A DNA stretch of 60,414 nucleotides, filler included. It is 7 parts of 7 records of this genome, joined end to end, with 100 filler letters (N's around TTAATTAATTAA, not from the genome) between each part and the next. Parts side by side here need not be neighbours in the genome. Positions count along the whole stretch, not along the records: positions 41,098 to 49,076 come from SRR31156797_13386; 6 more parts are not named here. One strand, given 5' to 3'. Of the stretch, positions 1-60,414 are shown one piece after another (within the stretch, counting starts at the first letter, position 1; every line of letters starts with the position of its first letter). The notes under the pieces were generated by a model that searched no databases, was not told the DNA's origin, and saw only the letters and a program-made list of their open reading frames with translations. The translations under genes were made by a program, and so were the position numbers.

Positions 1-3000
1 TCCTGCACTACCTGTAATATTTTCAATATCAAACAATGTATCTGTTGCACTTACAGTTGAACTACCGTCATTATAGATATCTACAGTTCCTGTTGTTAAA
101 TCAGCTTCTATTTTATCATTTGAATCTGTTAATCTTGAAGAATAATCTACAGTATCTCCATTTACTCCTTCTGAACCACCATAAAATTTATTGTCAGCCG
201 TTTCATCAGTAATAAATGTATCATCATAATCTGAACCAAGAGCATTTTCTATATCAACTAAGGTATCAGTCCCAAGACCTGCACCTACAGAAACAGAGCT
301 TCCAGACATATCAACTGTAACACCTGATGTTGCATCAGAATAATCTACGGTATCCCCCTCGCTTCCATTTGCTCCACCATCAATATAGTCATCACCAAAG
401 CCACCTTTTAAAGTATCGTCACCATCTTCACCATAAAGTGTGTCATCTCCGGCATTACCATTAATTTGGTCATTCCCTGCTTGACCATAAATTACATTTG
501 CATCGCTGTTCCCAGTAACAGAATCAGAACCTTGTGTAGCTATTATATTTTCAACATTTTGTATTTCATCAATATCAGCTGTACCATTTATTGATAAAGT
601 AGCTAAAGTGTCAGTGCCATTTAAAGTAATGTTTATTTCATTTCCAACACCTAATGCACTAAAATCAACTGTATCAATATCACTTCCTCCATTAATTATA
701 TCGACACCATCTTGAGCACCAGTTACTATAAATAAATCTTGTCCTGCTCCACCTTCAAGAATATCAGAACCATCATTACCTATTAAAGTATCATTTCCAC
801 CTTCACCTTTGAAATAATTATCTTCTGCATTACCTATAATTGTATCATTACTATCTGTACCTGTTATGTTTACAATATCATACACTCTATCTGTATAATC
901 TGCATTAGAAAAATCCACATCACTTGAATTTGCACTATTTAATTTTAGAACTTCTGCATAATTGTTTGTTCCATCTGAAATTGTAGTACTTAAATCAACA
1001 TAAATTTTTCCTGTTTCTCCATTACTATAGTCAACTTTACTATAATCTGAGTCTAAAACATGAGTTCCATTTGAATCTAAGTTCCCAGAATAATAAACAT
1101 CATCACCTTTTGTTCCATAAAACTTATCATATCCATCTGCACCAACAAAAGTATTATCAGAATCATTTCCTGTCATTGAATCATCAAAATTAGAACCAAC
1201 TACTTTTTCTATATCAATTAAATTATCAACTCCTCCATCACCATCATTTGTAACTTCTCCAGCTGAAATACTCATATCAACAATTATTGAACTTGAAGCT
1301 TGTGTATAGTCAGCAGTATCAACACCAGCTCCACCGTTTAAAGTGTCATTTCCACCTGCACCATATAAAGTATCATCACCTAAACTACCATCTAAGCTAT
1401 TATTGTTTGAGTCACCACTTATTGTGTCATTTGCACTTGAACCAATAACATTTTCTATATTTCTTATTGTATCATTTGAATAATCTGTAATATTTACTGT
1501 TGAATCACTTGAACCATTTAATGTAACATCAATAGATTTTGAAATAGCACTATAGTCTATTGTATCTCCAGAAGTTTGAGAAAGAGAACCACCATCTATA
1601 AAGTCTGCACCATCATCTGCATCTTCTAAAACTTTGTCTCCATTTGTGTCAACTCCAGCTTTGAAGATATCATCACCTTCTCCACCTTCTAAATAATCAT
1701 CTCCATCATCACCCACAATTGTGTCATTTCCATTTAGTCCAATTAAAGTATTTACTGAATCATTACCACCAATATAATCATCTTGATTAGTTGCTCTGAT
1801 ATTTTCAATATCTCTTAAATAGTCATCACCTATGTTGTCAAGTTGTGCTTGAGAATAGCCATCGGTATCAACATTTCTAAGATTTATATCTAGTTTTCCA
1901 CTTTCAGCTGAAAAGTCTACACTATCCCCTACTGAGTTTTGAGAGCCACCATCAAGATAATCTATTCCTGCTCCACCTGCTAAAGTATCATCTCCTGCTC
2001 CACCAAAAAGTGTATCTGCACCATCTTCTCCATTTAGAGTATCGTCTCCAGCATCTCCATAAAGAGTATCTTCTTTATCTCCACCTAATATAGTGTCATT
2101 TCCATCTCCACCATATAATAAATCTTTGCCATCAGCTCCATCAATAAAGTCAACACCAGCTCCACCCATTAGAGTATTTACATTTCCATCTCCAACAAGA
2201 GAATCATTTCCAGCTCCACCAATTACATTTTCTACATCTTGTAAAGTATCATTAGCTGCACCATTTATAGTTACTGTTTTAATCTCAGAACCTTCTAATT
2301 CAACAGTAATACTTCTTGATGAATCAGTAATATCACTATAATCTGCTGTATCTCTACCTGTTCCACCTACAATTGTATCAACACCATTAACAGCGTCATT
2401 TTTACCTAATATAAATGTATCTGCATTTGCTCCACCATCTAAATAATCTGCACCTGCACCACTTTCTAATGTATCTAATCCAGTGTTTCCTAAAAGTGTA
2501 TTTCCATTATCACCTGCAATTAAAATATCATCATAGTTTGAACCCTCTGCAGTTTTAAAGTTTAAAATTGTGTCTTGCTCATCTCCACTATCTAGGTTAT
2601 TGCCACTTGCATCAAAAGTATAACCATTTCCATTTACATCAGTGATTGCACTATTTGAACCTAAATCGATTCTAACTGAGTAATTTGAACTATCATAAGT
2701 TAAAGTGTTTCCTACAGAAGTTGAAGTTCCACCATCTAAGTAATCCTCTCCAGAACCACCATCAATAGTATCATCACCTGCTCCACCTAATAAAGTATTC
2801 TGTGCACTATTTCCTGTAAGAGTATCATTATTAGCTGAACCTGTAATATTTTCTATGTTTTGAATTGTATGGTCTGTTATACTTGATAGATAAACATTTG
2901 AAGCAACACCATCTAACATGGTAACTGAAACATTCGAGTTTAAATCACTATAATCAACAGTATCTCCATTTGTACTGTGAGTTCCACCATTTATTACATC

Positions 3001-5528
3001 ATTTGTAGTTTCACCATCTTTTTGAATAATAAGATCATCACCTGCATTACCAAAAAGTGTATCAGCATTTGCTCCACCATCTAATGTATCATCCCCATCA
3101 TTACCACTTAATATATTTACTTGTGAATCACCTGTAATAGTGTCATCATTTGAACTACCAATTACATTTTCTATATTTGATAAAGTATCACTATCTAATA
3201 TTGTTGTACCATCTAAAACTTGTGCTGTTGGTGTTGATAGATTTACATTGATATGATTTGCAGAATTTATAGCACTATAATCTATTGTATCTGTGTTAGC
3301 TCCACCATCTATAATATCATTTGCATTATCTACATTTGCATCATCTATAATAAATGTATCATTTCCAGTTTCACCATTTAAGATATCTGCTCCTGCACCA
3401 CCTCTTAATGTATCATCACCATTTCCTGCATCAATAACATTTACACCAGAATCACCAGTTAAAATATCGTTTTTATTTGAACCAATAAGGTTTTCAAAGC
3501 CACTAATTACATCAGTCCCATCTGTTCCAGTTACAACTGTATCTAAAGATAAATCAACAGTAACACCTGTATTATCAGAAGAAGTTACTCCTGCATAAGA
3601 TAAAGTGTCAGTTCCACCTGCTCCAACTAATGTATTATTATTTGCATCTCCTTCAATTGTGTCATTGCCACTTGTACCTATTATATTTTCAATACCCGTT
3701 AATTGGTCTGTATCCGCTCCTACAATTCCCGTACCATTTCTTAAGGATACATCAACTGAAGATTCTAATGCATAAGAAACAGTATCATTTCCAACTCCAC
3801 CAATAAAACTATCACTTCCAGCTCCACCTAAAAGTAAATCGTTACCAATTCCACCATCAATAGTATTAACACCATCATTACCGATTAAAGTATCATTGTT
3901 TATTGAACCTTCAATATTTTCAAAGCCAGAAAGTGTATCTGTACCACCTGTATTACTTACACCACTTGAAGCTAAAATTGTATTTGTAGTTGAATCAAAA
4001 TTGATATCTGAATTTATACTATTCCCAATATTTACAACTACAGATGAGTTTGTATTTGCATAAGAAATAGTATCTGTTCCAGCTGAACCATCTAAAATAT
4101 TGTCTGCTGTATCACCTTCAATTGTGTCACTTCCACTAGTACCAACAATATTTTCAATATTTGATAAAGAGTGATCATTTACACTTGAACCAATAGTTAC
4201 ACTAGCTAGTCCTGAATCATTTAGATTTACTTTTATTCCTCTATCACTTGAAGAGTAGTCAACTGTATCACTTCCCCTTGAAGTATCAACTTCAACTCCT
4301 CCATAAATAATATCTCCTGAAGTTTCATCTGAGTTTTGGATAAATACATCATCCCCTGATTCACCATACATAGTATCAGCTCCAGAGCCACCCTCTATTA
4401 TATCGGCTCCTGTTCCACCATATATAACATCTTGCCCTGCATCTCCACCTAAAGAATCATCTCCTGCTTCACCATATAATGTATTTGAATTCACATCTCC
4501 AATTATAATGTCGTGATCTTGTGAACCTATTACATTTTCGATACTTATTAAACTATCTTCTTCCTCTCCAGTTGTATGAACTTTTAATCCATCATCCAAA
4601 GTATCAATATAAGCTGTACCATCTCCATCTACAAGAGTTAAATCAATTCCATCACTTCTATTACTATAATCAACAGTGTCTGTATCAATCCCTCCATCTA
4701 TAGTATCATTTCCTGTACCACCAACGAATGTATCATTTCCAGATTCACCATATAAAGTGTCATCTCCACCTTTCCCATCAAAGACATCATCTCCTGCTTC
4801 ACCATGGAAAATATTTGCGTTATCATTACCATTTAGAGTGTCATCTTCATCTGAAGCAATTATATTTTCAACATTTACAAGTGTATCTGTACCATTTGAT
4901 TTTGTAACAATTATAGAATCATCATTTTGTATATCAACTGTTACCCCATTAGTAGATTTATAACTTACTGTATCGCCATTGGTATCAGCTCCACCATCGA
5001 TATAATCATCACCACCGCTTGCAAATACTGTATCATCTCCAGCTAATGTTGATATTGTATTGTCAGAACTATTACCAGTAATACTATCAACTAAAGTACC
5101 ACCTTCTACATTTTCAATGTTTCTGATTATTAAATCATCACCATTTACTCCATCTGTATCTTGTGCTGTTGTATCTGATAAATCTACTGTGATATTAACT
5201 GCACTATCATAATTAAAACTTACAAAGTCTTGATCCCCTTCTCCACCATCTAAGAAGTCTGCTCCACTATCTGAACCTAAACCATAAAGTGTATCATTTC
5301 CTGCTCCACCAATAAGAGTATTTTGAGAAGAAGTTCCTTTTAAAATGTCATCAAAATCACCACCGATTACACCCTCAATTGAATCAAATGTATCAGAACC
5401 AAGACCTGCTCCAATATCCACTTGACCTGTATTTGCTAAATCTATATTTATACCAGCTGTTGCATCAGAGAAATCTGCTGTATCATTTCCTGCTCCACCG
5501 TGAAGTTCATCATTACCTGCTCCACCTT
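1..5528 (-). CDS. Giant RTX/calcium-binding repeat protein, C-terminal continuation after frameshift (runs off window start)
   Basis: The minus-strand frame reads KGGAGNDELHGGAGNDTADFS... directly after the stop of the 5529..13217 ORF and is still in the same frame at position 1 (...DTLFDIENITGSAG). It has the same GGxGxD / DTLxNIENVIG repeat units. No stop was seen in the lines I checked; I did not check every line. Not in the ORF track. Confidence 0.85.
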
Positions 5529-8500
5529 TTAAACATCATCACCTGAATCACCATATAAAGTATCATTACCTGTTCCACCTTCAAGTGTATCATTGTCATT
5601 TCCACCACTTAAATAGTCTGCACCACCTGCACCTTTTAAGATATCATTTCCATTTCTACCCTCAAAAGTATTATCTGAACTATTACCTGTTAATTCATCT
5701 AACTCATCAGTACCAATAATATTTTCAACATTTTTTATTCTATGGTTTGCAGTATCTGAACCAACTTCAACATTTACAGAACTTGTGTCAGTATCATTTA
5801 GAGTGACTTTTATACTTTCTGACAAGTTATGATAATCAATTGTATCTCCTACTGTTGTATTATCTCCACCATCAATTGTATCTCCTGTAAAACTAGTATC
5901 TACAAAAGTATCATCTCCATCTTCACCTAATAGTTCATCATCTCCTGTTCCACCAGTAATAATGTCATCTCCTGCTCCACCTAATAGCTCATCATCTCCT
6001 GCTCCACCATCAATAATATCATCTCCACTGTTACCATTAATTGTGTTATTATTTATATCACCAGAGATATCATCTGATGCTTGAGAACCTGTAATATTTT
6101 CTATTCCGTAAAGAGAATCTTCCTCTTCACCAGCTGTGTGTGTTGAAATTCCATCTGAATTTGTATCTACATAAGCAGTTGCATTACCAGAGTTTAATGA
6201 AACATTTATACCAACAACTCTATTACTATAATCAACTGTATCCTCTCCTGCTCCACCTCTTAGTTCATCATCACCAGTTCCACCTACAAGTAAATCATTT
6301 CCATCTTCTCCATAAAGAGTATCATTTCCATCTTCTCCATATAAAGAATCTCTTGAAGCACCACCTTTAAAAATATCAGTAGATGAAGAACCTGTCATTG
6401 TATCAAGGTAATCTGTTCCTTGAATCTCTTCAATATCTATTAATGTATCAGTAGAACCATCACCTTTTAATACACTTGAACCTGCTGTTACTATTATCTT
6501 TCCATTTGAAGCAGAATAATCAACTTTGTCAATGTCATTTGAAGTAGCATCAACTCCACCATTTAAAATATCATCACCATCACTTGAGAAAAAGGTATCA
6601 CTTCCATCTCCTCCATCAATACTGTTATTTGAAGAAGAGCCTGTTACAATATCATCAAGTGAAGTTGCAATTAAGTTTTCTACATCTAATATTGTGTCAT
6701 TATCACTTGTTGTTATTGTTTGAGAGGTTGTTTGACCTAAATCTACATCAATTGAAGTTGAATAATTAGAATAATCAATTAAATCAACTCCATTATTTCC
6801 ATCGATAATATTTGTTGTAGTTCCTTCTCTCATAACAAAAGAATCATCATTTGAACTACCAATTACATTTTCAATACTATTTAAAACATCTGTATCAGTT
6901 CCATCATTTGCAGTATTAGTTATAAAATCAACATCAACTCCATTTGATGAAGTATTTAAATAAGTATAATCGATGGTGTCATTTCCAACTCCACCATCTA
7001 AAGTATCAACTCCACTATTTCCAGTCAAGGTGTCATCTCCACCTTGTCCATAGATAGTGTCATTCCCACTTCCACCTAAAAGTGTATCTCCTGAATCTTC
7101 ACCATTTGAAGTATCATTTGTAGAATTGTTACCATAAATAGTGTCATTCCCACTTCCACCTGAAATTGTATCGTTACTACCATTTCCTTCAAAAATATTA
7201 TTTACATTATCAGTAGTATCTCCAACAATTGTGTCGCTATTTTTACTACCTTTTATATTCTCTACATTAATCAAAGTATCTGTAGATGTTAAGTTATATG
7301 TTACGACATCATCAGTCCCAGAGTTTAAGTCGGCATTTATTCCTACACCTGTAGAGATTGATGAATAATCTGCTGTATCAATTCCACCTTCACCATTTAG
7401 TACATTGTTATTTGCAACACCAAATAGTGTATCATTTCCTTCTCCACCTAAAAGTGTATTTTGAGAAGTATTACCTGTAAAAGTATCATTTCCACTTCCA
7501 CCTTGAGCTCTTTCTACATTTGAAACTAATAAATCCCCAACACTTGTTGTTTGAACATTTGTATCAGATAAATCTAAAACTATATCGCTAGTAGTATCTG
7601 TAAAATCAATAAGGTCACTTCCTGCTCCCCCATCAATTGTGTCATTTCCACCATTTCCTTTTAGTATATCATCACCTTCAGAACCACCTAAAACATTTGC
7701 TTCAGAAGTACCTATTAGTATATCATCACCACTTCCCCCAATTACACCTTCGATTGAGTCAAAGCTATCATTTCCTTGTCCAGGTGCAACTTCTTGAGTA
7801 CCAGTTAAAGTTCCTAAATCTACATTTAAATCTTGTGTTACATCACTATAATCAACTGTATCAAGACCTGCTCCACCTACAAAAGAATCATCTCCTGCAT
7901 TTCCTTTTAATGTGTCGTTTCCTGCACCACCATCAAGAGTATTGTCTGCATCATTTCCTATTAAAGTGTCATCTAAATTTGACCCTTTAATATGTTCAAT
8001 ATTTAATAATGTATCATTCCCTTCAGTTGCACTAATATTTTGAGAAGTAGTATCTGTTAAATCAACAGTAACTCCTGTAGTTGATGCGGCAGAATAATCT
8101 ACCCAGTCATCACCACTAGAATTATCAGCTTCATTCCCACCATCTAAGTAATCATCTCCTGCGCCACCTGTAAGTGTGTCATTTCCTGCATTTGCGATAA
8201 GTGTATTGTTATTACTATCTCCAACTAAAGTATCATTTCCACTTCCTGATATAATATTTTCAATATTTTCAATTTCATCATTTGCAACTGTATCAATAGT
8301 TACTGTTGAAGTGTTTGAACCATCTAAAGTTACACTTATATTTGCAGTTTCTAAAGAATAATCAACTGTATCATTTCCTGCTCCACCATCTATAGAGTCT
8401 ATTCCATCTCCTGAAGTTGAAATAAAAGTATCATTTCCTATACCACCATTTAATGTGTCGTTTCCAGCTCCACCATTGATGATATCATTTCCTGCTCCAC

Positions 8501-11500
8501 CATCTATTGTATCAGCTCCAGCTCCACCACTTAAAATATCATTTCCTGCTCCACCAATAAATATATTATCAGAAGAATCACCTAAGATATTGTCATCATT
8601 GTTTGTACCAACAATTTTTTCTATATCAACTAATGTATCTGTTGAACCATCAGAAATATTTACTTGGTCATTAGACTGTGTTAAATCTACATCAATTGAA
8701 CTTGTTGTCAAAGATGAATAATCAACAGTATCTATAAAACTAGAAGGAGTATCAGTTCCATTTGTCACACTTACACTTTGTGTTGTTTGAACCAAAAGAT
8801 TATTTCCATCTTTTATTATTTTTCCTAAACTTCCATCACTATTAGCTGCATTAAATTGACTCACAATATCATCTAGCATTGTATCTTCTGCAGCTGCGCT
8901 TGTAGTAAAAGTAATTGCCCCAATAACAATTGTAAATGTAACTGCTGGATTTGTAATATTTACTCTATGAGAATCAGAATTTCTTCCACCATTTATTGTG
9001 TCATTTCCAGTTGAACCAATAAAAGAGTCGTTTCCAAAAGAACCAACTAAGCTATTATTTGACTCATCACCAGTTAAAATGTCATCGCCAAAACCACCTT
9101 CAATATTTTCAACATTTGTAACTACTAATTTCCCAACACCTGTATCTTGAGTTGAGCTACTATTCAAATCAAGAGTTATGTCATTTGATGTGAAACCAAA
9201 ACTAACCCAGTCACCACCAGAACCATTTGTTCCACCATCTAAATAATCTGTATCTCCATTTGTAGTGTCCGTAACACCTGAACTTATTAAAGTATCATCT
9301 CCACTTCCACCAACAATACTGTTTGCACCATTTGTTCCAATTAAAGTATCATCTCCACTTCCACCAATTACACCCTCAATTGAATCAAAAGTATCAGTTC
9401 CTTGACCAATAGCAACCTCTGAAGGAGAAAGTGAATTTAAATCTACATTTAAATCTGCAGTTACATCACTATAATCAACTGTATCGATTCCTGAACCACC
9501 AATGAAAGAATCATCTCCAGCTCCACCTTTTAAAATATCATTACCTGCTTTTCCATCAAGTGTATTATCTGCACTATTTCCATAAAGAGTATCATTAAAT
9601 TGTGTACCAATTACATTTTCAAAATTTGTTAAAGTATCTCTATCATTTGTATTAAGATCAACCCCTCTATTTGCAGATAAATCAACACTTACACCATCTG
9701 TGTTTGTAATAATATTATCAATATATGAATAATCAACAGTATCTACATCTGCTCCACCATCTAAGAAGTCATTTCCAGTTCCACCAGAAATAGTATCATT
9801 TCCTTCTCGTCCTTGAATAATATTTGATTGAGAATCTCCAACTATAGAATCTGCTACTTGAGACCCAACAACATTTTCTATTTGATAAATACTATCTGTA
9901 AATGCCCCATTTGAAACATTAGTTGGAGCACTTTCATTTAAAGTTACATTTACTGAAGTTGTTCTACTACTATAATCAATTGTATCATTTCCATCACCAC
10001 CTACAAACTCATCATTTCCATCACTTGCAAGAAATGTATCATTTCCTAGGTCTCCATAAATTGAATTTTCTTCTGAGTTTCCACCTAATGTGTCGTTATA
10101 TTCTGACCCTAATATATTTTCAATATTACTAACAGTATCTGTTTGAGTTCCTACATTTGCACTTGCAGTATTTCCTGTTTCTGCTAAAGTTAATGAAACT
10201 GCATCTGAATTAGAATAATCTACAGTATCTCCAACAGAAGTATTTGTTCCTCCATCAATAATATCATCACCTAACCCACCTGTGATTGTATCATCTCCAG
10301 CTCCACCATATAATGAATCATTACCTGCAGCCCCATCAATAACATCATCACCATCAAAACCATAAATCTCATTACTATTGCTATTACCTGTTAAGGTATC
10401 TGATTGATTACTTCCCTCTAGGTTTTCAATATTACTTAATGTTAAATCCCCATCACCAGTTGATTGTTGTTCTCTATTAGATAAATCAACTGTTATATTG
10501 TTGGTACTATTTTGAAAACTTAATAGATCTTCTCCACTACCACCATCTATACTATCTGTTCCTGAACTAGCATAAATAGTATCATTACCATCTTTTGTTT
10601 CAATTATATTATCTTCACTGCTTCCCCAAATAGTATCACTATAAGAAGAACCTATTAAATTTTCTAGCCCTGAAAGAGTGTCGCTTCCTGCATTTTTTGT
10701 ATCTTGTGTTAGAGTATTTGATAAGTCTACACTTACTCCACCTAAAGTCACATCACTATAATCAACAGTATCTATTCCTTCTCCACCTCTTAGAGTATCA
10801 TCTCCAGCTCCACCTCTTAAGCTATCATTTCCTGTACCACCAATAAGAGTATCATCTCCAGCATTCCCAACAAGTGTGTCATTACTACTTCCACCATCAA
10901 TATAGTTGTTTAAATCATCACCTGTAATAGTATCTACATATCTAGTACCAATAACATTTTCAACATTATAGATTTCGTCTAAACCATCACCACCACTAGC
11001 TTCATTTAGTTCTAAATTAACTATCTCTCCACTACCAGTTATAACATCAGAAAAATCTATTGTGTCAATCCCCGTTGAACCATCAATATAATCATCACCA
11101 ATACCAGCTTTAATTGTGTCATTTCCTGCACCAGCATTGATATAGTCATTTCCTTCATAAGTATTGATTACATCATTTCCATCAAGTCCAAATACAGTAT
11201 TTTTTGTACTATTACCATCAATAGTATCGTTAAAATCCGAACCAGTAACATTTTCAAAATTCCAAAGTGTATCAATACCATCAGCACCACTTGCACTTCC
11301 TAATCCTGGATTGTCTTCAGTATCTTCTAGGTCTACAATAACAGACCCCGTAGCATTTTCATAACTTACTGTGTCACCTGCTGTTCCATTTTCTCCACCT
11401 CTTAAGATATCATCTCCAAGACCACCTTCTAAAGTGTCATTTCCTGCTCCACCTTCTAAAGTATCATCTCCATCAAGACCATAAAGAGTATCTGCTCCAC

Positions 11501-13217
11501 TTTCACCTTGAAGTATATTTACATTTTCATCACCAATAATTGTGTCATTATCTTGAGTACCAATTACATTTTCTATATTTGAAACTGTATCAGTACCATC
11601 TCCTGTAACAATTCCATTTGTTAAGTTTGCTTCTATCCCAATATTATTTGCTTTGTTTATAGAAGAATAATCAAGGGTATCACTTCCTTCTCCACCATCA
11701 ATTAAATCATCACCTAAACCACCAGTAATAGTGTCATTTCCAGTATTTGCATTGATAGTGTCATCTTCTTGACCACCAGTAATAGTGTCATTTGCCAAAC
11801 CACCATTAATTGTATTTACCAGTGTTTGAGAACCATAAATAATATTATCATTTAGATTTGTAGTTACAACAAAACCTGAACTAATAGTTTCGCCATCAGG
11901 TCCAATAAATGGTTCAAACATATATTGACCAGAATCAGAAGTATCACTTATCTCTCTAAAGTTTACTCCATAATCATCTTGATAACTCAACTCTGTTTCA
12001 AGTGGAATCTCAAAATCTGCTCTATTTTCCTCATCAATATTTTCTATATCAAAAACTGCTGTTGCACCAATTGTAAATGCAAAATTGTCAATTTGTTGAC
12101 TACTAACAGTAAAAGTAAATTCGATTACTCCAGATGTAGTAACAGTAAACCCTTCTACTGTGTCTGTATCAATATCATCTTTTGTTAAAGTATAAGTATT
12201 AGTTGCGGCATCATAAGTTGCATTTTCAATCGAAAAACTATCTGGAAAACTATCTGCTGAAAAAGTTATTGTCTCTATTGAATAACCTTCCGGTGCACTA
12301 GGTGTTAACTCAACTGTTCTTGAGATAGTATTATCAGTAAAATAAGTATTATCATCTGCATTAATTATAACTTTGTCTGCTGTTGAGTTAGTGATATCTC
12401 TATAATCTAAAACCTCCGCATCAGTTTGTTTATACATCTCTGATACATTTAAATTTTCTACATTTTCAGGAGTAGTTGGGTAATAGTTAGCATAAGTAAC
12501 ACCTCCACCACCTTCTACATTTAAAACTCTTGTTGTTCCATCATTAGAGTAAGTTGCATTAGAATCAACATGTTGAATATCAATATCAAAACTTAATGAA
12601 GGTGTAGTCCCCTCCGTTTCAGAATCATTTGTATCTGAACTTGAAGCACTTGAGTCATCATTGCTTGTAAAATCATTTTCAATAACTTCAGGAGCATCTT
12701 CAGGTGGTATTTCAAAATCATTTTCCTCTTCAAGTTCTGAAATGTTTTCATTTTCTTCTAATGATTCTACTTCTTGAACAATTACTTGAACTGATGTTTG
12801 TGGATTATTTTCAGTTGCATCACCCTCTTCATTTTCTTTTGCTGTGTTGTCTGGAATATTTACATCAATATTTGATACTAAGGAATCTATTGGTAAGGCA
12901 TTTATATCTTCAACTTCTGTTAGGATATCTCCTAAACTTAATTGTTTTCCTGAACTTGAAATAAAGTTAGGTGGAGTATCATTATATCCCATTAAAGCCA
13001 TAGATACAAAAGTAAAAGAACCTTGACCAGGGATATCAATAACAATATCTCCCCCAACAAGTTTATAGTTTAAATCTTCTAAATTAATCCCTGGTACTTT
13101 AAAGTCTACTAAGTCACCAGGTCTTACATAAACTGATACATTTTCACCTTGAGCTGGTTTGTCTACTATCTCAACACTTTTATTTAAATATTTAACATAT
13201 TTATTTTCAGATGCCAT
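5529..13217 (-). CDS. Giant RTX-repeat (T1SS-type) surface adhesin, N-terminal 2562 aa
   Basis: Dozens of GGxGxDxL nonapeptides alternate with DTVDYS...VDL...DTLxxIENVIG units. The first ~130 aa are non-repetitive and followed by an acidic linker. No signal peptide. Confidence 0.9.
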   Translation of the reverse strand: MASENKYVKYLNKSVEIVDKPAQGENVSVYVRPGDLVDFKVPGINLEDLNYKLVGGDIVIDIPGQGSFTFVSMALMGYNDTPPNFISSSGKQLSLGDILTEVEDINALPIDSLVSNIDVNIPDNTAKENEEGDATENNPQTSVQVIVQEVESLEENENISELEEENDFEIPPEDAPEVIENDFTSNDDSSASSSDTNDSETEGTTPSLSFDIDIQHVDSNATYSNDGTTRVLNVEGGGGVTYANYYPTTPENVENLNVSEMYKQTDAEVLDYRDITNSTADKVIINADDNTYFTDNTISRTVELTPSAPEGYSIETITFSADSFPDSFSIENATYDAATNTYTLTKDDIDTDTVEGFTVTTSGVIEFTFTVSSQQIDNFAFTIGATAVFDIENIDEENRADFEIPLETELSYQDDYGVNFREISDTSDSGQYMFEPFIGPDGETISSGFVVTTNLNDNIIYGSQTLVNTINGGLANDTITGGQEDDTINANTGNDTITGGLGDDLIDGGEGSDTLDYSSINKANNIGIEANLTNGIVTGDGTDTVSNIENVIGTQDNDTIIGDENVNILQGESGADTLYGLDGDDTLEGGAGNDTLEGGLGDDILRGGENGTAGDTVSYENATGSVIVDLEDTEDNPGLGSASGADGIDTLWNFENVTGSDFNDTIDGNSTKNTVFGLDGNDVINTYEGNDYINAGAGNDTIKAGIGDDYIDGSTGIDTIDFSDVITGSGEIVNLELNEASGGDGLDEIYNVENVIGTRYVDTITGDDLNNYIDGGSSNDTLVGNAGDDTLIGGTGNDSLRGGAGDDTLRGGEGIDTVDYSDVTLGGVSVDLSNTLTQDTKNAGSDTLSGLENLIGSSYSDTIWGSSEDNIIETKDGNDTIYASSGTDSIDGGSGEDLLSFQNSTNNITVDLSNREQQSTGDGDLTLSNIENLEGSNQSDTLTGNSNSNEIYGFDGDDVIDGAAGNDSLYGGAGDDTITGGLGDDIIDGGTNTSVGDTVDYSNSDAVSLTLAETGNTASANVGTQTDTVSNIENILGSEYNDTLGGNSEENSIYGDLGNDTFLASDGNDEFVGGDGNDTIDYSSRTTSVNVTLNESAPTNVSNGAFTDSIYQIENVVGSQVADSIVGDSQSNIIQGREGNDTISGGTGNDFLDGGADVDTVDYSYIDNIITNTDGVSVDLSANRGVDLNTNDRDTLTNFENVIGTQFNDTLYGNSADNTLDGKAGNDILKGGAGDDSFIGGSGIDTVDYSDVTADLNVDLNSLSPSEVAIGQGTDTFDSIEGVIGGSGDDTLIGTNGANSIVGGSGDDTLISSGVTDTTNGDTDYLDGGTNGSGGDWVSFGFTSNDITLDLNSSSTQDTGVGKLVVTNVENIEGGFGDDILTGDESNNSLVGSFGNDSFIGSTGNDTINGGRNSDSHRVNITNPAVTFTIVIGAITFTTSAAAEDTMLDDIVSQFNAANSDGSLGKIIKDGNNLLVQTTQSVSVTNGTDTPSSFIDTVDYSSLTTSSIDVDLTQSNDQVNISDGSTDTLVDIEKIVGTNNDDNILGDSSDNIFIGGAGNDILSGGAGADTIDGGAGNDIINGGAGNDTLNGGIGNDTFISTSGDGIDSIDGGAGNDTVDYSLETANISVTLDGSNTSTVTIDTVANDEIENIENIISGSGNDTLVGDSNNNTLIANAGNDTLTGGAGDDYLDGGNEADNSSGDDWVDYSAASTTGVTVDLTDTTSQNISATEGNDTLLNIEHIKGSNLDDTLIGNDADNTLDGGAGNDTLKGNAGDDSFVGGAGLDTVDYSDVTQDLNVDLGTLTGTQEVAPGQGNDSFDSIEGVIGGSGDDILIGTSEANVLGGSEGDDILKGNGGNDTIDGGAGSDLIDFTDTTSDIVLDLSDTNVQTTSVGDLLVSNVERAQGGSGNDTFTGNTSQNTLLGGEGNDTLFGVANNNVLNGEGGIDTADYSSISTGVGINADLNSGTDDVVTYNLTSTDTLINVENIKGSKNSDTIVGDTTDNVNNIFEGNGSNDTISGGSGNDTIYGNNSTNDTSNGEDSGDTLLGGSGNDTIYGQGGDDTLTGNSGVDTLDGGVGNDTIDYTYLNTSSNGVDVDFITNTANDGTDTDVLNSIENVIGSSNDDSFVMREGTTTNIIDGNNGVDLIDYSNYSTSIDVDLGQTTSQTITTSDNDTILDVENLIATSLDDIVTGSSSNNSIDGGDGSDTFFSSDGDDILNGGVDATSNDIDKVDYSASNGKIIVTAGSSVLKGDGSTDTLIDIEEIQGTDYLDTMTGSSSTDIFKGGASRDSLYGEDGNDTLYGEDGNDLLVGGTGDDELRGGAGEDTVDYSNRVVGINVSLNSGNATAYVDTNSDGISTHTAGEEEDSLYGIENITGSQASDDISGDINNNTINGNSGDDIIDGGAGDDELLGGAGDDIITGGTGDDELLGEDGDDTFVDTSFTGDTIDGGDNTTVGDTIDYHNLSESIKVTLNDTDTSSVNVEVGSDTANHRIKNVENIIGTDELDELTGNSSDNTFEGRNGNDILKGAGGADYLSGGNDNDTLEGGTGNDTLYGDSGDDV

Positions 13218-13400
13218 AAATTATCCTTAATAATCCACATAATTTTATAGATAATATTATAGCCAAAGAATAGTTTATTTTTACAAAAATTATTTATTAA
13301 TTTATTTTAGTTATGTTTAAAAACATAATAGCTATATATTGCTTTATTAGAAAGGGTTTTGAATAATTTAAAATAATATGTTACACAACATAATATTTCT

Positions 13401-14702
13401 TTATTTTATGTTAAAAAAAGTATTTTTTGTAACAATAATATATTTTTTTTCGAGAGAAGTTTCAAATTTTTCAGAGATATTTTTTAGTTTGCCATAAGAG
13501 ATTTGTGCCATATCTTTTTCTTCCCAAAGTATCTGCACAAAGGTTATTATTTTTCTATCATATGCAATCACATCAATTGTGTTATTTTGGTTATCCCACC
13601 AACTTCCAATTGCAGTTGGAACATATCCAAAGATAGTTTCATACTTAGTATTAATATACTCTTTAATACATTTTTTATATGTATCAAAAACAGTTTTACG
13701 AATGAACTCATCCTGTATATTCTGACTAACCTCTTTTACACTGTTTAATTGTAGTTTTGTTAGATTTGGATAAATGTAAAGAAACCAAAACTTTAAAGCG
13801 TTATCACAAATAATATATCTTCCAAGCTTTGAACTTTTTTTATCTTCTGAAATTGGAACAATTTTTTCTATTACCATCATATCTATCAACTTTTGTAAGT
13901 ACCTTGATAAATAAGTTGATTTTACATCTAAAAAAGCTGCTATATCTCCAACTTTTTTATTTCCTTTTGCAATTGCATATAATATAGATGAGTAGGTTCC
14001 TATATCACTTATTTCTGACTTTAAAAGCTTAATTCCATAATCAAAAAGGTAAGAGTTTGATGATAAAAAAAGATTATAAATATTTTCAGTAAACTCAATG
14101 CTTGCATTATAATACTTTAGATTAGAAGGCATAGTCCCAAGTAAAGAATATACATATAACTGGTCTATTCTGCTCATTTTAGGGAAAAACTCTTTTATAG
14201 CCAAAAAGTTTAGATATCTTAAATTTATTATGGTAGAAACACTTTCTATCTCTTTATCATAATCACTATATAATAAAGAAGAAGAGATAACAACTTGGAT
14301 ATTCTTATTCTTTAGTTTTGATTTCCAATACTTCAAAAAATCTTCCAAGGCATGTTTGTCTACTTTTAAAATATTTTGAAAATCATCAAATACAATAACT
14401 AATCTTTTTTCAATATTTTGTTGATTTAAAAACTCCAAAATTTCTAAGAAATTGTTAAAAGGTTTTCCAACTGTATTATTTCCAAAAAAATGATTACTTA
14501 TAGTATCTGCCATTTGAGTAAAAAAAAGTGTTGGCATCATCTCATAGTTTGAGAAATAGATGTTTTGTTTCTCTTTCATAAATTCTATCAAAAGAGTTGT
14601 TTTTCCTGAATTTCTTGACCCAAAAACAAAGTTTACAGTAGAGCTTGCGCTATTATAGTTTTTTTCTAAAGTATCTAGTTCACTGTGTCGTTGTATAAAC
14701 AT
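13401..14702 (-). CDS. AAA-family (archaeal ATPase_2-like) ATP-binding protein with C-terminal DUF234-like region
   Basis: N-terminal FIQRHSEL, Walker A GSRNSGKT, Walker B-like VIVFDDFQ, then a wHTH-like segment and C-terminal GSWWD...IDVIA. Confidence 0.75.
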   Translation of the reverse strand: MFIQRHSELDTLEKNYNSASSTVNFVFGSRNSGKTTLLIEFMKEKQNIYFSNYEMMPTLFFTQMADTISNHFFGNNTVGKPFNNFLEILEFLNQQNIEKRLVIVFDDFQNILKVDKHALEDFLKYWKSKLKNKNIQVVISSSLLYSDYDKEIESVSTIINLRYLNFLAIKEFFPKMSRIDQLYVYSLLGTMPSNLKYYNASIEFTENIYNLFLSSNSYLFDYGIKLLKSEISDIGTYSSILYAIAKGNKKVGDIAAFLDVKSTYLSRYLQKLIDMMVIEKIVPISEDKKSSKLGRYIICDNALKFWFLYIYPNLTKLQLNSVKEVSQNIQDEFIRKTVFDTYKKCIKEYINTKYETIFGYVPTAIGSWWDNQNNTIDVIAYDRKIITFVQILWEEKDMAQISYGKLKNISEKFETSLEKKYIIVTKNTFFNIK

Positions 14703-15145
14703 TATCTAATCTTTTTTATTTTTGTTTTACTAAGTTTATAAATTGATGATGAGATATTTTCACTAAAACCATCTTTTGTCAAAACTAAAATATCTGCATT
14801 TTCTTTCGCAAAAGATTCATCAAATTTATTTCCAGTTAAATTAGCAGAAGTTGAATACTGGTTTTTAAACTTATTAATAAAATCTACAAAAGGTATATCT
14901 TCGTTTATAACTCTAAAAGATTTTAAATTGGGATATATAAAAGTTGTTTTTTTAGCTTTTCTTACTCTTTTTCTATGAAGTTTAGGAACTCTAGCATTTT
15001 TGTTAAGTGTTGCAAAACTATCAACTGTTTGAAGTATTTTTTGAGAAAGTGGGCGTTGCTTTATACTTGAAAGTTTCTCACCGTTTAACGATGAGAAACC
15101 AACAGTAGTGTCAGTTTGAACTAAATATACTTTATTTGTATCCAT
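14702..15145 (-). CDS. Short Sua5/YciO/YrdC-family protein
   Basis: YLVQTDTTVGF and YSTSANLTG motifs; position downstream of carB is typical of Campylobacterota. Confidence 0.8.
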   Translation of the reverse strand: MDTNKVYLVQTDTTVGFSSLNGEKLSSIKQRPLSQKILQTVDSFATLNKNARVPKLHRKRVRKAKKTTFIYPNLKSFRVINEDIPFVDFINKFKNQYSTSANLTGNKFDESFAKENADILVLTKDGFSENISSSIYKLSKTKIKKIR

Positions 15146-16410
15146 TAGTCATTTAAAAATTCTTGAATAGACTTAACACCTATTCCATTTTTATGTTTTA
15201 AAGCTTTCATTGCTTCAACACAAGCTAATGCAGCTGCAGCTGTTGTAACATAAGGAATATTTTCTTTAAGAACTGCTCTTCTGATGTTTTTACCATCATC
15301 TTTTGATGATTCTTTTCCATCACTAGTATTAAATGCAAGTGCAATTTCACCATTTGCGATTGAGTCAGTAATATTTGGTCTACCTTCAGAGATTTTAAGA
15401 ACTTTCTCACACTCAATTCCCGCTTCAGTAATAGCTTTGTGAGTTCCACCTGTAGCAACAACAGTGAAACCTTCTTCAACTAAACCTTTTGCAATTTTTG
15501 GAGCAAACTCTTTATCTAAATCACATAATGAAATAAATACTTTACCTTCTACAGGTAAGTCATTTTTAGCAGCACTTTGTGCTTTTGCATAAGAGATTCC
15601 AAAGTTATCTGAAATACCCATTACTTCACCTGTTGATTTCATTTCAGGTGTAAGAATCATATCTGAACCACTTAACTTAGTAAATGGGAATACTGCTTCT
15701 TTAATAGCAATATGATCTTTTAATATTGGTTTTAATACACCATTATCTTCCCAAATTAAATCAGCATTATAAGTATCAAGAGCATTTCTTAGGCTTTCTC
15801 CCCACATAACTCTAGTTGCAACTTTTGCTAAAGGCATACCTGTTGCTTTAGAAACAAATGGAACTGTTCTTGAAGCTCTAGGGTTTACTTCAATTAGGTA
15901 AATTTGACCTTTATGAATTGCATATTGTGTATTCATAAGACCAATTACACCAAGTCCAAGTGCCATTGCTTTTGTTTTAACTTCAATCTCTTTAATAAGT
16001 TCTGGGTCAATAGAGATTGGAGGTAAAGAACAAGCTGAATCACCTGAGTGAACACCAGCTTCTTCAATATGTTGCATGATTCCACCAATATAAACTTCTT
16101 TACCATCAGAGATACAATCAACATCAAGTTCAATTGCTCTATCAAGGAATTTATCAATAAGTACTGGTGCATCATTTGAAACAGAAACTGCTTCATCCAT
16201 ATATTGTTTTAACTCATCTGTTGAATAAACAATTTTCATACCTCTACCACCAAGAACAAATGATGGTCTTACAAGTACTGGATAACCAATTCTTTCTGCA
16301 ATTTCAATAGCTTCTTCAACCTCTACTGCTGTTCCATTGTCTGGTTGTAATAATCCAGCTTTAGTAACAAATGTAGAGAATTTTTCTCTATCTTCTGCTA
16401 AATCAATAAC
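15145..16410 (-). CDS. carB: Carbamoyl-phosphate synthase large subunit, 3' part (5' truncated by contig end)
   Basis: IGYPVLVRPSFVLGGRGM, HIEEAGVHSGDS, IEVNPRASRTVPF, EMKSTGEVMG and a C-terminal MGS domain. Confidence 0.97.
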   Translation of the reverse strand, partial: VIDLAEDREKFSTFVTKAGLLQPDNGTAVEVEEAIEIAERIGYPVLVRPSFVLGGRGMKIVYSTDELKQYMDEAVSVSNDAPVLIDKFLDRAIELDVDCISDGKEVYIGGIMQHIEEAGVHSGDSACSLPPISIDPELIKEIEVKTKAMALGLGVIGLMNTQYAIHKGQIYLIEVNPRASRTVPFVSKATGMPLAKVATRVMWGESLRNALDTYNADLIWEDNGVLKPILKDHIAIKEAVFPFTKLSGSDMILTPEMKSTGEVMGISDNFGISYAKAQSAAKNDLPVEGKVFISLCDLDKEFAPKIAKGLVEEGFTVVATGGTHKAITEAGIECEKVLKISEGRPNITDSIANGEIALAFNTSDGKESSKDDGKNIRRAVLKENIPYVTTAAAALACVEAMKALKHKNGIGVKSIQEFLND

Positions 16411-16411
16411 T

Positions 16412-16511
16412 NNNNNNNNNNNNNNNNNNNNNNNNNNNNNNNNNNNNNNNNNNNNTTAATTAATTAANNNNNNNNNNNNNNNNNNNNNNNNNNNNNNNNN
16501 NNNNNNNNNNN
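16412..16511. other. Artificial contig spacer (N-TTAATTAATTAA-N)
   Basis: Identical 100-nt spacers also occur at 22998-23097, 28124-28223, 40998-41097, 49077-49176 and 54894-54993. Base composition and gene content change across each one. Confidence 0.99.
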
Positions 16512-16512
16512 T

Positions 16513-17400
16513 ATTGGTCGTGAAGGACGTAATATCAGAGCACTTGAAGCTGCTACAGGAATTGAAATTATTGTAGATGATACTCCTGAAGCTATTATTC
16601 TCAGTGGATTTGATCCTGTTAGAAGAGAAATTGCGCGTCTATCGCTACACCAACTTGTTACGGATGGTCGTATTCACCCTGCCCGTATCGAAGAAGTAGT
16701 TGCAAAAACCAAAAAGCAAATCGAAGAAGAGATTGTTGAAACAGGAAAACGAACCGCTATTGACTTAGGTATTCATGGCCTACATCCAGAACTTATTCGT
16801 CTGGTTGGTAAAATGAAATATCGTAGCTCATACGGTCAAAACCTACTACAGCACAGTCGCGAGGTTGCTAACCTTTCAGCTATTATGGCTGCTGAGCTTG
16901 GTTTGAACCCACAACTCGCTAAGCGCGCAGGATTATTACATGATATTGGTAAAGTACCTGATGATGATCCTGAAGTTCCACATGCTATTTTTGGTATGAA
17001 ACTGGCTGAAAAGCACAAAGAAAAACCAGAAGTTTGCAACGCTATTGGAGCCCACCACGATGAAATTGAAATGACTTCACTGTTGTCTCCTATTATTCAG
17101 GTATGTGATGCTATTTCAGGTGCACGCCCAGGCGCACGCCGCGAAGTTGTTGAATCTTACATTAAGCGATTAAAAGATTTAGAAAACCTTGCGCTTCGTC
17201 ACGAAGGTGTATTGAAAACATATGCTATCCAAGCTGGACGTGAATTACGCGTTATAGTTGGAAGTGATAAAGTAAGTGATAAAGAATCAGAGGCATTATC
17301 ATTTGAAATTTCTAAGCAGATTCAGGATGAAATGACTTATCCTGGCCAGGTTAAAGTAACTGTAATCAGAGAAACAAGAGCAGTAACCTACGCCAAGTAA
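16513..17400 (+). CDS. rny: Ribonuclease Y, 3' part (KH + HD domains)
   Basis: [14 protein letters not shown] motif from the contig start; [43 protein letters not shown]. Confidence 0.96.
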
Positions 17401-17420
17401 AAAACATTAAATAAAATTTT

Positions 17421-17463
17421 AAAGTCGGGTGAATAGTTTGTAATTTCATCCGATTTTATTTTT
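17421..17463 (+). terminator. Probable intrinsic terminator after rny
   Basis: AAAGTCGGGTGAA...TTCATCCGATTTT stem with G-U pairs, followed by a T-rich tract. Confidence 0.55.
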
Positions 17464-17582
17464 TAATGTGGGATAGAACTTAGCAATAAGCAGCTAATAT
17501 AAAATGCAATAGTTGAATCTCTAAAACCTTTTTAGGTTCAGCAATAAGATAGGAAATGCAATGTTCATCTGACTCATAATTT

Positions 17583-18557
17583 ATGATGAAAGACAAAAAT
17601 TTATTAATTACCGGAGCAGCAGGTTTTATTGGATCAAATCTAACAGAACACTTCCTCAATCAAGGTGCTCAGGTTATCGGGTTGGATAATTTCTCCACCG
17701 GAAAACCTGAAAACATTGAAGCATTCAGAAGCTACTCAAACTTTAAATTTATAGAAGGGGACATCAGAGATAGAAATCTACTGGATGAATTTTTCCCAGG
17801 TATTGAAATAATCTTTCATCAAGCGGCACTTGGCTCTGTGCCCAGAAGTATAAAAGACCCGGTTACATCTATCGATGTGAATATCACGGGAACTACCAAT
17901 GTTTTTTTTGCTGCACAAAAACACAAAGTAAAAAGAGTTATTTATGCAGCAAGTTCTTCCACTTATGGAGATAGTGAAGCGTTACCTAAAGTTGAATCGA
18001 AAATTGGCAAACCGCTTTCTCCTTATGCCATAAGTAAATATGTAAATGAATTAGTTGCAGAAAACTTCAATAAGATATATGGACTGGATTCAGTTGGATT
18101 AAGATATTTTAATGTATTTGGACAACGACAAGATCCGGACAGTACATATGCAGCTGTAATTCCAAAATTTGTAAGCTTACTAATGCGGCATAAAAGTCCT
18201 GTAATTAATGGAGATGGATCTTATTCAAGAGATTTTACATTTATTGAGAATGTAATACACGCCAATGAATTGGCTGCTTTTACTAATAATGCCAGTGCCC
18301 TTAACAGAGTTTATAATGTCGCATATGGTAAGAGAACCACATTGAATGAGTTGTTTTATTTAATCCGTGATGGTTTAGCCAATTTTGACAAAGAAATCAA
18401 AACAGTTGAACCTGAATATGGACCAATCAGAGAAGGAGATATACCTCACTCTTTGGCAAGCATAGATTTAGCAAAAGAATATTTAAAATACAATCCAAAA
18501 TTTTCTGTGAAAGAAGGACTGGAAAAAGCAATAGATTGGTATTGGAATAATTTGTAA
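17583..18557 (+). CDS. wbpP: UDP-GlcNAc 4-epimerase (WbpP/TviC-like SDR)
   Basis: ITGAAGFIGS, HQAALGSVPRS, YAASSSTYGD, PLSPYAISK, LRYFNVFG. Confidence 0.85.
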   Translation: MMKDKNLLITGAAGFIGSNLTEHFLNQGAQVIGLDNFSTGKPENIEAFRSYSNFKFIEGDIRDRNLLDEFFPGIEIIFHQAALGSVPRSIKDPVTSIDVNITGTTNVFFAAQKHKVKRVIYAASSSTYGDSEALPKVESKIGKPLSPYAISKYVNELVAENFNKIYGLDSVGLRYFNVFGQRQDPDSTYAAVIPKFVSLLMRHKSPVINGDGSYSRDFTFIENVIHANELAAFTNNASALNRVYNVAYGKRTTLNELFYLIRDGLANFDKEIKTVEPEYGPIREGDIPHSLASIDLAKEYLKYNPKFSVKEGLEKAIDWYWNNL

Positions 18558-18558
18558 A

Positions 18559-19698
18559 ATGAGCAAAATGAATAATATACAGATGGTTGACCTTCAGTCA
18601 CAATATGAAAGACTGAAAGCAGGAATTGATAACGGAATAAACGAAGTTATCACAAGCGCAAAATTTATTAATGGCCCAACAGTAAAAGATTTTGCTCAAA
18701 ATCTGGCCAACTACCTTGATGTAAAGCACGTTATACCATGTGCAAACGGAACAGACGCACTTCAAATTGCCTTGATGGCAGCAGGTATAAAAGCCGGAGA
18801 TGAAGTGCTTACAACAGATTTTACTTTCATTGCTACTGTTGAGGTTGTGGCATTGCTTGGAGCTAAACCTGTATTAGTAGATGTTAATCCTGATGATTTT
18901 ACCATCAATATTGAAGAGATGGAAAAATTAATCACAGATAAAACAAAAGCCATTGTTCCAGTGCACCTATTTGGTCAGTGCGCCAACATGAAAGCTATTA
19001 TGGAAATAGCTCAAAAATATAATTTAAAGGTTATTGAAGATTGCGCCCAATCTATTGGAACAGATTTTTATTGGGGAGATAAACCACTAAAAGCCGGTAC
19101 AATGGGTGATTTTGGGTGTACTTCTTTCTTTCCATCCAAAAATCTGGGTTGCTATGGTGATGGTGGTGCACTATATACAAATGATGATGAATTGGCCGCT
19201 ATTGCCAAAAGCATTACAAATCATGGTAGCACAGTAAAATATCATCATGACAGAATTGGGGTTAACAGTAGATTGGATAGTGTGCAGGCAGCCGTATTAA
19301 ATGTGAAACTTACACAGCTTGACGATTTTAACAAACGCAGACAAGCAGCTGCTATTTTCTATGATCATCAGCTTGGTCAGATTCCTGAAATAGAAACTCC
19401 AGTTAAAAAAGATTTTTCTGATCATACATACCACCAATATACCATCAAGGTTCCTAAAGGCGAGAACTTGAAGTTACAGTCTTATCTCAAAGAAAAAGAT
19501 ATTCCGGCAATGGTTTATTATCCAATTCCACTACACAAGCAGAAAGCTTTTGAAAAGTGGATGGATGACAGGAAATTTCCTATATCAGATGAATTAGCGG
19601 AAAGAGTCTTATCTTTGCCTATGCATACAGAACTAACGAAAGTGCAGCTTTCATATATTTGTGACAACATAAAAGCTTATTTTGATGAAAAACGATAA
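18559..19698 (+). CDS. wbpE: DegT/DnrJ/EryC1/StrS aminotransferase (WbpE-like)
   Basis: CANGTDALQIAL, VIEDCAQS, SFFPSKNLGCYGDGG (PLP lysine), GVNSRLD. Confidence 0.85.
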   Translation: MSKMNNIQMVDLQSQYERLKAGIDNGINEVITSAKFINGPTVKDFAQNLANYLDVKHVIPCANGTDALQIALMAAGIKAGDEVLTTDFTFIATVEVVALLGAKPVLVDVNPDDFTINIEEMEKLITDKTKAIVPVHLFGQCANMKAIMEIAQKYNLKVIEDCAQSIGTDFYWGDKPLKAGTMGDFGCTSFFPSKNLGCYGDGGALYTNDDELAAIAKSITNHGSTVKYHHDRIGVNSRLDSVQAAVLNVKLTQLDDFNKRRQAAAIFYDHQLGQIPEIETPVKKDFSDHTYHQYTIKVPKGENLKLQSYLKEKDIPAMVYYPIPLHKQKAFEKWMDDRKFPISDELAERVLSLPMHTELTKVQLSYICDNIKAYFDEKR

Positions 19699-20266
19699 TT
19701 ATTTTGCACACGAAACAGCCGTAATTGATGAACCATGCGAAATTGGTGAAGGAACTAAAATATGGCATTTCACACACATCATGCAAAACTGTAAAATTGG
19801 AAAAAACTGTAATTTTGGTCAAAATGTAGTGGTTTCTCCCGATGTTACCTTGGGCAATAATGTGAAAGTTCAAAATAATGTATCAATTTATACTGGCGTT
19901 GATTGCGAAGATGATGTGTTTTTGGGCCCTAGTATGGTATTTACCAATGTAGTTAATCCCAGAAGTGCAGTAAACAGAAGAGGTGAATATGCCAAAACCA
20001 TTGTACGCAAAGGTGCTTCAATTGGTGCCAATGCCACTATAGTTTGTGGTAACGAAATTGGTAAATTTGCCTTTATAGGCGCAGGTGCAGTTGTCACCAA
20101 ATACGTACCTGACTATGCATTAGTAGTTGGGAACCCGTCTAAGCAAATTGGTTGGATGAGTGAATATGGGCATAGATTAAACTTTGATGAAAACAATCGT
20201 GCAATTTGCCCTGAAAGCAAAGAAGAATATATTTTGGAAAACGATAAAGTAAAAAAAATAAGCTAG
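19682..20266 (+). CDS. wbpD: Hexapeptide N-acetyltransferase (WbpD-like)
   Basis: IGEGTKIWHF, VKVQNNVSIY, VFLGPSMVFTNV, VGNPSKQIGW. Confidence 0.88.
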   Translation: MMKNDNYFAHETAVIDEPCEIGEGTKIWHFTHIMQNCKIGKNCNFGQNVVVSPDVTLGNNVKVQNNVSIYTGVDCEDDVFLGPSMVFTNVVNPRSAVNRRGEYAKTIVRKGASIGANATIVCGNEIGKFAFIGAGAVVTKYVPDYALVVGNPSKQIGWMSEYGHRLNFDENNRAICPESKEEYILENDKVKKIS

Positions 20267-20268
20267 TT

Positions 20269-21102
20269 ATGCTTAAAACCTATTTCTTTATTCCTGCAAC
20301 AAGAAAAAAGTTCATTGACAAAATTCCGGTATTATGCCCGGATGAGTTTGTCTTTGACCTTGAAGATGCTATTGCAGAAAACGAAATCGAAACTGCTTTT
20401 ACCAATCTGGAAGCTGTTGAAGAGAGAGAAAAGTATATTGTAAGACCCAGACTATTTTCATCAACTGGTAAATTGAGAAACAAAACGCTTGAACGCCTAA
20501 TCGATATGGGCTTCAGTCGGTTTTTTATTCCCAAAGCCAACACCCAGGAGATGCTGGATGACTTACTTAATGTATTTCAATATTACGAAATTGAGCATTT
20601 GGAATGGTATTATCTCATTGAGTCTCCAACTGCATTAATGCAGGTAAAAGAAATGGCACTCTCTGGCAAATATCCGTTTAAAGCACTCTGCCTGGGGAGT
20701 CAGGATTATGCTGCAAATTTAGGCATGGCCTATTCCTTAGACAATATTAGCTGGGCGCGTCATTATGTGCTAAATGTTGCCAAATCATGTAATATTGAAG
20801 CTATCGATATGGCCTCTATGGTACTGGAAGACAGACCATTATTTGAACGTGAATGTCACGAAGCATTTGATATGGGTTATGATGCAAAGCTTATCGTTCA
20901 TCCGGCACAGCTAAAAGTTGTGCATGAGTTAACATATTATTCTGATGAAGAAATTGCATTGGCTAAAGCAATAAGCAAAAAAGTAAATTTTGAAGAAATA
21001 AAAGATTTCTCCGTGGTTACAATTGATGGATTGCTCTATGAGAAGCCACATATTGCCCGAATTAAGAAAATCTTAGAATCAATTGAGAAAACAAACAAAT
21101 AA
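20269..21102 (+). CDS. HpcH/HpaI aldolase / citrate lyase beta (CitE-like) family protein
   Basis: FFIPA, VFDLEDAI, IPK, LIESP, LGSQDY, GYDAKLIVHPAQL. Confidence 0.8.
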   Translation: MLKTYFFIPATRKKFIDKIPVLCPDEFVFDLEDAIAENEIETAFTNLEAVEEREKYIVRPRLFSSTGKLRNKTLERLIDMGFSRFFIPKANTQEMLDDLLNVFQYYEIEHLEWYYLIESPTALMQVKEMALSGKYPFKALCLGSQDYAANLGMAYSLDNISWARHYVLNVAKSCNIEAIDMASMVLEDRPLFERECHEAFDMGYDAKLIVHPAQLKVVHELTYYSDEEIALAKAISKKVNFEEIKDFSVVTIDGLLYEKPHIARIKKILESIEKTNK

Positions 21103-21127
21103 TATTACAGATAGCAAATTTTAACAT

Positions 21128-22060
21128 ATGAAGACATTTGGAATAATTGGCGTTGCAGGATATATTGCTGTAAGACATTTAAAAGCAATCAAAGAAACAG
21201 GAAATGATCTCATTGCTGCACTTGACAAGTTTGATAGTGTCGGGATTATGGATTCTTATTTCCCGAATGCAGATTTCTTTACCGAATTTGAAAGGTTTGA
21301 TCGACATATAGATAAATTAAAAAGGAAAAATACGCCTTTGGATTATGTTTCCATTTGTTCTCCAAATTATCTACATGATTCACACATAAGATTTGCTATC
21401 AGGCAAGGGGCCAATGCCATATGTGAAAAACCGCTTGTACTTAATCCCTGGAATGTAGAAGGATTAATGCATCTCGAACAAGAAAGTGGTTTAAAAATAT
21501 ATAATATTTTACAATTGCGCTACCACCCAGCTATTCTTGAATTGAAGAAAAAAATTGAAGCTGAACCGGATAAGATTCATGATATTGATTTATCATACAT
21601 CACAAGCCGCGGTAAATGGTATCACTTCTCATGGAAAGGAGATCCTTTAAAATCTGGTGGAATTGCCACGAACATTGGTATCCATTTCTTCGATATGCTA
21701 ACATGGATATTTGGCGATGTTGAAAAAAACATTACCCATCGATTGACCGAGACTGAAGCTGCAGGTGTTCTTGTACTCAAAAAGGCAAGAGTAAGATGGT
21801 TCTTAAGTGTTGATTTTGAAAATGTTCCTAAAGAAATTAGAGACAAAGGTCAAAGAACTTACAGATCAATTACTGTAGACGGTGAAGAAGTTGAATTTAG
21901 CGGTGGATTCACAGACTTACATACTCAAAGTTACCAGGAAATATTAAACGGGAATGGATATGGACCAGGAGATGCCAGAACATCCATTGAGATTGTTCAT
22001 GACATTAGAAATGCGCCAATCAGTCCACTGGAAGGTGATTATCATCCATTCTTGAAGTAA
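21128..22060 (+). CDS. wbpB: UDP-GlcNAcA 3-dehydrogenase (Gfo/Idh/MocA, WbpB-like)
   Basis: IIGVAGYIAVRH, SICSPNYLHDSH, ICEKPLVLNPWN, SGGIATNIGIHFFD. Confidence 0.9.
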   Translation: MKTFGIIGVAGYIAVRHLKAIKETGNDLIAALDKFDSVGIMDSYFPNADFFTEFERFDRHIDKLKRKNTPLDYVSICSPNYLHDSHIRFAIRQGANAICEKPLVLNPWNVEGLMHLEQESGLKIYNILQLRYHPAILELKKKIEAEPDKIHDIDLSYITSRGKWYHFSWKGDPLKSGGIATNIGIHFFDMLTWIFGDVEKNITHRLTETEAAGVLVLKKARVRWFLSVDFENVPKEIRDKGQRTYRSITVDGEEVEFSGGFTDLHTQSYQEILNGNGYGPGDARTSIEIVHDIRNAPISPLEGDYHPFLK

Positions 22061-22199
22061 TTGCTGATTATTATCATTTTAGCAATACGAATATTAATAT
22101 AAATTCGTGATTTATAATAATCAACATAACAAACAAGTTAGTCAACTTTTTTTGTTCAATTAAAAGAAACTAAGCACTTTTACCGCAAAATATAGAAAC

Positions 22200-22997
22200 A
22201 TGTACGAAGATATTATTAAAGGAAATAAAGTTATATCTGTTATTGGTTTAGGATATGTTGGATTGCCAATAGCACTGGAATTTGCAAAGAAAACGAAAGT
22301 AATCGGGTTTGATATCAAAGAAGACCGTGTTAAATTAATGAAAAAATCTATTGATCCCAGCCGTGAGCTGGAATCAGAAGCTTTTGAAGGATGCGATATC
22401 GAATTCACTGCAAATCCTGAAGATCTTAAAAAAGCACATTTTCATATTGTGGCTGTTCCAACTCCAATTAACGAGCATCGTTTACCAGATTTAAGACCTT
22501 TATTAGCAGCTTCAGAAACTGTTGGTAAAATCCTAAAAAAAGGTGATTATGTTGTTTATGAAAGTACAGTATACCCTGGATGTACTGAAGAAGAATGTAT
22601 CCCAGTACTTGAAGAGAAATCAGGATTAAAGTTCAATGATGACTTTAAAATTGGATTCTCTCCTGAAAGAATTAACCCTGGAGATAAAGAACATACTTTA
22701 ACGACAATTAAAAAAGTAGTATCAGGAAATGATGCTGAGGCATTAGATAATATCGCGAAAATCTATGAAATGGTAATCACAGCCGGAATTCACCGCGCTG
22801 CAACCATAAAAGTAGCCGAAGCTGCAAAAATTATCGAAAACACACAGCGTGATGTAAACATTGCCTTAATGAATGAACTTTCGATGATTTTCAACAAAAT
22901 GAATATCAATACTTTTGATGTACTACAAGCTGCCGGAACCAAATGGAATTTCTTAAACTTCTTCCCTGGTTTAGTTGGAGGACACTGTATTGGTGTT
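22200..22997 (+). CDS. UDP-N-acetylhexosamine 6-dehydrogenase (WbpO/TviB/WbpA family), 3' truncated
   Basis: [42 protein letters not shown]. Confidence 0.9.
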
Positions 22998-23097
22998 NNN
23001 NNNNNNNNNNNNNNNNNNNNNNNNNNNNNNNNNNNNNNNNNTTAATTAATTAANNNNNNNNNNNNNNNNNNNNNNNNNNNNNNNNNNNNNNNNNNNN

Positions 23098-23664
23098 CTA
23101 AAAGAGGATAAAAGTAAGTATCTAAAAGAATCTAAGCAAATTGTTATAAAAGCAATTGCTGATAGAAAAACTGAAAAATTACTTGGAGTACAGATCATAG
23201 GAGAAGCCGGAGTAGACAAGAGAATGGATGTATTCGTTACAGCTATAACTCTTGGAGGAAAAGTATCTGATTTATTCCATCTTGACCTGGCATACGCACC
23301 TCCATTCTCAACGACTAAAGATCCTGTAATGTATACAGGTATGGTTCTTGATAACGCTATTAATAATGGTAGAAAAATTCTTACTGTTGCTCAATTAAAA
23401 GCTGAAAGAAATCAATTTATAGTATTAGATGTTAGAAGTCCTAAAGATTATGACAAAGGTCATATTGAGGGAGCGCTTAATATTCCTCTGGGAAAATTAA
23501 GAGATGAAGCTGAACAATTTGATAAAAGTAAAAACATCGTTGTTCACTGTAACAAAGGAGTTACAGGTAACGCTGCTCAAAACCTGTTAATCAACTTAGG
23601 TTTTGAAAATGTATATAACCTGTCAGGTGGTTATAAAAATTACGCAATGCAAAAGAGTTTATAA
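23098..23664 (+). CDS. CoA-disulfide reductase/NADH oxidase with C-terminal rhodanese domain, 5' truncated
   Basis: LLGVQIIGEAGVDKRMDV, LDLAYAPPFS, then LDVRSPKDYDKGHIEGA...HCNKG. Confidence 0.88.
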   Translation, partial: LKEDKSKYLKESKQIVIKAIADRKTEKLLGVQIIGEAGVDKRMDVFVTAITLGGKVSDLFHLDLAYAPPFSTTKDPVMYTGMVLDNAINNGRKILTVAQLKAERNQFIVLDVRSPKDYDKGHIEGALNIPLGKLRDEAEQFDKSKNIVVHCNKGVTGNAAQNLLINLGFENVYNLSGGYKNYAMQKSL

Positions 23665-23678
23665 GGAGATTTAAATTA

Positions 23679-24365
23679 ATGAAAGTAGCTTTCTTATCAG
23701 ATATACATAGTAATCTATACGCTTTGGAAAGTGTGTTAGATGATATAAAAAAAAGAGAAATAGATGAAATTTACTGTTTAGGAGATATTGTTGGTTATCA
23801 CTCATTCCCTAACGAAGTTATAGATATGGTTAAGGATAATAATGTGATCTCTATCAAGGGAAACCATGACAAGGATATCACTGAGCTATCTCTAGAGAAT
23901 GCTCCGGAAGATATCAAAAAATGGACGAACGAAACTCTAAGTAAAGATAATCTAAATTATCTAAAAAATCTTCCAGAAGAAAAAGAGATTCAACTAAAAG
24001 ATTTAAAAATTAAACTGGTCCATGGAAGTCCTACAGGAATTACTAATTATCTTTTTGAAGATAGTGATGAGAGTAGAGAAGCTCTAAGTAATTTTGATGG
24101 AGATATTTTAGTTTGTGCTCATACTCATTTTCCATATATAAACTGTGAGGAAAACAAATGTTTAATGAATACCGGTAGTGTTGGTAAACCAAAAATTGGT
24201 GAGCCAAAACCTAGTTATATTATTTTGAACATTGAAGATAGTTCGAAGTTTAATGCTGAAATAGTTTATGTTGAATATGATCACAAAAGTGCTGCAGATG
24301 ATATGCACAAAAAAGGATTATCCGAAAAACATGCCGAGGAATTAATATTAGGTAAAGTTTTATAA
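23679..24365 (+). CDS. Calcineurin-like metallophosphoesterase (YfcE/MJ0912 type)
   Basis: SDIHSN, CLGDIVG, KGNHD, VHGSP, CAHTH, NTGSVG; AAGGAG RBS upstream. Confidence 0.9.
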   Translation: MKVAFLSDIHSNLYALESVLDDIKKREIDEIYCLGDIVGYHSFPNEVIDMVKDNNVISIKGNHDKDITELSLENAPEDIKKWTNETLSKDNLNYLKNLPEEKEIQLKDLKIKLVHGSPTGITNYLFEDSDESREALSNFDGDILVCAHTHFPYINCEENKCLMNTGSVGKPKIGEPKPSYIILNIEDSSKFNAEIVYVEYDHKSAADDMHKKGLSEKHAEELILGKVL

Positions 24366-24402
24366 AGTGTTATTTAAACTTAAATAGAGCTCGTTAATTT
24401 AG

Positions 24403-24449
24403 AAGGCTTAGAAACGTTATTAAATCGTTTCTAAGCCTTTTTTGTTTTT
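24403..24449 (+). terminator. Intrinsic terminator
   Basis: AAGGCTTAGAAACG-loop-CGTTTCTAAGCCTT perfect 14-bp stem followed by TTTTGTTTTTT. Confidence 0.85.
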
Positions 24450-24655
24450 TATCTCAGGCAGTTACACCGTGTAACTTCAAAAACCATTCTAAAGCATTTC
24501 ACAGCTTCGTTTTTAATGCTTTTATATTTTCTTTAAAAATTTAATTTTTTGATTCTTAGTTTATTTTCATGTATTCTTCTTAATGCAATTCAAAATTTCA
24601 AATAATATGTTTTTATAGAATAAAGCATTTTTATTTATTATCTGACTAATAATTC

Positions 24656-24798
24656 AAAAATACAAAAGGGTCAGACATTATATTTGATGTCCAACCCAAT
24701 ATATTAAAGCGTTCACATGCATCTTATTAAATCCATTTCTTTGACAAAAATCCATATCAGTCATTTTTAGTTGTTACGACTTCTTAATGACTTTTCTC
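24656..24798 (-). ncRNA. Candidate orphan small RNA (~140 nt)
   Basis: Bracketed on the minus strand by a near-consensus sigma70 promoter and by a terminator hairpin (GGGTTGGACAT-N8-ATGTCTGACCC, then TTTTGTATTTTTT) whose G-U pairs only form on this strand. Confidence 0.55.
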
Positions 24799-24804
24799 AA
24801 ATTT

Positions 24805-24833
24805 ATTTTATCATATAATTAATATATTTACAA
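24805..24833 (-). promoter_or_regulatory. sigma70-type promoter (extended -10)
   Basis: Minus strand TTGTAA-17 nt-TAAAAT, with TG one base upstream of the -10 box. Confidence 0.6.
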
Positions 24834-25180
24834 GTAGGCAATTTAAATTAATTTATTCGTTTTCCGATAAAATACTTTTAACTATATCAAGTAGTATATT
24901 TGTAATTTATTAATGTTTCATTTTAACTATATTATCATAATAGAATGATTTAGAAGAGAATAAATATTTAAAAAAACTAGTTTTTTTGTATAAAAACTAT
25001 GATAAAAAACAAAGTTTATCATCAAAAAATCTGTTTTTTATGAAATGAATATAATCTATGAAATGGAGTTTTGTTATTTTAATTTAAATAAATATAATTA
25101 AATATTATTTTTTAGTATATATTTTAACTACTAAATCCTATAAAGTTAATTTTTTTTAATTAGTTAAGTTGATGTTTTCC

Positions 25181-25801
25181 TTACATATCTCCGTTCCACT
25201 CACTATAAAAGTTATCTAAAAACTCTTGCATAGTTTCATGCCTTCTTTCAGCTTTTAATTTCCCATAACTAGTATTCATTCTGTTTTTTAATAATAGGAG
25301 TTTTTCATAAAAATGGCTTATTGTATCTTCATTACTCTCTGTGTTTTCAGGATCATACATAACTCTGTTTTTATACCCTCCATAAGCAAAAGTTCTCCCT
25401 ATTCCTATTGCTCCCATTGCGTCTAACCTATCTGCATCCTGCACTATCTCCCCTTCAATAGTTTGCATTTTATGCTTATTTTTTCCGCCTTTAAAAGATA
25501 TATAGTTTGCAATATATACTACTGCATCTATTATTTTTCTTTCCACATTTAAGTCTAACAAAAACTTACTGATTATATCCTCTCTATCTTCGTCACTATA
25601 TCCAAATTTATGATCAGCTATATCATGCAGGAGAGCTCCTAATTCAACTATAAATATATCTACTCCATCTTCATGTTTAGCTATATCAAGGGCATTATTA
25701 TATACTCTTTCCACATGATACCAATCATGACCTGATCCTTCTCCCAATAATTTATTTTTACAAAACTCTTTCGTTTTTTCAACAATTAACTTTTTATTCA
25801 C
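25181..25801 (-). CDS. HD-domain phosphohydrolase (YedJ/YpgQ-like)
   Basis: GHDWYHVERV, LLHDIADHK, VQDADRLDAMGAIGIGRTFAYGG, HFYEKLL. Confidence 0.9.
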   Translation of the reverse strand: MNKKLIVEKTKEFCKNKLLGEGSGHDWYHVERVYNNALDIAKHEDGVDIFIVELGALLHDIADHKFGYSDEDREDIISKFLLDLNVERKIIDAVVYIANYISFKGGKNKHKMQTIEGEIVQDADRLDAMGAIGIGRTFAYGGYKNRVMYDPENTESNEDTISHFYEKLLLLKNRMNTSYGKLKAERRHETMQEFLDNFYSEWNGDM

Positions 25802-26046
25802 TATATCAACTCCAATATATTATTTGAGTATTTTATATAAAAAATACATAAAATAAGATCTATTCTCAATATCTTAAGAATAACATAGAGTTGATTCATA
25901 ATCAATTCAAATGCTTAATTTTTAAATTCTAAAACTTTTGAAATACAAAATCAAAAACAAATATATTTATTGATAAATAATAAATTAAATGTTTAAATAA
26001 CTATAGTTATTGCTTAATAAAGAGCTTTAATAAATTTTAAAAAGGT

Positions 26047-26979
26047 GTGATGAATAATATGACAATGCAATTAATAAATCTTTTCGGTAAAATTGCTCTA
26101 ATGATGTTATTAGGTTTCTTTTTAACCAAAACAGGGGTAATGACTGAAGTGATGAAAAAAAACTTATCAAAATTATTGGTCGAAGCTGTACTTCCTATAA
26201 GTATTTTATCTTCTGCTTTCCAGCCATTTCAAATGGAAAATTTTAAAGGGATGCTAGTAGTTTTTGGATTTAGTGCTGTGTACTATGCTGCTTCTTTGGG
26301 CATACTAATACTTATGAGTAAATTTCTAAAAAAAGAGTGGAATTTTAGAAGTGTTTTTATTAATTTAATAGTTTTCGCAAATGTAGGTTTTATAGGTTTT
26401 CCCTTACTTAATGAACTGTTTGGTAAATTAGGAACTCTATATGGAGTGCCTTACAACATGGCTTATCTACTGTTTTTCTTTACTATAGGAACTTATCTAA
26501 TGGATTTAGGAAATAAGAAAAAAGGCAAAAAACAGTTTATTAACAAAATAATAGTTATCTCTGTTTTTTCAATTATTCTATATATCTTGCCTTTTAGATT
26601 ACCTAACTTTATAGGAGATACATTCTCAACTATTGGCGGGATGATGATCCCATTATCTATGATGATTATTGGTTGGGAGATTGCTGAGATGAATTTTGCA
26701 AGTGTATTTACAGATATATATTCATATATGATTTCACTTGTAAGACTTATTATTCTGCCAATTATTATGATTTTTATACTATCTTTCTTTAACTTAGATA
26801 AAACTGTTGCAACTACTATTGTTTTACTAACTGCATTACCCTCAGGTTCATTAACAGTTATAGTTTCAGAAGAAAAAAATTGTGATACTAAACTAGCTGC
26901 CAGAGGAGTAGCACAAACAACGATATTGATGCTGATAACCGTACCTGTTATTTTGATGGTTTTGGATAAAATTTTATAA
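26047..26979 (+). CDS. AEC (auxin efflux carrier)-family transporter
   Basis: About 10 hydrophobic segments; FANVGFIGFP, PLSMMIIG, ALPSG motifs. Confidence 0.85.
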   Translation: MMNNMTMQLINLFGKIALMMLLGFFLTKTGVMTEVMKKNLSKLLVEAVLPISILSSAFQPFQMENFKGMLVVFGFSAVYYAASLGILILMSKFLKKEWNFRSVFINLIVFANVGFIGFPLLNELFGKLGTLYGVPYNMAYLLFFFTIGTYLMDLGNKKKGKKQFINKIIVISVFSIILYILPFRLPNFIGDTFSTIGGMMIPLSMMIIGWEIAEMNFASVFTDIYSYMISLVRLIILPIIMIFILSFFNLDKTVATTIVLLTALPSGSLTVIVSEEKNCDTKLAARGVAQTTILMLITVPVILMVLDKIL

Positions 26980-26984
26980 AACTC

Positions 26985-27014
26985 TTGACAAGTGCGTTTG
27001 TTTGCACATATAAT
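26985..27014 (+). promoter_or_regulatory. Consensus sigma70 promoter of arsR-like gene with operator in the spacer
   Basis: TTGACA-18 nt-TATAAT; GTGC-N8-GCAC inverted repeat at 26992-27007. Confidence 0.8.
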
Positions 27015-27020
27015 AGTTGT

Positions 27021-27452
27021 ATGAGTGATAAACTATTTCCAAATGAAAATCAATTAAATAAAATCTTTGATCCTGTGGTATTCAAGATCGTCTCAGAGCC
27101 TGTGAGAACCGAAATAATCAAATTACTGGCTCTTAACGGAGTAAGTGATATCACATCTATTGCAAGTCATTTTAACCAGGATAGATCGGTTATAAGCAAA
27201 CATCTAAAGATAATGCATGAAGCTGGTTTTCTCATTAAGCAGAAAAAAGGACGGCATACCTATTATCATCTTGATGGTATGGCTCTTTTATACAGTTTTG
27301 AAGGTGTTGTGGAGAATATAAAATCAGTACTTCAGCTCTGCTGTTCTGATAATTATTCCGAACTTTACCCTGAAGGAAAAACCTATGGAGAGTTTGTAGA
27401 GGAAAACAATATAAATTTAATCGAAGACTGTAATGATAAAAATAATAAATAA
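27021..27452 (+). CDS. ArsR/SmtB-family transcriptional regulator (start revised to ATG 27021)
   Basis: FKIVSEPVRTEIIKLL...DRSVISKHLKIMHEAG...KKGRHTYY winged HTH. The ORF-track TTG start at 26985 is the -35 box. Confidence 0.88.
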   Translation: MSDKLFPNENQLNKIFDPVVFKIVSEPVRTEIIKLLALNGVSDITSIASHFNQDRSVISKHLKIMHEAGFLIKQKKGRHTYYHLDGMALLYSFEGVVENIKSVLQLCCSDNYSELYPEGKTYGEFVEENNINLIEDCNDKNNK

Positions 27453-27458
27453 TAGATT

Positions 27459-27482
27459 AAAGGCTGATTTTTTCAGCCTTTT
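27459..27482 (+). terminator. Hairpin/terminator after arsR
   Basis: AAAGGCTGA-TTTTT-TCAGCCTTTT. Confidence 0.6.
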
Positions 27483-27496
27483 AAAACAATAAATAT

Positions 27497-27512
27497 GTGC
27501 ATATATATGCAC
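27497..27512. promoter_or_regulatory. Second GTGC-N8-GCAC operator upstream of the flavodoxin gene
   Basis: GTGCATATATATGCAC perfect palindrome with the same geometry as 26992-27007. Confidence 0.65.
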
Positions 27513-27534
27513 TAAAAAACGAAAGGTGGCTATA

Positions 27535-28123
27535 ATGAAGACAGAATTATATTATTTTTCAGGTACCGGTAATGGGATTCATATATCAAAAACTATTGAG
27601 GCAAAACTATTGGAGGACAGATCAGTAAATAACCAGGTAAAACTTATCAATATAGGTTCACTGAATCTAAAAAATGATATTAAAAGTAATGCTGATATTA
27701 TTGGAATAATTTATCCGGTTTATTTTCTTGAACCTCCAAAAATAGTAGCTGACTTTGCCAAGAGATTAAAAACTGATAAAAATACATATCTGTTTTTATA
27801 TACTCATTACGGAGCTATGTATGGCAATGCTATTCATACTATTAAGCAAATTTTAGAGAAAAACTCACTTAATGTTTCTGCTGTATTTGGACAGGCTTTA
27901 CCTGACAATAGTATAATCTTTCCAACGAAACCTGAGTTAATTGATGGAATGTTAAAAGAGGGTTATGATACTGCTAAAAAAAATGCTGAATTAATAGCTT
28001 TAAGAAAAGAGAATCAAAATAGTAAATTTGAAAAGAAAAGTCTTTATTCTAAACCACTCGGCCAAATAATAAAAGGAATCTCCGTAAATTATTTAGGATT
28101 TAAAAAAATGAAAGTTGATGACA
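27535..28123 (+). CDS. EFR1-family flavodoxin/ferredoxin protein, 3' truncated
   Basis: YYFSGTGN flavodoxin start, GIIYPVY, LPDNSI; GAAAGG RBS before ATG 27535. Confidence 0.8.
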
Positions 28124-28224
28124 NNNNNNNNNNNNNNNNNNNNNNNNNNNNNNNNNNNNNNNNNNNNTTAATTAATTAANNNNNNNNNNNNNNNNNNNNN
28201 NNNNNNNNNNNNNNNNNNNNNNNG

Positions 28225-29082
28225 TTTGTTGACGAAGAAAAACGCCGCTTCGTGGTGAAGTTCTATCGCCCTGAACGCTGGACAACCGACCAAATACACG
28301 AAGAGCATCAGTTTGCTTTAGAGCTAGCAGAAGCCGAAATTCCGTTAGCTCCGCCACTGGTGATTAACGGAACCAGTCTACACCACTACCAGGGCTATCA
28401 TTTTGCACTGTTTGACAGTGTCGGCGGAAGGCAGTTTGAAGTAGACAACGAAGAGCAACTGGAATGGGTTGGTCGGTTTTTAGGTCGTATCCATAAGATT
28501 GGATCAAAGAGTACCTTCAAACACCGACCGACATTAGGTTTAGAAGAGTACCTATATCAACCTAGGAAGCTATTAGAGAATTCTCAATGTATTCCAATGC
28601 ATTTAGAAAATGTGTTCTTTAACGATCTCGATCTACTGATAAAAAAAATAGAGCAGCAATGGCCAGCAAACCACACCGACATTCGCCTTCATGGTGACTG
28701 TCATCCAGGTAATATTCTATGGCGAGATGGCCCAATGTTCGTCGATTTAGACGACTCGCGTAATGGCCCTGCAGTGCAAGATTTATGGATGTTACTCAAT
28801 GGAGAGAGACAAGATAAATTGGTTCTACTGGATATTCTACTTGAAGGTTATCAAGAGTTTTGCGATTTTAACGTCTCGGAATTGAAACTAATTGAGCCAC
28901 TACGTGGTCTACGAATGGTGCACTATATGGCTTGGTTAGCAAAACGTTGGGATGATCCTGCGTTTCCAGTTGCCTTTCCTTGGTTTAATGATCCCAAATA
29001 CTGGGAAGGCCAGGTGCTCGCATTCAAAGAACAAATAGCAGCATTAGACGAGCCTACGCTCTCACTAATGCCACAATGGTAA
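28225..29082 (+). CDS. srkA: Stress-response Ser/Thr kinase SrkA/RdoA, 5' truncated
   Basis: VVKFYRPERW, RLHGDCHPGN, VDLDD, GPAVQDLWM; adjacent to dsbA. Confidence 0.95.
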   Translation, partial: FVDEEKRRFVVKFYRPERWTTDQIHEEHQFALELAEAEIPLAPPLVINGTSLHHYQGYHFALFDSVGGRQFEVDNEEQLEWVGRFLGRIHKIGSKSTFKHRPTLGLEEYLYQPRKLLENSQCIPMHLENVFFNDLDLLIKKIEQQWPANHTDIRLHGDCHPGNILWRDGPMFVDLDDSRNGPAVQDLWMLLNGERQDKLVLLDILLEGYQEFCDFNVSELKLIEPLRGLRMVHYMAWLAKRWDDPAFPVAFPWFNDPKYWEGQVLAFKEQIAALDEPTLSLMPQW

Positions 29083-29115
29083 AGTTACCGCTTTAAAAGG
29101 AAAACGGAGTACATA

Positions 29116-29718
29116 ATGAAAAAACTGTTTGCGCTAGCTGCAACCCTGTTGGTGAGTCTTTCAGCATACTCAGCCCAATTTCAGGAAGGTGTGCACTACA
29201 AGGAACTCGATCTTACCCCATCATCAAAACCGAGTGTCGTAGAGTACTTCTCTTTCTACTGTCCACACTGTAATGAGTTTGAACCAATCATTGCGCAACT
29301 GAAGGAAAAACTTCCTGAAGGCGTGAAACTACAGAAAAACCATGTATCGTTCATGGGCGGTAACATGGGTAAATCAATGAGCAAAGCTTACGCAGTGATG
29401 ATTGCTCTTGATGTGGAAGACAAGATGATCCCGGTAATGTTTAACCGTATTCACAATTTGCGTAAGCCACCGAAAGATGACCAAGAACTGCGCCAAATTT
29501 TTACGGATGAAGGTATTGATGGTAAGAAGTTTGATGCTGCATTCAATGGCTTCGCGGTAGACTCAATGGTTCGTCGCTTTGATAAACAATTTCAGGATAG
29601 TGGTCTAACAGGTGTACCTTCTGTTGTAGTAAACAACCATTATCTAGTTCAAGCTCAAGGCATAAAAACCTTGGATGAATACTTTGAACTGGTTAACTTC
29701 TTAGTAGAGAAGAAATAA
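29116..29718 (+). CDS. dsbA: Thiol:disulfide oxidoreductase DsbA
   Basis: Signal peptide, FYCPHC, GVP cis-Pro motif. Confidence 0.96.
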
Positions 29719-29723
29719 ACACC

Positions 29724-29748
29724 AAAAAGGGAGCTAGATGCTCCCTTT
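29724..29748. terminator. Bidirectional terminator between dsbA and yihG
   Basis: AAAAAGGGAGC-TAGAT-GCTCCCTTT between convergent genes. Confidence 0.8.
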
Positions 29749-29760
29749 CATTTTATTGTG

Positions 29761-30642
29761 CTAAGACGACTTATAGATCTCTTTTAAAACGTCGTCTTTG
29801 TCTTGCCACACATCCCCCAGCCATTGCTGAAACTGACGCTTATATGGCTTGTCATTGAAGTAATCACCCGACACATTTTCATCCACTGGTAGCACCCGAA
29901 CTCGCACGACAATACGCTTCATTCTACCCATCAACAGATCTCGGAATGGTTTCTCTACATTGTCTGGGTACGCCAGAGTCACATCAATAATGTTCTCAAA
30001 CTGCTCGCCCATGGCTGCTAGGGTATACGCAACACCACCGGATTTTGGTGATAGTAAGTGTTGATAAGGAGAGCGTGCTGAGCGCTGCTTATGAGCATCA
30101 AAACGAGTCCCTTCGACATAATTAACAACGGTTGTAGGGTGGTATCTAAACTTTTCACATGAGCGACGTGTAGTTTGAAGATCCTGACCTCGCTTTTGTG
30201 GATGACGAATCAAATATTCACGCGAATAGCGGCGCATAAAAGGCATATCTAACGCCCAACACCCCATTCCAACAAAAGGTACATACAGCAACTGATGCTT
30301 AAGGAAAAATTTCGGCATGGGAATGCGATCTTTGAACACGCTGCACAGTACAACAATATCCGTCCAACTCAGATGATTACTAATCAGCAAGTACCAACCA
30401 TCTTTCTTTAAATTCTCCCCACCTGCAATATCCCACTCGACAGAATTGGTGAGCGATAGCAAAGCCATATTAACGGTAGCCCAAGACCACATCGCTTTAT
30501 CCGCCACTTGCGTTGCTTTGGCTTTTAATCGTTCAGTTGGCAAAAACACTTTAATGACCGCGACAGCACAAATAACCAGAGAGCTAATAGCAGTATTAAC
30601 TATCACCAACAACACATTGAGAACCAACACCAAATACGACAA
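29761..30642 (-). CDS. yihG: Acyltransferase YihG (PlsC family); start revised to TTG 30642
   Basis: SNHLSWTDI (NHxxxxD), KFFLK, NYVEGTRF; GAAGGA RBS just upstream of the TTG. Confidence 0.88.
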   Translation of the reverse strand: MSYLVLVLNVLLVIVNTAISSLVICAVAVIKVFLPTERLKAKATQVADKAMWSWATVNMALLSLTNSVEWDIAGGENLKKDGWYLLISNHLSWTDIVVLCSVFKDRIPMPKFFLKHQLLYVPFVGMGCWALDMPFMRRYSREYLIRHPQKRGQDLQTTRRSCEKFRYHPTTVVNYVEGTRFDAHKQRSARSPYQHLLSPKSGGVAYTLAAMGEQFENIIDVTLAYPDNVEKPFRDLLMGRMKRIVVRVRVLPVDENVSGDYFNDKPYKRQFQQWLGDVWQDKDDVLKEIYKSS

Positions 30643-30749
30643 GCGAAATCCTTCACAAACAAAACGGACAAAAAGTAAGCGCCCAATTATACAACCTTGT
30701 TGTGATTTTAAAATATCGCCGAACAATGGTCAGAGTACTACAGCAAGCT

Positions 30750-32276
30750 TTAGCTTACAGATTGGGCAGTCAGCTGTTTTAACAACCTATCCATTGAACG
30801 ATAACCCAGAGCTTCAGCCAAATGTGAGCGATTGATTTGTACCTCTCCTTGCAAATCCGCAATGGTTCGCGCGACTTTGATGATTCGATGATAGGCACGA
30901 ACAGAAAGCCCCAGCCTGTGCAACGCATTTTCTAAAAACTCTGCATCAGCTTTTTGCAGCGGGCACACTTGTTCAATTTCTCTGCTCTGTAACAAGGCAT
31001 TCACCTTGCCGCTTCGCTCCAGCATGACTTTTCGAGCTTGCAGGACCCTTTCTCTAACAACTTGGGTCGACTCCCCTCGCTCCCCCCCATTCGCTAAAGT
31101 TCCCTTTGGTAGTGCAGGGATCTCTATCGACATATCAAAACGGTCTAACAGTGGACCAGATAGCCGACTGAGATAACGTAAGATCACTTGTGGGTTTACT
31201 CTTGCTTGCTCCCCCTCATGGTAGCCCGTTGGGCTGGGGTTCAGAGCACCAACGAGCTGAAAGCGAGCCGGAAAACGCGTTTTACCTTGAGCTCGGGAAA
31301 TGATGATCTCACCGGATTCCAAAGGTTCACGCAGTGAATCCAGAACTTTTCTTTCAAACTCGGGCATCTCATCAAGAAACAGCAAGCCATTGTGAGCGAG
31401 AGATATTTCCCCGGGACGAGGCACAGAACCACCACCAACAAGCGCAGCCATCGAGCTAGAGTGATGAGGTGAACGAAACGGCCTTTGCTTCCAGTTGTGA
31501 AGGTTGATTTCTTGTTGAGTCAGAGAAGCTACCGAAGCGGTTTCCATCGCTTCTTCGTCTGTCATCGGAGGCAATAAATCACACAATCGAGAGGCCAACA
31601 TGGTCTTGCCTGTACCGGGAGGACCGAGAAACAAGAGGTTATGGTTCCCCGCGGCCGCGATCTCCAGAGCTCGCTTGCCCTGCTGCTGGCCAATAATATC
31701 CTGCAGATCTCTTTGATTGTGTGACACTAAAATTGGCGTAGACGATTCAAACAGGGTTAGCGTTTTCTGACCACACAGATCCGCACAAACCTCCAGCAAG
31801 CTTTGAGCAGATTTATGCTTTTGATTATCGACCAAAGCCGCTTGGTCACCATTCCAATGCGGAACCACTAAACTGCGATTAGCTTTCGAAGCCGCTAACG
31901 ATGCAGGTAATACGCCCTTTACCCGCCGTAACTCGCCAGATAGTGCTAATTCACCTAAGAATTCATGCTTATCTAAACTGGTTTGTGCAATTTGACTCGA
32001 CGCCGCTAATATTCCCAAAGCAATAGGGAGATCAAATCGTCCCCCTTCTTTAGGAAGATCAGCAGGCGCTAAGTTAACGGTAATTTTCTTGGCCGGAAAA
32101 ACAAACTGAGAGTTGATAATCGCGCTGCGAACTCTGTCTCGAGATTCCTTTACTGTGGTTTCGGGTAACCCCACCAGAGTAAATCCCGGCATTCCATTGC
32201 TGATATGCACCTCAACCGTCACCGCAGGTGCTTCTACACCGACACTTGCCCGGCTATGAATAATCGCTAGTCCCAT
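30750..32276 (-). CDS. yifB: YifB/ComM Mg-chelatase-like AAA+ ATPase (start revised to ATG 32276)
   Basis: VEVHISNGMPGF, NLAPADLPKEGGRFDL, GPPGTGKT, LFLDE, SGPLLDRFD. Confidence 0.93.
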   Translation of the reverse strand: MGLAIIHSRASVGVEAPAVTVEVHISNGMPGFTLVGLPETTVKESRDRVRSAIINSQFVFPAKKITVNLAPADLPKEGGRFDLPIALGILAASSQIAQTSLDKHEFLGELALSGELRRVKGVLPASLAASKANRSLVVPHWNGDQAALVDNQKHKSAQSLLEVCADLCGQKTLTLFESSTPILVSHNQRDLQDIIGQQQGKRALEIAAAGNHNLLFLGPPGTGKTMLASRLCDLLPPMTDEEAMETASVASLTQQEINLHNWKQRPFRSPHHSSSMAALVGGGSVPRPGEISLAHNGLLFLDEMPEFERKVLDSLREPLESGEIIISRAQGKTRFPARFQLVGALNPSPTGYHEGEQARVNPQVILRYLSRLSGPLLDRFDMSIEIPALPKGTLANGGERGESTQVVRERVLQARKVMLERSGKVNALLQSREIEQVCPLQKADAEFLENALHRLGLSVRAYHRIIKVARTIADLQGEVQINRSHLAEALGYRSMDRLLKQLTAQSVS

Positions 32277-32471
32277 CTTGTCCCTTATCCATTGATTAAT
32301 AACCAATCAGTAGAAAATTTGGTTATCGGAAAGGCTTATATAACGTGAGGGGCAAAAAAGAGAATGTGAAAAAAGAATGAGTTTTTGCTTGTCATTTAAC
32401 GGAGATGTATGTTACCACTAGAGACGCAAACAATTGCGTATACTATAAAAAAGAACTTTTTGAGCATATTG

Positions 32472-32561
32472 ATGAATTTTACCGCCCGCATTAACTCACT
32501 GATTATCCTGATTCTCGTGGTCATTATTAAGACCACGCGGGGACTTGCAGGCGTAAAATAA
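32472..32561 (+). CDS. ilvL: ilv operon leader peptide MNFTARINSLIILILVVIIKTTRGLAGVK
   Basis: 29-aa ORF with an Ile/Leu/Val run directly before the attenuator hairpin and ilvG. Confidence 0.9.
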   Translation: MNFTARINSLIILILVVIIKTTRGLAGVK

Positions 32562-32572
32562 TGCACAGATTC

Positions 32573-32609
32573 AAAAAACCCCCGCGCTGAAAAGTCCGGG
32601 GGTTTTTTT
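32573..32609 (+). terminator. ilv attenuator terminator
   Basis: AAAAAACCCCCG...CGGGGGTTTTTTT. The upstream CGCGGGG in the leader can pair with CCCCGCG to form the antiterminator. Confidence 0.9.
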
Positions 32610-32747
32610 ACAACCTTTATTTAGAACAGAATAAAAAGCACATACTAACTTGGGGTTAGATATGTCAGGAAGAATGGGAGCGCACATGAAGTGCAAACAC
32701 AACACAACACACTATAGCGATAACAATCGCACTAACGGAGGCATACG

Positions 32748-34394
32748 ATGACGGGAGCGCAACTAGTCGTAGCCGCTTTAAAACAGCAAGGCATAAAGAC
32801 TGTTTTTGGTTATCCGGGTGGCGCAATCATGCCCATCTACGATGCCTTATATGATGGCGGCGTTGAACATATACTATGCCGCCATGAGCAAGGGGCGGCG
32901 ATGGCAGCCATAGGGATGGCAAGAGCAACACAAGACGTTGCGGTTTGCATGGCAACATCAGGCCCGGGAGCGACAAACTTAGTAACAGGCCTTGCCGATG
33001 CCTTTCTAGATTCCGTTCCTCTTGTTGCTATCACAGGTCAGGTTGCCAGTTCACACATTGGTACTGACGCTTTCCAGGAAATGGATGTGATAGGCATGTC
33101 TCTTTCTTGTACCAAACACAGCTATCTCGTTACCGATATTAATGAACTTGCTCCAACACTTGCAGAAGCATTTGAAGTAGCGAAAGCAGGCCGCCCTGGT
33201 CCGGTTATCGTTGATATCGCTAAAGACGTTCAGCTTGGCCAAGCGCCAGTCACCACGCTTCCTGATTTTACTCCACCCGATATCCCTCAAGTCGACCCTC
33301 AACAATTAGTCAAAGCTCAACAGCTAATGGCTGAAAGTAAGCGTCCAGTATTGTATGTCGGCGGTGGTGTTCAACTGGCTCACGCGACCGACAGCGTTCG
33401 CAATTTCCTACGCTTAAACCCAATGCCGTCAGTAAGTACCTTAAAAGGGTTAGGTACTATCGAACGCCACGACCCACACTACCTTGGTATGTTGGGTATG
33501 CACGGTACCAAAGCAGCGAACTTAGTGGTTCAGGAAAGCGATCTACTTATTGTTGTTGGTGCGCGTTTTGATGACCGAGTCACCGGAAAACTGGATACCT
33601 TTGCACCGCATGCGAAAGTGATTCACATCGATATCGATGCCGCAGAATTTAACAAACTGCGTCAGGCAAACGCGGCTCTGCGTGGTGATATCAACACTAT
33701 CTTGCCTCAGCTAGAACTTAGCCATGATATCTCTTCATGGGCACATCACAGCGAAAGCTTACGTAGTGGGTTTAAGTGGCGTTATGACCACCCGGGCGAT
33801 CTTATCTACGCACCGTTGCTGTTAAAACAGCTATCAGACATGATGCCTGACAGCTCAATCGTCTCAACCGACGTTGGTCAACACCAAATGTGGGCTGCTC
33901 AGCATATCCAACCACGTATGCCGCAGAACTTCATTTCATCAGCGGGTCTTGGCACGATGGGCTTTGGTTTACCAGCAGCGATGGGTGCTGCGGTTGCGCG
34001 CCCTCAGGATCAGTCGATTCTAGTCTCAGGTGACGGTTCATTTATGATGAACGTTCAAGAACTGGGGACACTTAAACGCCGTCAAATCCCAGTAAAAATG
34101 GTTCTTTTAAACAACCAGCGTCTGGGCATGGTTCGTCAGTGGCAATCTCTGTTCTTTGATGGCCGCCATAGTGAAACGATTCTGGACGACAACCCAGATT
34201 TCGTGATGCTGGCAAAAGCTTTCGATATTCCGGGCAAAACCATCACCAAGAAAGAAGAAGTAGAGCCAGCACTGAAAGAGATGCTGGAAAGCAAAACCGC
34301 ATACATGCTTCATGTTCTGATTGATGAAGAAGAAAACGTATGGCCGTTGGTACCGCCGGGCGCGTCCAACAATGACATGTTAGAGAACACTTAG
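32748..34394 (+). CDS. ilvG: Acetolactate synthase II large subunit
   Basis: [40 protein letters not shown]. Confidence 0.96.
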
Positions 34395-34406
34395 GAGACG
34401 CTCACC

Positions 34407-34691
34407 ATGCAAAGATATCTACTAGACATCAAAGCAGACGATAAACCAGTACTACTTGAGCGTGTTCTGCGTGTCGTTCGCCATCGTGGCTTCATCATTA
34501 AACAAGTAGCGGCAACTCAGAACCATGCGAGTAAAGTGGCCAGTGTCGAAATCATCGTTGATAGCGATCGACCCATTACCACACTGACCAACCAGATTGA
34601 AAAATTATGGGATATTCGCACTGTTGACGTAACACCGATCAAAAGTGACGAACTGCCAAACAACAATTTACAACAAAAAATTTGCGCTTAA
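34407..34691 (+). CDS. ilvM: Acetolactate synthase II small subunit
   Basis: [16 protein letters not shown] domain, directly after ilvG. Confidence 0.95.
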
Positions 34692-34711
34692 GCGAAGTAA
34701 GGAAACACAAC

Positions 34712-36553
34712 ATGCCTAAATATCGTTCGGCCACGACTACACATGGACGCAACATGGCTGGTGCACGCGCATTATGGCGCGCCACTGGCGTAAAAGACGA
34801 TGATTTCGGGAAACCAATCATCGCAGTCGTGAACTCATTCACTCAATTTGTTCCAGGTCACGTGCACCTAAAAGACATGGGGCAGTTAGTTGCTGCTGAA
34901 ATTGAAGCTGCTGGCGGCATCGCAAAAGAATTCAACACCATCGCGGTTGATGACGGTATCGCAATGGGCCACGGCGGTATGCTTTACTCACTGCCGTCAC
35001 GAGAGCTGATTGCAGACTCAGTAGAATATATGGTCAACGCTCACTGTGCCGATGCTATGGTGTGTATTTCCAACTGTGACAAAATCACTCCGGGAATGAT
35101 GATGGCAGCAATGCGTCTCAATATACCGGTTATTTTTGTTTCTGGTGGTCCAATGGAAGCGGGTAAAACTAAGCTTTCTGATCAACTCATCAAACTCGAT
35201 TTGGTTGATGCGATGATTCAAGGTGCCGATCCAACCGTGTCGGACGAGCAGAGTGAACAAATCGAACGTTCAGCGTGCCCAACCTGTGGTTCATGTTCAG
35301 GTATGTTCACCGCTAACTCAATGAACTGCCTGACGGAAGCGCTTGGTCTTTCTCAACCGGGTAACGGCTCGATGCTGGCTACTCACGCGGATCGTAAGCA
35401 ACTGTTTATCAATGCGGGTAAACGAGTGGTTGAATTAACCAAACGTTACTATGAACAAGACGACGAATCAGCGCTACCACGCAACATTGCTAACCGCGCA
35501 GCGTTTGAAAATGCGATGGCACTCGACATCGCTATGGGTGGCTCAAGTAATACTGTTCTTCACCTATTAGCAGCAGCACAAGAAGGTGACGTCGACTTCG
35601 ATATGAATGATATCGATGCAATGTCTCGTCGCGTTCCGCACCTGTGTAAAGTGGCGCCATCAACACAAAAATACCACATGGAAGATGTACACCGTGCTGG
35701 TGGTGTGATGGCAATTTTGGGTGAACTCGATCGTGCAGGTCTGCTAAACACTGAAACCAGCACCGTTCTGGGTATGTCGATGAAAGAGCAACTGGCTCAA
35801 TACGACATCATGCAAACAGAAGATGAAGACATCCTTAAATTCTTCCGCGCAGGTCCTGCGGGTATTCGTACCACCCAAGCCTTTTCTCAAGATTGTCGTT
35901 GGGATCGTCTTGACGATGATCGCAAAGACGGTTGTATTCGCACCAAAGAGCATGCCTTTAGTCAGGAAGGTGGTCTCGCGGTACTAGCAGGTAACATCGC
36001 CGTTGATGGTTGTATTGTTAAAACTGCGGGTGTTGATGAAGAAAACCTCAAGTTCCAAGGTCCAGCGATTGTATTTGAAAGCCAAGATACAGCTGTTGAC
36101 GGTATCTTAGGTGGCAAAGTCAAAGCGGGCGAAGTTGTTGTTATTCGCTACGAGGGTCCTAAAGGTGGACCGGGTATGCAAGAGATGCTTTACCCAACCA
36201 CATACCTAAAATCGATGGGATTAGGAAAATCTTGTGCGCTACTCACCGATGGTCGCTTCTCAGGTGGTACATCTGGTCTGTCGATTGGCCACGCGTCACC
36301 AGAAGCCGCAAGTGGCGGTACCATAGGTCTTGTTCAGGATGGCGACATCATCACTATCGATATCCCTAGCCGCTCCATCACTTTAGATGTTCCTGAAGAT
36401 GAGCTCGCTAAGCGTCGCGCAGAGCAAGACAAATTGGGCTGGAAACCGGCTGACCGCCAACGTGAAGTTTCATTTGCATTAAAAGCTTATGCCAGCATGG
36501 CAACCAGTGCTGACAAAGGCGCTGTGCGAGATAAATCTAAGCTAGAGGGCTAG
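34712..36553 (+). CDS. ilvD: Dihydroxy-acid dehydratase (start revised to ATG 34712)
   Basis: [59 protein letters not shown] upstream. Confidence 0.97.
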
Positions 36554-36557
36554 CTTT

Positions 36558-38090
36558 ATGACTTTAACTCAACAAACTGGCGCAGATTATCTGCGCCAAG
36601 TATTGCGCGCTCCCGTTTACGAAGTCGCTAACGTTACTCCTCTACAGGAAATGCCTCGCTTATCTGCTCGCATTGGTAACGAAGTACAAATCAAACGTGA
36701 AGATCGCCAACCCGTGCACTCATTCAAACTGCGCGGTGCTTACAACATGGTAGCTAATCTGACCGAAGAGCAGAAAGCGGCTGGGGTTATCGCAGCTTCA
36801 GCGGGCAACCACGCTCAAGGTATGGCACTTTCTGGCACTAAACTAGGCATCAAAACAACGATTGTGATGCCACGTACAACGCCAGACATCAAAGTTGAAG
36901 CGGTTCGCGGATTTGGCGGCAACGTGATTCTTCACGGCAGTAACTTCGATGAAGCAAAAGCGGAAGCGGAACGCCTTTCGGCTGAAAATGGTTATACCTT
37001 TGTTCCTCCTTTTGACCACCCATTGGTCATTGCAGGGCAAGGCACTATCGGCATGGAAATGCTGCAGCAAAACGGTCACTTGAACTACATTTTTGTTCCG
37101 GTTGGTGGCGGTGGTTTAGCGGCAGGTGTTGCCGTTTTGGTTAAGCAACTGATGCCTGAAGTTAAGGTTATTGCTGTTGAACCAGAAGATTCGGCCTGTC
37201 TGAAAGCAGCGCTGGATGCCGGCGAACCTGTCGTACTTGATCAGGTCAGTATGTTTGCTGACGGTGTTGCGGTAAAACGTATTGGTGATGAAACTTTTCG
37301 TCTTTGCCAACAATACATCGACGGACATATCACGGTATCCAGTGATGAAATCTGTGCGGCTGTGAAAGATATCTTTGAAGATACTCGCGCGATTGCTGAA
37401 CCGTCTGGTGCTCTAGCTCTTGCTGGTTTGAAAAGATATGCCGAGAAGAATCAGCTAAAAGATAAGAAGCTGGGTACAGTGCTTTCAGGTGCTAACACTA
37501 ACTTCCACGGTTTGCGTTACGTTTCAGAGCGTTGTGAACTGGGTGAAAAACGTGAAGGCCTATTGGCGGTAACGATTCCTGAGCAAAAAGGGGCTTTCTT
37601 TAAGTTCTGTCAGATCCTCGGCAACCGTGCGGTCACTGAGTTTAATTACCGTTATAGCGACGACGAACTGGCCAATATCTTTGTTGGTATTCGTCTGGTC
37701 GGTGGTCAGGAAGAACTGAACTCAATCATCAAAGAGCTACACGCTTCAGGCTACCCAGTTCAGGATCTGTCAGATGACGAAATGGCGAAGCTACACACTC
37801 GCTATATGATCGGTGGTAAACCGTCTAAGCCTTTGACAGAACGTCTATACAGCTTTGAGTTCCCAGAGTACCCCGGCGCGCTACTTAAGTTTTTAAGTAC
37901 GCTTGGCACACACTGGAATATCAGTCTATTCAACTACCGCAACCACGGGGCTGATTATGGTCGCGTATTATGTGGGTTTGAATTAGACCAAGCCGATCTA
38001 GAGCGTTTCTCCGCTCACTTGGTTGAGCTGGGCTATAGCTGTAAAGATGAGACCGATAACCCGTCTTATCGTTTCTTCTTAGCTAAGTAA
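36558..38090 (+). CDS. ilvA: Biosynthetic threonine deaminase
   Basis: KREDRQPVHSFKLRGA, ASAGNHAQG, two C-terminal regulatory domains. Confidence 0.97.
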   Translation: MTLTQQTGADYLRQVLRAPVYEVANVTPLQEMPRLSARIGNEVQIKREDRQPVHSFKLRGAYNMVANLTEEQKAAGVIAASAGNHAQGMALSGTKLGIKTTIVMPRTTPDIKVEAVRGFGGNVILHGSNFDEAKAEAERLSAENGYTFVPPFDHPLVIAGQGTIGMEMLQQNGHLNYIFVPVGGGGLAAGVAVLVKQLMPEVKVIAVEPEDSACLKAALDAGEPVVLDQVSMFADGVAVKRIGDETFRLCQQYIDGHITVSSDEICAAVKDIFEDTRAIAEPSGALALAGLKRYAEKNQLKDKKLGTVLSGANTNFHGLRYVSERCELGEKREGLLAVTIPEQKGAFFKFCQILGNRAVTEFNYRYSDDELANIFVGIRLVGGQEELNSIIKELHASGYPVQDLSDDEMAKLHTRYMIGGKPSKPLTERLYSFEFPEYPGALLKFLSTLGTHWNISLFNYRNHGADYGRVLCGFELDQADLERFSAHLVELGYSCKDETDNPSYRFFLAK

Positions 38091-38106
38091 GATACTAACG
38101 ACTCTT

Positions 38107-38134
38107 AAGCCACCATCATCACGGTGGCTTTTTG
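38107..38134 (+). terminator. ilv operon terminator
   Basis: AAGCCACC-ATCATCAC-GGTGGCTT followed by TTTG. Confidence 0.8.
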
Positions 38135-38154
38135 TTTAGTGACTTATCCCCAAT

Positions 38155-38184
38155 AAAAAAGCTCCTGCCAATGGCAGGAGCTTT
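38155..38184 (-). terminator. katG terminator
   Basis: AAAGCTCCTGCC-AAT-GGCAGGAGCTTT; the A-run on + gives a U-tract on -. Confidence 0.85.
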
Positions 38185-38209
38185 CACTCAACATATCGTT
38201 TTAATCGTA

Positions 38210-40441
<2,232 letters not shown>

Positions 40442-40535
40442 TTATTTAGATGCTAATATTTCTCAGTTACGAATTAGGTTATATATTTTTTAATTATTTC
40501 AAACTGATTATATTAATAGTTTTAAATACGATCAC

Positions 40536-40572
40536 ATTAATTAAACCAATTAAATCAATAAGAGAAATCTAT
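40536..40572 (-). promoter_or_regulatory. Putative OxyR binding site upstream of katG
   Basis: Minus strand ATAG-N7-TTAT-N7-ATTG-N7-TAAT fits the OxyR consensus ATAG-N7-CTAT-N7-ATAG-N7-CTAT. Confidence 0.7.
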
Positions 40573-40895
40573 CAATCAAATAAACCAGAAGATAAAAACA
40601 ACCAAAATCCAAAAACTTAACTTAAAAAACAACAATGTAAACACATAATTATTTATTATAACTCATAAAAACCATGCAAAAACCTGTTAAAAAACCACCA
40701 AAAACACACCCACACTACAAAAGAAAGCCCCCTACAAAAACAAAAGAAAATTCTTACAAATTGCAATATAAAACATATTACAAATGATCACTTAATTTAC
40801 AGATTATTTTATATTAATACGCACAAAGATATTTGACCGGTTATCACTTTTCCTATGCGTTAATATTCTTATTCTATAATCACTGTTTAAATCTA

Positions 40896-40997
40896 TATAC
40901 TCAAGTAACTTCAAGATGCAGGTTCAGCGAGAATTTATTCGCGCTTAGACAAGGCACTGATTTGAATACATAGTGATTCTACGTAGAAAATCAGTAA
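40896..40997 (+). repeat. ERIC-like Vibrio intergenic repeat, truncated at contig end
   Basis: Begins TATACTCAAGTAACTTCAAGATGCAG, resembling the ERIC terminus. Has an internal ACTGATTT...AAATCAGT hairpin. The assembly breaks inside it. Confidence 0.6.
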
Positions 40998-41098
40998 NNN
41001 NNNNNNNNNNNNNNNNNNNNNNNNNNNNNNNNNNNNNNNNNTTAATTAATTAANNNNNNNNNNNNNNNNNNNNNNNNNNNNNNNNNNNNNNNNNNNNA

Positions 41099-41746
41099 AA
41101 AGGTTACGGGCAAAGCGAAACGAAACTATACAAACTATTTTGTTTTTCGCGCCTGAATTTTGGAAAGCCTAAACTCTGGAAAGTAAAAAAGCTGTTTGAA
41201 ATTTCGGCGCACGAAATTAAACTGCAAATTTCTTTCGATGTTAACGAGGCTGCCACAAACTTTATAAAAGGGCTGTTTATGCAACAGGGATTTTACCTGG
41301 GCGATAAATTCAACGGTATCGATTTCAAAGTTGCCAATATTGCTGCTCAACCTGAACCTGATTTTTCGGAAACCATGCAATATCGTTTACAAACACCCTG
41401 GGTAGTTAGCTATAAAACCGAAAACGAAAAATACCCACAATATCTCTCTCCCACCGATAAAAGTTATGAAACACTTGCCATAAAACATATTGCTGAAAAA
41501 TTTAATAATACGCGAAGCTCAGAACCTATTACACAGGAACAAATTAAATTAAACCTGACAAGCGATTTTAAACGAGCTGGTTTTGTAATGAAACCCGGAA
41601 CCAAAGAACAATCGCGCATTGTTGGGAATTTGTTTGAATTTGAGTTGAACGCGCCGATTGAGGTGCAGAAGATGATTTGGAATACCGGGATTAGTGAGAA
41701 GAGTTCGGGTGGTTTTGGTTGGCTGGAAGTAAAAACGAACGAATAA
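41099..41746 (+). CDS. cas6: CRISPR-associated endoribonuclease Cas6, 5' truncated
   Basis: YKLFCFSRL near the N-terminus and C-terminal Gly-rich loop GISEKSSGGFG; first gene of the cas cluster. Confidence 0.9.
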   Translation, partial: KGYGQSETKLYKLFCFSRLNFGKPKLWKVKKLFEISAHEIKLQISFDVNEAATNFIKGLFMQQGFYLGDKFNGIDFKVANIAAQPEPDFSETMQYRLQTPWVVSYKTENEKYPQYLSPTDKSYETLAIKHIAEKFNNTRSSEPITQEQIKLNLTSDFKRAGFVMKPGTKEQSRIVGNLFEFELNAPIEVQKMIWNTGISEKSSGGFGWLEVKTNE

Positions 41747-41750
41747 CATC

Positions 41751-43568
41751 ATGATAAAAGAACTAATACAATTCACAGAAGCATTACCGCCAGAAACATT
41801 TAGCCGAAACCTACAACTAAAGGAAGGCCTATATATGTTTTTGGATGTACAGGAAGAAAATGGCGAAATTGTTTTAAAAAACATTAACGAGGCTGGAAAG
41901 TTATTAAAAGAAGATTTTGGTGTTTTTACAAGGAAATCGGAAATGACACCGTTTTTTGAAAAATGCCGGACAATTCAAATCAATTCTATTCCTGTTTCTC
42001 CTGCAAAAATATTTAATCCAAACAAAAAAGTTTATGGTGCTTCATGCTCACCATTTGTTCTCGCATTTGTAAAAAAGAATTTTGTGAAGTATGACAAATC
42101 GATATTAATAAAAGAACTAAGCGACCAATATTTCAAAAAAGCAGAAACATATTGCGAAGCAGATGAACAAAAAGAAAAATTCAGGCTTTTTCGAAGTTTT
42201 CTAACATCAAATCTTTATGAATTGATTACTACTCTCGATGAGTATAATACAGCCAAAGATTCTTTTACAATAAACATCTATTTAAAAGGTATATCAAATG
42301 AAGTTTATTTGGAAGCTCATGAGTTGTATTTAAAAGAAAACGTTTTCAACAAAGATGATTATAATGAAAAACTAGAAGATGAAATATTCGGCATTAGTGA
42401 TAGTCTGAGTGGATTTAACAATAAAAAGCGATTTTTAAAACACCAAACTTCTGCCTTAAAATATAACTATCGAATAAAAGGAGATGATGCTCAAAGTTTG
42501 TGGAAATTTTTTAAGCTTTATCAAAACAAACAACTCCCAAATCCATGTCCAATTTTTGTGGATTCAAATGAATTAAACCGCGGGCTGGTTAGTTTCCATC
42601 AAGACGGCAAAGTTGATTCCTATTCTGGTTTGATTAAAAAGCTGATTAAAGAATACAACAAAGAAGAACTTCAAAACTTTTATCTCATCTTTTTTCAGGG
42701 CACTAAAGGAAGCAGAATTGCAGATATTGATTTTGTTCCATTGTTTAGGTATAAAATAAATGATATTATTCTATTCGAGCCATTTCCCCTTGGTGGAAAA
42801 ATTGAATCCATTAAAATCAATAACATATTTCAACTTCAAGAAGTAATTTTTAACAAAATCTTCAACAATCAATTGGTAACCAAAACAAAAAATGGAGTTT
42901 GGGTGAAATTTTTCGATGAAATTGAGCCAAATTTAAAATATCAATTTACGAGTGCGATTTGCAACCTTATGATGCAATACCGAAAAGCAGTTTACGACTA
43001 CATATACAAAGCAAAGTATGAAAGCATAACATGTAAAATGTTCGACGTAATGATGAAAATCTCGATTTTGGAAGACATAAGAATTGACGAATTCAAAAAC
43101 GAACAGCATTCAAGAAGTTATCAAATAAAAGAAAAACTAAATATCTGGTTTAGTTTATATAACTATTTCAGTCAAAATAAAAACCGAGAAAATATGGCAA
43201 ACAAAACAGTAGAATTACAAGGTGAACTAAAATCGATTATTGAAAATGAGAATCTTCATATTGAAACTGATTCTCAATTTGCATTTGCATCCGGACAATT
43301 AATTTGGAAAATTTTAATCCAAAGCAAGTCTAGCTCCCGTTCCCACGCTTTATTAGAACCCTTTTTGCAAAAAACGAATGTTGAGCAATACAAACTGGCA
43401 ATTGCTAAAACGTTCGATATGTACAAACACGAATTCACACTTTACCCTAAAAAATATGAATTCGATAAAATAATGGGAGATGTAATGGGGTTCGTGCCCG
43501 ATGAGAAAAATATGAAAAACCTTTTAACCTATATTCTTGCAGGGTATTTTTCTGATTCAATAATATAA
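41751..43568 (+). CDS. cas8b: Type I-B large subunit Cas8b (Csh1-like)
   Basis: 605 aa between cas6 and cas7; C-terminal helical part QFAFASGQLI...ILAGYF is typical of Cas8b/Cas11. Confidence 0.75.
   Translation: MIKELIQFTEALPPETFSRNLQLKEGLYMFLDVQEENGEIVLKNINEAGKLLKEDFGVFTRKSEMTPFFEKCRTIQINSIPVSPAKIFNPNKKVYGASCSPFVLAFVKKNFVKYDKSILIKELSDQYFKKAETYCEADEQKEKFRLFRSFLTSNLYELITTLDEYNTAKDSFTINIYLKGISNEVYLEAHELYLKENVFNKDDYNEKLEDEIFGISDSLSGFNNKKRFLKHQTSALKYNYRIKGDDAQSLWKFFKLYQNKQLPNPCPIFVDSNELNRGLVSFHQDGKVDSYSGLIKKLIKEYNKEELQNFYLIFFQGTKGSRIADIDFVPLFRYKINDIILFEPFPLGGKIESIKINNIFQLQEVIFNKIFNNQLVTKTKNGVWVKFFDEIEPNLKYQFTSAICNLMMQYRKAVYDYIYKAKYESITCKMFDVMMKISILEDIRIDEFKNEQHSRSYQIKEKLNIWFSLYNYFSQNKNRENMANKTVELQGELKSIIENENLHIETDSQFAFASGQLIWKILIQSKSSSRSHALLEPFLQKTNVEQYKLAIAKTFDMYKHEFTLYPKKYEFDKIMGDVMGFVPDEKNMKNLLTYILAGYFSDSII
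43194..43568 (+). CDS. cas11: Putative internally translated small subunit Cas11 (124 aa, MANKTVELQ...)
   Basis: In-frame ATG preceded by an A-rich tract (AAAATAAAAACCGAGAAAAT) at the boundary of the C-terminal helical domain of Cas8b. Confidence 0.55.
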   Translation: MANKTVELQGELKSIIENENLHIETDSQFAFASGQLIWKILIQSKSSSRSHALLEPFLQKTNVEQYKLAIAKTFDMYKHEFTLYPKKYEFDKIMGDVMGFVPDEKNMKNLLTYILAGYFSDSII

Positions 43569-43575
43569 AAGATAT

Positions 43576-43657
43576 AAGTGCCATCGGCACGTTAGTATGG
43601 TAGAAAATAATAGTTAATAAAAACCCAAAGTCCCATAGGGACGAAACAATAAAAGAT
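43576..43657 (+). repeat. Hairpin doublet A (REP-like) in cas8b-cas7 intergenic region
   Basis: GTGCC-ATC-GGCAC + GTTAGTATGGTAG ... GTCCC-ATA-GGGAC + GAAACAATA, ending at the cas7 ATG. Confidence 0.75.
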
Positions 43658-44590
43658 ATGACATACAATAAAAGAATTTTTGGAGCCGCATTAGTTAAGG
43701 CAATCAACTCGAATTACAATGCCGATTTTAGCGGACAACCACGCACACTTCCTGACGGAACAGTTTATGCAACCGATAAAGCATTTAAATATGCTGTAAA
43801 AAACTATTTAAAGGATGTTTACACAGATGAACGCATTTTCTATTTCAAACGGTTTAACGAAGAGTTTGTCCCTTTTAGTTTAGATGATGCCTATGCAAAC
43901 ATGTTTCCTGAAAATAAGGATACAAAAGACAAAAAAGTTGTAGCAAAAGATATTTTGAGTTGTTTGGATATCCGTTTGTTCGGTGCAACATTCGCAAAAA
44001 AAGGGAAAAGCAACAACATTGCTATTTCGGTACATGGGCCAGTTCAAATTAACCACGGAGTAAATATTTGGAAAGAAAATAATATCTTCTCTGAACAAAT
44101 TATGTCTCCTTTCAGAAATCCCGATGAAAAAAGTGAAGAAAAGCAAGCCACAACACTTGGTCGCCAGTCGAAATTACAAGAGGGGCATTACCTGCATCAT
44201 TTCTCGGTTAATCCACAGAATTTAAAAGAGGTAGTTAAATTGGCAGGAGAAGGTGCCCAAAACATAACCACCTCCGACCTATCTAAACTAAAGGAAGCCA
44301 TGAGCCGTGGAGTTACCTGGTACGATTCGGCTTCGAAAGCTGGTTCGGAAAACGAAGTTTTGATTTGGATTGAACTGAAAGAAGGCTCAAAATTAGTTTT
44401 GCCAAATTTAACACAGCTTGTTGAAATGAAAGAAGAGAAAGTAGATGGGAAAGTGGTTCTTGATTGCGAGATGCTTAAAACTAAAATTGAAGAATTTAAT
44501 ACCGAAATTGATTCTGTTGAAATATTACGAAATAAGGCTTCTTTGAAACTCGATAATGAACCTAAAAATTCAAAAATAATGGACATCTAA
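43658..44590 (+). CDS. cas7: Type I-B Cas7 (Csh2-like)
   Basis: NSNYNADFSGQPR, ATDKAFKYAVKNY, DIRLFGATF, HGPVQI. Confidence 0.92.
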   Translation: MTYNKRIFGAALVKAINSNYNADFSGQPRTLPDGTVYATDKAFKYAVKNYLKDVYTDERIFYFKRFNEEFVPFSLDDAYANMFPENKDTKDKKVVAKDILSCLDIRLFGATFAKKGKSNNIAISVHGPVQINHGVNIWKENNIFSEQIMSPFRNPDEKSEEKQATTLGRQSKLQEGHYLHHFSVNPQNLKEVVKLAGEGAQNITTSDLSKLKEAMSRGVTWYDSASKAGSENEVLIWIELKEGSKLVLPNLTQLVEMKEEKVDGKVVLDCEMLKTKIEEFNTEIDSVEILRNKASLKLDNEPKNSKIMDI

Positions 44591-44592
44591 CC

Positions 44593-44673
44593 AAACCTCG
44601 TAGAGGTGGCAATATGATAGCATAAATATAGTCTCAAAACCAAAGTTCCGTAAGGACGATACAAAATACAGAA
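44593..44673 (+). repeat. Hairpin doublet B (REP-like) after cas7
   Basis: ACCTC-GTA-GAGGT + GGCAATATGATAGCA ... GTTCC-GTA-AGGAC + GATACAAAATA, ending at the tnpA ATG. Confidence 0.75.
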
Positions 44674-44898
44674 ATGGCAAATACCTACACTTAAATTAAT
44701 ATTCATGCCATATTTTCGGTGAAAGGAAGGAAAAATATTATTACCCGGAATTTCAGAAATAGGCTGCACGAGTACATAGCCGGAATAATCAACAACACAA
44801 ATAATTATTCGCTAGCAGTGTATGGTTACAAAGATCATGTTCATGCCTTTTTTGAGTTTCCTTGCTACCATACTTTCGTTCCTAACGGAACTAAATAA
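44674..44898 (+). pseudogene. tnpA: IS200/IS605-family HUH (Y1) transposase remnant
   Basis: MANTYT*INIHAIFSVKGRKNIITRNFRNRLHEYIAGIINNTNNYSLAVYGYKDHVHAFFEF...: stop at codon 7, HUH motif DHVH at 44833, truncated before the catalytic Tyr helix. Confidence 0.85.
44861..44893 (-). repeat. Inverted hairpin unit C closing the tnpA remnant
   Basis: Minus strand GTTCC-GTTA-GGAAC + GAAAGTATGGTAGCA, the same hairpin+TATGGTAG motif as doublets A and B. Confidence 0.75.
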
Positions 44899-44933
44899 AC
44901 GGATATTTTAATTACAGAAAAATTGCAGAAATT

Positions 44934-45740
44934 ATGACTAAATTAATTTCATTCGACATAAAAGCCGATTTTGGGATGTTAAAAAAGCCCGATACCAACG
45001 AACCAGTTTACCTTACTTTTAACATGCTGCACAAACCTGCGTTGCTTGGAATACTAGGGGCAATTGCTGGTTTAAAAGGTTTTCAGAAAAATGGTGAATT
45101 ACCTGAATATTACGAAAAACTAAAAGAGGTTCAGGTTGGGATAATGCCACTTCCTAAAGATGAATATTGTGATAAAAACTATCATGAAAATGGCAACTTT
45201 ACCAAAACCATTATCAAATACAATAACACAACAGGTTTAGCCAGCGAAGAAACCGGGGGGAACCTTATGGTTGCGGAACAAACACTTATTTCGCCCGCAT
45301 TTCGTTGCTTTGTATTATTGAATGAAGGAATTGAAGAACAACAAAAACTAATCAAAAACCTATTAACGTATCAGTCTGAATTCGTCCCCTATCTCGGAAA
45401 AAACGATTGCTCCCTTTGGTGGGAAAATGCAGATGTAGTCGAGTTTTCTGATTTTGTGCCTAGAGGTGTTTTTAAGATAAGTTCTTTATTTATAAAATCT
45501 GTTCCTGTGAAAGACAGCAAAGAAGAAATCAATTATTTCGATATTCTCTTTTCCGGTGAAGAAGGTAATACATTCAGCTTTTTTGAAAACTTACCCGTAG
45601 CTTATTTAGGTGCACCATTATTCCAATACGAATACCGAAGTTTTGCTTATACCGATTGGGATTTAAAGTTTACACCAGATTCAGGCTACAGGTTCATAAA
45701 ACTAACAACAGAAAATGAAGAGATTATCCAGCTTTTCTGA
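44934..45740 (+). CDS. cas5: Type I-B Cas5
   Basis: FDIKADFGMLKKP...TFNMLHKPALLGILGAIAGL and PYLGKN. Confidence 0.92.
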   Translation: MTKLISFDIKADFGMLKKPDTNEPVYLTFNMLHKPALLGILGAIAGLKGFQKNGELPEYYEKLKEVQVGIMPLPKDEYCDKNYHENGNFTKTIIKYNNTTGLASEETGGNLMVAEQTLISPAFRCFVLLNEGIEEQQKLIKNLLTYQSEFVPYLGKNDCSLWWENADVVEFSDFVPRGVFKISSLFIKSVPVKDSKEEINYFDILFSGEEGNTFSFFENLPVAYLGAPLFQYEYRSFAYTDWDLKFTPDSGYRFIKLTTENEEIIQLF

Positions 45741-48360
45741 TATCGTTGATAAGAAACTAATCGCATTTGAAAAATTAATTTCAGATTCTGAAAAGTATCT
45801 GGCTCATATTGAAGGGAAAACGAATAAAGAATTTTTACAAGAACATATTGATTTGGTTTTGCACTATGCAAAACTTATTGTTGACCACCAAAATATTGAT
45901 TTAATAATCGATAGCTTAATTGCGTCAATTTCCGAAGACACTGAAATTGCAGAAAATGTAAAACTAATTTTTGTTGCTTCCATTGCATATCACGATTTAG
46001 GAAAAACAAATCCGAACTTCCAGATTGAAAAAATGAAAAATAGCAGTTTCTCGAAAAGAGAATTGTCTATAGGAAGTCAACATTCAGTATTAAGTGCATT
46101 CGTCTTTATATTCTTTTTTGTTGAACAGATTAGCAAAATACAATCACTCGGCAAACAGAAAAAAGAAGAATTATTGGGAATTTGCTATTTATTTTCATTT
46201 CCAATAATTAAACATCATGCTTCATCAATTGATAAAGAAACATCATTAACAGAAGAATTATGCGAAGAACTATTTAATTTTCTTACAGAATATAAAATTG
46301 ATATGCCCCCACAGGTTGCGGTTCATTTTCCAAAACTAAAAGAAGGATTAATCAATAAGATTCAAAAAGAGAAATCATTTCCCCTTTTCGCCCTCCTAAA
46401 ACTTTCCTATTCGCTTTTAACCGCATGCGATTATTACGCTACAAACGAGTACATGGCAGATATGGTCGTTGATGATTTCGGAATATTAACTCCCGATTTA
46501 AAAGAAAAAATAATCTCGAACTTCAAATCAGAAAAAGACTACAATAAAGACCTAACTGCAAATTTCGAGGAATATTTAAAAAGACCCTTTTCAGTGCTTC
46601 AAAAACAAAGTAAAACAAACCTCAATTTATTACGCCAGAAGCTAAATGCCGAAGTAATCTCGAATCTCCAAAAAAATCCGGAAAGCTCATGGTATTATAT
46701 TGAAGCGCCAACCGGAGCTGGGAAAACAAACCTTTCGCTGGCATGTATATCAAAGTTGTTGCAAATAGATAAAAGCCTAAACAAAGTATTTTATGTATTC
46801 CCTTTTACAACGCTTATAACACAAACTTTTCAAGGAATAAAAGATACAATTGGATTAACAAATAAAGAAATGATTCAATTGCATTCGAAAGCCGGATTCC
46901 ATGAACATGAAGAAACCACTGACGGGAAATATGGAAACGAAAAGCGCCTGTTTCTTGATAATCTGTTTGTGAATTATCCGTTTTGTGTAACTTCTCATAT
47001 CCGCTTTTTCGATGTGTTAAAAGGAAATAAAAAAGGGACAAACTATTTATTACATCGACTGGCAAATTCAATTGTGGTAATCGATGAGTTACAAACTTAT
47101 AATCCAAGTCACTGGGATAAAATTCTTTTTTTTATCGAGAATTATGCACCTCTGTTTAACATGCGTTTTATAATAATGTCGGCAACGTTACCCAAAATTG
47201 ATGCACTGAGTGAGACTGCAAAAGGAAAATTCGTAAACCTTACGCCAAATAAAAAACAATACTTTTCAAATCCTAATTTCGCTGGACGTATTGTTTTCGA
47301 TTTCTCATTGCTAGACCTGCCAAAGCCTACAAAAGAAAACAAAGAAGAGTTTTTGCTGGATTTAAGTTCTTTCTTATTAAAAAAAGCCGAAAACTTCTAT
47401 AATAAATACGGCTATTCTAAAGTTTTAATCGAATTCATTACAAAAAATACAGCATCTCATTTTTTTAGGCTCCTAAAAGAAAATGAGAACTTTTCCGATT
47501 ACCATTTATACATCCTTTCTGGAGATATTCTTGAACCTCGACGGAAGAAAGTAATAAAAGAGCTTAAGGAACAGAAATATAAAAAAGTGATATTAGTTTC
47601 CACACAAGTTGTTGAGGCAGGTGTTGATATTGATATGGATTTGGGATTTAAAGACCGTTCATTGCTTGATAGCGATGAGCAATTAGCAGGAAGAGTAAAC
47701 CGGAACGCATCGAAAAAAGACTGCAAGGTATTTCTTTTCGATTGCGACCGAACTTCAACTATTTATGGTAAAGATAAACGCTATAAAAAACAACAAAGCG
47801 ATAAAGCAGTTTACAATGGTTTCAAAGACATTTTACTAAATAAAAATTTTGACATCCTTTATAATAAAGTTTTTGAAGATTCAAAAAAGGAAGACTGGAC
47901 AGATGCAATGAAACTCGATAATTATCTTACCAATTTTGAACGCTTCGACTTTCATTCGATTCATAATAATTTCAAGTTGATTGAAGATAATGGCAGTGAA
48001 TCAGTTTTTATTCCTATTGAAATTGAAATCCCTGAAGAATTCAACTATGAAGAACTTTTAAAATGGGGAGTTTTTACCAGTAAAAACAAACTTTCGGGAG
48101 AGAAGCTGTTTGATAGATATATTTCAATAGTTAAAAATGATAATTTAGATTTTAATCAAAAACAAATTGATTTAAAGAAACTAACAGGATTAATGAGCCA
48201 GTTTACCATTTCTGTTTATCCAAATGTAATTGAGAAAATTGGAGACAATTTTCACTATGACAAAGAAAGTTTTGGATACAAATATTTATTACATAATAAA
48301 TGTTACACAATTGAAGAAGGATTTAATTTTGAAGAGGCTGAGAATGACATCATTTTTTAA
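45715..48360 (+). CDS. cas3: Cas3 (HD nuclease fused to SF2 helicase)
   Basis: EFLQEH, YHDLGK, APTGAGKT, VIDELQ, MSAT, STQVVEAGVDID, QLAGRVNR. Confidence 0.96.
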   Translation: MKRLSSFSDIVDKKLIAFEKLISDSEKYLAHIEGKTNKEFLQEHIDLVLHYAKLIVDHQNIDLIIDSLIASISEDTEIAENVKLIFVASIAYHDLGKTNPNFQIEKMKNSSFSKRELSIGSQHSVLSAFVFIFFFVEQISKIQSLGKQKKEELLGICYLFSFPIIKHHASSIDKETSLTEELCEELFNFLTEYKIDMPPQVAVHFPKLKEGLINKIQKEKSFPLFALLKLSYSLLTACDYYATNEYMADMVVDDFGILTPDLKEKIISNFKSEKDYNKDLTANFEEYLKRPFSVLQKQSKTNLNLLRQKLNAEVISNLQKNPESSWYYIEAPTGAGKTNLSLACISKLLQIDKSLNKVFYVFPFTTLITQTFQGIKDTIGLTNKEMIQLHSKAGFHEHEETTDGKYGNEKRLFLDNLFVNYPFCVTSHIRFFDVLKGNKKGTNYLLHRLANSIVVIDELQTYNPSHWDKILFFIENYAPLFNMRFIIMSATLPKIDALSETAKGKFVNLTPNKKQYFSNPNFAGRIVFDFSLLDLPKPTKENKEEFLLDLSSFLLKKAENFYNKYGYSKVLIEFITKNTASHFFRLLKENENFSDYHLYILSGDILEPRRKKVIKELKEQKYKKVILVSTQVVEAGVDIDMDLGFKDRSLLDSDEQLAGRVNRNASKKDCKVFLFDCDRTSTIYGKDKRYKKQQSDKAVYNGFKDILLNKNFDILYNKVFEDSKKEDWTDAMKLDNYLTNFERFDFHSIHNNFKLIEDNGSESVFIPIEIEIPEEFNYEELLKWGVFTSKNKLSGEKLFDRYISIVKNDNLDFNQKQIDLKKLTGLMSQFTISVYPNVIEKIGDNFHYDKESFGYKYLLHNKCYTIEEGFNFEEAENDIIF

Positions 48361-48390
48361 GCATCTATTCCTTTAACAAAACTATTAATT

Positions 48391-48906
48391 ATGCCAACAA
48401 AAGGACTAAAAAAATATTTAAGTACACTAAGCAAAGAAGAACTGATAAAGCACATTCAAGAGCTGGATAAAAAATATAAATCGGTTCAGGAGTATCACCA
48501 TTTATTTTTAAACAACGATGTTGAAGCTATTGTTACGAAATACAAAAAGCAAATTGAGAATGAGTTTTACCCGCTTCGGGGTTTACCCAAAACGCGTTTG
48601 TCGGTAGCCCGTAAAGCCATTGCCGAAATAAAAAAACTTGGAGTTCCTTCAGAATCGTTAGCAGATTTAATGCTGTTTTATGTTGAAACAGGCGTACAAT
48701 TTACCAACGACTACGGCGACATAGATGAACCATTTTACAACAGTATGGAAAGCATGTTTGGCAAAGCATTAGAATTAATCCAAAAAGAAAGATTACTTGA
48801 GCAGTTTAAAGAAAGGGCTCTAAAAATTGTTGAAAGTTCATGCGATACCGGTTGGGGATTCCACGAAACACTTTATGATTTCTATTACCAATATTTTGAA
48901 TTATAA
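48391..48906 (+). CDS. Uncharacterised all-helical protein (DUF6155-like) inserted between cas3 and cas4
   Basis: LKKYLSTLSKEEL...EFYP...RLSVARKAI...LADLMLFYVETGVQFTNDYGDIDEPFY. The family assignment is from recall, not a search. Confidence 0.65.
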   Translation: MPTKGLKKYLSTLSKEELIKHIQELDKKYKSVQEYHHLFLNNDVEAIVTKYKKQIENEFYPLRGLPKTRLSVARKAIAEIKKLGVPSESLADLMLFYVETGVQFTNDYGDIDEPFYNSMESMFGKALELIQKERLLEQFKERALKIVESSCDTGWGFHETLYDFYYQYFEL

Positions 48907-48912
48907 TTTCTC

Positions 48913-49076
48913 ATGCAAATTACAGGCACCCACTTTAACTATTACCTAATTTGTCACCGCAAACTCTGGCTTTTTGCCAATGGCATTAATATGGAACAAA
49001 CTTCGGATGCGGTTTACCAGGGAAAGCTCATTCACGAAAACAGTTATAAACAGCGCAGCGAAAGGTTTAAAGAAAT
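48913..49076 (+). CDS. cas4: Cas4, 3' truncated
   Basis: ITGTHFNYYLICHRKLWLF...GKLIHENSY. Confidence 0.92.
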
Positions 49077-49177
49077 NNNNNNNNNNNNNNNNNNNNNNNN
49101 NNNNNNNNNNNNNNNNNNNNTTAATTAATTAANNNNNNNNNNNNNNNNNNNNNNNNNNNNNNNNNNNNNNNNNNNNG

Positions 49178-50362
49178 CGTCGTCACCGCGATTTCTTTTA
49201 CGATCCTACAATGCATAAATTGGATTGGGAAGAACTGCGCGATCGTTATGGTGCACTAATCGACGATGCTCGCACCCGCTGGGATGTTACCAATCTGCAA
49301 CTGAATCTGGCATCGGAATTAAGTGCCGGACATACATATGCCAGTGGTGGCGACACAGAAAATACGCCTTCAGGGTCAAATGGTTTTCTCGGTATCGACT
49401 GGGAAATTTCGAATAACAAATACAGAATAAAAAGAATTGTAAAACCAGCTGTTTGGAATACCCAAGTACGATCACCATTTGACAAACCCGGCGTGGATGT
49501 AAACGAAGGAGATTACATATTATCGGTAAACGGAATTCTGCTTGATCCGAATAAAGATCCTTATGCTGCCTTTGAAGGATTATCGGGTAAGACAGTTTCG
49601 TTAGAAATTAGTAAAACAGGAAAAAAAGAAGATGCGAAATACTTTGTTATCGAATGCCTCTCCGGCGGACAGGAAAGAAATCTTCGTTACCTCGAATGGA
49701 TTGAAAATAACCGCAAAATGGTAAACGAGCTTTCCGATGGTCAGCTTGGGTATATTTATATGTCGAATACAGCAGCTCAGGGACAACTCGAGCTGGTAAG
49801 TATGTTTTATGGTCAGCTCGATAAAAAAGGATATATTCTTGATGAACGGTTTAACGGTGGCGGCCAGCTTGCCGACCGATTTCTGGAGTTGTTACAACGT
49901 CCGGTAACCTACAATCTGCACTGGCGTCATGGCCGTGACCATACCAACCCAATAAAAACAAATACCGGTCCGGTGGGCATGCTTATAAACGGCTGGGCCG
50001 GCTCGGGTGGCGACGGACTGCCATGGGCTTTCCAGGAACTGGAAGCTGGACCCATTGTAGGTGAACGTACATTAGGAATTTTAATCGGGCCGGCAACAGG
50101 ACACCGGTTGATCGACGGTGGTTCAATTACTGTTCCCGGAGCCCGTTTGTACGATAACGACGGTCACTGGTTCTGGGAAGGTGAAGGTGTAGCTCCCGAT
50201 TTTAAAGTTTGGGACGATCCAAACCTACTAATGCAGGGCCGCGACCCGCAAATGGAAAAAGTAGTTGAAGAAGTGTTGAAACTTACCAAAGAAAATAAAC
50301 ATATAATGACACCGGCACCGCCACTGGAAGACCGGACGGCAAAAGGACTAAATAAAAAATAA
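49178..50362 (+). CDS. Tricorn-like S41 protease, C-terminal part (PDZ + catalytic domain)
   Basis: RDFFYDP, ELSAGH, PDZ segment, DERFNGGG, GWAGSGGD (catalytic Ser), EGEGVAPD. Confidence 0.92.
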   Translation, partial: RRHRDFFYDPTMHKLDWEELRDRYGALIDDARTRWDVTNLQLNLASELSAGHTYASGGDTENTPSGSNGFLGIDWEISNNKYRIKRIVKPAVWNTQVRSPFDKPGVDVNEGDYILSVNGILLDPNKDPYAAFEGLSGKTVSLEISKTGKKEDAKYFVIECLSGGQERNLRYLEWIENNRKMVNELSDGQLGYIYMSNTAAQGQLELVSMFYGQLDKKGYILDERFNGGGQLADRFLELLQRPVTYNLHWRHGRDHTNPIKTNTGPVGMLINGWAGSGGDGLPWAFQELEAGPIVGERTLGILIGPATGHRLIDGGSITVPGARLYDNDGHWFWEGEGVAPDFKVWDDPNLLMQGRDPQMEKVVEEVLKLTKENKHIMTPAPPLEDRTAKGLNKK

Positions 50363-50381
50363 CAAGATTAAATTTCATACT

Positions 50382-50418
50382 AAAAAGGATTCTTTCTTTT
50401 TGAAAGGATCCTTTTTTT
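50382..50418 (+). terminator. Intrinsic terminator
   Basis: AAAAGGATTCTTTC-TTTT-GAAAGGATCCTTTTTTT. Confidence 0.75.
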
Positions 50419-50591
50419 ATCCGGCAAATAGGGTCTTAACCGACAAATTTCCAGTCTTCATTGAATTTATACTTTGAATTCTTATAAACAACACACAACT
50501 TTAAACTGAAAACAGAAAACAAATTTGCAACCTTCAAAAAAACAAACTGTCATTAGACAGTAAAAGCTAAGAAAACAATTAAACATTTCTC

Positions 50592-52937
50592 ATGAAACAA
50601 TTTTTCCTGATTATTGCCTTGCTGAGTTTTGTTGTACAAACATACGCTCAAAGCGCCACAGTAAGCGGCTACATAAAAGATGCCGGCAGTGGCGAGGTTT
50701 TGATTGGAGCTACTTGTTACATTCCACAACTACAAACTGGTGTAACCTCCAATCAATACGGATTTTATTCATTAACCCTACCAAAAGGAATTCACCAAAT
50801 TGACTTTTCATTTATTGGTTACGAAACACAAACCATTCGACTGGATTTAAATAACGATGAAATTCTGAACGTTTTAATGGCAGAAGATTCCAAACAGATT
50901 GATGACATTATTGTAACCGGAATTCGCAAAGACCGGAACATCGAAAGTACCGAAATGAGCATGGAGAAAATTTCGGTGAAACTGGTAAAAAAACTGCCCT
51001 CGTTTATGGGCGAAGTAGATGTATTAAAAACGATAACACTTCTTCCGGGAATTCAGAATGGTGGCGAAGGAAGCTCCGGTTTATACGTTCGGGGTGGTGG
51101 CCCCGACGAAAACCTGATGATTTTAGATGAAGCCCCGGTTTACAACGCTTCACACATGATGGGATTTTTCTCGGTTTTTAATTCCGATGCTATAAAAGAT
51201 ATTGAAGTATATAAAGGTGGAATTCCATCGAAGTACGGAGGCAAAGCATCGTCGGTTATCGATATCAGAATGAAAGACGGAAATATTAATAAGTTTCACG
51301 GGCAGGCCGGAATTGGAAATATTTCGAGCCGGTTAACACTTGAAGGCTCAATTATTAAAGATAAATGGAGTTTTATTGTTTCGGGAAGAAGAACGTATGC
51401 CGATGTGGTTGGCCGGATGATTGGCATTGAAGAACTTAAAGAAAACCAGCTTTATTTTTACGACTTAAACCTGAAAACCAACATACAGTTTTCACACAAA
51501 GATCGTCTGTATATTTCGGCCTATTCGGGCGACGACTATTTTAAACTTGGAGAATCGATTTATATGCGCTGGGGAAACATTACCGGAACGGCGCGCTGGA
51601 ATCATATTTTTGGAAATAAACTCTTCTCAAATACATCTGTAATTTATTCCAATTACGGCTACAACCTGGGTATTCCGGGCAATTCGGCCGACCAGTTCGA
51701 CTGGAATTCGCGAATAGAAGACCTCAATTTCAAACAGGATCTGTCATGGTTTGCAAATGCAAATAACCGCATCAATTTTGGGATAAACATAATAAAGCAC
51801 AATTTTCAACCCGGAAACATCGATGCCAATGAAAATTCATTTTTTCAATCGCTGCAACTCACAAATTATAATGCAATCGACGGAGCTGTTTATCTCTCCA
51901 ACGAGCAAAAAATTGGTGCCCTTTTTACCCTGAAATATGGCATGCGGGTTTCAGCATTTCAACAAATTGGTGTTGGAAAAGTAAGGGAATATTTACATCC
52001 CGAAATTCCAAATTCAAACGAAGTAACCGGTGAAAAAACCTATGAAAAGGGAGAACGCATTGGTTCGCCATATATTCACTTCGAGCCGCGGCTTTCGTTC
52101 CGGTTAATTACCGGAGAAACAAGCTCGATAAAAGCGTCGTACAATCGCATGGTTCAAAACCTTCACCTTATTTCAAATACTACTTCTCCTACCCCACTCG
52201 ATATTTGGCTACCCACCAGCAAATACATAAAACCATTAATTGCCGACCAGGTAGCTGCCGGTTATTTCCGGAATTTTGGAAATAATGCTTTTGAGACTTC
52301 AGTTGAAGTATACTACAAAGACATGAAAAATATTCTTGATTATAAAGATGGCGCTGAACTGTTTTTAAATGAAGATTTGGAAACAGAATTGTTAAACGGA
52401 AATGGTTATGCCTATGGAATGGAATTTCTGGTAAAAAAACAGGAAGGGAAAATTACTGGCTGGGCAAGTTACACGCTGGCCAAATCGATGCGGAAAATCC
52501 CGGGAATAAATAATGGTGAAGCTTATCCTTCAACATACGATCGGACCCACGATGTTTCGCTGGTTTTAAATTACGAGTTAAACAAACAAATTTCGTTAGC
52601 TGCAAACTGGGTATTTTCTACTGGAAATCCGGTAACTTATCCAATGGCAAAATATGATGTTCAGGGAAATACCATTTTTTATTATTCGAAACGAAACAGC
52701 AACCGAATTCCCGATTATCACCGGATGGATCTTTCTATGACCTATAATCCGAAAAAGAATGAAAACAGGAAAGTAAAACGTTCGCTGAATGTATCATTTT
52801 ATAATGTTTATGCACGCCGAAACGCATATTCTATTTACTTCAGAGAAAATGAAAATAACTCTTCGGTTATAGATGCGGTGCGTCTTTCAGTAATCGGAAC
52901 GGTAATTCCGTCGGTAACTTATAATATCAATTTTTAA
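50592..52937 (+). CDS. TonB-dependent receptor with CarboxypepD_reg-like N-terminus
   Basis: Signal peptide, SGYIKD...GEVLIGA, plug motifs (LYVRGG, IEVYKGG), C-terminal PSVTYNINF. Confidence 0.93.
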   Translation: MKQFFLIIALLSFVVQTYAQSATVSGYIKDAGSGEVLIGATCYIPQLQTGVTSNQYGFYSLTLPKGIHQIDFSFIGYETQTIRLDLNNDEILNVLMAEDSKQIDDIIVTGIRKDRNIESTEMSMEKISVKLVKKLPSFMGEVDVLKTITLLPGIQNGGEGSSGLYVRGGGPDENLMILDEAPVYNASHMMGFFSVFNSDAIKDIEVYKGGIPSKYGGKASSVIDIRMKDGNINKFHGQAGIGNISSRLTLEGSIIKDKWSFIVSGRRTYADVVGRMIGIEELKENQLYFYDLNLKTNIQFSHKDRLYISAYSGDDYFKLGESIYMRWGNITGTARWNHIFGNKLFSNTSVIYSNYGYNLGIPGNSADQFDWNSRIEDLNFKQDLSWFANANNRINFGINIIKHNFQPGNIDANENSFFQSLQLTNYNAIDGAVYLSNEQKIGALFTLKYGMRVSAFQQIGVGKVREYLHPEIPNSNEVTGEKTYEKGERIGSPYIHFEPRLSFRLITGETSSIKASYNRMVQNLHLISNTTSPTPLDIWLPTSKYIKPLIADQVAAGYFRNFGNNAFETSVEVYYKDMKNILDYKDGAELFLNEDLETELLNGNGYAYGMEFLVKKQEGKITGWASYTLAKSMRKIPGINNGEAYPSTYDRTHDVSLVLNYELNKQISLAANWVFSTGNPVTYPMAKYDVQGNTIFYYSKRNSNRIPDYHRMDLSMTYNPKKNENRKVKRSLNVSFYNVYARRNAYSIYFRENENNSSVIDAVRLSVIGTVIPSVTYNINF

Positions 52938-52947
52938 ATCCGGAATC

Positions 52948-53838
52948 ATGAAAAAAATAATATTTATCTTTTTGGGAATTGCATTCATTTTTTTGAATTC
53001 ATGTGAAGATATTGTTCAAATAGATTTAAGTGAAGACGATGTTAGCATTTATGCTGTTGAAGCTACAATTACTTCCGATGAAAATCCATCTGTTTTTGTA
53101 TACAGAACTCAGTTGGTAAATTCTGCAGAACCATATCGTGGAATAAGCAATGCAGAAGTACTAATCAAGAATAATACTCAACCCGAAAAAACAATTCAGC
53201 TTGTTGAAAGCACAGAGATTTCCGGATTGTACATTCCTGATAACGGAGTTAGCTTTTTGGGAGAACCAGATAATGAATACTCTGTTTCTATTTCAACCGG
53301 AAATTCCGTAATTACAGCAACCGAATTATTGGCAAAAGTTGAACCAATCGACTCAATTCAGGTTCATTCCTCGTTGCGTGGCAACCATAGGTTTTTAGGT
53401 GTTTTTACTTACGGAAATGAAACTCCTGGACTCGGAAATTATTATAAATGGGATGTGTATATAAACAATGAACTTTTAGATGGAGCTGATTATCTGGTTG
53501 TTGCCAGCGACGAACTGGTAGAAGGGAATTATGTAAGAGGATTTGAAATATTTACCGATTTTCATGATCCGAATGAACCAGCCGATCGCCTGTTAAACCT
53601 GGGAGATACAGTACAGGTAAAACAAACATCGATTTCATCGTTTGCCTATTATTTCTACAATCAAATGTTTAACCAAAGTCAGTCGGGTGGTATGTTTAGT
53701 GTTCCGCCGGCCAATATTGAAAGTAATTTTATCGCCAACGATGGCAACGAAGTTCTTGGAATTTTTACGGCAAAAGATGTTTCATCTTCAAATCTGGTAA
53801 TTATTGATGAAAATATTGAAAGTCAGTTGAGAGATTAA
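52948..53838 (+). CDS. DUF4249-family lipoprotein
   Basis: Lipobox LNSC, PPANIESN...GIF motif, located directly after a TonB receptor. Confidence 0.8.
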   Translation: MKKIIFIFLGIAFIFLNSCEDIVQIDLSEDDVSIYAVEATITSDENPSVFVYRTQLVNSAEPYRGISNAEVLIKNNTQPEKTIQLVESTEISGLYIPDNGVSFLGEPDNEYSVSISTGNSVITATELLAKVEPIDSIQVHSSLRGNHRFLGVFTYGNETPGLGNYYKWDVYINNELLDGADYLVVASDELVEGNYVRGFEIFTDFHDPNEPADRLLNLGDTVQVKQTSISSFAYYFYNQMFNQSQSGGMFSVPPANIESNFIANDGNEVLGIFTAKDVSSSNLVIIDENIESQLRD

Positions 53839-53847
53839 GCCTAGAAG

Positions 53848-53892
53848 AAACAGGGATGTCATCTCTAAAAAAAAGATGACATCCCAGTTTTT
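53848..53892. terminator. Bidirectional terminator
   Basis: GGGATGTCATCT-loop-AGATGACATCCC between convergent genes, with flanking A/T tracts. Confidence 0.85.
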
Positions 53893-53902
53893 TATCCTTA
53901 AA

Positions 53903-54892
53903 TTAATTTATTGCCAGTTCGCCATTTAAAATTAATTCCTGTTCTTTCTCGGTTTCTACCTGAACGGTTGAATTTCCATAAATTATTTTTAAAGGATTTC
54001 CGAGTAACGAAATAATCTTTAATTCTGTTAATTTCCCTTTTTCCCAAGCTAAATTTACTTCAAAGCCACCGCGTGCCCGTAATCCTTTGATATGACCTTT
54101 TTTCCAGCCAGTTGGTAATGCCGGTAATATTTGCAAAACACCATTATGACTTTGCAGTAACATTTCAGCGATTCCAGCTGTTGCCCCGAAATTTCCATCG
54201 ATTTGAAATGGCGGATGATTATCGAAAAGATTGGGATGTGTTGATTTGGCTAATAACGCCTGAATATTTTCCTGAGCTTTTTCTCCATCTTTCAAACGTG
54301 CATAAAAGTTAATAATCCATGCCCTACTCCAACCGGTATGTCCACCGCCATTTGCCAACCGGGCTTCAATGGTTTTTTGCGATGCTTCCAGCCATTTTGT
54401 ATCATTAGGATTTGTAAATTCTTCGCCCGGGTAAAGTGAATATAAATGTGAAATGTGCCGGTGCCCGGGATTCTCTTCCGGTAATTCTTCCGACCATTCC
54501 AATACTCTTCCATCGGAGCCAATTTGCGAAGGAGTAAGTTGTGCCAGCATTGTTTTTAACGTATCGGCAAACTCAGTATCTTCGTTTAATATCTCTGATG
54601 ATGTTATACAATTTTGAAATAATTCCCTGATAATTTCATGATCCATTGCCGGCCCCATACAAACGGCCGCTGCTTCTCCACTTTCGGTAATAAATTTATT
54701 CTCGGGCGACATACTTGGCCCGGAAATCAGTAATCCGGTTTTTGGATTTTCAACCAAAAAATCGACAAAAAACAAAGCGGCATCTTTTAAAACCGGATAT
54801 GCTTTTTCCTTTAGGAACTGAGTGTCTCCGGTGTAATTGTAATGCTCCCAAAAATGGTCGGAGCACCAGGCTGCACCCATTGGCCACATTCC
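53903..54892 (-). CDS. GH95 alpha-L-fucosidase-like protein, C-terminal part
   Basis: [46 protein letters not shown]. Confidence 0.92.
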
Positions 54893-54994
54893 CNNNNNNN
54901 NNNNNNNNNNNNNNNNNNNNNNNNNNNNNNNNNNNNNTTAATTAATTAANNNNNNNNNNNNNNNNNNNNNNNNNNNNNNNNNNNNNNNNNNNNC

Positions 54995-57900
54995 GGCTCC
55001 CTTCTCATCGGCGCCAAGGGGTTCCTGCCCGATTTCAAAAAACCGGGCGAAGAGAACTACACCTGGTTCGAGGGTGAGAAGCACAGGGACCAGGGCAACT
55101 TCCTTGTGGGAGACAGCCTGGCGTTTTTCAACTCCCAGATCTCCATCAGCGACATCCACTCAACCCTGTTCGAGGAAAAAGAGACCCTGTTCAGGAACCT
55201 GGGCGCCCTGGAGATTTTCTCATCCGACCACAACAGCATTAACGACGAAATCGCGGTTATCGGCATGGGATGCATCCTGCCGGGGGCCGGCTCCCCGGAT
55301 CAGCTGTGGGAGTCCATCCTCGATAAAAAATACGCCATCCAGGAAATCCCCGATTCCCGCATGCGTCACGATCTTTACTTTGATCCCGACAAGTCCGCCG
55401 AGGACAAGAGCTACACCCTGAAGGCCGGGCTTGTGGACGGATACAAATTTGACGCAGAGCGCTTCGGCTACACCCCGGAAAAGGCGGCAAAACTTTCCAG
55501 GAGCCAGCAGATGCTCCTGGAAACCACCTACCAGGCAGTCGAAAACGCTGGGTACCTCGGCGAGGACAACCGGCTCCGGATGAAAGATCCCGAGCGCACC
55601 GCAGTCATCGTCGCCACTTGCCTGGGCAACGAGCTTGGCAACGATCTCCAGCTCAAGTACCACTTCCCCGAAGTGCTTGCCATGCTGAAAAAAACGGAAA
55701 GCTATGCCGCCCTCACGGACCCGGAAAAGGACAAAATCATTGCCCAGCTCCAGAAGGGGCTCGAGGGTGATAACGCCGGGTATGACCCGGTCCACGGCAT
55801 GCTCCTCAACATCGAGGCATCCAGGATCGCACGGCACCTGGGGGTAAGGGGAGCCAACTATATCGTGGACGCGGCCTGCGCCTCCTCCTTCACCGCCATT
55901 GAGGCGGCCCAGGGAGAGCTGCTGGCGGGCGAGGTGGACCAGGTGATCGTGGGAGGCGTCAACACCCACCTTGCACCGGAATCCTTTACCGGCTTCTGCA
56001 AGATGGGCGCCCTTTCCGCCAAGGGGTCCTACCCCTTTGACGAGCGGGCCGACGGCTTTGTCCTGGGCGAAGGCGCCGCCACCTTTGTCCTCAAGCGAAT
56101 GAAAGACGCCCTCCGGGACGGCGACAATGTCCTTGGCGTGATCAAGGCCATCGGATCCAGTTCGGACGGCAAGGGCAAGGCCATTGCCGCCCCCAAGATC
56201 GAAGGCCAGGCCCTGGCCCTCAAACGCTGCTTCGAAAACATGAAATCCGATGTACAGCCTACGGACATCGGATTTATCGAAGCCCACGGCACCAGCACCA
56301 TCATGGGCGACCAGGCGGAACTCAACACCCTGAAGACGGTCTACGGGGAGACAAAGGCCGGCATCAGCTCGGTCAAGTCCCAGATCGGCCATCTCCTGGG
56401 CGGCGCCGGGGCCGCAGGCCTTGCCAAGGCGATCCTGGCGGTCAAAAACGGCATCCTGCCCCCCAACGGTCAATTTGAAAAGCTCTCCCACAACCATGAC
56501 CTCTCCGGCACCCCCCTCTATATTGTTGAGGATCAGCGCCCCTGGGAGACCGAGAACGACGCCACCCGTAAGGCCGGTATCAGCGCCTACGGATTCGGCG
56601 GCATCAACTACCATATGGTGGTGGAAGAGTTCCGCCAGGATTACAAGCCCGTGGAGAGAACCATCTTCGCGGACACGGACTACGACTTCAACGACGACAG
56701 GATCGTCGTGGCCGGCCTCGGCGTCTGCATGCCCGGGGCAAAGAACACCCAGGAGTTCTGGGAACGCCTCGAAACCGGGGAGAAACAGCTTTCCTTCATC
56801 CCGGAGGAGCGTTTTTCCAACGACGCCTACGCCGCCTTTGACAAGGAGTCCATCTACCACATTCCCATGGTAAAGGCCGGTGTGATCCAGGATTTCAAGT
56901 TCAACAACGCCAAATACCGTACCCCGCCGAAAACCGTGCGCTCCCTGGAGCCCGGCCAGCTCTACGGCCTGGACGCGGCGGACGAGGCCATCGATTCTTC
57001 CGGCCTTGCCAAATACCTGGAAGAGGGCAACCGCACCGGTGTCATCCTCGGCACCATCCCGGGTGAACGGCAGAACAAGAACATCCTCCGGGTCCGCAAA
57101 CAGCTGGTGGGTGAAATCATCGAGCAGACCCAGGGCATTGAGAAAGACAAGGCCGATGCCGTTGCCGGAGAGCTTGTTGAAGCCATCCGCGCCCGGATCC
57201 CCGAGAACAACGAAGACACCACCCCGGGGCTCTTGTCCAACATCATCTCCGGCAGGATCGCCAACCACTTTGGCCTGAACGGCCTCAACTATGTGGTGGA
57301 CGCCTCCTGCGCCTCCTCGGTGATCGCCATCAGGAACGCGGCCCGGAACCTGCTGTTCAAGGATCTGGACTTTGTCCTGGCCGGCGGCGTGGACGCCAAT
57401 CTCTACCCGGCGGTGCTCATGGCCTTCAAGCGCCTGGGCCTTTTGTCGGAAAACGAGTGCAACTTCTTTGACCAGCGGGCCGACGGCTACGTCATGGGCG
57501 AAGGAGCGGCCATCCATGTTCTCACCACCTATAAAAAGGCCAGGGAAGCGGGCATGACCATCATGGCGGAGCTCAGCCCCATCGCCATCAAGTCCAGCGC
57601 CCCCGACCACCTTCTGGCGCCCTCCGAGAACACCTTTGTGAAGACCATCAACGAGTGCTACCGGAAAAACAACGTAAGAAAGAAAGATATCGACCATCTG
57701 GATCTCTTCGCCTTTTCCAACGTTCTCGGCGACATGATCGAAAAGCAGGTGGTTGAAAAATGCTTTGACCACCCGGTCTATTGCGGAAACGTCAAGCCCC
57801 AGTTCGGCTATTTCAAGGCCGCCAACCCGGCGGTCGCCCTGGCCAAGCTTGCCCTCATGAACCAGAAACGGACCGTGCTCCCGGATTTCAACTATTCCGA

Positions 57901-60412
57901 AGCGAACTCCACCATGAAGGATCACGCGATTCTCAAGCACTGCAACGGTCTCACCCCCGTGCCCACGGACAGGCCCATGAAGATCGCCACCAATGTCAAC
58001 GGCATCGGCGGCAACCACTGCCACATGATCGTAACCACCCTGCCCGCCGCCCTCACCGGTGAACGGACCTTCAACGACACGGCGGCGCCCGTTGCGGAAG
58101 CCCGGGAGAGCTTCAAGGAGCTGACCGGGGAAACCACGGTCTCCTACTCGGCGGACGGAGACGGCAAGAAGCAGCGCATGGTCGCCCTGCTTTCCGGCCA
58201 GGGTTCCCAGCGCCCGGGCATGATGAAGGCCCTTTACGACTCGGATTCCGAGATCCGGGCCATCATGGACCAGGGTGAGGAGATTTTTGTCCAGGAACGG
58301 GGCTACTCCCTCCTGGAGATCATGTTCGGCAAGGACAAGCGCCTGAACCTCACGGAAAACACCCAGCCGGCGGTCTTCCTGTCCTCCGCCGCCCTGTTCG
58401 AGCGCCTCAGCTCCTCGGGATTCAGCCCGGACCTTTTCATCGGCCACAGCGTCGGTGAATATACGGCGCTGTTCTGCTCCGGCATGCTCAACTTCGACCA
58501 GGCCATGCGCCTGATCATCAAGCGTTCCGAGCTGATGAAGATTGCGAGCAAGAAGTATCCCGGCAAAATCATGGTGGTGTTCAGGAACGAGAAAGAGACG
58601 GCCAGCCTTATCCGGGAGTCCTATCTTTCCGACATCTACATCACCAACAAGAACAGCGAGAACCAGACCGCTGTCTCAGGCGATGCCGATGCCATCGAGA
58701 ACTTCTGCAACTACCTGTCCGAGAACCATGTGGTGTACAAGAAGCTCAACCTGTCCGGCGCCTTCCACACCCCGCTGTTCAACGAGGCGGCCCAGGAGCT
58801 GAGGGACTACCTCGACACCATCACCTTCAACGAGACCCGTTTCGGCCGGGTGATCTCCAATGTCACGGCAACGCCCTACCCGGAGAACCGGCGGGCGGTG
58901 AAGGATCTTCTTGCCAAGCAGATCACAAGCCCGGTGGAGTTCATCCGCTCCATCGAGTCGGTATACGCCGCAGGCAAGACCCACTACATCGAAATCGGCC
59001 CCTCCAGGCTCCTCACCAACCTCTTGAAGAACATCAACATTGCCGAGTACAAAACGGCTGTCACCGTTGATGCCAAAAAGGGCGAGGTGGAAAGCTTTGG
59101 GGAATGCCGGGATCACCTGAAATCCTTCAACAGCATCTTCACCCGGAAACCGGCCCTGCCCGAGACCCTGGAGGCGCCCGCAACGGCGCCTGTAGTTGCA
59201 AGGAACGACCGGCCGGCCCCCATGGCCGTGGATGATGATTTTGCGGCGTTCAAGCGGAACAACCGGAATCTCACGGAGAAACTCCTCCATGACGAGTACC
59301 TGCGCCAGAAACGAAACGCCGCCATCGAGGCCGTGGAACGGTTCGACTTCACCACTGAACCCATCGTGATTTCCGGCGTGTCCGTGGGTCTTCCCGGCAA
59401 GGCAAAGCGGGTGTTTGCCGCGGACAACTTCGACCAGATCCTGGCGGGCACCAACTTTATCGAGCCCCTGGACCTGGATGACCAGAAGCGAATCACGGAC
59501 AAGAACATCACCCGGCTGTTCAAGCAGCCCGACGGCAACGCACGGTTCGTGGAGATCACCCGGACCGAGGATGTGATCCACCTTGCGGGCCAGCTGGGCT
59601 ACTTCGACCTCACAGACGAGTACGGCATCAAGGCCCAGTACGACGTGAGCATGTCCCTGGCCGTGGCCGCGGGTATCGAGGCCCTCAAGGATGCCGGCAT
59701 CCCCCTTGTGATGCAGTATAAAAAGGCATCCACCGGCAACAAGATGATCCCGGACGGGTTTGCCCTGCCCCGGGAGATGCAGGACGATACCGGCGTCATC
59801 ATCACCTCCCTGTTCCCCAACAGCGAGACCCTGATCAACGAGATGGAGAAATACCTCTACGACCGGTTTTACCTGAAACCCTACGAGGAATTCGAGAACG
59901 TCTATTACTACCTCATGGAAAAGGTCCAGGACATCACCGTCAAGGAGGAGATCACCGACTGGTTCTTCAAGATCAAGTCAAGGAAACGCAACGATCTCGG
60001 TCCCTACAAGTTTGACCGGAACTTCCTGTCCAACCACTGTCCCCTGGGGGCGGCCCACCTTGCCCAGATCATCCGGGCCAAGGGACCCAACACCCTGGTG
60101 TCCAGCGCCTGCGCATCAACCACCCAGGCCATGGGCATTGCCGAGGACTGGATCCGGGTGGGCCGGTGCAAGCGGGTCATCGTGATCGGCGGTGAGAACG
60201 CCACCTCCGCCGCCCAGAACCAGTGGGTGGGCACGGGCTTCCTTGCCCTGGGCGCCGCCACCGTGAAGAAACGGGTATCCGAGGCAGCCAAGCCCTTTGA
60301 CGCCGAGCGCAACGGCACCATCCTGGGCTCCGGCGCGGTGGGCCTCATCGTGGAGCGGGAGTCAACGGTCAAGGCCAGGGGTATGAACGGCCAGGCCGAG
60401 ATCCTGGGCACC
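54995..60412 (+). CDS. Type I iterative PKS/PUFA-synthase-like megasynthase fragment: (ER/NMO tail)-KS-KS*-AT-KS, open at both ends
   Basis: Continuous + strand frame of ~1806 codons, absent from the ORF track. KS1: DAACASS (Cys 55877), EAHGTST, KSQIGH. KS2: DASCASS (Cys 57308). AT: SGQGSQ, GHSVG (58442), SGAFH. KS3: SSACAST (Cys 60110), KPFDAERNG. Confidence 0.92.
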
Positions 60413-60414
60413 CA

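Follow-up and report, generated by a model that had tools for sequence, protein, structure and literature searches.

Two-hairpin modules around cas7 in a type I-B CRISPR–Cas operon: probable flanks of a resident IS200-like nuclease gene that has decayed

The short hairpins found around cas7 in the type I-B CRISPR–Cas operon described here are probably the flanking modules of a Y1/HUH nuclease of TnpA_Y1 subclass 1.2, an old resident of the cas7–cas5 gap which would be carried as a passenger of the operon and whose gene is dead in this particular copy. A first-pass annotation of the same DNA had read them as the frame of a cassette within which cas7 could be excised or shuffled. The window, that is, the whole stretch of 60,414 nucleotides that was analysed, consists of seven contigs joined by N-linkers, and positions 41098–49076 alone are contiguous with the hairpin/cas7 region.

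Results

The gene order on this contig is cas6, cas8b, cas7, cas5, cas3, cas4, that of a type I-B CRISPR–Cas operon, with cas6 and cas4 cut by the contig ends (Table 1). Pfam matches were obtained for Cas6, Cas7, Cas3 and Cas4. The cas7 product also matched the NCBIfam Cas7/Csh2 model (E 1.8e-16), under the cut-off of that model, and the cas8b ORF had no match in Pfam or NCBIfam. Array, cas1 and cas2 are absent from the cas contig of the window; a CRISPR array is present in L022, the locus that is the closest relative of the window operon.

Table 1. Features of the cas operon and of the hairpin modules (positions along the window; R1, covariance model of the whole module)
Feature	Position	Strand	Description
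cas8b, 605 aa	41751..43568	+	ORF; 39–73% identical to the same-position gene in orthologous I-B loci
Module A, solo two-hairpin module	43570..43660	+	R1 81.6 bits; ends at the cas7 ATG
Hairpin A1	43578–43590		stems GTGCC/GGCAC; tail TATGGTAG at 43596–43603
Hairpin A2	43630–43642		stems GTCCC/GGGAC
cas7, 310 aa	43658..44590	+	Pfam Cas_Cas7, E 2.5e-39
Module B, left-end module and tnpA leader	44587..44676	+	R1 75.1 bits
Hairpin B1	44595–44607		stems ACCTC/GAGGT; tail TATGATAG at 44613–44620
Hairpin B2	44645–44657		stems GTTCC/AGGAC, imperfect
tnpA′, dead IS200-like Y1/HUH nuclease remnant	44674..44856	+	ATG at 44674; TAA at codon 7 (44692–44694)
Module C, truncated inverted right-end module	44842..44899	−	R1 23.7 bits (minus strand)
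Hairpin C1, inverted	44878–44891		stems GTTCC/GGAAC; tail at 44865–44872, minus strand
cas5, 268 aa	44934..45740	+	NCBIfam type I-B Cas5b, 99 bits against a cut-off of 97

All five hairpins of the first-pass annotation were recovered as described, together with their common tail, the 37–39 nt spacing (39 nt and 37 nt between the hairpins of the two doublets) and the 15–16 nt that separate each doublet from an ATG (15 nt from the end of A2 to the start of cas7, 16 nt from the end of B2 to that of tnpA′). They are, however, not five independent repeats: together they amount to 2.5 copies of a single module, about 90 nt long, that contains two hairpins. Modules A and B can be aligned end to end, and C is a truncated inverted copy that has kept the outer hairpin C1 with its tail, the inner hairpin having gone with the deletion in tnpA′. 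In the module, a 5-bp outer hairpin is followed by the conserved tail G-N4-TATGGTAG; beyond an AT-rich spacer come the inner hairpin, likewise of 5 bp, and an A-rich end. When the 60 kb were scanned with R1 with filters off, exactly three matches were returned, A, B and C, the next best candidate reaching 13.3 bits (E 1.4). The 8-mer TATGRTAG alone is unremarkable, with 8 occurrences in the window for 3.5 expected and at least 8 in 4 of 100 shuffles; only the three copies in A, B and C have a GC-rich 5-bp hairpin at the correct distance. The covariation that had been remarked upon in the stems is borne out by an alignment of ten modules, in which 94% of cells are paired and 7 of 10 pairs have changed on both sides, a covariation score reached by none of 500 shuffles.

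Only module A folds as RNA more stably than its shuffles (z −2.72, none of 200 shuffles being as stable); the z value is −0.58 for module B, and the two strands of the C region give +0.20 (plus) and −0.59 (minus). On the sense strand the hairpins are not followed by a T-run, so that the modules are probably transcribed through in the cas mRNA; a terminator scan flagged A1 and A2 alone, in each case as read on the minus strand. A search of the whole cas contig against Rfam, with E values up to 1, gave no match. A degenerate CRISPR repeat or Cas6 site was considered and rejected: the array repeat of L022 shares just an 8-nt word with the tail of the unit, and this tail is conserved in modules outside cas loci too, the overlap being treated as chance.

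The gene downstream of module B is, as annotated, a decayed tnpA. It matches Pfam Y1_Tnp PF01797 with an E value of 5.1e-10 over profile positions 5–61 of 121, retains the HUH motif (as HVH), and scores 32.6 with NCBIfam NF033573, under the cut-off of 55. In addition to the stop at codon 7, a deletion of about 316 bp, which took the tyrosine motif with it, brings homology to an end near 44856; contigs about 90% identical from runs X2, X4 and X6 have some 316 extra letters at this very position. Comparison of the remnant with tnpA of L022 still gives a dN/dS of 0.075. This ratio, together with the full-length contigs from three other runs, indicates that the death of tnpA in the window, through the nonsense codon and the deletion, is recent.

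The family of the protein could be established from intact relatives. The ortholog in L022 (L022:11042–11500) scores 69.4 bits with the NCBIfam IS200/IS605 TnpA model NF033573 (cut-off 55), matches PF01797 over the full profile (E 1.7e-25) and can be aligned with ISDra2 TnpA structures, both HUH and Tyr being in register. An identification as RAYT was rejected, the score with NCBIfam NF047646 being just 20.4 bits for a cut-off of 80 and the motif reading YIMEQEKHH. The pattern Y---Q--HH is found in 78 of 83 relatives, including the orthologs in L022, L006, L001 and L087, the remainder being three variants and two truncated proteins. Judged by its motifs, the protein is assignable to TnpA_Y1 subclass 1.2 and not to the RAYTs; since the part with the Tyr motif is deleted in the window copy, membership of the window gene rests on orthology. 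The proposal that a REP/TnpA system had colonised the Cascade operon is thus retained in one respect, the Y1_Tnp match attesting a hairpin-associated Y1/HUH system, and abandoned in the other, as the nuclease fails the RAYT model. The cas-embedded gene is present once in each of genomes G001–G003 (100, 81 and 73% identical to the L022 protein), where the next paralogs are just 51, 44 and 49% identical to that protein, and no near-identical second copy was found in G001–G005. More broadly, 123 of 301 genomes of the order have a match, mostly 1–5 per genome, with 12 in one of them.

The canonical unit formed by this gene is module, tnpA, inverted module. The start codon directly adjoins a module in 50 of 80 metagenome tnpA loci; 41 have an inverted module downstream, and 29 combine the two. 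In these loci, 156 of 157 R1 matches lie within 1 kb of tnpA, with 195,529 of the 356,854 bases searched being farther away than that; the sole match beyond 1 kb is the module before cas7 in L087. Flanks of this type accompany tnpA outside cas loci as well. Module B aligns with modules abutting intact tnpA in L022, L001 and L087, and L022, L006, L001 and L087 have the inverted module in intact form, with GCTCC/GGAGC as its inner hairpin. Counted in the genomes of relatives, modules number at least 2–14 per genome (150 candidates scored per genome). Solo modules elsewhere seldom stand before an ORF (2 of 17 cases).

Intact tnpA homologs bearing the same units, which the first-pass annotation had proposed to look for, are found at the same site in L022, L006, L001, L087, L182 and L189, and a tnpA unit is present in the cas7–cas5 gap of at least seven related type I-B operons. 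The complete order module, cas7, module, tnpA, inverted module, cas5 is seen in L022, L006, L087, L182 and L189, the last of which has an extra module in the cas5–cas3 gap. The order module–cas7–module–tnpA is stable across loci with saturated synonymous sites. Even at a TnpA identity of just 52–58%, cas7 still has a module in front of it, a stability greater than a purely parasitic repeat need display. In the relatives, dN/dS of tnpA is 0.04–0.10 wherever dS is computable, and the pS values of tnpA and cas7 are 0.42 versus 0.37 between L006 and L087 and 0.48 versus 0.50 between the window and L022. These values point to strong purifying selection on tnpA in the relatives, with a divergence about equal to that of cas7. 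Taken as a whole, the orthologous loci indicate that the unit entered the cas7–cas5 gap in a Bacteroidota I-B lineage long ago, was inherited with the cas genes and has been kept by purifying selection in the relatives. The gap is also open to other residents. It holds a gene in 12 of 32 assessable I-B loci, namely tnpA in 3, YhcG in 2, AbiE in 5 (one of them, L020, assigned by inference from L004), DUF559 in 1 and GIY-YIG in 1.

As had been proposed, the tnpA leader module has a homolog in front of cas7, and as far as sequence goes this homolog therefore provides the nucleotides immediately before the cas7 start. In an alternative reading, the modules around cas7 would be exapted RNA elements that protect or delimit the cas7 segment of the cas mRNA, or provide it with a good leader, thus raising the output of Cas7 relative to Cas8 and Cas5 (Cascade needs several Cas7 subunits); the nuclease would then be dispensable. 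REP hairpins can stabilise upstream mRNA segments. Orthologs of module A occur in L022, L006, L007, L009 and L087, and L182 and L189 also have a module before cas7, with different stems. The 72–86% identity among those aligned, a figure inflated by AT-rich composition, would also fit a host function, given that synonymous sites are saturated and that L009 has no tnpA: AbiE genes take its place there, and the best TnpA match of that genome is 33–35% identical. However, module A of L009 has one mismatch per stem and an altered tail, a decay seen where tnpA is gone, and that of L007 also shows stem mismatch. Furthermore, 28 of 32 related I-B upstream regions have no module before cas7, and L001 retains tnpA without module A. 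Within the window, both A hairpins and B1 are still perfect despite the dead tnpA, but this says little, because tnpA died recently. Transcription should read through the modules, and their A-rich end lies 15–19 nt from the ATG of cas7 and tnpA alike; the greater stability of module A relative to all of its shuffles has no counterpart in modules B and C, the hairpins are just 5 bp long, and the same module type flanks tnpA outside cas loci. On balance, we consider a function as RNA elements to be unlikely.

A far less probable reading is that raised in the first-pass annotation, in which cas7, enclosed by hairpin modules, would be cut out or exchanged as one unit by the nuclease. A and C do stand in inverted orientation to each other and bracket cas7 and tnpA. 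Moreover, identity ranks differ from gene to gene, the window cas7 being nearest to those of L007, L002 and L001 (90, 86 and 85%), whereas cas5 and cas3 are nearest to those of L022 (85 and 84%). Sliding comparisons attribute this difference in rank to patches within genes: breakpoints fall inside cas7 (at about aa 45, 165 and 255) and in the N-terminal part of cas8, none of them at the modules. L022 alone is divergent over Cas7 aa 45–165, the last 50 aa of Cas7 are common to the window and L022 only, and the N-terminal part of cas8 forms a separate variable patch. Gene order is constant in seven loci, and the rarity of solo modules before ORFs elsewhere also speaks against mobile gene cassettes. 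No excision junction was found in the contigs of X1, the one run with the full sequence, contigs being unable to reveal rare forms. The shuffling of cas7 as a hairpin-bounded cassette can therefore be set aside as highly improbable.

Relatives of this nuclease are found in CRISPR loci far more often than expected by chance. Cas-linked loci account for 10 of 57 metagenome loci of at least 2.5 kb and for 9 of the best 30 genome loci from the 301 genomes of the order, these counts not being phylogenetically independent. Besides the I-B cas7–cas5 gap, the contexts are the cas5–cas3 gap of I-B Cst-type loci (L089, L119, L172, L188), the vicinity of cas12a (L095, L175, L176) and, in divergent type I loci, the position before cas4 (L088, L124, L162). 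In the TnpA tree, 9 of 13 entries with context are cas-linked in a clade with support 100/98. Passive tolerance alone is insufficient to account for this enrichment. The subclass 1.2 nuclease and its hairpins might work with CRISPR–Cas, for example by processing ssDNA for spacer uptake, by regulating the cas operon or by relocating or repairing cas modules; selection, and not mere tolerance, would then keep them in cas loci. The strong purifying selection and a divergence that tracks the cas genes would agree with such a role. Yet many members of the family sit among housekeeping genes, four of them (L093, L096, L100, L101) within the clade rich in cas-linked entries, and the gene is absent from most related I-B operons and lost in that of the window. 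The slot is used by unrelated, selfish-looking cargo as well, and eight further metagenome loci adjoin restriction-modification, Abi or TIR genes, which fits a general defence-island bias. We regard a selected partnership with CRISPR–Cas as unlikely.

Discussion

We favour the view that the hairpins are flanks of a resident nuclease. The nuclease would recognise them as folded single-stranded DNA and would seed extra modules near its own gene, as suggested by their position. In a tight operon, only the intergenic gaps would tolerate insertions, which may be why modules are found before cas7 and, in L189, before cas3. The apparent frame around cas7 would thus arise because modules cluster near tnpA and only operon gaps tolerate them. 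In the cas mRNA, the A-rich end of module A would act as the cas7 leader sequence. The most likely status of the resident tnpA is that of a selfish or semi-domesticated passenger, tolerated by a cas operon that itself moves horizontally, and comparable to the other small nuclease and toxin–antitoxin genes that use the same slot. A bolder extension, to which we attach little credence, is that a clade within subclass 1.2 and its modules constitute an optional CRISPR–Cas accessory in Bacteroidota, selected for an action on ssDNA or on the cas transcript, in spacer uptake, operon regulation or Cas7 dosage. If this were true, it would explain both the long co-inheritance and the repeated appearance in loci of type I-B, of Cst-type I-B, of a divergent type I and of Cas12a.

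Subclass 1.2 was defined in 2018 (Quentin, Siguier, Chandler, Fichant, BMC Genomics 19:475, PMC6006769), without a known DNA partner or role in the description given there. The proteins studied here have in common with that description an IS200-like core with HUH, the Y---Q--HH motif and a conserved short C-terminal extension, as well as low copy number, occurrence in Bacteroidetes and no insertion-sequence behaviour. Members of the subclass are described there as generally without the typical terminal IS200 secondary structures, a descriptive trait and not a criterion for the protein; in contrast, inverted two-hairpin modules flank most members here, as the upstream (50/80) and downstream (41/80) counts indicate. 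The word CRISPR has no occurrence in the main text of PMC6006769, and a search of openly accessible main texts found no paper describing a link between subclass 1.2 and CRISPR.

The arrangement resembles the REPtrons (RAYT/TnpA_REP genes with REP or BIME hairpins on their flanks) of E. coli and Pseudomonas as described in PMC5581495, with a single-copy Y1 gene flanked by inverted hairpin repeats, extra hairpin copies nearby or elsewhere in the genome, vertical inheritance and purifying selection. It differs from them in that the protein fails the RAYT model and has Y---Q--HH instead of the class 2 motif Y---NP. The hairpin foot lacks a 5′ GT[AG]G; GTAG is found instead at the end of the tail, 3′ of the outer hairpin and after G-N4. 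Finally, the repeat is a two-hairpin module, of which a genome has at least 2–14 copies versus hundreds in REPtrons.

A likeness to the left end of IS200 is also evident. There, an outer hairpin is followed by a leader hairpin just before the tnpA start, the outer one being a bidirectional terminator and the inner one hiding the Shine–Dalgarno sequence (Ellis et al. 2015, PMC4513863); here, too, two inverted repeats precede tnpA. Unlike in IS200, the sense strand has neither T-run nor Shine–Dalgarno sequence, and the module recurs inverted at the right end, IS200 being described as multi-copy with a right end that lacks an inverted left-end copy (PMC4513863). With IS200/IS605 elements (subclass 1.1) the family shares a protein that passes NF033573, as in L022, but its end modules are inverted and near-identical copies are absent from G001–G005.

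The window, being a decayed example, contributes little more than this. The wider comparison provides subclass 1.2 with a candidate cognate structure, an inverted two-hairpin module lying within 1 kb of the gene. One lineage of the subclass is of long standing, evolves under constraint and has been inherited together with a cas operon, and the family occurs in CRISPR and other defence loci far above the prediction from genome share. This offers a testable system for the role of non-mobile IS200-like nucleases and for the question of whether single-strand hairpin nucleases interact with CRISPR–Cas. For annotation, such hairpins in cas operons would be better described as the repeats of the nuclease itself than as degenerate CRISPR repeats or terminators.

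The tnpA remnant and its operon

The window is a pseudo-molecule of seven contigs and six N-linkers; neighbourhood across any linker is not established, and genes on its two sides may be unlinked. The operon considered here lies within a single contig of 7,979 bases, in the type I-B order cas6 (cut), cas8b, cas7, a 225-base remnant (tnpA′), cas5, cas3, a DUF6155 gene and cas4 (cut). A CRISPR array may be hidden by the contig ends that cut cas6 and cas4. The DUF6155 gene, also found in the relatives' loci L022 (73% identical) and L087 (70%), seems to be a further optional passenger in operons of this family.

Coordinates of the features discussed (window positions unless a locus is named)
Feature	Position	Strand	Remarks
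N-linkers	16412-16511, 22998-23097, 28124-28223, 40998-41097, 49077-49176, 54894-54993		each N44 + 12-base stop-codon spacer + N44
Contig with the operon	41098-49076		
cas8b N-terminal patch	41880-42320		aa 45-190
Module A hairpins	43578-43590, 43630-43642		T-rich runs on minus strand
Cas7 middle patch	43790-44150		aa 45-165
cas7–cas5 gap	44591-44933		
B1 stem and tail	44598-44624		24-25 letters
tnpA′	44674-44856	+	TAA = codon 7
8-nt word at unit C	44866-44873	+	
DUF6155 gene	48391-48906		
Array with the 8-nt word in its repeat	L022, from ~18950		
Second Y1 gene	L089:6925-7536		

Read from its first position, the remnant corresponds to the first half of a Y1/HUH nuclease, and homology stops past the HUH motif. 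At the corresponding site, orthologous I-B loci (e.g. L022, L006, L001 and the metagenome locus L087) have the gene intact, at 153 aa, with module B ahead of it and a full inverted module behind; the window lacks the inner hairpin (GCTCC/GGAGC) of this inverted module. The proposal in the first-pass annotation that a hairpin system colonised the Cascade operon is thus borne out. Since ~90% identical contigs from three other sequencing runs hold ~316 additional letters exactly at the 3′ end of tnpA′, the deletion is real and recent.

The hairpin modules

The five hairpins, their tail, the spacing of 39 and 37 nt and the distances of 15 and 16 nt to two ATGs are all as first described. Doublets A and B, which precede cas7 and tnpA′, respectively, align end to end over ~90 nt, which upholds the suggestion that the two genes share a leader; unit C is an inverted copy of the outer half. 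When the 60 kb was scanned with a covariance model of the module (R1), three places only were recovered, namely A, B and C (81.6, 75.1 and 23.7 bits; next best, 13.3 bits). Both module A hairpins are followed by minus-strand T-rich runs flagged as terminator-like; by analogy with the bidirectional terminator of the IS200 left end, they might stop antisense transcription. In place of the B1 stem and tail, ~90% identical contigs from sequencing runs X2 and X6 have 85-86 letters, and these relatives may contain an extra unit at this site. The word ACCATACT occurs both at unit C and in the array repeat of L022, the closest relative, probably by chance, because non-cas modules conserve the tail as well.

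The intact protein passes the NCBIfam model for IS200/IS605 TnpA and fails that for RAYT, so that its earlier placement in a REP-associated system was mistaken; it can also be aligned to ISDra2 TnpA structures. The motif Y---Q--HH occurs in 78 of 83 relatives, with variants in three and truncation in two. Quentin et al. (2018; PMC6006769) define TnpA_Y1 subclass 1.2 by this motif together with a low number of copies and its occurrence in Bacteroidetes, and describe it as showing no insertion-sequence behaviour and generally no terminal structures. With the L022 protein as query, 80 metagenome loci were retrieved, of which 67 gave an R1 match: a module abuts the start codon in 50, an inverted module lies just downstream in 41, and both are present in 29. 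All but one of the 157 matches fell within 1 kb of tnpA, while more than half of the searched bases lay farther out. Judged from this distribution, the two-hairpin module is the cognate flank of subclass 1.2.

Stems vary widely among copies with pairing kept: across 40 distinct model-fitted sequences, an alignment biased toward the structure, 97.9% of cells are paired and double-sided changes occur at all 10 pairs, and an independent alignment of 10 modules gives 94% and 7 of 10 pairs. Most of the covariation noted earlier is between module positions of ancient divergence (A, B and C), and few compensatory changes are seen among orthologs (for example, GCCCC/GGGGC in L087 B2). Several plain stem mismatches occur in the L007 and L009 modules.

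Age and genomic context

The tnpA copies embedded in cas operons form a single lineage in the source genomes of L022, L006 and L001 (100, 81 and 73% identity), where paralogs do not exceed 51%. These cas-embedded copies have dN/dS values of 0.04-0.10 where dS was computable, with a synonymous divergence that approaches saturation and is similar to that of cas7 for the same pairs. Two further genomes (L182, L189; TnpA 58 and 52% identical to that of L022) share the layout module, cas7, module, tnpA, inverted module, cas5 with different stems, and L189 has one additional module before cas3.

In this I-B family, the cas7–cas5 gap serves as a cargo slot. Empty in 20 of 32 loci, it elsewhere holds tnpA, a YhcG/DUF1016 nuclease (L002, L005), AbiEi/AbiEii (L004, L009, L010, L023; L020 inferred), DUF559 (L013) or GIY-YIG (L028), and this sharing speaks against a special CRISPR link of tnpA, as do the housekeeping-gene surroundings of many family members. 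Cas genes adjoin tnpA in 10 of 57 metagenome loci of at least 2.5 kb, and restriction-modification, Abi or TIR genes in eight more (L114, L154 and L155, with the ORF layout of L113 and L153, were left unscanned). In the TnpA tree, a 19-row clade (support 100/98) includes 13 rows with context, of which 9 are cas-linked and four (L093, L096, L100 and L101) are not; such linkage counts are phylogenetically non-independent. Order-wide, 123 of 301 genomes gave a match with an E-value of 1e-30 or lower, and cas operons host 9 of the best 30 genome loci (1.5-kb flanks, limited query set). The cas contexts comprise the I-B cas7/cas5 gap, the Cst-type I-B cas5/cas3 gap, a position next to cas12a and, in a divergent type I locus, the position ahead of cas4. 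One operon, L089, has a subclass 1.2 tnpA between cas5 and cas3 and a second, different Y1 gene between cas3 and cas4, the RAYT-like product of which scores 54 bits against the NF047646 cut-off of 80. In literature searches and in passages from PMC6006769, PMC5581495, PMC12669027 and PMC11656645, we found no account of a Y1 nuclease residing within a cas operon; Bertels et al. only speculate that RAYTs might act 'in a CRISPR-like way' (PMC5581495).

The framing of cas7

Solo modules elsewhere in the relatives' genomes do not tend to lie ahead of genes (2 of 17 do), and module A is found only where tnpA is present or plausibly once was (window, L022, L006, L087, L182, L189; with stem defects, L009 and L007). 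The nuclease would seed modules locally, near its own gene, and the intergenic gaps of the operon would be their sole acceptors; cas7 would then look framed because modules stay near tnpA and can be accommodated only in those gaps. The first-pass annotation had raised shuffling of cas7 as a hairpin-bounded cassette. Whole-gene identities do place cas7 at odds with its neighbours; in the sliding comparison, however, breakpoints fall within cas7 and the N-terminal part of cas8, none at modules, leaving cassette shuffling unsupported. The cas8b N-terminal patch is 20-37% identical to L022 and, over part, 77-87% to L007, L009 and L004; in the middle of Cas7, L022 alone is divergent and L001 is 97-100% identical. 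The alignments of these mosaic patches suggest that recombination has occurred inside cas genes, perhaps in connection with PAM recognition or pressure from anti-CRISPRs.
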